Assembly (NCBI GenBank): GCA_964016885.1
Contig: OZ024752.1
Coordinates: 1,488,001 to 1,552,000, forward strand
Direction of reading: 5' to 3'
DNA length: 64,000 bases
Source of the DNA: Eledone cirrhosa
Lineage: Eukaryota
Below the pieces are notes generated by a model that saw only the letters and a list, made by a program, of their open reading frames with translations, was not told where the DNA came from and did not search any database. Each line of letters begins with the position of its first letter. Within the stretch, counting starts at the first letter, position 1. The position numbers and the translations under genes were made by a program. Positions 1-64,000 of this stretch are shown here, piece by piece.

Positions 1-2539
1 GCGGTGCCCCAATCCATTAGTATATACACAGTTATCTATTAACTCTGCACCTACACTTAGTCAGCCATCGAACTCTGTTCTCATCTATGGTGTTTCCAGC
101 CCATAAAGTTATATATTATTTATCCGCGCGTTTAAGGCATGTATTTGTGTTTATTTTCTAAATACAATTCAATAGAAGATTTAGTAGAAAATCAGTTATT
201 AAGATTAATTTGTGTTAATTCTGAAAGTTATTATTTACAAATTTCATATCTCGTGTTCATGAATACAAGGATTCTGTTAAATTTCGATATCTCAACTTAA
301 CGCACTACAATATTTGACATCAATATATACTTGGATATCTTATAAATGATTTTGTTTCCATTTCTATTTCTATTTCATTCTTTTGAAAACATTTAATGTT
401 GAATATAAAGAAAGAAAAAAAAACGTCTTTTCCTCAAGTAGGATTCCTGCCAATTTGAACATAATACAATCATGGGTATCTAGATTATTGGCAGTTGAAT
501 TTGAATAGTGAATACGGAAATAATCTACAGCCTAAAGCTCCATTTTCCCATGACATTTGTAGTTTTTATTTTACATTTTTTTCTGTTTCTCAATATTCAC
601 TGTATTCCTTATTCCTAATGGTATTATTGAAGAGAAAGCCTTAATGACATTATCACGTAGCTTGGAGGAACGAGAACAATCTAACATAGCGGGCTAATCT
701 ACCTCTAGGGAAGTTTGGAAGCTGAAGCAGGTTAACCAGTATTGACAGAGAGTGATAATACTGACCAAAAATATAAAGAAAATAGAAAGAATATTTTGAA
801 AATGCACTTGTATTCAGCTGTCCTTAATTACATATTGATGTCATGGTTTCATTTTCAGCTGGGAAATATTTCTCGCAGCTACTAGACACAAAACTCTATG
901 GTAAAAGCAATACGCATTAATAAAGACATAGTCGGTTTATGTTGATGAAGGAAACAATCATAGAATATAGGTTTGGCAAAGGATGAAACAGGATGACATT
1001 CGAAATGTTGTTCCATAGTTTATTGTCATAGCATTGTTATTAATTAATAGTATTCTCTCACCAAGCTGCTAAAGGCTATCGAATACGTTTCGATTTACTT
1101 ATAGTAAGTTGTAGTACACCTGACTTTGAAAATCTATTAGCAGATCTGTAAAGGAACCCAATAATACCATATATGTGTGCATAGACGCCTGGATATAACA
1201 TATCTTTCCTGTAATCAATTAACCCTTTTGGGTATACTACTTTAAAATAATTCAAATTATTTCCAATTGTAAATTCACTTTTCCCGAACATTATTTGAAA
1301 ACCTGTTTTCAAGTAACAGACAATATTCTCAAATTGTGTAATATATATATTTTTAAACACACAATTAACGCTTGGACTGAAAATTAAAATATTTGTCCTC
1401 ATGTCTTTATTGCTGCTTGTTGTTCTTGTTTAGGCATAAGAAAACTAAGACAAACAGTCACGCGTGCTAGAACTAAATCCCAGTGTATCTAGCGTTAAAA
1501 TAAGTAGTATCATTTAATCTGTGAAAGAAAGTAAAGCATACTTTCGGCGATATTTGGCTGTTATTCCAACTTACTAGCATATAGATTGAACGTTTCCTTA
1601 GCTTTCGCGATATTAGCGATATAAGTGATGTTCTATAGAAATGTTGAATACATATATATAGAATGTTGAAATGATTATGTTCGCCCATTATAATAGCGGC
1701 TAAGGTGTAGAGGATGTTAAAGCATCGGGAGGTCAATGAAACATTTGATACTAAGTAGGACTATACCATCGTCATCCCAACATATTTGTAATTTATTATT
1801 TCGAATTCAAGGTATTTTGCCATAAATATTTAATATCAGCGAAGTCGATTAGAAAGAAAAAAACATCAGAGAGTAATTTTAAATGAGAAAGTTAAAAAGA
1901 TGCCATTACATTAAGCTATATTTTCTGTGTTACTTAACTGATTGAGATATTTGCCTGCCTCAGCCTTTTGAAATAGTAGGAGAGGAATATGTTATGATTG
2001 CTTCAATATTATTTAATGTTCTCTAAATATATATCTAAACTTTAAACATTATTCAATGAGTTGTTCTTGATGTATGTTTCATACTTATAAGGCTACGGTT
2101 GTTTAACCAAATGTCAGCTTAGTTCGAGTGAACCTATAATCAAATTCGTTCATGCCGTGGAGTTCTCATCTTCAATTTTAGGCATAATGGATCAAGAACT
2201 ACATGCCTTGACATACGACGATGGCTTGGTATGTGAGGGTGATAGGCGATAATTATAGGACGTTTAACAAGCACGTTTCTGTTTCTTCTTATTGTTGCTG
2301 TATGCATGTTAATATATTTAGTTTCACTTGCTTTTATTTTGTGCCTTGCATAAATGTGGCATTTGTTCTCCAGGCACTGATTATTGGCGATACCCATTAT
2401 GCATTAACCTCATTTTATGACAAAATAAAAATGTTAAAGATCCAGACATTCATAAGGTTTGAAGGGGGGATGCATAATTGAATCAGTCGAAAGCAATATA
2501 TTGTTGATGGAGAGGTGAGCATGTTAATAGATCTCTGTT

Positions 2540-2945
2540 ATAATCCACTCACACCACCTTAGTTCTAGTGGGTGGAAGGGCCTTCACTACAGGCAACATC
2601 CACAAGCAAAATGTTGAGATGGAAAAAGATAACGTTTAGAAGGATATTTGACATAATAATTCTTATGACAAAACGTTATGTGGAACTGTGAGGCTAGCAT
2701 TGGATTAGATTAATCTATTAAATAAAAGATCATCGGATCTGCTCCTATTCCTTTAATGAATATTCAATGTATGCCAAGTTTTAAGGATTTTCCAAAAAGC
2801 TTTGCGATTGACCCTGTCAAAGACTTTGGTCAATTTGACTGAAACAATAAACAATCCCTGTCCCCCCACCGAACAATCCCCACAAGCTGAGGAAGTGAGA
2901 ACATCATGTCAGTAGTGACCTAAATGTGTGGAAACCACATTGGTT
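2540..2945 (-). pseudogene. Decayed RTE-clade LINE reverse transcriptase fragment
   Basis: Minus-strand translation gives QCGFH.., TTDMMFSLPQL and FIVSVKLTKVFDRVNRKAFWKILK. These match non-LTR RT motifs QxGFR / TxDxIFxLRQL / FxDLxKAFDxVxRxxLWxIL. Frameshifted. Confidence 0.6.
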
Positions 2946-3059
2946 TACAACGTCTCTCTCTCTCTAGCCCCCCTCCCCCCTCTCTCTCTCTCTCTCTCTA
3001 GCTCTGTACCTTACATAGAGCACTTTCTTTTCCTTTATCCTTCCTACGGAAATACTTAA

Positions 3060-3400
3060 TATATATTTATATTATTCTTAACTCTGAAGCCGAGAATTAT
3101 TCGGTTTCCTAAATAGAAAATTAGTCTACGATTTAATTCATACCATAAACGTGGTTTTGTCTTTGCGTGCAATAGTTCTCGACGCTCCACATAACGACGT
3201 ATTACCTTCGCTTTTTTCCGTTCTTTGCCAGGGAACATCTTCATGAACCAAAGTATCGTCTTCCTGTTTTCCTTCGGTTGCAATGTTTTTCGAAATATTT
3301 ACTTCTGCGTTCACAGATTGATTTTTTTAGTTTCAGAAGATCCCGTTAAAGGTGAAAGGAGCGATTTTTTGCTAAACGTTAATCTGTTATTTTGATGTTA
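3060..3400 (+). mobile_element. Non-autonomous hammerhead-bearing element, family A (ends at (TA)n)
   Basis: Homologous to 39454-39763 and, inverted, to 3495-3768 and 39041-39344. Ends at a (TA)n tract. Confidence 0.7.
3329..3377 (+). ncRNA. Degenerate type I hammerhead-like motif, CAGAAGA core (family A)
   Basis: AGTTT-CAGAAGA-TCCCGTTAAAGGT-GAAA-GGAGCGATTTTTTGC-TA-AAC. Same layout as the better copy at 39694-39744. Confidence 0.45.

Positions 3401-3402
<2 letters not shown>

Positions 3403-3493
<91 letters not shown>
3403..3493. repeat. (TA)n microsatellite
   Basis: Pure TA run between two tail-to-tail family A copies. Confidence 0.95.
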
Positions 3494-3494
<1 letters not shown>

Positions 3495-3498
<4 letters not shown>

Positions 3499-3768
3499 GA
3501 TTAGAGTTTAAGCAAAGAATCGCAACTTTCACTTATAACGGGATCTTCTGAAAGTAAAAGAAAAAACAATCTGGGAACGCAGAAGTAAATATTTCGGAAA
3601 ACGTTGCAACCGAAGGAAAACAGATGAGACTTTGGTTCATGAAGACGTTCCCTGGCAAAGAACGGAAAAAAGTTATGTGGAGTTATGAGAACAATTACAT
3701 GCAAAGCCAAAATCACGTATATGGTATAAATCGAGTCATTAGTCTAATATTCTATTTAGGAAACAAAT
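3495..3768 (-). mobile_element. Family A element, inverted copy, with degenerate CAGAAGA hammerhead at 3505-3555
   Basis: Diverged reverse complement of ~3100-3390. Minus strand reads CTTT-CAGAAGA-TCCC..T-GAAA-GTTGCGATTCTTTGC-TT-AAACT. Confidence 0.65.
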
Positions 3769-3795
3769 ATATATATACATATACATATATATATA

Positions 3796-3870
<75 letters not shown>

Positions 3871-3878
<8 letters not shown>

Positions 3879-4230
3879 ATACTTTGGGAGGGGGATGTTG
3901 TCAATAAGAAACACACGCACCAGTTGCTTTCACTTCAATTTATTATAATAAATTTATAATAAATTTATAAATTTATAAATTTCTGGTTGGTTGGTTGGTT
4001 CCACAACCAGATAGTTGTTTATATATTGTCAATATATAAACAACTATCTGGTTGTGGAACCAACCAACCAACCAGAAATTTATAAATTTATAAATTTATT
4101 ATAATAAATTGAAGTGAAAGCAACTGGTGCGTGTGTTTCTTATTGGCAACATGACTCTCCCAAAGTATAACAATATCGGTTTCAACACACGATTTCAGAT
4201 AAAGAATCTTGCTAAACAAATTCAGAAACG

Positions 4231-4233
<3 letters not shown>
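3871..4233. mobile_element. Fold-back palindromic element between (TA)n tracts (palindrome 3871-4176, apex 4029; right arm extends to 4233)
   Basis: Near-perfect inverted arms around TATTG-T-CAATA. Homologous to the hammerhead-bearing fragment at 15990-16150 and a short fragment at ~23978-24006. Confidence 0.85.
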
Positions 4234-4278
<45 letters not shown>

Positions 4279-4508
4279 CCAAAGTTTATATATATATATA
4301 TATATATATATAATGTATATATATGACGCGAATTACTTGGTCGTTTCTATGGTTGTGCGGATGACGGTTTAACCATCGTCTCAGTGTGTTTGGTCTTTAA
4401 CGTATGTTGTAGCTCTGGTTCGTCAGAATTATTGAGCGTTTGCCACTCATCTCGGAAGTTGTTTTCCGCTAATTCCAAAGCCGAAATACGATTCTCGCTA
4501 ATTTATAT

Positions 4509-4588
<80 letters not shown>

Positions 4589-5692
4589 ATATATATATGT
4601 ATATATATATATAATGTGTGTGTGTGTGTGTGGATCACTATATATGCCTGTTAGATTACACATTTTCTTCTCTGTTAATCAATATTTTTTTACATATTAA
4701 TTTAAACCGATGAATATGAATTTCCTCATCTATCGCTGGTCCCATTAAACTATGAGAGTGAAAATATAATATTCTGAACATTCCTTGCTTCAACGTAAAA
4801 TATTTTATGTTCCTTTTTACTGACAACTAATCTATAAATTATCATCCCTTTGATCGATTTACTACATGTCCTCAATTATTATTACTGAAAACTGTTTTGT
4901 AAATCTGTATATCGCAAACAATGAAAAACATATTTCACACGGTTTTTAATATATATTCCATGGCAGCCTGTTTTTAAATAAAAAAGAAAAAAATATTGAG
5001 CAGAATAACTTTAAAAAATAATAATAATTACGTAGGTAAAATAAAATATAGCAGGAGTAAATAAAACTAAAGAACGGACAGATTGATATTGTAAATCTTA
5101 CGCGATGTCAGAAATAAGATTGTAAACATTGAATAAAATTGTTATCCTTGTCATAAAACCAGCCTTGAATGTAATAAACTGGATATTAAATGAGCTCAAA
5201 GTTAGATAAGAGCTAAGGAAGGAAAACAGTTCACTCCATTTTGAAAACACAATTTTGATGTAGAGTTTACCCTAGGAACAACCACTATAAAATGTAAGGC
5301 TGACGTAAAGAAATAACTATGTGAAATTAAAACTGATCAGTCAATAAAACTGTTGAGCAGTAACGAATATTTGACGATAAACAAATTATAAGATAACGGA
5401 GAGAGACACCAGAATACTTCAAACACACAGACACACAAACACATGAATCACAGAACTCACACAAAAAGTCCCTCATTCACACTCACAAATTTTATATATA
5501 CATATATATATGTGTATGTGGGGTGGGGGTGGGTGTTTTGGTGCGCGCACGCGTGTGTGGATGAATGTATCGAATTTCAAAAGTTATTGGCTCAAATGGT
5601 GGCATGGAAGTTACACACTTGCTAGAATTTTAACAGAAATTACAGGATTAAGAGACAATATGCTCAACACACACACACACACACATATATAC

Positions 5693-5727
<35 letters not shown>

Positions 5728-5956
5728 AAGATAGATGGATACATATGAGAATCTTATTACATTCAGGAAACCTGTTTATTCATACACTATTAGGAAAAAC
5801 TAGTGTTAAAAATTCAGGAATACGTATAGGAAATATGGAATGCATTAGACCATCCTACACGATTGAAATTGTGAATATTTAACCTATCTAACAGTCATAT
5901 ATACATACATACATACATCTATATATATATAAATAAATATATATATATACATATAC

Positions 5957-6001
<45 letters not shown>

Positions 6002-6015
6002 TATATACATATACA

Positions 6016-6047
<32 letters not shown>

Positions 6048-6463
6048 CATATATATATATATACATACATATATACTTTGGCCTTAATAATCTTCATGTA
6101 TGCGTGTGCGAGTGTTTCATGTAGAGGTAGGTATCTTTGTTGTTTTTGTTGTTGTTGTATGAGCACTATAATATGTTGATGGCTGAAGGCAACTCGACTT
6201 CAGTCACACAATTGAATCTCGTTTCAAGCATTCTGCTTTCGTATTACTTCTTCTGACATAGCTTGGTACTCATTCGCCTGGGGATTTAAGGGTTCTCAGC
6301 CACGCTGTTGCGGCATGATTCGCGACACGATACATTAGGAATTTACGTAGGGTATGATCGTGAATCTTTTTCATAAATTTACAGTTAGACACATCCAGGC
6401 ACGCATAGACATACAGAAATAAACATGCTGATACACACACACCCAGTGAATTATGCACACACA

Positions 6464-6617
<154 letters not shown>

Positions 6618-6634
6618 GTATGTACATGTATATG

Positions 6635-6692
<58 letters not shown>

Positions 6693-6695
<3 letters not shown>

Positions 6696-6965
6696 TCATC
6701 ATCATCATCATCGTTTAACGTCCGTGTTCCACGCTTGCATGGGTTTTGACGGGGTTTTCCCACTTGAGGCAAGAGTGATTATCTTGCTCGCATAGGACTA
6801 TCTGGCGGGTTTTCTACAGCTGGATGCCCTTCCTAACACCAACCACGTTTACAGTGTGGGTCTGGGAGGTTTTTACCGTGTTGCCTACACGGCCACATTA
6901 CAGCCTGGACTGTGTGTTTTTTTGACGTGACACCTACACGATCTCATTTGTTTCGGCCTGGATGT
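6693..6965 (-). mobile_element. SINE/RTE-tail type interspersed repeat ending in (GAT)n
   Basis: (CAT)n run followed by CGTTTAACGTCCG..CATGGGTT and CTACAGCTGGATGCCCTTCCTAAC..AACCAC. This layout is typical of RTE-tailed retroposons; family name not verified. Confidence 0.55.
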
Positions 6966-7740
<775 letters not shown>

Positions 7741-8010
7741 ACAAGGATCGGAATTAGAGTATTCCGCAGTTCACAGTAATAATAATATTAGCTCAAAGAA
7801 GAACAGAGAATTTTCAACTGAGCAAAATACAAATATATTACACAGAGAGAAGTGTGTTACACAGTGAGATGCGTGTAAATAATTATTACATGTGAGTTTA
7901 ACCGTTACTGTATGGAAAACAACGCCTACAGGTTGGCATTTAAATAGAAAACTAAGTCAGGATCAAATCTCCGAAGTAGAGTTTTAAATTACCAACCTTA
8001 TAACTATAAG

Positions 8011-8085
8011 CTTGCAGATACGAATCTATTTCGTTTCGCCACTGAAATGTAGAGTGTAAAGTCCACAGGGTCCTCAGTCAGCAAG
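8011..8085 (-). ncRNA. Type I hammerhead ribozyme (family B, inverted copy)
   Basis: Reverse complement of 8330-8404 with one stem II substitution. Confidence 0.75.
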
Positions 8086-8134
8086 TGTGGAATTGTTAGC
8101 TACACATATAGCCTAATGTATATATATATGTATC

Positions 8135-8201
<67 letters not shown>

Positions 8202-8215
8202 GTATTTATAGATGC

Positions 8216-8299
<84 letters not shown>

Positions 8300-8329
8300 T
8301 AGGCTATATGTGTAGCTAACAATTCCACA

Positions 8330-8404
8330 CTTGCTGACTGAGGACCCTGTGGACTTTACACTCCACATTTCAGTGGCGAAACGAAATAGATTCGTATCTG
8401 CAAG
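8330..8404 (+). ncRNA. Type I hammerhead ribozyme, canonical CUGAGGA core, predicted GUA cleavage after 8396
   Basis: Stem I CTTGCtGA/TCtGCAAG; CTGAGGA; stem II with TGTGGA/TCCACA; GAAA; stem III ACGAA-ataga-TTCGT; H17=A. Confidence 0.8.
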
Positions 8405-8583
8405 CTTATAGTTATAAGGTTGGTAATTTAAAACTCTACTTCGGAGATTTGATCCTGACTTAGTTTTCTATTTAAATGCCAACCTGTAGGCGTTGTTTTC
8501 CATACAGTAACGGTTAAACTCACGTGTAATAATTCTTTACACGCATCTCACTGTGTAACACACTTCTCTCTGTGTAATATATT

Positions 8584-8587
<4 letters not shown>

Positions 8588-8629
<42 letters not shown>

Positions 8630-8694
8630 TAATTATGCTAATTGGGAGAGGAAACGGTATATATTTTATCTGGTGATTCTATAGACATATTTTA

Positions 8695-8753
<59 letters not shown>

Positions 8754-8813
8754 AATATATACATATGCATATATAAAAACATATGTCTATATATATACGA
8801 ATATATATATATG

Positions 8814-8868
<55 letters not shown>

Positions 8869-8908
8869 TATAAATACATACGCATATAAATATATATATA
8901 TATATGTA

Positions 8909-8964
<56 letters not shown>

Positions 8965-9017
8965 TATATATGTGTATATATATACATATATATATATATA
9001 TACATATATATCCATAC

Positions 9018-9064
<47 letters not shown>

Positions 9065-9117
9065 TATATATGTGTATATATATACATATATATATATATA
9101 TACATATATATCCATAC

Positions 9118-9151
<34 letters not shown>

Positions 9152-9232
9152 ATAGACAGAGAGAGAGAGAAACTGAGATATACATATGCATATATATATA
9201 TATATATACATTTGTATATATATTTGCATATG

Positions 9233-9270
<38 letters not shown>
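8588..9270. repeat. Compound (TA)n microsatellite region
   Basis: TA runs with internal tandem duplications. Source of the YIYI ORFs. Confidence 0.9.
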
Positions 9271-10169
9271 GAGAGAGAGAGAAAGAAACTGTCTGATTGA
9301 AGTGCGTATCTCTACGTAATAATGAATCTGGTGTGTGTGTATGTGTGTTATTACAGGCATATATGCATGACTTTTATACTGAAACAGCGATCTTGAGTAT
9401 TAGTTGTGTAATCAAAACAAAATTCTTTTAACGTAATAACTAAGTTAATATGGCAATGAAACATATATCGTTCTCATTTATCTACTTTGAAAACATATAT
9501 AGAATAATTAGATAATTCTCATGTACATGTAATGTTCGTGTAGTTTAGTAGTTATATCATGTATTGCCACACGACACATATTTTGGTATTATTCACAACA
9601 GGCACAGAAACATTTACCATAACTAGTATTAAACAACATCTCAAAATCATATTGAATCAAATCATGAATATTGGAGTTTGTTTCCTCTGTTAAGAATTAG
9701 CACCATTAACTGAGACTCGGATACAAATACTTATCTATATATCTATACCCCCCCCCCCCACACACACACTCACATATATATATATATCTTTCTCACCATC
9801 TCTCTCTTTCTGTTATATATATATATAGAGAGTGTTGTAGTTTGTTCAGTATATATATTTGGTCCGTTCGTGTCCATCAATACGTTATTGTTTCTAAGTT
9901 GTACTTATTGATCCAATAATACTCCGTTACACAGTATGAAGCATTCGATGTGTTTTAATTATCAGACATGAATATAATCACTCAGATTAATGTAGGACGG
10001 AGCTTTTGTAAAATTGTGAAGAATTGGGCAGTTTGTTGGATTATTATCCCATTCTTTTAGTAATATACACTACTGTCATACGCATTTCGGTGGTATAAAT
10101 TATAAAATATGTAGTAAAATATCGGAAGTCACATCAAATTACTCACCGAGGGCATATCGCGGTACAAAT

Positions 10170-10392
10170 TTAAGCACAGCCATATATGGTACGCTGTTGG
10201 TTACCACGGTGAGTGTTCCAGGTGATACAATCAACGAAACCGCCTGCTTTCAAATTAGATATACAAGTGGCTGTGCATTCCACATAATTGCAAACACTAG
10301 CTGAGTGTACTGGAGCAACGTTAATTAAAGTGTCTTGTGAAAAGACACAACACATCTTACGATCGTGAGACAAATAGCATAACCACTGAGAA
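10170..10392 (-). mobile_element. tRNA-derived SINE family 2 (diverged)
   Basis: Minus strand: CTCAGTGGTTA (A-box-like)..TGTGTCTTTTCACAAGACACTTTAATTAACGTTGCTCC, homologous to 40126-40243. Confidence 0.6.
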
Positions 10393-11744
10393 ACTTCTGT
10401 TCACAGTAGGAATGACTATAAATACAGAAATACTTCACTATCCCAATGAAAGAAGCCAAATCCTATTCTCAAAGTCTAGCGAATCTTACCCGCATTTAAT
10501 ACGTACGAAAATAAAGATATATCATATTATATGGATGAAAACTACAAGAGAACGAGAAGATTGAAAATAGTATCTGATTATGTATGTAAGAAAAAAAAAT
10601 TATCATTCATAGTTGACCACAAAAAACAAGAAAATAATATTTACTGTCCCTATCATAATATTGCCAATTCAACTCGAAATCTTCTTATTTGATATCTCAA
10701 CGCAAAAACAAACAAACTATAAAATCTTTTAAAACAATCTCGTGTAACATAAATCAAACATATACACTATGAGTGAAATGTCATTTGCTATTGTCAGAAT
10801 TATATACATCTAATTTTATATTTCTGGCTTTGATAATCATCTCCAGACATACTTGATTGTTAACGCTAAACGAACAAATCGTTTATCATTTTGTAACATT
10901 TTTCAGCTGTAATTGTTCTGCCGAGTAAAGCTGAAGAGCTATTTATATAATTAGCTGTATGAATGAATGAAGACTAATATTTGTAGAGAGATAAGCGTTA
11001 TTAAATTGGAAATATATATGGACAGACAAACTACAGAGATCCCGTGTCTGTGAAATAGAAATTGCTATCAGGTTTGGATCTGAAAACAAAGGGGTAGAAA
11101 TAGCAAATAAATAAATGAATACATAAATGAATAAACAAATTATAAATTAATAAAAATAAAAATAATAACATCTCTAATCGTTTTACAATTACTGCCAGTT
11201 TGAAATGTATTGAAATCTTTCAAATTCAGTTTTGTTCACAACTGAGAAAAGTCATGGGTTGTTTCACTTAAAAAAAGTCGGTGCTGATAAGATTTATCGT
11301 GATAAATGATGGGTTAAATAACTAGATCAGTAATTATCACTATAACCAATTACCAGTCAGTTTCTCATAACTGTGTATACAGAATTTAAACAAAAGTTAC
11401 ATATTACTTGTCAAAATTATATCATTTTCATTGCATATAATGGATTATTTTTAATGAAAATAATATCTATTGATTCAAGTATTTACATATGAGACAAAAT
11501 AACTTGGTGTAAATGAAAACAAAATATCTTACTTCGAACATCATTAAATAAGCAAAATTATTGCGTAAGATTGGAAAACATTCTAATCCAGTATTATGCG
11601 AAATATAATTGCTAATATATATATATAACGCATACAAAGGCACATACACCTTTATGTATGCAGACACACACACACACACACACACACACACCACATACGT
11701 ATATATATATAAACTCTTAAGGGGAATATTTTCACGTTCAATAG

Positions 11745-12062
11745 CAAAACGCATGCCCAGGAAAAAGTGGGTGGCCATTGGTGTTAGCATTGCTTGTGAT
11801 GTGGTCAGACTATGTATGGTATGGTGTTAAAGGGCGCGTGAGTGACGCCTAGAAGAGATCCCTATAAATTTGACGTTGCACTCCTGATAGCTAGACGACA
11901 TCAATTTATTGGTTAAAACAGGCCCACAAGAGAACAGACAGGAATTGGAACTGAACATCCCGGAAAGCATCCAGAAAATAACTAACTCCATCCACATGAG
12001 TATTGAAGAAACTGTACTGTACCCAACCATACACCCCAAACAAAGACTACCTGTGCTAGACT
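11745..12062 (+). pseudogene. Decayed Penelope-like reverse transcriptase fragment
   Basis: VAIGVSIACDVVRLCMVW* (motif B-like), then S**LDDI (decayed RYVDDI), then IQKITNSIH..TVLYP..RLPVLD. Matches PLE RT core motifs; contains in-frame stops. Confidence 0.7.
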
Positions 12063-12931
12063 AATAAAACTCGTTCGAAGCTATTAATAATAAAGCACAA
12101 ATCCTTCATTCACATTATGCCAAATCCGTATTAAGAAACAAACCGCCAATCCCATAAAATAGATAATTAGCAGAACGTACCCCTGTAAGAAAGCCCCCTG
12201 CACTGATACAACATGTATAATTTGGAGATTAAGCCCCCCACGAATTGAAATGTACGCAGTGTGAGGCATGAGGGTAAAATCAGTGTAGAATATAATCAGG
12301 TAACCAAATTTGATAAAACAATGGGAAAATAGGTAGGAGCTATACTAGATTTCACGACACTACATACAAAAATATCTATCTACTCGCAATAGTCTATGTC
12401 CTTTTAATTGCGTTACTTCAAGTTCCGCAGATCAAATAGAACAATTTCCACACACAAAACATATCCTATACCATAATCATCTAATGAAATAATTGTACTG
12501 TTACTGCTCTATCAGAGTTAGGTTTTTTTATGGTGTTCATCTTGTTTTTTGTAATTCCTTAGCATTTCCAGATCCTTATATACCGATAATGTTATACATC
12601 TTTTCGGGCAACATATTCTGTCAGATGAGAATGCTAAATCTATCAGTGTATATGTATTTTTTCCAATCCATGATTATTATGTCTTGAGATATAGCCGTGA
12701 TATGATTTTACAATGCGTATGGTGTGGCTACGTTGTCATATGTACCGTGTTTTTGATACATATTATTATAAATTCCATGTCAAGGTGTTGGTATACCCCC
12801 TAGGTGATAAAGGAACCAGCTATTTGGATATATTGAAAACTTGCAAGGACTGCGCAGCCGGTAAATATGTGGTAAACACTCTTACAGTGTATTTGATATT
12901 AGGACCAGTTTTTATTTATTTATTCTAACTA

Positions 12932-13123
12932 AGGGAAGTGGATTGGCAGTATGGGTAGACCGCCAGACACCAAGCTTCGCAGCTAAGTTCTGAGTTCAAA
13001 ACCCGCCGAGGTTAGCTTTGCATTTCATCATTAAAATAAAGTACAAGTAAACACTGGGGTCGATATAATCGACTTCCACTCCCCTTATAATTGCGGGCCT
13101 TGTGCCTAAAGTGGAAATAATTA
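12932..13123 (+). mobile_element. tRNA-derived SINE family 1 (Nin/Deu-like core)
   Basis: TGGCAGTATGGG A-box-like, GAGTTCAAAACC B-box-like, GAGGTTAGCTTTGCATTTCATC core and shared 3' tail. Confidence 0.8.
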
Positions 13124-14583
13124 TATTCGTGTCAATGTTGCTTATTTTCAGATAACGTGTGCCACATGAATCAATCCTTTTGTTTTTCCTTTTAGTCTGG
13201 AGAATTGAGCTATTGTTGTACACTGGCGTACTTCTCATCTATTTAGTATATTTGTATTTCCATTTTTCCTACTTTGGTCTCTTAAATCATTTTTGCTGCG
13301 TTGTTATATACATTCATTATATCAATGTAATTTAGTTTTGTTTTGTACTATTCGGCCCTTGAATACAGAGTAATGCTTTTTCAAATATTTATTTATTTCA
13401 TATAGTAGTCTATCTTTATTTATTCTAATTGCATTTCCACTTAATATGATTTTATACTGTAGTAGTTTTCTCTGTCTGTCAGTCCAACTCAGTTTTTTGT
13501 GGGTGGTAGGTATATTTTCAGTATGTCATCAATTGGGTGGAGGAGGCACCGGTGCGCTATCAAATAAGTCCTGGCTTCTCTGTCGAAATGTTTCAAATCA
13601 CTTACTTTCCATTTTTTTTACATTATAACTTTTATGGCAAACATATTTATATTTATTATCTTTATTTTTAGCCTTAATTTCAGTTTTTAATAATACTCTA
13701 CCACTTTAATAGTCTATGAATCTTCGATTTCATTTTCTTTTGCTCAATGTTAGCTATTTTGATTATTCCTATTGATGATTGTAATCTAATTAACTAATTT
13801 AACTAATACGGTGACTATGATTTAGTTTAGTATTCGAGGCACAGTTTAATTTGGATTTTCTTAGAGTAGCGTTAACATATTTCTCTAATACCAAACCTTT
13901 ACATATGTATTTGGTAAATCACTGGGAATTTTAACGGTTTCTGGTGCAGTGCTAATCATGTTTAAGGAAAAGTGATTATGTCAATGGATTGGTAGCCCAT
14001 GCTATTTTCATTCATGACGTTTCCTTCTAGGGTCAAATTAAAGCAATCGAGTACTCGACTCATATGTTTGGAGAATTGTTGGTAGTAGAGTCTCTATTCT
14101 TCAGAATTATGGGGATCTTTCATTTTGTCAGGTAGGGATCCACTTCACGTGTTTTGCCTCAACTACCAATGATTTTAGAACACTTTTGAAAGACATCTGA
14201 TAGTCAGTACATTTATTGTTGTTGTTGATGTTGTAAGATACATTAGAGCTGATTTGTGTCACACATATACACAGAATAACGAGTTATCTCTTCTCACCAG
14301 CAAATTCAGATATTTCTTTTTATACCCGAAAAATGAAATTATAAAATGTTTGTCCGATGATTTCGATGATAGATGTAATCCCCCTTCCAGTATAGAACCA
14401 CAAACTACAGCATAACCATCTAACGCTTCATTGTCTTCAGCAAGATCTAGTGTATTGTAATAGATCTGACCATGTCTCAAAATGTAGCTAATCTCGAACG
14501 CAGGAAAATAGTGAGAACACAGCTTACAATGTCGGATATAACATTTACGCTGCAGAATATCACACTGTACCTCTCAAATTCCG

Positions 14584-14591
14584 TCTCATAT

Positions 14592-14627
<36 letters not shown>

Positions 14628-14635
14628 ATATGAGA
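14584..14635. repeat. Short palindrome centred on (TA)n
   Basis: TCTCATATTATG-(TA)n-CATAATATGAGA. Confidence 0.85.
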
Positions 14636-15269
14636 TATATATATATATATATATATATATCATTATACTGAAGTAGCACTGCAGTGTGATTTTCTTATTG
14701 AAATATATACTCAACAATACCTTTAAATATATGACTTGAAAGATCAGTATACAATTATTTATCTATATCACCAAGAATGGGAATATAACGCATACATATA
14801 TTATATGAAAATAATTTAATAAATCTCCATTGATAAATTGCAGAAATCATTACATTCTCGGAAAAATGATATTCAACACATCACAAGGATTCTCTTTTTA
14901 TAAATATTCACCATTTGTACTCTAGAAATCCTCATATCTTTTGTAGCTAAACTGAGATTCTCGTTACAGTGAAATAAGTGAATTGTTATTTGGCTAGTGT
15001 ATTGGACGAAAAACATCGGTCAAATATTATCCTCGATTTCCAAATTTAGATTTGTGTGAAATCTAGCGTTTATCTACGTCTGCTATATTGCCAATAGTTC
15101 ATCAAATATTTCAATGTATTTTACCAATATACCTACTTATTCTTAACACTAAGCCTAGTAATTCCACTCCAGTTAACAATGATAATTTACATTAGATTTC
15201 TGGAAAACTTTCAGATAACATCACCAACGTCCAGAACTGACATTTAACCTTGTCTATATACATTCAGAA

Positions 15270-15470
<201 letters not shown>

Positions 15471-16102
15471 CATCACCGCACGGACATACAAAAGTACACG
15501 CAAAGACACACATATACAAGTATTGACTATCGCTTCAACGTTAATTACCTTCAACAGCCACACCACACCACATTTACGACTGAATAATGTTTATCAGAAA
15601 TCAGCAGCCACACTGCAATATCATCAGCAGAAAAGTGGACAGTCTCCCGCAGTCATTAGTCATCAACCGTATTTCCTTGTAAAGTCGGCTGTGTGAATTC
15701 AATGTCACATATATTCTATAATGTTAGCTGTATTATGTGTCTGCTACATAAACTCAGTGAAACCACGGCGAGTGAAAGTGTTTCAAGGGTTTCACCTGCC
15801 CATTCTCCATTGTTCAATGTTGATTATATTGATACTTATTTAACTTCTCGAAATATATTTCTTTGTCAATCCACCTACATACTTATATAACTACATGTCT
15901 ACCTTTATATATATATGCATATGTATATACAATAAAAGAATACATTCATACATACACACACACGCACACACACCTATATATATATATATAATTTGGGAGT
16001 ATATTACTGCCAATAAAAACACAAATACCTGTTAGTTTCTACTTCAATTTATTACAAAATTTCAGTTGGTTGGTTTTATAACAGAATGGTAGTTTATCTA
16101 TT

Positions 16103-16144
16103 GTCACAGCTATTTCACACACAATATGTGTCCTCCTCAATGAC
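16103..16144 (-). ncRNA. Degenerate type I hammerhead in a relative (15990-16150) of the 3871-4233 element
   Basis: Minus strand GTCA-TTGAGGA-GGACACA-tat-TGTGTGT-GAAA-TAGCTG-TGAC. Stem I GTCA/TGAC, stem II intact, near-palindromic stem III; C3U change and apparent 2-nt loss at the cleavage site. Confidence 0.5.
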
Positions 16145-16198
16145 TAATTTGTTATTTTTGTTTTTCCCCACATCATCTTGTTTTTGAAGGCTGTGCTT

Positions 16199-16283
<85 letters not shown>

Positions 16284-16286
16284 CTT

Positions 16287-16363
<77 letters not shown>

Positions 16364-16753
16364 TAATACCCGAATATATGCCGAACCTACCACCTGTATC
16401 TAAATGTGTGCGCTCTGAACTGGCAATTCGGAAATGCAAGTCCCGTTAAATCATCGAGCGAGTGGGAAGATTCAACGTAATAGCACAAACTCAGTTTGTT
16501 TGATTCGATACACTTATATATATATATATATGCATATAAGAGAGTATTGAAGTTTGCTTGAAGCATTGTGGAATAATAAGATTTATTTTATTTTAGTCGT
16601 TTTGTAAGCCTCAACAATGAAAAGGGGTGAGTCTCCGGGTAACAGGATCCGGTGGTGAAGAGAGAGATGTAAGGGAATGTAGAATGAGATGTATAGTGTG
16701 TAGAGGAACGTAGGAAAGAGCGTAAAAACAAAAATAACACGAGATTTAATTGT

Positions 16754-16783
16754 CCCTAAATTTCGGATTCGCATCAACTGGGG
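16754..16783 (-). ncRNA. Hammerhead-like remnant with CAGUUGA core in the PLE pseudo-LTR
   Basis: CCC-CAGTTGA-TGCGAATCC-GAAA-TTTA-GGG, a deleted version of 54223-54258. Confidence 0.3.
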
Positions 16784-17135
16784 GGTTTTCCGGGGAGGGG
16801 GTAAGTTATCTGACGGAGAGGAATGGTACTTGTCCTCTGCTGTTCGCTGTTTGTGACTAACTGATGAATTCTGCAGAGCGCACGTGCGCGCGGAATAGGT
16901 GCGATCAAGCAAAGGTCGAAGCAGTTATTTTAATTGTGGGAGTGGGATGGCGTTAGCTGTCAATCCATTGTACTATTCATCTGTGCTGGTTTTTGGTACT
17001 AGCAGTGTAGTATAGTCGTATGGTAGTAGTCTGCCTGGTCGCGTGTTGGTCGGTGGAAGGTGGCGGTGCTACACACACAATAAAAATCGTTCGAATGCCA
17101 CTGTGTGCGTGTGCGTGTGTTGTTGTCTCGTTTGT

Positions 17136-17681
17136 TTACACTAACCACCTCATCTCGCTTCTCTCGGATCGGTTATTTATTTGTGGCTCTTGGCGTTTGA
17201 TCCAAAGGGCTTCCTTGATTCGTAACGTGCCCACGTTGCGTTCTGTCGCTAGCACTGTGACAATGGGCCTTCCGTTATTGTTTCCGCATTTGGTTATGTG
17301 TTTCCGGAAAGACGAGGCCCTGGTGTTGATGTGCTCCTTGATCCGGATATGTAGCGGCCGGATTGTGCTACCGATATAGTAGCGGTTGCACTTGTCACAT
17401 TCTACCTTGTATACAACGTATGTGGGGAAGCAACAGTACGTATGGCGCATCGGACAGTCTATTTCCCGGGTTTCCTGGAGAAGCATCTTCGCAGGGAGGG
17501 GCCGTATAGCCCTGCGGATAGCGTTGGTGGTATTCTCGCCCATATGTGGTATTTTAAGGAAGCACTTGCCTTCGGTGTTTCTCAGCCTCTTGCGTCTGGT
17601 GTCTCTTACTCTGTTTGTGAGCGAGGTTGGGTAGCCGTTCGTCTCCAGCACTTTGAGGAATCGCTTGATGTAGGTGACCAA
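17136..17681 (-). pseudogene. Penelope-like element C-terminal thumb/linker + GIY-YIG endonuclease (truncated ORF)
   Basis: NGYP motif, then VVYKVECDKCNRYYIGSTIRPLHIRIKEH..EALWIKRQEPQIN: GIY-YIG with CxxC, conserved R, E and N. The ORF start is the truncation point, not a real start. Confidence 0.9.
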
Positions 17682-18041
17682 AGTAACTCTATCTCGTGTT
17701 ATTATTTTTATTTTTTAAGCTCTTTCCTACGTTGCTCTACACACTATACATCTCATTCTATATTCCTTTACCTCTCTCTCTTTACCACCGGATCCTGTTA
17801 CCCGGAGACTTTCCCATCTGCATTGTTGCGGGTTCCAAAATGACCAAAAGAAAATAAATAAATATATATAGACGGCGGGTAGTGAAGACGTATGCATTCT
17901 TTTCTGACTATGATATTTTGTAATATGTTTTACATAGATCAATAATTAAATGAACATGCAGAATATTACCGCCCAGAAACGATCGTAAAATAATGTGTTT
18001 TACTATGAATTAACAGTTATGTGTTTAATTTCATTGTTTTA

Positions 18042-18203
<162 letters not shown>

Positions 18204-18252
18204 AGACGTAAAATAAGAAAATTATAAAATTAACTTACTTACTAAAATATCA

Positions 18253-18333
18253 CTTCCAACTAATTAGTTTCTGGAATGGAGTAAATATATTTTCCGAAGA
18301 ATAATATAGAAAAGCATTCCGTCGTCAGGAAAG
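18253..18333 (-). ncRNA. Type I hammerhead ribozyme, CUGACGA core, predicted GUU cleavage between 18258 and 18257
   Basis: Stem I CTTTC/GGAAG; CTGACGA; stem II GGAATG/CATTCC with an insertion containing cUUCGg; GAAA; palindromic stem III ACTAATTAGT. Confidence 0.8.
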
Positions 18334-18766
18334 TCTATTCTCATGTAAGTTTCCAGGCAAAGCGAGGACACTGGAAACTTATTAAAAAAATAATTCACTG
18401 GATAGTAAATAGCGAAGCGTGGACTGAATTCCAAGCCATTGAGAAAATCACTGCCTCTACGTCTGTGGCAAATTCAAAAAGAATCGAACACGTGACATCG
18501 AGGTCAATCAGTGGAAAGTGGTTTGCTAATAAGACAGCGGCCTGCCTATAACCGTAGCAGCAGTCATGGCCAATATTGCTCGACAAATAATTTGGAGATA
18601 ATAATGAAGAATTCATATCTAGTAACATATATATACATACAGATGCATATCAATGCTAGCAAATATATAGGTTTTGTCTTAATAACAGTGTGGTTCAATG
18701 CAGGACAATAATATAGGAGACGTAAAATAAGAAAATTATAAAATTAACTTACTTACTAAAATATCA

Positions 18767-18847
18767 CTTCCAACTAATTAGTTTCTGGAATGGAGTAAAT
18801 ATATTTTCCTAAGAATAATATCGAGAAGCATTCCGTCGTCAGGAAAG
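18767..18847 (-). ncRNA. Type I hammerhead ribozyme, second family C copy
   Basis: Same core and stems as 18253-18333. Differences lie only in the stem II insertion. Confidence 0.8.
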
Positions 18848-20044
18848 TCTATTCTCATGTAAGTTTCCAGGCAAAGCGAGGACACTGATCAACTCAGGCG
18901 GCGTTGTCTTTTAATTTTGGACAGTTCCCACCCACAGATGACAATGATGCACGTCTACACTCTTTTCTGAATACACCTAGGTTTTGTCCAAATGCATTAC
19001 TGGAGACGACTAAACTATCATCAAAACGTAGCCAAACGTTAAATGTTGAATGATTTTTCTAAATACATATAAGCTGTATAAAACAATTCTATGCTAAATC
19101 CCAACACAACCAAAATAATGCTTTCCCATGTGGAAAGACCTGTCGGGGTGGCCCCTTTTTTTATCCATTCTGAATCATTATGAACTAATCATTTTCTCAC
19201 ATGTACATTTACTTTCCACTCAGGCCTATGTTTTCTGCGATATAATTGAAAATATTTTTAGACGTCTAATCTTCGATATATGTTTAATTTTGATAATTCT
19301 TAACGGACTTAATCTTAACCCTTTGCTGTTCTTTTGTGCTTAGAATAATAACGTCATTTTACTACTTTTGCTCAGAGCGATTTGCAATCTAAACAGCTCT
19401 CTGATTTGTAATGTCGATATGTTTGTCTTTCAAGTTGAATCCAAAACAATCCATATGATTTAATAGTGATAAACGCCCGGAGCTTCCTAATATTTATAAA
19501 GTTTCATCAACTGCAATATTATCAGATATTACGTTAGAATCTCAACGGATTTTAATATAAATGTGTATACTTGTGCTATGCAATTAATTAGTAATATTGC
19601 ATGTAATTATATCAGTTTTACATGTATCCAAGAGAACACAATACTGTACACATTTGTTAACGTTCCTAAAGGGTTTCCATTGAAAATTGTAACAAGAATT
19701 GCGGAATATAAGACTCATAATTGAACTTACAACTTTCAATTTCAAAGCTCAGTGCTTGACGCATTTTAATCATGTAGTTATCTACACAATAAATAACTAG
19801 GATAGAATATAGATACCTTGTTTTCCTCCTCAGTTCCCGGTAGAGTTTAGCGTAGATTGTCATGTTGTTGGTCGGGATCCAAGGTGAAATATACATGATT
19901 TTAATAAATTTCGGTTTCAACCGCAAGTGCATAAGTACCTTTCCTGTGCGGTCGTCGAGAAGCGAACTCCATTTTCAGAGGCAGTCATAACTGACATATT
20001 CTTACTAGTAGCGACGATTATATAGCAGCATTTTGTTGAATCAC

Positions 20045-20195
20045 ATTAAAATCCATCAAACGGATATTGTAATACCCGATATTAAAGCACCCAGGCTCAC
20101 TCAAACATGTATATAGTTATACATGTTTGAGTGAGCCTGGGTGCTTTAATATCGTTAATATCGGGTATTACAATACCCGTTTGGTGGATTTTAAT
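20045..20195. repeat. Fold-back palindrome ending in (TA)n
   Basis: About 68 bp arms around CATGTATA-tagt-TATACATG, with a 9-bp duplication in the right arm. No hammerhead seen. Confidence 0.85.
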
Positions 20196-22149
20196 ATATA
20201 TATTGGTGGATTTTAATATATATATATATAATGTTCCAAAGGACTAGAACTGTTTCATTGGAAGGAAATCATCAGAAAGGAATGAAACATTGTATGTCTT
20301 GTAGTAGCCATTTCTATATTAAACATTATATACTGTACTATGTATTGAGTACGTTACTTATGTGGTTACCCCCGATTGAACCCGGGATTCACACACACAC
20401 ACACACACACAGACACATATATATATATATATATGTATATATATTTGTGTATGTGTTTACATGTATGCATGTGTATGTATTTGATTGTCTGTATCTGCCT
20501 AGACATAGGCATATGTGTGTCCGAGTGTGTGAATGCTTGAATATTTCTTACCACAAACACGTTCATGCAAAACACATTTCCATATACCGATGCAAAAAGA
20601 GATGTGAATCGATTATCTCACATTGAAATACACATATAATTAAAATTATATTGAAAGATATGAGAAAACATAGACGTCTCCCTAACAAGACGTGTATCAC
20701 TTTATATTTAATGTTTGCATGCTTATTTTACGTGCATATTCTAATTATATTTACAGGTTTCCACTTTAAAACTTTCCATTAATTATATGATAGATCGCAT
20801 GTCCTATACTTCGATTTTTTCATTGAACACACTTCTTCATTTGCTATTAGACAGTTATTCACATTGGAAACAAATCTTCTTCTATGAATATTTGTTTACA
20901 TTTAAGGGTGTATTTTATATACGTGCGAATTTAGAAGAGTACACGTTTCGTTATCCTGCCATAATATATGCACACATATATACACACACTCACACACTTA
21001 CACATACACGCACACACACGCACACACACACACACACGCACACACACACACACACAACTTACATGCACATATATATACCTATATATATTCACATACACAT
21101 AGTTATTAATATAAATACGTAAATTTCATATTTATTTAAAAATCTGTGTGGGAGTATGCCTACTTAAATACTTACATTCATAAATAAAGGCATGCATAAA
21201 TGCATGCTTGCATGCATACAAACATACATAAATCTTACTTACATATCAACATACATAAAACATACATATATACATATATGCATGCATGCATACATACAAA
21301 CAGAACATATACATACATAAACATATACATACACACATAACATATACATGCATAAACATATACATACATACATAACCATATACATACATGCATACATGCA
21401 TAAAAGCATACACACGTACGTACATATATTCGTACATACGTTTATATTTAATATCAGCTGAAACGTCACACTTGCGAGTTTGCGTTTTGCATTTCTACGC
21501 CACAATTGATCTTCTTTTAATTGCTATCACGGATATGAATTCAAATAATTTGAGTTCCCTCAGGATGCAATTTACAAGTAAATAAATAAATTTCCTGCTT
21601 CATGAGAATCAAAAGAGTGATTGAATATTTCAAAACAAAAATTTCGAAGTGAAGATTTGGCGTAAAGGAATGTTTTTGAGAAAGAAGAAAACGAAAAATA
21701 AAAGGAGATATGTTAAAAGGGATGAGAGATAAAATGATAATAAAAACGTTAGATGAATATGAATAAACTACATTGGGAAATGTAAAGCGAATGTTCCTCA
21801 TTGCAGAGAAAAAGAGTCTTAGCAATATTTGAAAATTTAATGTTAAGAGAAATACAGTTGTATAATAATATATCGTTTATGTATATCGCAGATATATGGA
21901 AAGAAAAGTGTTGAAGGTAAAGGGAAATGTATTGAACCATACTAGACTTTATATTAAATGTTATTAATGTGCTCATATGTGTGGTGTTATGTTGAAACAT
22001 AAAATATATTTCTAAATTAGTGAAACATATACACAACAGGACAAAGAGGTATGTTAATGTATGAGGCTTAATTCATTTAAGATAAAGGGATTAACTCAAA
22101 TTGAGGAAAGTGATATAATTTAAATAATTTAACACTGTGGTATCTTATA

Positions 22150-22413
22150 GGGCCTTAGTAAGAAGCAATGTTTGTGTCTATATATGGATACTATATGAGA
22201 GCGACGTCGTCTTCTCCTTCTAACTATGTTGATTTCTTTCGTGTGTCGCCCCTCATCTCTCTATATAGATCAGTCAAAGTCCAAGGCGTCTCTTTTCTGT
22301 ATCTATCTATATACACATATCTCGCCTGGCGCATCTCCTCTGTATATAAAATGAGTGTGATGGACGGAGGGACGGACTGACAGATACACAGCGATCTTAT
22401 TATAATATAGATT
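22150..22413 (-). mobile_element. Possible non-autonomous Helitron-like repeat
   Basis: Minus strand begins A/TCTATATTATAATAAG followed by TCTGTCAGTCCGTCCCTCCGTCC, typical of such 5' ends. No clear 3' CTAG/hairpin. Confidence 0.4.
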
Positions 22414-22971
22414 ATTTAAAATGTTATATTCAAATATTCCAGCATGGGGTCAATATTCTCAAAGCCCAGAAAGGCATAAATTGCAAAGATTTCGGTTTTA
22501 GAACTTCCCCTATTTATGCAACACCTCAATAATTACTCCAATAAAAAACAACCCTTTATACCTCTATTCTTTTACCCAATGTTTGCCATAATTTCTACAT
22601 TTGCGTTTTTCACACAACTTTCCTTTGATTCAGTTGAAGTTATTTCTCTCAGAGTGCTAAGAGCCTGGAGATTGTTTTAGTAGAGCTTCTATCTTTATTG
22701 AAGATTGTTTATTCCACGGCAATAGGAGAATATTTTCACCGCTAATATCCCACAAAAATATGTTTAAACGTGTGATAACAAAGAAAGCTATTAAAATACT
22801 GTTGAAAAGCTGCTGTAGATCCAAAGAATCTGGATTTCTTTAACACGATGAAGATAAAAATATATCTGTTGAAAGGAAGAAACTCAACAATATCATGGAC
22901 TAAAGTAGCAAAACAACTTTATGTGAACGTGGTAGGTTCGTACCTATTGCTGTGTTTCCTATATTAATACG

Positions 22972-23041
<70 letters not shown>

Positions 23042-23080
23042 CTGTATTTGCACACACGTGTATATACATAAATGTATATA

Positions 23081-23189
<109 letters not shown>

Positions 23190-23919
23190 ATATATATATA
23201 CATATTGTGTGTTTGTGAGTCTATGAAAGTGTGAATATATACACTAAGGTATGCATATAGATACGATGTATACATTAAATATGAAAATTAAATGTTAAGA
23301 ATATCGGAAGATACATACCGAGTCTTATAACCGTGGATACATCATAGATGAATACGTTATCAAAAACTCATCAAAGAGAATCCAATATCCATTACACTGA
23401 ACAATAACGTTTGGTTTTCTATTATGGTTTTCCGAGTTCCTGTAACAGAGTGTTTTCTTCTCTGTTATATGTTTCTATTATTATAGATACCACAGCCTAA
23501 ATTACAATTTTCCCGTAATAAATACATACCCTTTTTCTCAACTAACAATAGCTTTCACGTTTTGTTTTTCGTTATGTAATACAGCGGTCTGCAGTAGCTT
23601 GTCAGTGTTATTCTACTTCGGGTCATGGAGTTTACACCTTTATGTGTGCATCTAAATATATTAAGTACATCAGTCATTTGAAATTTATTCATCGGCTTTC
23701 TTGTTTTATAATTTCTTGCTTTTACAAGGGAAATCTTGTATTATGGTATGACTTGAGTTTATCATATATGTTATATTCTTAGAAATATATGCTTTAAGCA
23801 CTGGCAGATATGTTTCTTATTAGTTTTTTAACCAATATTAATCCTGTGCAAGAATTATATAATATACCTAAAATACTAATTGATTGCTTGCTTATGTTAT
23901 GTAGTGGGATTAATATGTA

Positions 23920-23981
<62 letters not shown>

Positions 23982-26900
23982 TGTTATACATGGGGAGAGT
24001 CATATTATTGTAGTAATATTGCTAGAATTAATAACAGAACACACTCACTGTTTGGCTGGTTTTCGTTTCTGTATCTTTTATATCAGTTAATCCATTCGGT
24101 CCTCAATGTTTACCATTGACTGACCAACGGTCAAAAATACAGATATAATATAGATATAAACCCATATATATAGTCTAACAAAGTTCTTTCGTTGCACATC
24201 TGCAACATCGTCAGTGGTGCTATTACGTTCCTCTTGTATTGTATATCTACGCCATCATGTGTATATATTTATATATATTCCATTCTCTGGTTGTATCGGA
24301 AAAAAAAACACGAGGAGAAAGAATTATGATAGGAGATGATACGAACATTTACTCAAATGATACTATTCATGGTTCGTTCACTTGGGTCAGCTCACGCCCG
24401 GGGAAATTGCTGGATTGTGATTTGAATAGGGACAGGTTGCTACCATTGTTAGTGCAAGATTAAGAATACATAAATGGACTACAAACTGTAATTGTATGAC
24501 TGATTGTTTAAATTGTACCGGGACCTCCAGTGAGAGGAATCTCATAGATAAATAGATTGTCCCTAAACACAAACTCGTGAAAAGCTAAATCATCAAAGGA
24601 GAATTTCAGATGTACGTCTTTCAATCGTATTTATCCATAAAGGCCTGCGCAATGACAGTGGTGGTGTCAACATTTCGGTATAAGATTAGCAACTTGGGGA
24701 TATGAAGTAATGAATGACACTAAACAGCTCTGTTAATCAAAATAACAAGAGGGAAGAATACACAAACCCTATGTCATTACACATGCTTTCTGAGTGTCTC
24801 AGTATATGACGCAGAAAATATATGCTAAAGAGTGATGAAAACAGCAACATAATATTAGCTGTAGAAAATCAAGAGATTTACCCTGAGTGGAAAACAGTTA
24901 TATTTTGTGTTTAATTTACTGAAGCAAAGCAAAGAAATCACGCCACTAAGATGGAAAGTGTTCCTGAAAAGGGAATAAGAAAGACCGAGGGAACTTACAT
25001 CAAGGAGAGAGAAGATGACGATTGGTGTTGCTTATGGGTGTTTGCATTTGTTGTGGCCAGGAAAGCAATAGTCTGGTATAGACTTCCGTAGCAAACATAT
25101 GTGAGAGGGGAACCTCGACTGTTAATAGATAAAGCAAAGAATAAACGCATGAAGACGATGCAGGAAACAGGAATAATACATCAGAAAAATTCCTATTAAA
25201 TTTAAATGATCCCCAAAGACTACTCTAATTGATGAAAAAGTTCGGAAGAATAACATTCTAAATATGTGAAGTTAAGCATATATATTGTCAAGTTAGCGGA
25301 TAAAATCAGAAAAGGCAGATAGTGAAGTCATTTCTGGAACAGTGACAGACAGATGCATCACATTCAGTCTATGAGGATATATCTAGGTATTCAGGGACAA
25401 AGGGAGAAAATATAGACTCGATAAGTATGAAAGATAAGAATATCAGCGAAACCTGGAAGTTGAGTTAGGAAATGGCAACTACACCATAACTGTTTTGAAG
25501 ATAACATTCATTTCAACAGCAGATTCCTCAAACAGTCGGTGATGGACGAATTTCCAGTAGGACACGATATAGTAGCCAAAAATACTAACAATTATATACT
25601 TAGGCAGGAATGCATCGACTGTTATACAATGTGCATAACATGGCCAACAGCTATTGACAGTTTTGATTGGAAAAGCTAATGACAGAAGAGACAGATAAAA
25701 GTGCCAATCCTGGTATTGTCATATGTTACAGAAAATAAATGTCAAGTGCTGCTAAGCGGATATGAAATTCTGTTCTGAGGTTAAGAAAAGAATAAAGAAT
25801 AGTATATCAACAGGGAACACACGTGGGAATTACAGCTCTCGTTTGCCGCTTATAGATTATCAATTGTACATCTTAAGAGTGATACCATTAGAGATTTTAG
25901 TAATATCCACACACAAAATAGAAACACACAAGCACTAACAGATATAGAATATGAATGCAAATAAATAACCCAGCATCTGTGTTCATACTAGTTCCCTCAT
26001 TATTATTTTTACCTATATTTCTGACGGTGTGCGGATGAATTCTACGAAGAAAGGACTCTAATATATCTTCACCTAAACATATCCATAGAATTATGCATAT
26101 ATACATGTAAACAAGCGTATATAAATATATACATATATGCAGACTTACATACGTACTGTATTTACATTACATGCACTAAATCTTTTGAAATAATTCAACG
26201 AGTTAATGCACTCTAAATATCTCAATGGAACTTCTCAGCTGGTGAATTCACATAAGCATGAACACAAAGATACCTACCAAAACTGCGGTGAAATGTGAGG
26301 TTTCCTCGCTATGATCTTAGAATGTTGTGACACTACTGCAAAACCTTCCATCCAACACTATCCCCATACTGCCAATCTACCGGCCACATCGACGAAAATT
26401 ATAATATCATGTCATGCATACTTATAAATCTGTTGAAGTGAAGTATATTGTTATTATCTCCCATGAATGCAGTATTACATTGTAAGTAATATATTTTCAG
26501 ACCTTCATAATACAGAGGAAGAGGATAAATGTTGCTCAACCTAATATAGCTAATAGGAATTAACGACATGCATTATACATTTATTATAAGTATATGTACA
26601 TTTATATCAGCGTAAATGAATATTTGGAACCCAAATTAAATCAATAAGGATCAAAATCTGAGCGTATAAATTTTGCCTTGAAAATTATGAAACCTACAAC
26701 TTAAACCATGTTTAGTTCAAGTTATATATATCAGTATATTCATATTATAAAGTTAATCTGAATATTGGTAGTAGACAAAGCGGGAATCATTTACAAAATC
26801 AGCTTTAGCGTATTCGCAAATATGTATTCAAAGAGAAATATATTTAAAATTTTATAAATCGTCCAATCTGCATAGTATAAAATATGTATACTAGTTTTAC

Positions 26901-28037
26901 GACATAAATAACGTCCTGTGATTAACATAATTCAATTAAATGTACTTACATAACTGTAAAACTATAATTGTTTCAACCATTCCAATCGAATCTATTCATA
27001 AACTATATGAGAACTATACATTTGTTGAATATCAACATATAAGCTGCTACGATCCGGCAATATAGGCGGAAAAAGTCGGACAGCTGAAACGCATTTATAC
27101 ATAATGAACTATTTTGTGTTTAAAAATACACTTGTATTTGTTATAATTCCACATGTTACATAATAAACGTACGGATATTTCATATTAATAAAAAATGTGA
27201 ACTAAGTACAAATGTTCGATAAATTTCAAAGCAATTATGTATTATAGAAATATATATCTCCTGTAAAACAATAAACCATAATTTTTCCCTGACAATTTAG
27301 TTGTCTGGTTACTGAAAAGTGTAATTTGCTCTTTTGATAAGGTCTGGATTTAGTCTGAAACGAAATTCAACAACTTTTTGTGAGGCGCCATATACTTATG
27401 GTAAGGACATGCTGATTGAAATAATATGTATTTAGTTTCAAGTTTAAGGCTCACATCGCGAAGAAAAGCCGTTATTTCAATTTACGTTTCTGTAATTCTT
27501 TTTTTCTTCTTGATATTTTAGTTAAGTGGTATACTTTTCCAATACGTTTATGTCTATTGCGTTGTTTTGGTGATTTTAATTTTGGTTTCTGTTCCTTACT
27601 AAATACATTTGCATAGAAGTGGAATTCAGTGCTCCCAATAATATTATATAAAGCAAAGATTTGAAAGTAAAGGTGTTTGTATTTTGGATACAGAACCAGA
27701 GTGATTTTGACGAGGATTTTATTATCACAATCAGCTGTGATATATGACAGAATATTCACAATACTGTCAGAAAACTACTGGTTATATCATTTTTCTTGTT
27801 TCTCTTAATGTTGAAGAAGTCATAGAGCAATCTGACCTTGACGTGAGTAAGCTAGAAATACAGAATCTATCACTCTGATGTCATCATCTTAATGGTGTAT
27901 GTATTTCGTACATGATGTATATAGACAACAAAACCAAGTAGCGTTGTAATATTATATAAATAAATAAATATATATACATATATATATATATATATATGAG
28001 TGTGTGTGTGTATATATATATACATACATATACATAC

Positions 28038-28108
<71 letters not shown>

Positions 28109-28136
28109 AGTGTGTCTTTGTGTGCATCTATGCTAT

Positions 28137-28212
<76 letters not shown>

Positions 28213-28864
28213 ATGTGAGTTTGTGTATGGTCACAAGATTCCGTAACGTCAATCATAACGACTTGTACTAATTTTAAAATAATGCATATTATATCAATGT
28301 CAGTTCAAAATCACCTTCACTAGATTGTATGTAATTCAGAGAAATCACTGTTTATTTGCTCGTCATAATTATATATATTACATTTATTGTGTGGTTAAGC
28401 ATTTACTGAAATAGTATGTGTCACTTATTTGACTTGTTTAGTTATACAATATATACAGCAGGGAAAAAAATACAAATCAAAATATACAGAAAGAGGAGAA
28501 AACTTCATAGAAAACACGGAATAGGAAGATTTACAATGACTGTTGCAGCCAGGTTGGCTGCAAACTTCCTCAGCTCATGCTAACCATGCGTTTATCAGTA
28601 TCATTTCCTTACACAAACCATGATCAATACGTAAATCGGTATTTTCTTTCAATTCTCTTTTGCATCTCACCGTTTATATATGTAGTCATATTTGTATGTC
28701 TAAATATCATGATTACACCTAGTCTTCCTAAATACATACATACATACATGCATACATGCATACATACGCATACATAGATATACGCATACACATACATATT
28801 TATATATATATATAAACGCATACAAATCTATATGTCTATATATATATATAGATATATATGTGTG

Positions 28865-28913
<49 letters not shown>

Positions 28914-31900
28914 GGTGTTATATTACATGTTATATAAAACATTGTTTCATTATATATTTATTATTTTATGTATATCGATTTTTTTTATCTTACATATATA
29001 TCTTGCTAAAATACATGTAAGGCATACATTCCATTTTTTTCATTTCGTGTATGTGTAATGTCTTACCGCATCGAGAGCGTATAAAGTATATATGATAACG
29101 GCACTGATGTAAAATACATTAGTCATTTTCATTGTAGTAGAATTGATAAAATAATACGATAATGTAACGTGTCCTAGGCATACTACTGTAGCAATTGTTC
29201 TATGTCTAAACATATGCCGAACTTACATTGCATACAATCCAATATCATAATAAATGAATGTAAATTAATTCAAAAATACGACAATAATAAAAGTACAACT
29301 GCTACTAAATATGCAATCATTTTTAATCTATTTCTCACCGAAACAACAAAAATCAGTCAAGATTATATTTTTAATTATCAGAAAAATATTCTAGACCTGT
29401 ACAACATTGAGGCAGATGCATTTATATAAATCTTTTCTTTTCTTATCGTTTTACATTTGATACCTAACATAATAATTATAGCACCATACAGTGAATCCTA
29501 GTTTTCAGAGTGGGAGGAGGCACAGTTATTTCCAAGGAAGTTTCTGGAAAATATACACAAGGTGTTATACACATAAGCAAGTCAAAATTGTTCAAATAAA
29601 TTGATGTTCGTAAACTCTATTCTGATTTCTTAATTAAGAGTTCTGTAAAAGGAACATACGGCACTACTCGGATCCGATCGAGATTATAATATCCCGGACT
29701 ATTGTATTTTATTTTTCAACTTTAACATACCCATTTATTTCTTCATTTAGCGAATATTGATTTCTATCCATGCCTCTCATTCCATATTGCCCTTCTGATT
29801 CTGTCAATATAGTATATAAATTAACAGAAGGCGATACGAGCTAATTATAAAACCGATTCCGCTACGTACTTTCGAGATATGTCACAGTTTATTATTCCAG
29901 CACATGTGTGACGCTATCGGCATTTATTCATTGAAAAATCGGCATTTTCTAAGATTTTCTCCAATTGAACACCTGTGTGGTTTCATCCGTTATCGGATTT
30001 CTAATTGCAATCCGGAGAAAGTTACGTTACTTTACTGATAACGTGTTTTTACTAGGTAACATTTTTTCCCTTCAGCGTAACTACAGTAATCGATCTTTAC
30101 CATGCTGTATAATTTGTATACAAAGCCATATCTACAATACAAATACTGATAATTCAACAAATGAAGTATAGTTCTGGTTATCGTTTGGATTCTTTTCTGA
30201 ATATAATTGAAATAATAATCATCTTGAATATGCTATTTTCAATAAACATCTCGTGTCATAATTGGATATTACATGCCAAATGTAAATGTTACATCGTTTC
30301 TCTTCTAGAAGTTATTAAATCTAACATAAATCTTCATCAAATGTTGATGGCACATATAGATAATGATAATGATAAAATTAACAATTGAAATATATTATAT
30401 TATAATATAATATATTATCTCCTGTGATGAAACCTCAGTATCTATAATTCACTATTAAATAAATTATACAGTAACATTATTTTGCGTTGTTACATAACGA
30501 TTGTATGACAAACGCTACCAGAAACAGAAGTACTCATACACACAGAGCCACACACATGTATATGATTCTCTCCTCAAAGCTACACTATTCAAAATCGCTT
30601 ACTGTTTGTAGATTTCAAATAACATCAAACTGGATCTCAGCTTACAAGTAGAGTTTTAGTTGATTTTAAGTTCTTCAGCTCAACGAAGATTAATCCCATG
30701 AATAATTAATAATCGGTTTTGTATCTCAAACGGGCCCAATGGCAAGAAATCATTGCCGCACCCTTATTTTATTTTAATAGATTCGAAAAGCGAAATAATA
30801 GTAAGAATAATAATTATGAGAGTGGAGAATAGATTTGATTATAAGTTTTAATTTTAAATGTTTCGTTTTCTGAAATATATGTTTAATATAATTGATTTGA
30901 GCTCTGGAATATTGTCAATTGGTTTTTACTGATGAATGCTGAACGAATTTTAATTACGAAAAATAAACATGAATATTCTGATATAACGGTACATAGAAAG
31001 TGAATAATTAATAGAACATAATGTGTATTGAGCGTACACATGGAATATAAAACCCCGAATTCAGTTTCTAACGGATTATTATAATATCCACCAACATTAC
31101 GTATAATAAATATTGTTTAGTTAGCAAGGCATCGTGCTGAAATATATTACGGTCTAATAGAACTTATTACATTACCACACACATTCAGCATTTAAAGAAT
31201 ATGACGTTCGTTGATACGATTTTGTATGTAGTATATATAGGTGTGAGGAAGTGATTGTGTTTATGTTTGTGAAAGGTTGTGGGTCTTGCTGTGTCTATGT
31301 GTACGTATTTCGAGACGCTGCCCTAGTTATATCAAATGCATAGTGTTGGTGCTGGATTTGTGCTGCTGGATTTCTGGTAAATAGACTTCGCTTCATTTTC
31401 TACGTGTCTGACACACTTACATTTCTGCTTATCTTCCGAATCAAGTTCAATTTCGGTGTATTAGCGGAATGTCACACAATAGTTGATAATGAAAACAAAG
31501 TGTTGTGTACAGAAGATATCATGTGCCAAAAATATAAAACACACACTGAAATGATTCAGACACATTATTTTTCTCTGAATAGTACAAACGAGAATGCCTT
31601 TGGCAGTATGTGTGCTGAAATGTCAGCTGTGTAATTATAACTAGAAAACATTATAATATTTAGAATATGAGTGTCATTGAGAATGTGTAAACCACGATAT
31701 TTGCCTCAAGGCAATGCAATCAAAAGCAATTGTGGTTCGAGGTTTTTCGAAAATTTGCAGTCTTTATTCTTTTTCTCGTGCCTGTCCCAATGGCGAAGTA
31801 AGACATATATTTGTGTAAATTCAATATACATAACAAACGACTGTGCGAATTATTTTCGCTGTCAATATCAGTCCCCACAATCTATTATTTCCGTCAATAC

Positions 31901-32086
31901 CTTCCACTTGCACTACCACATTCTCCCCATCATTAAAACTAACGCCATATAATCGAATGTTGCCAGCGCCACTAGCCTCCCTATTATTATAGAAAAGTCC
32001 TAGCCACAAGTTCTCTAAGTTTGGCATAAAAACTAGTATTATGAAATAATGTATTACTATCTACACCACATATTGAATAGCCATGG

Positions 32087-32117
<31 letters not shown>

Positions 32118-32204
32118 AATAAAATTCTTATAAAGTTGAATAACAGTTTATCTACAAGTTGCAATGTAACTATAGATGATCATAGATAAAAGCAACTACA
32201 ACTA

Positions 32205-32289
<85 letters not shown>

Positions 32290-32294
<5 letters not shown>

Positions 32295-32739
32295 AGGGTT
32301 GACGGACCCAGCATATTTATCAATGCCAGTACCGGCTGTATCTCAGCGCACTCAATAGGCAATGTAAGACACATTACCAGAATATACACATAGTTATTTG
32401 CTTCAACACAGCACACGTAAATCGGGTGCCTATAAGGTTCCCGAACTCGAGTTTCTGCAGTACTAATGCAGCAGTAAGGTGCACTGCACCATCTGTCTGT
32501 ATATATTATGCAACAATGCACAATCGGCTTATGCTGCTTCATCGGCTTATGCTGCTTCATCGGCGGGTATCGCCTAATCAATAACCAATCGATCGACATA
32601 ATCCAAACACCGGCCCGCGCCGGTCATGACTGCTTGTGACAACCGACACATTAAAGCGATTAACTGGCACCCGATAGGACTCTATCTCTCAATTAGCCAC
32701 TGATTTATAAATGTTTCTGATATTTATGGACATACTTTA

Positions 32740-32795
<56 letters not shown>

Positions 32796-32807
32796 TAAAG
32801 TATGTCC
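32290..32807 (-). mobile_element. TA-flanked structured element with a short fold-back (GGACATACTTTATGA-(TA)n-TCATAAAGTATGTCC)
   Basis: GC-richer block between TA tracts. Inverted 10-mers ATCGGGTGCC (32421) / GGCACCCGAT (32666) enclose a hammerhead-like motif. Confidence 0.55.
32440..32567 (-). ncRNA. Candidate type I hammerhead, CCGAUGA (U4C) core, ~100-nt stem II domain
   Basis: Stem I CCCG/CGGG; CCGATGA; aGCAG..CTGCa; GAAA; palindromic ACTCGAGT; H17=U. Confidence 0.5.
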
Positions 32808-32849
32808 AATTAGCATAATTAACCTGACAAAAAATCAATTAGACCAGTC

Positions 32850-33020
32850 TATAAGATTAAAAGGCTCCTATGAAGAAATATTTGATAAATAAACGACAGC
32901 AGCCTCTTCGCGGCCGACCGCAATAGAGTATTCACCCAACATTTCAACAGCATGTAGAAATCGACTAAATATACCGTCAACCATACACAATTAGGTATAA
33001 AATTGGAGTTAGAAGAAATG
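32850..33020 (-). mobile_element. 3' fragment of family E element
   Basis: Reverse complement is homologous to 38093-38218 (TTTCTACATGCTGTTGAAATGTTGG..TACTCTATTG..CCGCGAAGAGG). Confidence 0.7.
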
Positions 33021-33068
33021 CTTACACTCTTACCAGGATTATGTCTCTCTCTCTCTCTCTCTCTCTCT

Positions 33069-33144
<76 letters not shown>

Positions 33145-33514
33145 GAAAAGTACAATGAAATGATGCTTCTATGGCTACGTATTTCACTCTGAGTTTAATC
33201 ACAACTGTATTAATAGGAATTGAATATAAACTCACGAAGATATTTGGAAAGAAAGAAAAGCTTGTTAATATTTTCCTGACATTTGGTTCTTTTAATTCTG
33301 TCCATCAGAATGTATAATTTGATTTGCAGAACAATTAGTATTATGATGCATTATTCAGAAACTTAAAGGGAAATATACATTCAGTTTATGCCACGTTATG
33401 ACTGGTAAATGAAATATAATTATTTCCTTACAAATGTTTATATTCCACAGTGAGTAAATGAATCTATATTGCAATTCAGATGCATGTTGTGTATAGTGAA
33501 TCATATCTATCTAT

Positions 33515-34686
33515 GCGGAGGTGGCGAACACTTACTTAGCGTCCATCATCTACTTCCGCTTGACAGTCGCGAGGAACAGGCTCCATTGGTGAGGAGTTCC
33601 ATCTGCTACCAACACCCTTCTGACGGAGGGCTGGCCATGCCGTGGCTGATGATACGCAAACACGCGCTGAGACTACACCATCTCCAGGTACTCCTGACTG
33701 GCAAATCGGTGTGGCTGTCGTTTGTGAGACGAGCTCTTCCACACCTCGTATCACTAACAGAGGTGCAGTCCTGGGCCAAGCGAAGGCCCAAAATGGGTGC
33801 CTGGCACCTCGAGTGCCTTCAGGCAGGCGCTCACAGTCCTCTGCCAAGCAGAAACGGCAATTAGCGGCGACTCCATTTCGACATTCTATAGAGGATTAGT
33901 GGAGGATATGTGCGATTACGTTCTCGGGGAAACTCTAGGCACCGAGGAGGACGAACTGACCAGTCTGTTCGGGAGGACTTTCCGTCCAGGGCCTATGGAT
34001 AACCTCCTGAGGTCTCTGGTCTGGCAGTGCTACCGAGGAGCTTTACCAGTTAGAGACAAAATCCACAGGCACGGACACCTTGGCAGAGATCATTCCAAAA
34101 GGACCTGTCCAAGATGCGAGCAGAACATCGAAACCGTTCTCCACGCAATTGTTCAGTGCCCAGAGGTGATCGACCTGTGGAAATATGTCGAACAGCTACT
34201 GTCACGTGTGGAATGCATCCAGTTGTCATCATGAGGATCATGCCCCCTCCCCGTCTTCGTTTAAGAATGAAGGAGAGGCGGTCCTCCTCTGCCTGGTGGC
34301 TATGACGAAAGAGGTAATATGGTGGACGAGGTTAGAAGGACTGAGACCAAACACCTTTCTCTCGGGCAAACTCATCCCCTTCTTTAAGTACCACTTCAGA
34401 AGGAAGGAAAGAGATGTGCTACACCCCAGTAAATTCGCTGAAAGATGGGTTAATGTGGCGAAAATGGCCCGAGTGAATGGTCCTTCTCTGTATATAAACC
34501 TGTAGGTTGAGGAAGATAAACAGGGGGAAGACGGGACCACCTTATTGGGGATTTCAATTGTTATTTTATTATATATAGTTTATTGTTATTTATTAATGTT
34601 AAAGTTATATGATATCTATTTAAAACCCCCGCCGTGATGTCTTGTAATGTCCCCTTTTTGTACGCATTTGTGGCAAATAAAGAAAG
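33515..34686 (+). mobile_element. 5'-truncated Tx1/L1-clade LINE (ORF2 C-terminus with zf-RVT, frameshifted)
   Basis: LVWQCYRGALPV..CPRC..ETVLHAIVQCP..LW zinc-binding motif. AATAAA near the 3' end. 12-bp target duplication ATATCTATCTAT at 33503-33514 and 34687-34698. Confidence 0.85.
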
Positions 34687-34741
34687 ATATCTATCTATTT
34701 CTCTCTCTCTCCCTCCCCCCTCTCTCTATCTCTCTCTCTCT

Positions 34742-34784
<43 letters not shown>

Positions 34785-34789
<5 letters not shown>

Positions 34790-35360
34790 TGTGCGTATAG
34801 TATATTTTATAATATACTGTATGTTTATTTAAAAAAAACATTTTGAAGACCTATGGCATTTACTGTAGTGACTACGTCACGTAGATAGTACCGGCAAAAG
34901 CAAAGTGGGTAATCGACGTTCATCGTTTCTCGCTGATAAACGGTTGTCAAGACTACTCACCACTTCGATTCTACTGATAGTTATAGAAGCTGGATTCTTA
35001 TTGAATTCCAGTTATGTTTATGAGCTGTTTAAACTTATTAACATACAGAGCGGTTGACAGCCCGGCAAAAATTAGAAATTAGTATTAGTGCTCTGAAATA
35101 ACGATGTATATATGAATGTAGTTATAGTATATTTGATAATATACTGTATGTTATTTTAAACCATTTTGAAGACCATTCGCTATGAATTTTAAAGTAGTGA
35201 CTACGTCACATACTCAGTCTTGGCAAGGCAAAGGGGAGTAATCGACTGTCACCATTTCTTGCTCAGCTCAGAAACATAACTGGAATTCTATAAGAATCCA
35301 GCTTCTATAACACTCGGCAGAACCGAAGAGGTATGTGGTCTTGACAACCGCTTATGACAG
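34785..35360 (-). mobile_element. Retrozyme-like family D relative: 323-bp tandem unit followed by an inverted segment
   Basis: TTTTGAAGACC..GTAGTGACTACGTCAC recurs at 34841 and 35164. 35265-35352 is an inverted copy of ~34940-35027. Patchy homology to 38330-38940. Confidence 0.7.
34904..34964 (-). ncRNA. Type I hammerhead, UUGACAA (U3-A8) core, GUC site
   Basis: AGTGG..GTC-TTGACAA-cCG-tttatcag-CGa-GAAA-CG-atgaa-CG-TC-GAT..CCACT. Confidence 0.6.
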
Positions 35361-37123
35361 GCCTGTTTTTCGTCCCAAGGTGTGTCCCAAATTACCCTCC
35401 TCACCAAGCAGGCTTGGTCACTTAATATGTGACAATTTTGGGGATGCATGACATCAGATATGAAAAATATATTATCTAGATTTAATGACCACGTGATGCA
35501 CATTAACATTATGCAAACGGTTAGATTTTTAGAACACTGTGAGACGTTTTTGAAATACATCCCTAAAATGTTAATATCATTAACCACCATATTTCAACAA
35601 TTCATTCGAAGTATTTCCAAAGATGAAATTAAGATGTAAACTGAATCTATCTACTTATATTCTTCTAATAAAAGAAATGTATCATATGATAGCATATTAT
35701 TAATATCTCATAGTAGTTTATCAAAGAAAATTACATTGAAATATGAGTTATTATCAGTGAATTAATGAATATTTGATGTCCTACGACATTATCGAGTAAA
35801 GATATATTTCTGTCGTCAAAACCGACGTCTGTTAATTGTTATGTATTTAAGATAAAGCTCACTGATCTGCATACTCGTATGCATACATATGATAACATTA
35901 TTTAGTAATTACTTTGCGGAAGTTTATAATGGAATATTGCCCACAGAACATCAATGCGTAGTAATATTTAGATTGTAGATAATTAATAAAGGATTTGATT
36001 TTAAATTATTTTGAATAAGTAAAGGTGCATTTTCAAGCAGATGTGAATCTGGTGAAGGTTAATAGGAAGATAAAATTAATTTAACATTTCTAATATATGG
36101 AATGCGGTAAAACTCTAACGCAAATGTAAGTTAAGAAGAAAGCATTAAGGAATGAATTCTGTTCAATAATCCTAATTACGGCATTTTAAATTTTCTTTGA
36201 TCATCTCTTCCGAAATTATTGAAATCAATAAGTGAACAAAAAGAAAAAGAGCCGATAGTCGGACCGGACCAGAGAAAATATAATTCCATTCGCTTTTCCG
36301 GTCGCAATTTCTGGCAGAAGGAGATGGTAATGGACTTCGGAATCTACAGAGCCTGTTCAAAATCATATTACCGACTATTTAATGATTTTTCAATTCAATC
36401 GCCCCGGATTGGTAATTTGTCTATCATACACCAACATTGGAGGGATTCCAACGTAAATTTCAATATCATGGGCCCGGTACATTTGAGATAGGCCCTTAGA
36501 GGCGAAAGCTAATAATACTTGTCAAGTAGACAAGCAATGTTGTTTTTCTGAATAATGTCTAACAATGGTTACCATACGTAAAATTGATCCGACCTTCAGC
36601 TTGGTGTATTTTGAAGAGAACCTCCTCGCCTTCCTTTAACACGAAGCGTAATCACGGTGAAAGAGATTCACTATTTAACATGATTGAATAAAAATGAATA
36701 CAGGCATATGTATCTATGGTTAAAGACACTAGAAGTGGAAATTCAGGATGGAGAAAGAAGGGCTGATATTCTGCAAATGTTTAAAAACCTTTAAAAGAGA
36801 AGCAAGCATGATACAATTAAACGGGTCTTCTCTGAGTGTGCACGTATACACCGGAAGAAAAAAACTGAGAAAAGACACTTGCCTTGACTAAACAAGTCAA
36901 TGAGTTGTTTATGCGTTTCCCACGATTAACTCACGGAAATCACACATTTAGGCAGACCTTTTTATTTGTTTTTCTATTTCCTCTTTACGTTTTCTTGGAA
37001 ACCCACATAATAATATGTAACTATTATTAAAAATTAGAATATAAAAAAAAATATATTGATATAGGCAAATAATCAAGGAAATATTTAACATAATTAACAT
37101 ATTTGTATATATAATATAATATA

Positions 37124-37185
<62 letters not shown>

Positions 37186-37375
37186 ACAGCATATATATGT
37201 GTAGGTATGTATATTTCCTCTGATAGTTTGTAAAATGTTTACATAGATCTATATGATATACATACCAACAGACACATATATATCCTTGAAACGATCGTAA
37301 AATGATCAATTTTTTAATATAAGGAACTGTTTCTTTGTTTTTATTCATTGTTTTTATTAATTTATATATATATAT

Positions 37376-37620
37376 ATAACGAAGGAAGTGTGGTAAGGAA
37401 CCAGATGGACAATAACGCACCAGAGTACTCAATACTTAGGGTAGTAGAGTGGGTAGTAGTGAAATTTAAGTAAGTAAGTTAATTACTATAATTTTCTTAT
37501 TTTCGTCTTTTATATAATTGTTCTACATCTCTTTGTATTGAACCACAAAGTTACTAAGACAAAACCTCTTTTTTTGTTAGCGTAAGTATACATCTGTATA
37601 AATATGTTGGTAGATATACT

Positions 37621-37625
<5 letters not shown>
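37376..37625. mobile_element. Head-to-head chimera: family F 3' end (-, 37376-37457) joined to family C post-ribozyme segment (+, 37456-37625)
   Basis: Left part matches the reverse complement of 47365-47445. Right part matches the reverse complement of ~18610-18770. Confidence 0.7.
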
Positions 37626-37670
<45 letters not shown>

Positions 37671-37767
37671 CTCTCTCTATATATATATATATATAAAGAA
37701 AAAAAGATGAAATCAAAAATGCAACTGGAGTCATATTTTAAAAAATATATATATATTTATTTGGTTC

Positions 37768-37803
37768 CTTTACCAGTTTCGCAGTTCTTCTGCTTTTCAA
37801 AAG
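37768..37803 (-). ncRNA. Minimal type I hammerhead, UUGAAAA (U3-A8) core
   Basis: CTT-TTGAAAA-GCAG-aagaa-CTGC-GAAA-CTGG-TA-AAG. Confidence 0.65.
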
Positions 37804-37880
37804 TAGAGTTGAGATGGAGAGTCTGTGGATTTTCTCACATTTGATGTGTGAAAAACCACAGACCCTCTATCTCAACTCTA

Positions 37881-37916
37881 CCTTTGAAAAGCAGAAGAAC
37901 TGCGAAACCGGTAAAG
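37881..37916 (+). ncRNA. Minimal type I hammerhead, UUGAAAA (U3-A8) core, palindromic ACCGGU stem III, GUA site after 37913
   Basis: CCT-TTGAAAA-GCAG-aagaa-CTGC-GAAA-CCGG-TA-AAG, with one stem I mismatch. Confidence 0.65.
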
Positions 37917-37997
37917 GAACCAAATAAATATATATATTTAAAAAAAAATAAGACTCCGGTTGCATTTTCGAAAACTAAATGTCTAACTTTGAGTTTG

Positions 37998-38074
37998 TCT
38001 CCTGATGAATCCGATACTCCGGACATATCCTATTAATTGGATGTCTAAAAATACGAATGAAACTATGTTAGAGA
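37998..38074 (+). ncRNA. Partly degenerate type I hammerhead, CUGAUGA core, long stem II
   Basis: TCTC-CTGATGA-ATCCG..GACATatCC-tattaatt-GGATGTC..CGAAT-GAAA-CTATGTTA-GAGA. Stem III register is imperfect. Confidence 0.55.
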
Positions 38075-38214
38075 TATAATTACGGTATGTACACATTTCT
38101 TCTAAGTTTGAATTTGCACCTAATTGTCAGTTTCTACATGCTGTTGAAATGTTGGATAAATACTCTATTGGGGCCACCGCGAAGAGGACGCTTTCGGTTA
38201 TTTGACGGAAATTT

Positions 38215-38286
<72 letters not shown>

Positions 38287-38427
38287 CATATTTTAACATA
38301 TTTGTATATATAATATATATATACAAATTGCTCCAATTCTAATCTTTAATTTCTGCCTGACAAACAACCGCTCTGCATAATCAGCTCCTGATTATTTACT
38401 AGATTTCTATAAGAATATAACATCAAT

Positions 38428-38520
38428 GATCTCAGCAAACAGGTGGGGTAGTTGGCCTTGATAAGCTTCAACCAAAGCGAAACAAGTCTTGTCGGCTTAT
38501 CTCCCCTGTTTGCTGAGATC
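38428..38520 (+). ncRNA. Extended type I hammerhead ribozyme, UUGAUAA (U3-A8) core, GUC cleavage predicted after 38493
   Basis: Stem I GATCTCAGCAAACAGG..GGGGTAG.ttg.GCC / GGC.TTATCTCC.CCTGTTTGCTGAGATC; stem II GCTT-caacca-AAGC; GAAA; stem III ACAAG-t-CTTGT; H17=C. Confidence 0.85.
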
Positions 38521-38743
38521 AAAGTGAGTGAATTTGTCACTACTTTAAAACAATAGCTTACGGTCTTCAAAATGCTTTTAATTAAGCATAAAGTGTATTG
38601 CAAAATACATTATATATACATCCATATATATATTGCTATTTCAGAGCTCCAATTCTAATCTTTAATTTCTGCCTGACCAACAACCGCTCTGCATAATCAG
38701 CTCCTGATTATTTACTAGATTTCTATAAGAATATAATATCAAT

Positions 38744-38836
38744 GATCTCAGCAAACAGGTGGGGTAGTTGGCCTTGATAAGCTTCAACCAAAGCGAAACA
38801 AGTCTTGTCGGCTTATCTCCTCTGTTTGCTGAGATC
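38744..38836 (+). ncRNA. Extended type I hammerhead ribozyme, second family D copy, cleavage predicted after 38809
   Basis: Same as 38428-38520 except one G-C to G-U change in distal stem I. Confidence 0.85.
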
Positions 38837-39059
38837 AAAGTGAGTGAATTTGTCACTACTTTAAAACAATAGCTTACGGTCTTCAAAATGCTTTTAATTA
38901 AGCATAAAATGTATTGCAAAATACATTATATATACATATATATATATATAGTAATAATAATAAAATTGAAGACTAAAATCCAGAGAGGGCTCGATAAGGA
39001 AAATATATATCAAATATATAAGAACCGAAGAGCAAATATTTATTAAAATAACAGATTAA

Positions 39060-39110
39060 AGTTTAAGCAAATAATCGCTGCTTTCACCCTTAATGGGATC
39101 TTCTGAAACT
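39060..39110 (-). ncRNA. Type I hammerhead-like motif, CAGAAGA (U4A) core
   Basis: AGTTT-CAGAAGA-tCCC-attaa-GGGt-GAAA-GCA-gcgattatt-TGC-TT-AAACT. Confidence 0.65.
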
Positions 39111-39693
39111 AACAAAGTCAATCTGTAAACGCAGAACTGAATATTTCAAAAAACGTTGCAACCGGAGGAAGACAGGAAGACGATACTTTGGTTCATGGTG
39201 ACGTTCGCTGGCAAAGAACGGGAAAAAACGAATAATACGTCATTAATAGGAGCGGTGAAAAACAATTACGTGCAAGGACAGAACCACGGTTATGGTATAA
39301 AAGAGGTCGTAGACTAATGTTCTCTAAGTGGTGCATAGAGACGTAGTCTACGACTTCTGCTATACCATTTACGTGGTTTTGTCTTTGCACGCTATTGTTC
39401 TCCACGCTCCACATATGACGTATTATCTTCGTTTTTTCGTTCATTGCCAGAGAACGTCTCTATGCACCACTTAGAGAACATTAGTCTACGACCTCTTTTA
39501 TACCATAAACGTGGTTCTGTCTTTGCGTGTAATTGTTTTTCACCGCTCTAAATAATCACATATTATATTCGTTTTTTCCCGTTCTTTGCCAGGGAACGTT
39601 ACCACGAACCAAAGTATCGTCTTCCTGTCTTCCTCCGGTTGCAACGTTTTTTGAAATATCCAGTTCTGCGTTTACAGATTGACTTTTTTGTGT

Positions 39694-39744
39694 AGTTTCA
39701 GAAGATCCCGTTAAGGGTGAAAGCAGCGATTCTTTGCTTAAACT
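39694..39744 (+). ncRNA. Type I hammerhead-like motif, CAGAAGA (U4A) core, predicted CUU site after 39739
   Basis: Stem I AGTTT/AAACT; stem II CCC/GGG; GAAA; stem III AGCA/TGCT. Confidence 0.65.
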
Positions 39745-39755
39745 TTAATCTGTTA

Positions 39756-40243
<488 letters not shown>

Positions 40244-41794
40244 TTCTACTTGGACCAGTGATCGATAAATAGTATTAGCAATTGGAAAGACCTATGGAAG
40301 CATCGTTTCCTCCGTCTGATTTAATGAAAGTCGATCGCCTGACGATATATATATATTCATATGTGTGTGTGTGTGTGATGTGTGTGTGTGTCTGTTTGTG
40401 CGTGTAACTATATATCGTGCGAATATTATATGGAGCATCACACCATTCATTTTCTGTTCAAGGAGTCAGCAAGCCGTTTCCAGTTATCACTATTCCAGTA
40501 TATATATTACAAGGGGAATTGTAATTATGTATGTTAATTTCTGTAATGAATGACAATAATTTACTTTTCTATTGAATACCCCTGAACATATATATCTAAA
40601 TAGATTACACTTCGTGTTTTTGATGCAATTACTTTAATTACATTCCGAACGCAATTATGTGAATTAGTAATTAAATTCAAAAGCCTCTTCTGTAATAACA
40701 ATATTTGAATATATATAATTGTAATTTAAATACACTTAATTTCAATATCGATTTTTCTATCTCTAATTTTGTATATTAAAACTATTTATTTTGTCTGTTT
40801 TTCCCTTTTAATTTCTTATTTAATATTCCGCTATCATAATAAGCAAGTGTTTGTATCATTTAAAAATCTGACCATCATAAGTTATATAAAATATTACGAC
40901 AATATGAAAATAAAGAAGTTCCTCTTGATGATAATATTTTGAAATATTCTGTCTTCAAATGTTAGGTAGTCATGGCTAGAATCCGTTGGTGCACAGCCTA
41001 ACTATGTTTGTGTTGAAGTAGGACCAGAAAAAATGTCGCTACGATTTAAACAGAAGTTAAAGAAAAACGATTATAATATATATGATTCATAATCTTTTAG
41101 GAATATTCATTAAAGCCTCCCATTGATCATGCACAGACCACTCATAAATTACAAGGAAATATATATTCGTTTTCCTACACATTTAACTCTGAGATTAATT
41201 TTTACACTATCGGATGTTACACGTGCTAACGGTTTCATAAGAAATATGGGAATAAATATAAACAGACGCAGGCATAGAATTAAGGGAATTTTAACAGTAG
41301 CACGCATGAAAAGAGAGCAGAGAAAGGAACAAACATCAGAATGTTAAAAATGAGAGGCTTAATATTTAAAAAGAGGCTGCAACAAATGGTAGTAGATATA
41401 AATACTATAGCCAACCCAAATATATGTCAAGGGCGTAGCATAATAAAATAGAAGATAATTGAATTGAAAGAATGAGACAGAAAACAACAGAAATAAGACT
41501 ACACATATCTGGCCCGAACATACAGAATATAGCTTGTATAGCTTGTATACTTATCGCATGTACATGGAGAGTCAGACGTATACAAATGGAACATTTCTAG
41601 ACATGAAATTTACAGAGACGCATGCTAATTCGTGGATGAAATAAGAATACAATGAACAGAGAGCAAGGGATATACCTATATATAAAAAGAAAGATTAATC
41701 TACAAACGAGAAAATAACAACACTGGCATTTTTATACGGATGTGTCAACATCAGTTAAAATAAAAACGCATTTCCAGATAATATTATTTAAGAA

Positions 41795-41897
41795 ATCTCG
41801 CCGAGGTTAACTTTGCCTTTCATCCTTACGGGGTCGATAAAATAAAGTACCAGTCATGTACTGGTTAATTGCTGGCCTTGTTCCTAATGTAGAAACA
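41795..41897 (+). mobile_element. 5'-truncated SINE family 1
   Basis: Core GCCTTTCATCCTTACGGGGTCGATAAAATAAAGTACCAG. TSD ATTATTTAAGAA at 41783 and 41898. Confidence 0.9.
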
Positions 41898-44800
41898 ATT
41901 ATTTAAGAAGGAAGGCAGAACAATACCAGCATATGGCTGATGGCCCAAAATGGAGAATGACAATCTAAATTAATCAAAAGCTCTGGTCAAATGTTTTAAA
42001 GATAATATATGACTTTAGCTACATATTATGTATAATATGGTTATATCAAGTTCAGTCAATATTCAAATTACAATGACGTGGATGGAGACAACATATCTAG
42101 CTGTCGAGAACTTGTGGAGTTAGATTCTATACACAGATATGCCTCACTTGGCAAATATATCCAATGGACAGTGTGCCGTTATTTCTATACGAAACGGAAT
42201 GTTATGATTAAATATTAAACATATTATTTGACAATACTTTTTTTTCCAAAATCATATTAGATTTGCCACTAAGTATAACAAACAGGCTGGGTATCGATGT
42301 ATCCACTTTGCTAATTCTCCATACATTTCGACATATCAATGAACAACATTTGGAAAACACCCTAAGGATTGCACGAAACGCATGGCGTATACATTGCACA
42401 TTGAATGCAGAACGCATGTTACACAAAACATTCTGCCTCTAAATACAAAATACTATAAAACAACCAATACTCTACGCTATTATACGATATATTATAACAT
42501 AAAACACTCTCTTACACAATTAACACTCGAAATGATATCTTCAGCAATTAACAAACCAACCTTTCTATATAATTACAACCTATTAGTAAAATCAGCCACA
42601 CCTGATATACGTTACAGCAATCAAACTATACATATATGTAAGAGAAAGAAAAACACAATATGCAAGAAAGGAAATAATACTTTACAAAACAAAGTAATCG
42701 CCAATATAACAATTGAAGTAAGAAAATCCCACAAGAACGAGAAACTGATATATTGTTAAAAAATATATTACATTTCTGAAGGATAAAATTGCATATATCT
42801 TCTGAAGAGGGAGACTCTCCGTCTGGTTTTGGAAAAGCTCGCATGTAACTCTTCAAATATAATTATAATAAATATAATAGCAATAACTAGAGTTAAAACA
42901 ATTGGCGCGCTACAACAATGTAAAAAGAGTGAGATTAAGAAACACTTAAATGTAGGAAAAGGGAAACATTAATATAATAAGTGACAATGAAACAATATTT
43001 TCTCTATATATAATGAAACAATAAAATCAAAACCAGTAGCTATATAAAAGCCATCCGCCATGTAAAACACATTTAGGCATAACACACCATAACATAAATA
43101 GCAGAACGAAATTATAAAGAATAACTCCACACATTACCAGAAAATATTAATCTGAACAAACACTCCATAGCTGAATGTCTCAAAGTAAATAACATACGTC
43201 AGAGGGAATAACAATTGTTCAAATACATGTTATATAAGGGATGATCTGTATTTAATTGTGCCTCTCTACAAAACAAAACCACGATGCAAAGCAACAAATT
43301 ATTACCAACGAATTGAAAATCAAATATCAAATGAAAACAAGAGTTTAATTTCAATAGCATAGTATGCAATTAACACAATACAATGTCATGTGTGACTGCC
43401 ATGTTTTCTAATGCCGGATTATATGTATTTATGAGCCATAACTCCCAAGGGAGTCATAGGGGCACCATATTGACATGCAACGTAATTCGGATATTTCAAA
43501 ACCTGGTACAACCCATCACATTTCCAGATCTAAATACAGCATATGCCGTCCATAGAAGTTTAGAGAGAAAGTAGAAGGAAGTGTGAAAGAGACATAGAGG
43601 AAGTTTGGACACAAATCCTTAACTGGTACATTTCTATCCATCTCGAAGGCACAGTTGACATCGCGGGGTTTGAAATCAGTGAGTAGAGAGCCGAAACAGA
43701 TAGCGCAAAACATTCTACCTGACGTTCTAACGACACTGCAAATTCATATATTTACATACACGTTTGAGTTGACTGCTATGCTCTGTGAGCAATATACCAA
43801 TAAATAGAAGCTAAGGCAGACATGAAGTCCAAAATGTTTATACCATAATTTGTACATGATAAAGATTTTTCCTTGTCTGACCAACATTTATCCTGGGAGG
43901 AAGTCGTGAAACAATCAAATAAAAATATACCGCATGTCATTTATGAAAATATAAACGCTATTTATAATGATTATGCATTGCTAACGTTTAAAATAAGGTG
44001 ATCGTTCGCATATTGTAAATATACCTCTATAGATTTAAAAATGGAATGCTAATGTATTTAACAGTTGTAATATCATTCTAATTTTGTTAAAGACAAAGCA
44101 AGGGAAGAAAAACCCATTATATTTGGTGCACAATTGTAAGAAACTACATAATTTTATGTCACAGCAACAAAACGAAATGAAGAGAACAATAATACAAGTA
44201 ATATCAATGCAAATAAAAGAAATTACCGATGGCCTTTATGTCTAGAAAAATGAAATTGGAATGACAGGGGCTACAATATTAATAAGTGTCCTATATCATG
44301 ATAATAAATATAATGCTATGCACAGCAGTCGATTTTGCCTGAAACTAAGATAAGTACAATAGAATTAAGAAAATCAGGGTGACATCTATTGAAGGAAAAT
44401 CTAAACATATAATAATCGACATACACGTCGAAGTTTATATAGTTGCAATGAAATCGGTATAACAAATATATAAAGATTAAAGAAAAAAGACTAAACATAG
44501 AAATGTAGCATAAATATTAAATGTGAACTGTTATTTAAAGAAAACAATAATAAAATAAGGCATAAACCTTGTATATACGAATATGTGCTATGTTGAAAGA
44601 ATATGACATATAGCAACAATATAAAAATGAGATTATAATTCTAGCTACATAAAAAAAATAGAAACGGAAATTAGATAACTGATGGGGTGAGGTATCAGTA
44701 TGTAGTTATATACACAGTTTCTTGAGAATTCCTTAAACAGTATATATATATGATATTTTCTTTTTATATTTTCAATTACGTGAAGTAGCATCGGTATAAA

Positions 44801-47218
44801 GAAAATATACAAGCTAGAACAATATACAATTTTCCAAATAACATCACACAAGGCAAGAAAAGAGTTATGCTGAGGACACCTATATGCTAACGACATTTTC
44901 TGATAAAGACTGAGCGATAACTAGATAGCAAATTTTTAATTGATTCTACTGTTCTTTATTCTAATTTTTTGGGCTTTTGTTTTTCTTTATTGCTGGACGT
45001 CATTTCTAGCAAAGAGAATTGATTGCGCAATGTGTGAGATTAAATCTGAGATTAAAACGTTTGTGAAAGAATGTTTGGAAGGCACGATCGCTGAATTAAA
45101 GAAATTAAAATAATTTGTGAACTTGCCATTGAATAAAAAAAATAAATAGTTGGATGTTAATCAATATACTTTAACAAAAGCAATCTGCTCAATCAATGAT
45201 TGATTTGTACAAATTGAAGCAACATTGGCTCCGATATTTATCAATTAGGGAGTTTAGAATTATTTGAATGGCTACTAATTAAAGTCACTACAGATTTATT
45301 TGAATGTCTTTTATCAAAGTCAGATGGATTTCGCAATTTATCGGTTTGTTACGAAACAAACAACAAGCAATTGTTGTAGTCAATAGGAAAAAAATGCAAC
45401 ATATTTCTAATATGTCAATTTTAAGCGTTCCGCATACGAAATAATACATTTCAAACAATTAATTCGTGATCCGTCTTTATACAAAATAGATAGTCATTGC
45501 GATTTTACTCTTCATTCCTTTCTATCTAACGTTATATTTGACGTTGTGCCTAATTTTGTGTCAATTCCAACATATTTCATAGCAATGTTCACTTCATTCG
45601 TCTGGAAATTCCCGGTTCATCCACACCCACACATGTACACACACCACATGCACCCGCACATGTACACACACCACATGCACTCGCACATGTATTACACAAA
45701 CACACACATATTACTTATACTTTACGTTAGACCAACTGATTTAAAGAAAGAGAAAATAATACAACATAAAGGTAAAATATGTTCTCTTATAGATGGGCGT
45801 ATGTTTATTTTAATCTATATGACATGCATGGTTTTGAATACGCATTTTATCAATGCAGCATATAAAGAATTGTTAGTCGACTGTGTTTACGATCAAGTTA
45901 TACGTCACCGATGCATATGACCATAAAAATACCTTGACATCCAAATAATGTTGGTAAGATATCCGCCATAGGGGTTGAAAGATATTCACGAACATGTCAG
46001 TAATAGAAACAATACATGCACTCCTGGACAACGTATATACAGAAATACAAAACACACAGTCATAACAAAAACCGCAAAGGAAAAATATTATGTTGGCATA
46101 CACAACTGAAGTATTCCAGTTCCATTATCCACAAGATTAACTCTAGGTACAAAAGTGGTTCCCCTTCCCGAACCACATTCACATCGTTCTATATATTAAC
46201 ATGTGAAAATATGTAACTAGACACAAGGAGAGGAACTATACTCGGAATGTCGGTAGTTGTCGGTACCGCGAATACAATTCCGTTTCGATATTTACATTTC
46301 ATTCAACACCAACAGTATAGTACCCCGTTTTTAAACATGAACACGGGATTTGGTAACAAATAATGCATGTCTCTTTTCACAAAACACATAAGCATAAGTC
46401 TAATGCGAGAAGATAGCGATGGATCACTCAAATACAATATATTTGGAAAGAAACCTTCATTAACGTGTTTGATAGAAATTAGGAGATATCGTGCAAAGCG
46501 AACAATGGGTTGACCATGCCTTAGAAAAAATATATGTACATACTTATTCATATTGATGCAACAGAAGCAGGCCACAAAATATATTAAAGGAACACACCTT
46601 CCTTATACTACAAATACCCTGTTATAGCTAGTTTAATGCGTGATTATCAACCCGCCAAACAAAACACAAAATGCAAGGATCCTAACAACAACCCTTAAAT
46701 AGAATATATTACCATACTGTCAACATGAAAAATCGAACGAAAGCAGTGTAGGAAATGGCATAACGTAATGCAGATGTCCAAGCTGGTTTATAAATTCTAA
46801 TTAAATATATCAGCATGTAGGTGCTCGAGGATCTTCATTGTCTCTCTGTTGTGTATGCTCTGTTAAACAGAATCTAATTTTTACATGCTTCTGAAGTAAG
46901 GGTAATATTTTTATTTTCCTTTCTGTTTATATTTTCTTTTATTTATTTCTCAGTTAAAGTATTTATAATATAATTTCTATAACTATGCTGATAATGCATA
47001 ATCATTTATTGCACTCGAAATATGTGTAAAGAATTAAAATTGTTTTAAGCTTAACTTTCCATCTCTCGTTTTGCATATATATATATATAAAATAATACAA
47101 CTGGTTTTTCCACATTATACATATTGTTAGCACCCCAAACACTTAAATTGGGTTTATGTTTGTTGAGTGAGATGGTTAGCAGTCAGAGTTTAGCTTTAAA
47201 CTATCTCTGTTATTGTAT

Positions 47219-47261
<43 letters not shown>

Positions 47262-47266
<5 letters not shown>

Positions 47267-47443
47267 AACCAGTAAGACCCCGACAGCTGAGCTCAAGCCG
47301 TTTCGACTTGAGAATTAGCCGTCGAAACGGCTTGAGCTCAGCTGTCGGGGTCTTACTGGTTCTTATTACCCACTCTACTACCTCAAGTATTGAGTACTTT
47401 GGTGCGTTATGGTCCACCTGGTTCCTTACCACATTTCCTTCGT

Positions 47444-47445
<2 letters not shown>
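47262..47445 (+). mobile_element. Family F fold-back (palindrome 47262-47366) carrying the 3' half of a hammerhead
   Basis: Arms contain GAAA-CGGC-ttgagctca-GCTG-TC-GGGG. Long arm ends at (TA)n. Relatives at 53321-53431, 54532-54640 and 37376-37457. Confidence 0.85.
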
Positions 47446-48007
<562 letters not shown>

Positions 48008-49749
48008 TATAATATTGTTATTTCATCTTCATGATTTCTTTGCGAGGAAATATTAATTTAAGCTATAAATAAGAGAAATTTCTCTTCTTATCTACAGGTT
48101 CATGAGTCTTCATACAATCATTCACTAAACACTTATACACACAAACACACAGATATACAGACAAACACATAAATAGGCTGTAATAGAAAACAAAAGTTTA
48201 TAAGAAAAAACATCTAGAATTGGATTATACGTCTAAGATATTTCAGGTAATAGATATCCGTTAAATCTTTTACAGTAAATTAAACGCAAGCATGCTAAAT
48301 ATAATTTATTGTTTGGTATTTGTACAATTGTTAGACTGCCATTAGTGCTGGATCTTATGCATTTCTTTTTTAAGAAACACCAGTTTTTCAATTTTGAAAG
48401 TTATCAGTTTTCTGATAAAATATCACAAATTCCATTAAAAACTGCTAAAAACTGCTCACTTGGAGTCATTTTGATATTATCTAATTCTATGTGATAAACC
48501 TTTAAACATTTCAGAAGCTTTTTCATGTATTTAAATGCAATCTATCTTGCAAAGTGTTAGACAATAAACGTCATATTTGCGATTAAGATTTATTTCTTCA
48601 GTCATTATAAAATGTTAATGTTGTATGTTTGGTTTTAAGAAACTAATGGAATTATTGATAATATGCAGCATGAATACTGGTGCGCGATATCAGAATCGTC
48701 TCGAATCATTTATATTTCCTGCTGAACCACTCATGAGATATAATGTAATATTATTAGAAAATGACACCAAACTTGAATAAATCTCTAAACTTTTAGTTTA
48801 AAATGATATATGTTTCCAATATGTGATGGCAATATCCTTGCATAGATTACGGTGATTTTAGCACTCAGGTCAATCCTCGTCAAGAAGTCATACGCATTTC
48901 AGATCTAATTGCTCTGTTTTCTTTTAAAAACCTAAGAGTGCATTTAGTATGTATTGCTTTCTTCAGAAGGCGGGACATGGCTAAATGAGTATTAGCAACT
49001 AATTCGCTTAGGATTGTTATGCACGTATAGGACATAAACGTTAGCTAGATAAAGAAACAGAACTTTATTTGTAGATCTATTTTGTACATTTCTCCTTTGC
49101 GGAGGACTCAATATTTCAAATGCATATTTTAACACAACTATATCCAGATGAAAAACAATAGATACGTTTACACTAGGAAAATAAATAAAGGAGAATTTAG
49201 AAAGCGAATTGGAGATACATGACTGGTGGAAATATAAATTTGGTTATTCATATTAAATTCGAATTAATGCGCTGAGCAAAGCCGTTAGTGCACTGTAGAC
49301 ATGTTTCTTTTAAATTTGAAACATACCCTCTGAAATCTGGATTTTAATTTAGTTCCAATTGGGAGGAGAGATGACACTGAGAATCACCCTGCAACAGCAG
49401 TAATATTGACTGCTCATTACCAAGGGTAGATATTTAAAAATATTGATATAGTTTGCATAAATTTCAAGACATATATGCAGGTACTCAGATTATTAAACTA
49501 AATATGAAATTTTAAAAATAAATATTACCGTCATATACCTCAACTCGTAGCACTGTCCATCTAATGATATATCCCAATATGCATTTACTTAACGGCTAGC
49601 ATTTGTGACCATTTGCTGACATATGTTACACCTTTATGACCATTTGCTAATTCAATTGGTGCATAGTTCAATATTTGAACATACCGAGCCATTTATGTTG
49701 ACAATGAGGCTAACACTCAAGAACCGTGATTATTATTATTTTCATACTA

Positions 49750-49936
49750 GGTAGATTGGCAGTATCAACAGAGCACCAGACACCATGCTTTGAAGCATAG
49801 AGTTATGGCCCTTTACGTCCCGAGTTCAAATCCCACCGAGGTTAACTTTGCCTTTCATCACTTACGGGGTCGATGAAATAAAGCACAAATAATGCACTGG
49901 GGGTAATTGCTGGCCTTGTGCCAAAAGTAGAAACAT
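49750..49936 (+). mobile_element. SINE family 1
   Basis: tRNA-like head and shared core. TSD TTATTATTTTCATACTA at 49733 and 49937. Confidence 0.9.
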
Positions 49937-52413
49937 TTATTATTTTCATACTATACCTAAGCATACCTGTGTTTTTGTGATTTTTGCTTCTAATTCCCGA
50001 ATACATTTCACCATAAAATTGCACCTCAATGTCACAATTCCCACTCTGCATGTATTCATGTGCAGTGGTACCAAATATCATATACCCCTAAATTGATGGC
50101 ATGCAGATGATAATTTTCTCATTAAAATGTACATCAATTATTTCATGGAATCTCGCATGCTAAACATAAGTCAAGTATGTTTCGATATTGTTTGGTATAA
50201 TGAATGTCATGTCAACAATATTACAACTAATAAACTTAGAAATATTAACATGCTTCAATATATATATACACCTCGTAGATGTTACTTAACTACAAATATT
50301 TACTGCTCTCATGATTCTCATAACGAAACAACCAACTATAAAATTGCTTCTCGAAAATGCATGTTTTTTTCAGATTCCTACATTATTAACATTTCCAATG
50401 TAATTTATAAAATTTGTTTGATGTATTAATACATAATTTATATGTTGCATTATGATGTATGTAGACATCTTCTGCACGTGCACAGCGTTTAACACGCATG
50501 CCATAACATTTATTTGAAATAATTGTGTACAATATTGCAAGTGTACGATGTATTTCTACTTCTCATAGACAACACATATGTATATGATTGAAATTGAGTA
50601 AACGTGCATGTTTTTACGATATAGTTGTGAACAAATCACGTCACGTTATATCTTATATTTTGAAACACCGAAACAATATGCATGGAACGACTTTTCAGAT
50701 GGATACATATATAGCTTCATGGAAAATAACGGATATATAATTTTAATATCTATATTATTCAATAGTTGTAAACATGTAAAGTACATAACATATTTTAGTT
50801 ATTTCCTTCCCCTGGTGATTTATATAACTTCGTGATTTATAATATGATTAATCGAATTAAAAAAAAAATTAATTAATGTTATTTAGTTATTTAGTGCGTT
50901 TTGTAGTCATCGAAAGGGAGTTGTATATAATCATTTTGCTTTAAGTGTTGTATTTTTTTTATGAGTTTTGGGAAATTTTAATATTGAATCTGATATTGCG
51001 TTTAATTAAATACCACTTTTGTAGTATTGCCGTATGTTATATGCAGTCTAATTTCCTTTTAGTTTAATTTTGATTTCAAAAGCTGTAGCAGCTTTTAAGA
51101 TTAACTTCAAGAAGCCGCTATTAAAATATACATGTTTAAATTGATAAATGATACCCCAAGGTTATCCACATATACATAAATATGATTCATAAAAATAGCA
51201 GGCATATTAAAGAAATTTGTTTTTAAATGCCACTCAAGCATTCTTATTCTGAAACATAATATATTTATTGGAGCGAATGGAATTAACATTTCTAGCATTG
51301 TGATATCTTAATAATTTTTGTTGCTATTGGAATATTCTTCTTTATGCTGAGACAAAATATGCGTTAAAATATATGAGCTGCAGTTTAACTATCCAGATAT
51401 ATATAATTAAAAATATTAACATCTCAACACTTCATTCAAAGTTAGGTTTATACTGCAAACTCTGTCAATATCCAGCAATAAGCACCCTCATATACCACAC
51501 CAACAAGTATTATACAAACCATTGGCGAGATTTCATTTACATACACTGATAAAAAGGAAAGCAAATGGTTAATATTTACTAAATCCTTCTGCTTTCGAAC
51601 GTTATAAGTAAACAGTTCTATATTTCTGAAACCTGTAGAATACGGATACACATATTTGAAAACATACTAGTTAGGATTCTTTTCAAGGAATCTAATTAAA
51701 AATGCAACCTTTAAAAATGTCACTTATAAAACGCATGATATGAACTGTTGAACTGCTCCATTGTGATATGTGTGGGAATGCTGTTAATAGGAGATAGAGA
51801 AATGTAATAGGAAAAACACTAATGGCTTATGCCACCTATAGCTATAACACAAGCTAAATAGATAAGGTATAAAGAAAACAATTGAATTGTTTGAGAAAAA
51901 CAATTTGGAGCTGAAAAATTCATGTGTAGTTTGAAGATGTCAATAAAATATCTATCCAACAGTTGTGCAATTTGAAAAACAAAAGATCAAATAATTGAAT
52001 TTTGAATAATAAATAGGATATGGATTGATACGTGATATGTGCTCAATTCAGCTATTTTAAACAATATATATTGTTAATAAAAATATTTCACAGGTGCCGT
52101 TCTAACACTTTATGTTATTCCAGAATTCGCCAATACGAAACGTTTAGTTAACGGCCAACTCAATTAGAAACATCACATCCATTTCTTCTCAATTAATTTA
52201 TCGGGACGTGCATGGTTGTGATGGAGAAGTCTGCTTAAAAAAGATATGCTTTCTTGCTATTATACTTCTGTGGTTATTTATTCTGGTAGCTGGTCACTCT
52301 CTCTCTCTCTCTGAAACTTAACTTGCTTACACTACAAGCGGATTTTGTTGATTTCGATTGACAGAAACCTAACTGAGATATTGCAAAATTTTCGAAGTGG
52401 TGGTCCAGGTTTG

Positions 52414-52460
<47 letters not shown>

Positions 52461-52491
52461 GGTGTGTGTATGTGTGTGTATATATATATAT

Positions 52492-53283
52492 ATATCAACT
52501 AGAAACAGATTGACATATATATATATAAACATATGGAACAATCACAGGGAATAAACTGTAAAGAATGTAAGCACACATAGCTAGGTAGGTAACCAGTTAA
52601 AGTTTAACTAGAACTTCAAATATAGATACCTTTTAAAATGATTAATCTCATTTGTATATATTTTGTAGTAAAAGATATATTTCACCAATTAATCATTGAG
52701 CTTATTCTACAGTGGATATGGTGCATGTCTCTCAGACATGACAACCCTTAATTTAATTTTGGATATATATACGGCCCCTTTATTGTAGAGCTAACTCAGT
52801 TGAATGGACGCGGTTGCTATTTCTAGCTGTCGATAATCCTATTCACGCCACTGGGATGACACTGTGCGATGTGTGTATTTAAAAAAAAATGCAACACGGG
52901 GTTCGAGTCATTCACAGATTTGCATTTGCTTTGTAAACGCAGATAGTTAATTCTTCTCCTTTGGTGACCATCCAAGATTTGACTACTGTGATTTACGGAT
53001 TAATTGGTGAAATATATTTTTTACTTAAAAAATATATACAAAGGAGATTAATCATTTTAAAAGGTATCTATATTTGAAGTTCTAGTTAACCTTTAATTGG
53101 TTACCTACCTAGCTATGTGTGCTTACATTCTTTACAGATTATTCCCTGTGATTGTTCCATATGTTTATTTTTTATATATATATATGTCAATCTGTTTCTA
53201 GTTGATATGAAATGGTCGGATCTATGATTTGGAATGATGTGGCGCATGTCTCTCAGACATGACAACCCTTAATTTAATTTTGT
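52492..53283. mobile_element. Inverted-repeat element: arms 52492-52694 / 52998-53208; 3' end duplicated at 52722-52762 and 53244-53282
   Basis: About 200 bp inverted arms with TA tracts at both ends. Confidence 0.8.
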
Positions 53284-53284
53284 A

Positions 53285-53324
<40 letters not shown>

Positions 53325-53334
53325 AACGAGTAGG

Positions 53335-53431
53335 ACCCCGACGGCTGAGCTCAAGCCGTTTCGACGGCTAATTCTGGACTATATGAACATTTTTATCCTG
53401 GTACATGAATAGCCGAGCTTCTCAGGGGGGT
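53335..53431 (-). ncRNA. Type I hammerhead (family F), non-canonical CUGAGAA core, long stem II, GUC site
   Basis: CCCC-CTGAGAA-GctCGGCTATTC..GAAtTAGCCGtC-GAAA-CGGC-ttgagctca-GCCG-TC-GGGG. Confidence 0.6.
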
Positions 53432-54222
53432 AATTCCATATATGGTAAATGTGATTGTCACAAGGATTGGTCAAAAGTTTGTTGTTGAGACACATAATTC
53501 TATCATGGCATTTTGTGGAAGGAAGGGGTAGCTGAACTTGCCAGTAGAAGAAAGAGGGAGAGGGAGTGGAGGAAACCCAGTCGCGCGTTGATAGTGCCAA
53601 CTACTGCATAATCCTAAGGGCAGGAGGTCAAGAAAGTATACTAGGGAGGGGGAGGGGGAGGAAGTCGAAACAAGAAGTAAATCAATATGGAGTAAATACA
53701 CAGAAGAAGAATATGAATGTTAAAAATATAAAAGAAACAATTTCTGGTTACTATTCCCCTACCACAATCATCAAGTCTCTCACTGGTACTGCTACTACTA
53801 TAGAAAAGTTTAATAGGTGGGACGGAATACTAAATACGAGATTGTAGTGAAAGAATGTTATCAGTTAGTAGTAATCGTCCAAATCTATCTTACAGTGACA
53901 GGTCAACGAGTAGGGGGCCAAAATACTAAAGAAACTACTACGAAATAATAATTCAGAGTCCCGAAACTAATACGAAATAATAATTCAGAATCCCGAAAAT
54001 GAATACTAATACCTTTAAGTCGTTTGGAAGCCTCGACAATGCAAATGGGTAAATCTCTGGGTAACAAGGTCCGGTGGTGGAGAGAGAGATGTAAGTGGGT
54101 GTACGTTGAGATGCGTGGTGTGTATAAGATGTGTGAGATGTGTAGAATGAAGGGAAGAGTATAAAGGATAAAAATAAAAATAACCACACAAGAGAGAGTT
54201 ACCTTGGGAGAGATTTAATAGT

Positions 54223-54258
54223 CCCTATATATTTCGGATTCACATCCATCAACTGAGG
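54223..54258 (-). ncRNA. Minimal hammerhead-like motif with CAGUUGA core in the PLE pLTR
   Basis: CCT-CAGTTGA-t-GGAT-gtga-ATCC-GAAA-TATA-TA-GGG: GNRA-capped stem II, palindromic ATATAT stem III. Confidence 0.45.
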
Positions 54259-54636
54259 TTTTTTCCGGGGTGGGGGAAAAGGTTGTCTGTCGGACAAGTC
54301 CGGAACGCGTCTTTCGCTCGAATACTAATACGATATATAAGATATGGGGTGGGTGGGGGTGGGGGTGATTGTGAATTATTTTTCGTATTAAATTTTTCAT
54401 ATATATATCGTACGAGCATTTATGTAGTTTGTATTAGAATTTATGTATAGTAGCGGTACCCTTATATACCGTATTAGTATTCATTTTCGGGATTCTGAAT
54501 TATTATTTCGTATTAGTTTCGGGACTCCTTATCAGCCGTCGGGGTCCTACTCGTTCCTATTATCCACTCTACTACCCTAAGTATTGAGTACTTTGGTGCG
54601 TTATAGTCCATCTGGTTCCTTACCACCTTTCCTACG

Positions 54637-54788
<152 letters not shown>

Positions 54789-54789
54789 A

Positions 54790-54988
54790 TATTTTTTCTC
54801 ACGAGTCAGTTCTTTCGTTGCTACGGACCCCGCGACTGAATTACCGGTCGCTATCTTCATTTGCAAAGCCCTTTAAACTGTATGTTATTACTCTGAGGTT
54901 TGATACCTTGTCGAGTGCTTGGCTGTACTGCTGGATGCATTCTTCGGCTTAGCTGCGGCTCGAGCTTCGAATATGCTGTACTTCCATT

Positions 54989-55033
<45 letters not shown>

Positions 55034-55500
55034 GTTTTGCCTACCGCAATTTTCAATTTGTCAAGCTATTTAAACGTATGTTATTACTCTACGGAACTAC
55101 CCTTATTGAGTGCTTTGCTACTCATTCCTTATTGTAAGTCGACTTTGCTTGGCCACAGCCAAAGCTTCGATTTTACTAAGCTTCCACTTGTATTATTTTC
55201 TCCTAGACTTAATAATTAACTAATTAATTTAATTAGACAATTCTGTTGATAGGTTAATTATTTGTGTTTAATAACGTCTGGTTGCGAGCTTCTATTCGGA
55301 ATGTTGAGCCAGGTCTGTTTTTTAACCTGATTAGTTCTTTCGTTACTATAGTATTGTATGGTTGGGTTTTGCCTACCGCAATTTTCAATTTAAACTATTT
55401 CAAGCTATTTAAAGGTAAGTTATTACTCTAAGGACCCACTACTCTAAGGTCGACTTTGCTTGGCCACAGCCAAAGCTTCGATTTTATTAAGCTTCCACCT
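54790..55500. repeat. Three related repeat segments (54790-54992 diverged; 55031-55192 and 55363-55500, 332 bp apart)
   Basis: Shared TGGGTTTTGCCTACCGCAATTTTCAATTT, TGTTATTACTCT and GTCGACTTTGCTTGGCCACAGCCAAAGCTTCGA blocks. Two copies end at TA. Confidence 0.7.
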
Positions 55501-55727
55501 ATATATATATATATAGTAAAAATAACGGAGCAAAGGACTCGCGTATAATCCTGTAATTAAATGAGCTCAAAAGAAAGAGTTTTCCTGGGCACTTTAAAAT
55601 ACAATAAGAGACAGAGGAGTGTGTTTTTCTTTACAGGAATTATATTTCAATTTATAGTTTCAATTTTAATGTTTTTCCTATGCCTCTAGTAGCTTATATT
55701 CTCTTCACGCTGGTGGTTTGAAATTCC

Positions 55728-55827
<100 letters not shown>

Positions 55828-55828
55828 T

Positions 55829-55891
<63 letters not shown>

Positions 55892-56245
55892 ATGGAAAAC
55901 GAAAGATCAGTGATGCATCGGAATTCAATTTATTGTGTGTTACCATTGTTTCCCCGGCGAAAAGCTGGAGGTGCGATCCGTGTGTGGATCGACCTGACTC
56001 GAGACTCGCAGGTTCCTCGGACACGTTTATTAATTTCGGATCATATACTCTTTCTTGTGTTCTCTGGTCCTACATGCCTATATCGTCCACCTTCATCCGC
56101 TTTTCGCGTCCTTGGGTTGGTCACTGGTTAGTGACGTCATCATTATTCTGACCACTTGTAGCAGCCCGCTGACCGTCAGGGCGGGAGCTGTCACCCACCC
56201 ACTGCCCCGTCGGCAAAATTACTGCTGTTTGTCAGCTCCCACTCC

Positions 56246-56249
<4 letters not shown>

Positions 56250-56342
<93 letters not shown>

Positions 56343-56343
56343 G

Positions 56344-56384
<41 letters not shown>

Positions 56385-56880
56385 ATACTGACAGATACAT
56401 ACATAGTAGCTTGTGTGATTACGTTCACACACAGAAATAGTCACACCAATATACGCTTACATGCACACAGAGACGCACACATGCGCGTGTATACACGCAC
56501 GTATATACTCAGACACACAATATACACAGACACACAATATACACGTACCCGTACGCATCCGTACATATACATGCACGCACACACACGTACGCATCCGTAC
56601 ATATACATACACTTACACTCACAGATATATATGCACATACATACATTTACGTACACACATATGCACATCTGCACATACATATGCATACATACACACATAC
56701 ACATACACACATATATACATATACACACCCACCCACACGTCCACACACACGTATACATACATATGTCTACACACACACACACATATATATACACACACAC
56801 ATACCCCAATACATTTTTCCCCTGCACGTGTGCATACACACACACAGACTCGCACATATATTCTTACACATATCTACACT
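56250..56880. repeat. (CA)n and degenerate CA/TA low-complexity region
   Basis: Source of the 289-aa HTHT ORF. Confidence 0.9.
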
Positions 56881-58120
56881 TACATAAAAAATATACAAAA
56901 AATACCTGTAAGAAAAGCATATAAAGATACACAGGGTTGTACATGCAGACAGAGTTGATATTATGCTGCCAACGTGGATAAATCCGCGTATAGACACCTC
57001 AAGTAAGGCTACATATGATGAGTTCATGGTATTATTGCAAAGGGTATGCCCGGACCGTATATAGTAAATTCAGGGAGGATATATAAAAAAAATGTATGCA
57101 GAATATATTTAAAAAAATACATACATCTGAATTATATAAGAAAAGTATACAAAGATATACGTTGGTTTGTACATGGGAAAATATATGGGGTGTTACATAA
57201 TGGAGTGCGTGGAAAATATGCACATACCACTGAAAAGATACACATGCAGGGAGTGCGTGAACAGGCGATAAAGGAGCATGTCACTGTGGGTGAGATAGAG
57301 TGCCTTATTGATGTATTTGGTACGCTTTCATCAGATAAAATACAAAGTGTGTTTTATAAATATTGACATAGCCAAGGAACATACCTTAACGGTTGAAAGC
57401 GTACCAAAGTTTTTGGTACCCTTGAAATATATATAATAGAATAAATATGGTTCTATAAATATAGTTTCCATTTATTTAATATCATTGTATATATATATAT
57501 AAATATATATGTGTGTGTGTGTGTGTGTGTGTCCTTTTGGAGTAACTGGGAGGTTTCGAGTTGCGCAAGTATTCTTTCAGTAGCCCACAATTCATGACCA
57601 TAATTAAGAATATGCCGAAACACCAACTTCAATATAGCGAGATTTGCTACATCTACGAATCTTCTTCCAATGACCAACTGTGTTGAAACATCTAAAGTGC
57701 GTGTGACATGCCTTGATTCTGTGAACTGGTCAGAGCATTGATAATTTTTAACCTTGTGTATAGTAAATAATCTAGGAAATTCTTATTTTTATATTTAAGT
57801 TATATTCTTGAGTTGCTTGTTAGAAGAAAATTCGCTCATATTGCATTACTATATTAAATAATTTGGTTGCAATCAATGTAAATTAGTTTAATTCTGATAA
57901 TGATTATATGAATTGAATAAATTACTTTGAAAAGCTTAAGGGAAATTATTATTCAAATTTTAGTTTATGTATATATTCTTTCTGTAGACTCGGTGGAATA
58001 TTTTGGTGAATTGTATTACACCAATAAGCATAGAATTGATTTAGTCCCAATAAGCTGAGCTCGCATTTCACGTTTATGTTGTATATCTAAACATTATTAT
58101 TACAAAATTACTATATAAAT

Positions 58121-58306
58121 GGTGGTGGATTGGCAGTATCGGTAGAGGGTCGGACGCCATGCTTTGAAGGATAGAGTTACGGCCCTTGCCATTCTGAGTT
58201 CAAATCCCGCCGATTTTAACTTTGCCTTTCATCCTTACGGGGTCGATAAAATAAAGTACCAGTAATGCACTGGGTAATTGCTGGCCTTGTGTCAAAAGTA
58301 GAAACA
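58121..58306 (+). mobile_element. SINE family 1, full length
   Basis: A/B boxes, core and tail. Flanked by ATTATTACA(A/T)AATTA. Confidence 0.9.
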
Positions 58307-58330
58307 ATTATTACATAATTATATTATGTA

Positions 58331-58518
58331 AGGGCGGTTGATTGGCAGTATCGGTAGAGGGTCGGACGCCATGCTTTGCAGCAAAGAGTTACGGCCCTTT
58401 ATGGTCCGAGTTCAAATCCCGCCAAGGTTAACTTTGCCTTTCATCTTTAAGGGGTCGATAAAATAAAATACCAGTAATACACTGATAAATTGGTGGCCTT
58501 GTGCCAAAAGTAGAAGCA
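58331..58518 (+). mobile_element. SINE family 1, full length, tandem to the previous copy
   Basis: Same structure. TSD ATTATTACATAATTATAT at 58307 and 58519. Confidence 0.9.
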
Positions 58519-60119
58519 ATTATTACATAATTATATATGTTTATCTGCTTGTGGATCAATTCTTGTCATGTCAGATTGGTGGAATGGATTATTATGCAGG
58601 AATAGTATGTGTGTCTAAATATATATATATATATATATACCCCCATCACACACATATATATATATATAATGCTGAGTTATATATTTTAAATGTAACTCAT
58701 CATTGGTATTAATGAGGCTGATACTATCTGCCGGCTCCACGAAGGTTATTGAGAATATCACGTATTATCAATTATCAGAAGATATTGTTTTGTATAATTT
58801 TTCGTACTTTTCTAACTACACGGAGTAGTATCCTCTTGATATATCTGAAACACCTTCGGCAAATATAACCAGCCAAAGTATCCGCCGTTCCGTATATTTA
58901 CACCATCAACATAAATTATAAGACATGATAGTTGACAAAGTTATTAGACGTGAGATAAAATGTTTTATTGCACTTTTCACTCCAGCTCTCTGTGTTCAAA
59001 TTTCAAATAGTAAAATTTTGCCGGGATTTATTTCGGCCTCCAATAAATATATTACACCACCCCGTGTGATCGGTATGTATTTTATGGCATTAAGGAGGCG
59101 ATTAACTGCCTGGCACAGAAACCTGCAATTTGTCTTGTAATGGTAACTTTGGACAGAGATGCACTCAAATATTCATATAATAGGAATAGTTTGTCATGTG
59201 ACATATGCATATATATTGAAAGAGTAAACAGAATGTGTTAAATATATCATGCAATATATTTTGATTCATAATCTTTATTCATGGCAACGTCCTGCTTCAA
59301 AGTCTTCCATTTAATGAAGTGAGCGTGCCATAAGGTGGTGTACATTCATCGAATATCTCTGTGACATACATATCACATATGTTCAATATACACTTGCTTT
59401 TTTTTGGAGAGACGTGTTTTAAAACGACCGCTCTAACAAAAATTCGTACTGTCCAATAATTGTAACGATTAAATATAAATATATCACAATGTAAAGTTGC
59501 GAAACTCTCTTACGACACCAAGGTACTTAAATATTTACTTCACAGGGTATTTGTGAAAGGATATTTCTATGACGCATAAATAGAATTAGGACGGTATTAT
59601 TCAAATAAATCATTCAACAAAGGTTAATAAGAATGTGAAGTTTTATATAAGGTGAAATGAACGGTGATAAATATTTTAAAGATTAAAACAAAGCGGGTAC
59701 GATTGTTGTATATGTAATTCAGAAAGCTATAGGCTATCACCAACGAATGCTTACTTAATCGGTCGCTTGCGTAAAAGGTTCCTGTGCAAATGGGATATTA
59801 TTAGACCCTTAAATCTTTGCAACGATTATATATATAGATTCATAGAGGCACAAACAACATTACTGTAAACCAAACATTATCTCTGCTATACCAATTTAAA
59901 AATCACCGGCAATCTATGTAAATAAACCTTCCAAATGATAGCTTGTTTACAATCTTCTACCCCACACTCTCGTAGTTAGTAAATATATGTTAATGAGGAA
60001 TTAGGGAAACCTGAAATATGTATTCATGAAAATCTATTTACCTGTGATATGATCACAAAGTATGTCGATCAGTCATATACACAGAGTAAATGTGATAATA
60101 TATATCATTACACACGCAC

Positions 60120-60393
<274 letters not shown>

Positions 60394-60585
60394 ATAGATA
60401 TGACTGTGAATAATCAATAAAGAACTCAATCTGAAATCTCGTTTTGTTTAGATATGTACACAAACATGGAGACTCTCACACACACAAACACACACATACA
60501 TATATATATATATTTATATGTATATATATATGTGTGTCTGTGAGTGTGTATGTGTATATGTATTTCCCTCATTATGCATTAGATT

Positions 60586-60763
60586 GGATTGGCAGTATCG
60601 GTAGAGGGTCGGACGCTATGCTTTCCAGCATAGTTACGTCCCTTTACGATCTGAGTTCAAATCCCGCCGAGGTTGACTTTGCCTTTCATCCTTACGGGGT
60701 CGATAAAATAAAGTACCAGTAATGCACTGGGTAATTGCTGGCCTTGTGCCTAAAGTAGAAACA
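60586..60763 (+). mobile_element. SINE family 1
   Basis: TSD ATTATGCATTAGATT at 60571 and 60764. Confidence 0.9.
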
Positions 60764-61807
60764 ATTATGCATTAGATTATAAGCACAAGCACACAATTTA
60801 TCGACGAATCATTCAAATATAAACTAAATATATTACAGTTCATATTCAACACACTAAATAGATAGGCAATCGAATCTTCACTACACATCGTTATAGCATT
60901 TATTATTATAATGTCATCAATTTACCAGATAGACGCCATATAATAGACGAATCAACAATTATAGAAATCGAAGTGGCTATCCCACATAATTATTCAGCGT
61001 ATTGTGAACCGCATTCAGCGCTCTATAATCAGCAATCAACGAAAGGTTTCTTGTATGTTTGATGCTCAGAACATTCATTTGAGACTTGTTAAGCTGAACT
61101 TGAAGTAATACGTTTCACACAAGATTAAGGCCAGCGGAAAACGAATTAGGTTATATATATCTATTAATGGACTACACATTAAATTAAAATGAATTATAAT
61201 TATTGAGAAAACTGTAAATCTATGTGAAATATGTTCATAAATATGACTTTCAAAATAGTAATAAAAGTAACCAGCACTGATGTTTTTGAAGATGGAATAA
61301 CCAATATTTATAGTTATTGATCTATCGATTTCAGGTTAACTCTAACAGATATATTCAAACAGGTTTGATAATTCACTGCTAAAATTTGTTGTCAGTTCGA
61401 AAAATACAGATAAATATTCATATTGGATTTTTTATCCCAAGAATTGTCTGACGCATATTTTTCTAAGAATTAGACAACATTGTTATTGATGAAAATAACA
61501 TAATTTGAATTTATTATGTAATTTTAATTCACTAAAATTACTGTAATATACCAATAATCGTACAAATATTTTCTAAGTAAAATATTTTCTCTTTGATGTG
61601 TTAAATTACCACACTAAAAGAAGCATTAACAAATTTAAATGCATACATGCAGCTACAAATAGACGCATGATACATAAACACAAACAATCACACACACGCA
61701 CGCACGCACACACACACGCACACACACGGAAAGATACATCTATCTATATATATGTATATATATATATATATATATAAAAGGTAATATCATGTGCTTATGC
61801 CGTATTT

Positions 61808-61923
61808 GACTAAATAAAATTAGTCTGTTAGTTGTGATTTTAAAAGACCATCACGTCAATACTCCTCCTTTTTTCCAATCGAAGGGTTTTTTAAAAACCA
61901 CAACAGACTTATTTCATTTAGTC
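61808..61923. repeat. Imperfect ~40 bp inverted repeat (old fold-back)
   Basis: GACTAAATAAAATTAGTCTGTT..TGTGATTTTAAAAGACC versus GGTTTTTTAAAAACCACAACAGACTTATTTCATTTAGTC. Confidence 0.6.
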
Positions 61924-62002
61924 TAATACGCCGTAAGCACATATTACTACCTATTTTCAAATTCACTAACTCTTTGTAAACAAAGCCTGCTTTGTGTCTC
62001 CC

Positions 62003-62076
<74 letters not shown>

Positions 62077-62198
62077 GGAGGTGAGTTTTATTGTAGTACA
62101 ATAAAGCAATGCAGATATCGGATAAGAAGCACTCTACAGTTTGTAGGACTGGAGTATGCATAATATAAGATCAAAAGATGGTTAAAGGAGTTCCATGT

Positions 62199-62267
62199 AT
62201 TTTATTATGCGCATTTCAAAAACAAACATCATCATGCAATAATATTTGTGTTTTCATCAGATAAAAC
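62199..62267 (-). ncRNA. Type I hammerhead ribozyme (family H, minus copy)
   Basis: Exact reverse complement of 62391-62459. Confidence 0.85.
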
Positions 62268-62390
62268 AGGAGAACATGATATGAAGGCTAAAAAACACTT
62301 GTGGATAGTGCAGTTTTAAATCAACATAATATGTTGATTTAAAGCTGCACTATCCACGAGTGTTTTTTAGCCTTCATATCATGTTCTCCT

Positions 62391-62459
62391 GTTTTATCTG
62401 ATGAAAACACAAATATTATTGCATGATGATGTTTGTTTTTGAAATGCGCATAATAAAAT
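62391..62459 (+). ncRNA. Type I hammerhead ribozyme, canonical CUGAUGA core, AUA cleavage predicted after 62452
   Basis: Stem I GTTTTAT/ATAAAAT; CTGATGA; stem II AAAcaCAAATATTATT-gcat-GATGATGTTTG-TTTTT; GAAA; palindromic stem III ATGCGCAT. Confidence 0.85.
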
Positions 62460-62490
62460 ACATGGAACTCCTTTAACCATCTTTTGATCT

Positions 62491-62530
<40 letters not shown>

Positions 62531-62797
62531 GTTTGCTTGGAGCATTGTTGAATAAGAAATATGAATTTAAATAATTTTTAAAACCATACACTGTATTAGA
62601 AAATTAAAATTGTCAAGATAACAATAGTATCGTACCTTAGCAAATTTAATAATACCAATATATTTATATATATATATATATAACAATAATGGGAGTAAAA
62701 TCGAAGATGCATCATCGGCTCGCATCCCAAGAAAGAACAGACCGAGCTGAGGATCCGCACTCTTTCTCGGTATATTTAACTAACTGTTGTGGAACTA

Positions 62798-62855
<58 letters not shown>

Positions 62856-63146
62856 GTGTATGTGTTACTTTAATTAACAAAAGGGATGATCAAATTATAT
62901 ACACCGAGAAAATATTGCGAAAAGACCTTTTAATTATATAGTCCGATCCTTAATCGAAACGATATACCAAATTTTTAATAATATCCATTCGTCGGTTACA
63001 TAAGTAATTCTATAATAAATAGTTATGTGTAGCGCATCGTATGTTGAATAGACAGTATTTTTATTTTACTGTGGTCAAAATGTATGACAGAATATTCTCC
63101 GCATTTATTTAGGCCGTTGCATTAATCTTTATACAACTTTATACAA

Positions 63147-63333
63147 AGGGCGGTGGATTGGCAGTATCGGTAGAGAGTCGGACGCCATGTTTTCCAGCAT
63201 AGTTACGTCGCTTTACGGTCTGAGTTCAAATCCCGCCGAGGTTAACTTTGCCTTTCATCCTTACGGGGTCGATAAAATAAAGTACCAGTAATGTACTGGG
63301 TAATTGCTGGCCTTGTGCCAAAAAGTAGAAACA
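63147..63333 (+). mobile_element. SINE family 1, full length
   Basis: A/B boxes, core and tail. TSD ATTAATCTTTATACAACT at 63121 and 63334. Confidence 0.9.
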
Positions 63334-64000
63334 ATTAATCTTTATACAACTCTTGCTATGGCAGCATCCTTTTCGTCTTAGAGTTTCTAAGATACGCTGT
63401 GCTATACATACATGTTCAATAATAACTTTTAAATATATATGTATATTATGTAAATAAGGTTATTTCCCTTGCTGCTGTTGTGTTGTTTTCAAGCTTCACT
63501 TGTTAGCATCCATTACATGAAAATCCAAAATCGAATTTACATAAACGATATCCACATGGAATTCGTTCTTAGAGCATCATCTCAAATTAAATATATATGC
63601 TTCACAGATTAATAATTAATTCCATGAGATCCCCCTTTTAGATCTGAAAAATAAATTCTTTTACAAAGCGAGGACCCGGTGGCTCTTCTTTTAGTCCATG
63701 CATATTTATTAATGGTTTAATGTGTCTAGTTATGTGTGTGTGAAGTGCTTTTATCTCTGTTTCCATAAATAGAATTCCTCTATATACATACAACACAGTG
63801 CAACCTGTCAATGATTCGACGATCGGCGACGAAACTAACACCTTGCAAAGGACGATGAATAGGTGGATATATGAATATGTTTCCTTCATTTTCATAACGG
63901 CATATGCGCTATGTCGTTTATAAAATTGAAAGTTGATATTCTAAATCCTCATCACAAAGTATTTGTACGGAAATGCTATTTACGATCATGTACATAAATA

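What the first reader, a model, noticed from the sequence alone, without database searches (positions are those of the whole stretch)
38330..38940. Intact 316-nt tandem retrozyme with an extended U3-A8 hammerhead: best experimental candidate
Two almost identical units each carry a well-formed type I ribozyme: ~26-bp bulged stem I, 4-bp stem II with a 6-nt loop, and a GUC site. The rest of the unit is also hairpin-rich (ATAATCAG/CTGATTAT, ATGCTT/AAGCAT, TGTATT-gcaa-AATACA). Cleavage after 38493 and 38809 would release an exact 316-nt viroid-like monomer. Head-to-tail copies are what reverse transcription around a circular RNA would leave.
Basis: partly seen in the sequence, partly recalled or inferred. 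Interest (0 to 1): 0.85.

Follow-up and report, generated by a model that had tools for sequence, protein, structure and literature searches.

The report
Penelope-stamped retrozyme with U3-A8 hammerhead
This repeat is one of roughly two thousand near-identical genomic copies of a 316-base mobile unit with a hammerhead ribozyme motif predicted to cut itself out and circularise, and its insertions carry the footprint of Penelope-like retrotransposons, which likely supply the copying enzyme.

Summary
In detail: 1.96 units of 316 nt (38330-38949), each with a type I hammerhead whose core has U3-A8 instead of C3-G8; predicted cuts after 38493 and 38809. It is no local duplication: 327 exact and 1,886 loose core copies lie in the genome, about 1% diverged, in arrays up to 26 units. 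A sister family (73-80% alike) has C3-G8 and compensatory changes in stems I-III and three other hairpins, so the fold is under selection. The class is known (animal non-LTR retrozymes). Extra here: 100 of 106 insertion ends fall at two fixed sites 26-33 nt apart, mostly against (AT)n; 33 of 36 two-armed, back-to-back insertions use one site per arm. That is the published Penelope-like-element (PLE) footprint (inverted copy, one-sided tail, two adjacent RT starts), so PLE mobilisation, so far argued from co-occurrence and phylogeny, shows in the junctions. Start points are fixed, not permuted. Cleavage, expression and circles are untested; folding favours a self-blocked conformer, and this copy is not a uniquely good candidate.

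The parts
38330..38645 (+). Unit 1 (316 nt); its first base is the 5'-truncation point of this single-armed insertion
38646..38949 (+). Unit 2 (304 nt), ending at the family's fixed end 'A' inside an AU tract
38427..38521 (+). Hammerhead 1, type I: stem I 38427-38457/38494-38521, core U3-A8 38458-38464, stem II 38465-38478, GAAA 38479-38482, palindromic stem III 38482-38492, C17 = 38493
38743..38837 (+). Hammerhead 2, same anatomy, C17 = 38809
38494..38809 (+). Predicted 316-nt monomer between the two cuts (34% GC; circular fold -81.9 kcal/mol)
   Evidence: release and ligation inferred
38552..38640 (+). Three-hairpin domain closed by a 6-bp helix; each hairpin has one compensatory change in the sister family; site A (38633) lies at its 3' base; candidate RT-recognition element
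   Evidence: role inferred
38634..38666 (+). 'Tail' segment between end A (unit position 304) and end B (positions 14-21 of the next unit, 38659-38666)
   Evidence: 47 of 106 arm ends at A, 53 at B (tallied)
38377..38395 (+). 19-nt hairpin, identical in both families (again at 38693-38711); 2,449 exact genomic copies
38217..38329 (.). (TA)n-rich left flank, likely the target microsatellite; no target-site duplication can be read in it

Best explanation
This is a young insertion of a non-coding 316-nt repeat family with a conserved type I hammerhead motif (an animal non-LTR retrozyme), likely self-cleaved to a monomer, likely circularised, and likely copied into (AT)n microsatellites by the reverse transcriptase/GIY-YIG protein of a Penelope-like element. 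Steps: (1) multimeric transcript, promoter unknown (inferred); (2) cleavage after GUC, probably best as a double hammerhead through the palindromic stem III, giving 316-nt monomers (inferred from anatomy, covariation and published retrozymes); (3) ligation by a host RNA ligase (inferred from PMC7229834); (4) the PLE endonuclease cuts both strands of an (AT)n tract and each 3' end primes reverse transcription at one of two fixed sites 26-33 nt apart on the RNA (fixed ends, target and one-site-per-arm rule shown in DNA; the enzyme inferred); (5) each arm runs on for a variable length, often past one full unit, and the arms are joined 5' to 5' with short overlaps (shown); (6) some arrays grow later by DNA duplication (shown for the 26-unit array). 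The window copy kept one arm only.
For: Family size and youth: 327 exact 42-nt cores, control 0; 1,886 loose cores, control 1; median divergence 1.1% over 143 full units, 179 of 189 cores intact. Selection on the fold: 6 of 15 hammerhead pairs, including 3-8, change on both sides between the two families; variants seen in 3 or more loci keep pairing in 6 of 6 cases vs 15 of 55 rare ones (Fisher p 0.001). PLE footprint: 100 of 106 3' ends at A or B, 41 of 66 insertions two-armed and back to back, 33 of 36 A/B-classifiable pairs A+B (p 1e-7), 80 of 106 ends followed by (AT)3 vs 6% background; the same features are described for PLEs (PMC8557442 passages, PMC11167929 sections). Autonomous PLEs with 920-940-aa RT+GIY-YIG frames, hammerhead-bearing pLTRs and paired ends against (AT)n are abundant here. 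One retrozyme arm is joined 5' to 5' to a 3.1-kb arm of a PLE family of like age (96-98% among copies). One template per insertion: haplotype concordance 94% vs 26%; between arms 24 of 29 vs 7 expected.
Against: No cleavage, transcript or circle was observed. ViennaRNA gives the active local fold a probability of 0.03 or less; the blocked fold is favoured by 7.1 kcal/mol in the circle and by 8.2 for the double hammerhead (tertiary contacts and Mg2+ not modelled). In a 2026 preprint 8 of 9 Xenopus retrozyme dimers did not cleave in vitro, and the one PLE studied in vitro used uncleaved RNA and showed no reads ending at its ribozyme site (PMC11167929). No sequence homology to any PLE sampled (62 loci by blastn; 10 by nhmmer), so the partner is not identified. 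Core positions are only mildly more conserved than the rest (11/2058 vs 248/26277). Cross-family covariation rests on essentially one evolutionary branch. End A is homologous to the target (10-nt AU tract), unlike the non-homologous start reported for the anole PLE. Loci were chosen by high identity or an exact core, so young, core-bearing copies are over-sampled.
Confidence: 0.72

Rival explanations
1. A non-autonomous PLE-type element copied from linear, uncleaved multimeric transcripts; the hammerhead is conserved but slow, protein-dependent or used for something else, and no circle is the template.
For: Blocked conformer is the predicted ground state; the anole PLE inserts from unprocessed RNA (PMC11167929); long arrays show DNA-level expansion; haplotype uniformity and the even spread of 5' ends fit a homogeneous linear multimer too; 5 of 29 arm pairs differ in haplotype.
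Against: Each round from a finite linear array would shorten it, yet 33 of 66 insertions hold two or more cores; stem III stays a palindrome through several variants as expected for dimeric cleavage; coral, mussel and axolotl retrozymes form circles in vivo (PMC7229834).
Confidence: 0.2
2. A SINE-like element moved by a LINE, with inversions from twin priming.
For: LINE fragments are present in the window and loci; AT-rich 3' junctions and 5' inversions occur with LINEs (recalled).
Against: Both arms start at fixed sites 26-33 nt apart and both can run over several units; in twin priming (recalled) the second start is variable and the arms cover different parts of the RNA. The genome's PLEs show the same paired ends.
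Confidence: 0.05
3. An ordinary tandem duplication or minisatellite with a chance hammerhead-like motif.
For: Below the Rfam cut-off; some arrays expand as DNA.
Against: Copies on at least 11 large contigs, fixed ends, compensatory changes at the 3-8 pair and in stems I-III.
Confidence: 0.02

Closest known systems
Animal non-LTR retrozymes (Cervera and de la Pena 2020, PMC7229834; parts 2-4 of 6 read)
   Same: Non-coding 150-450-bp head-to-tail units, one type I hammerhead each, GC below 50%, no LTR, thousands of copies, PLEs in the same genome, short palindromic helix III.
   Different: Core U3-A8 in nearly all copies; about 27-bp stem I; insertion anatomy (two arms, tail, (AT)n target) is not described in the parts read; circles were shown there, not here.
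Retrozymes as non-autonomous PLE derivatives (bioRxiv 10.64898/2026.07.22.740005; parts 1-3 of 5 read, supplements closed)
   Same: Proposes PLE mobilisation; similar unit sizes.
   Different: Its evidence is co-occurrence and pLTR homology in Xenopus; here there is no detectable pLTR homology but the junctions carry the PLE footprint.
Penelope-like element insertions: inverted 5'-truncated copy, one-sided 30-40-bp tail, (TA)n targets, two adjacent RT starts (PMC8557442 and PMC3846280 passages; PMC11167929 parts 1-2 of 4)
   Same: Partial tandems, back-to-back arms, tail on one arm, AT-rich target, both strands extended.
   Different: No ORF; full-size hammerhead with stem III instead of a minimal one; tail 26-33 nt; start A is homologous to the target.
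U3-A8 minimal hammerheads of Schistosoma Cercyon PLEs (PMC4209133; parts 1-2 of 4 read)
   Same: Same core covariation.
   Different: There in minimal pLTR motifs, mostly single; here in an extended hammerhead of a tandem retrozyme, with a C3-G8 sister family in the same genome.

Membership tests
Animal non-LTR retrozyme | Head-to-tail units of about 150-450 bp with a type I hammerhead in each | tested here: met
Animal non-LTR retrozyme | Dispersed multicopy family, no ORF, no LTR structure, GC under 50% | tested here: met
   primer-binding site and polypurine tract not searched separately
Animal non-LTR retrozyme | Autonomous PLEs in the same genome | tested here: met
Animal non-LTR retrozyme | Self-cleavage to monomers | not testable with these tools
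   needs in vitro transcription; folding predicts a competing blocked state
Animal non-LTR retrozyme | Accumulation as circular RNA | tested here: inconclusive
   only contigs of unknown kind were available
Type I hammerhead ribozyme | Core with a 3-8 pair, G5, A6, A9, G12, A13, A14, A15.1-U16.1, H17 and three helices | tested here: met
   3-8 is U-A here and C-G in 5 of 6 sister rows
Type I hammerhead ribozyme | Rfam gathering score | tested here: not met
   24.8 bits vs 52 for HH9; the model's consensus has C3-G8 and a different stem I
Type I hammerhead ribozyme | Loop I-loop II tertiary contact | tested here: inconclusive
   6-nt loop II with invariant terminal A and a bulge 7 nt up stem I are present; contact not modelled
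PLE-mobilised insertion | Inverted 5'-truncated copy at the 5' end | tested here: met
   41 of 66 insertions; absent from the window copy
PLE-mobilised insertion | Tail on one arm only / two adjacent RT starts | tested here: met
   33 of 36 pairs; sister family 12 of 14 by eye
PLE-mobilised insertion | Homology to the pLTR of an autonomous PLE | tested here: not met
   none among the PLE loci sampled; the genome holds over 10,000 GIY-YIG candidates, only about 70 loci seen
Viroid | RNA-to-RNA replication, ribozymes on both strands, no DNA form | tested here: not met
   DNA copies; hammerhead on one strand only

The most novel reading that the evidence does not exclude
A circular-RNA parasite of Penelope-like elements that exposes how they integrate: a two-active-site PLE complex primes the two cut strands at two different fixed sites, one each, can take a different RNA in each half (retrozyme on one arm, PLE on the other), and rolls round a 316-nt circle whose hammerhead is a conserved switch, blocked in the monomer by core-to-stem-III pairing (kept through two compensatory changes that accompany the C3-G8/U3-A8 swap) and active in multimers.
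Probability: 0.25. Interest if true: 0.75.

Novelty: new variant of a known kind. Interest (0 to 1): 0.48.

Why it matters
Which enzyme moves animal retrozymes, and how PLEs make their inverted arms and tails, are stated open questions (PMC7229834, PMC8557442, the 2026 preprint). This family gives junction-level evidence for PLE mobilisation and a 316-nt natural template with mapped start sites, plus candidate proteins from the same genome, so both questions can be put to an in vitro reaction. The natural C3-G8 / U3-A8 sister pair also allows a direct kinetic comparison and a test of how animal circles avoid re-cleavage. The element class itself is not new.

Tried and rejected
RNA evidence: no RNA holder listed; four contig sets laid cannot show ends, strand or circles. 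Rfam gathering scan of the window: 0 hits. C3 variants of this family's core: 4 matches, all C3 with A8, none C3-G8; two arise at inversion junctions. Partner PLE by homology: none; a shared 7-nt end motif with the L127 PLE family is too short to count. Pile-up of 5' ends at the cut site: absent. Pol III boxes and octamer (motifs recalled): none within one mismatch; the bacterial promoter scan is irrelevant and at chance level. Automatic A/B classing of the sister family was noisy (22 of 29 unclassed; 6 of 7 classed were A+B), so the by-eye count is given. In one search the energy gaps for rows whose stem III was mis-parsed are not used. A kinetic paper on U3-A8 was not found and PMC5785218 is not held. 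Earlier findings for this genome or sequence: none. The host was not identified; a literature search with 'octopus' rested on an unverified guess from repeat content and showed no retrozyme paper.

Full report
Observation. The window holds a 316-bp tandem at 38330-38949, the second unit 12 nt short. Each unit has a type I hammerhead: core UUGAUAA (38458, 38774), stem II of 4 bp with a 6-nt loop, GAAA, a 4-bp stem III that is a near-perfect palindrome, and GUC ending at 38493 and 38809. Stem I has about 27 pairs with bulges. Folding is far from chance (z -8.5 and -5.9). Rfam gives no gathering hit in the window but Hammerhead_HH9 at E about 0.001 for both copies.

Family. The genome (G000, 3.0 Gb, an animal genome rich in microsatellites; host not identified) holds 327 exact copies of the 42-nt core (control 0) and 1,886 of a looser pattern (control 1). 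Only 4 have C at position 3 and none of those has G8. I fetched 80 loci (30 best DNA hits, 10 loose-pattern hits, 40 places from the exact-core list on C1 and C2), dropped 14 as overlaps and one segmental duplicate pair of arms, leaving 66 insertions and 106 arms with visible ends. Full units differ by a median 1.1% from column majorities (143 units); 179 of 189 cores are intact; 33 of 66 insertions hold two or more cores head to tail. The sample is biased to young copies.

Selection on the RNA fold. In paired columns, variants found in three or more loci keep pairing in 6 of 6 cases, rare ones in 15 of 55 (p 0.001). A sister family turned up beside a PLE: 73-80% alike, period 315, copies 93-96% alike, core C3-G8 in 36 of 37 motifs. 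On an 18-row alignment, 6 of 15 hammerhead pairs change on both sides, among them 3-8, two in stem I, two in stem II, one in stem III; slid controls fall to 29-48% paired. The three hairpins before end A have one compensatory change each and the 19-nt hairpin is invariant. These are few independent events, since most separate the two families. A third, older relative in the window (34777-35209, minus strand) also has U3-A8. U3-A8 is in print for minimal hammerheads of Schistosoma PLEs (PMC4209133; the only paper holding the term).

Insertion anatomy. Read in the ribozyme's sense, 47 of 106 arms end at unit position 304 or within a few bases (end A, in an AU tract) and 53 at positions 14-25 of the next unit (end B; 32 at 14, 16 at 19-21); 6 end elsewhere. 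80 of 106 are followed at once by (AT)3, against 6% of window positions. 5' ends are spread evenly, with no excess at the cut site (1 of 106, 1.7 expected), and 99 of 107 arms cross that site. 41 of 66 insertions have two arms back to back, joined 5' to 5', mostly with 1-5 nt overlaps. Of 36 pairs with both ends at A or B, 33 are A+B, 3 B+B (p 1e-7). The sister family uses the same two ends (12 of 14 pairs A+B by eye). Units of one insertion share the haplotype at three diagnostic columns (94% of 161 pairs vs 26% permuted, the two longest arrays left out), as do the two arms (24 of 29 vs 7.1). The 26-unit array has a 6-unit higher-order repeat, so it grew partly as DNA. The window copy is single-armed, ends at A and sits in a (TA)n-rich flank.

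What this footprint is. PLE insertions are described with partial tandems, an inverted 5'-truncated copy, a 30-40-bp tail on one end and (TA)n targets (PMC8557442, passages; PMC3846280, passages). For an anole PLE protein, both target strands are cut and extended, and reverse transcription starts at two adjacent internal sites that bound the tail (PMC11167929, parts 1-2). The retrozyme reproduces each point with a 26-33-nt tail. PLEs are abundant here (10,595 GIY-YIG candidates, 150 scored), with long RT+GIY-YIG frames, hammerheads in their pLTRs, one family also with U3-A8 (L127), and paired ends against (AT)n. None shows sequence homology to the retrozyme. Of 25 single-armed insertions I examined the 5' flank of 19. 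In three, the missing arm is replaced by a divergent arm of another two-ended family that stops at its own long end while the retrozyme stops at A: a 3.1-kb ORF-bearing PLE arm (L177, family 96-98% alike), and two hammerhead-like-motif-bearing short arms (L180, L188). Two more are possible (L181, L186); the other 14 show no such partner arm. Co-insertion of two RNAs would explain them, but so would later deletions; three cases do not decide.

Ribozyme activity. ViennaRNA prefers a blocked fold in which core positions 2.1-5 pair with the 5' arm of stem III and the GUC is buried (probability 0.97; active pairs 0.03 or less). Forcing the active fold costs 7.1 kcal/mol in the circle, 12.8 for two monomeric ribozymes and 8.2 for the strand-swapped double hammerhead. 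The blocking pairing is favoured in 16 of 18 aligned sequences and two of its four pairs change on both sides between the families, though the same columns also covary with their active partners. It is either a hindrance to cleavage or a switch that protects the circle, a question left open in PMC7229834. Eight of nine Xenopus dimers failed to cleave in the 2026 preprint, so cleavage cannot be assumed.

Mechanism and status. Shown in DNA: family, youth, covariation, fixed paired ends, target, one template per insertion in most cases. Inferred: transcription, cleavage, ligation, circular template, PLE enzyme. Best reading 0.72; PLE-moved linear multimer without a circle 0.2; LINE twin priming 0.05; plain duplication 0.02.

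Novelty. Non-LTR retrozymes, their proposed PLE dependence and the U3-A8 core are each in print. Searches for a retrozyme described with inverted arms and tail returned no such description in the passages read, but supplements of PMC7229834 and the preprint were not seen and subscription journals are missing. Unchecked AI notes from other genomes report the PLE footprint on other non-coding repeats, so the footprint on a non-autonomous unit is probably general. Verdict: a real retrozyme, a new variant of a known kind, useful mainly as a test substrate for PLE mechanism.

Noticed in passing
window 37692-37971: Two-armed pLTR fragment of the L127 PLE family; each arm has a minimal hammerhead with a U3-A8 core.
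   Followed up: partly
window 16560-17880: 5'-truncated PLE with a GIY-YIG frame (17136-17714, minus strand; Pfam PF01541) and an inverted copy of its 3' end upstream.
   Followed up: partly
window 34777-35209 (minus strand): Old relative of the retrozyme (78%), hammerhead with U3-A8 core at 34950-34915.
   Followed up: partly
window 62150-62500: Palindromic element with a C3-G8 hammerhead-like motif on each strand.
   Followed up: no
window 39036-39768 and 7827-8588: Further long inverted-repeat elements flanked by (AT)n; the first is very abundant in the laid runs.
   Followed up: no
window 58096-58540: 212-bp tandem of a SINE-like unit; the same unit interrupts the PLE arm in L177.
   Followed up: no
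window 33758-34234: LINE fragment with zf-RVT domain.
   Followed up: no
G000 whole: Forward matches exceed reverse by 400-500 in two pattern counts (1149 vs 737; 1479 vs 970), hinting at one or more very long arrays not located.
   Followed up: no
L086 2438-2880 and L147-L176: Sister retrozyme family, C3-G8 core, U-U at the base of stem II, GUU site in most copies, same two ends.
   Followed up: yes
run X5, loose end at window 38484: A contig from another organism code carries a stem III variant that is a longer perfect palindrome; the family occurs in runs of four organism codes.
   Followed up: no
L029 and L173: Two insertions whose arms use the same end class also have arms from different subfamilies.
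   Followed up: partly
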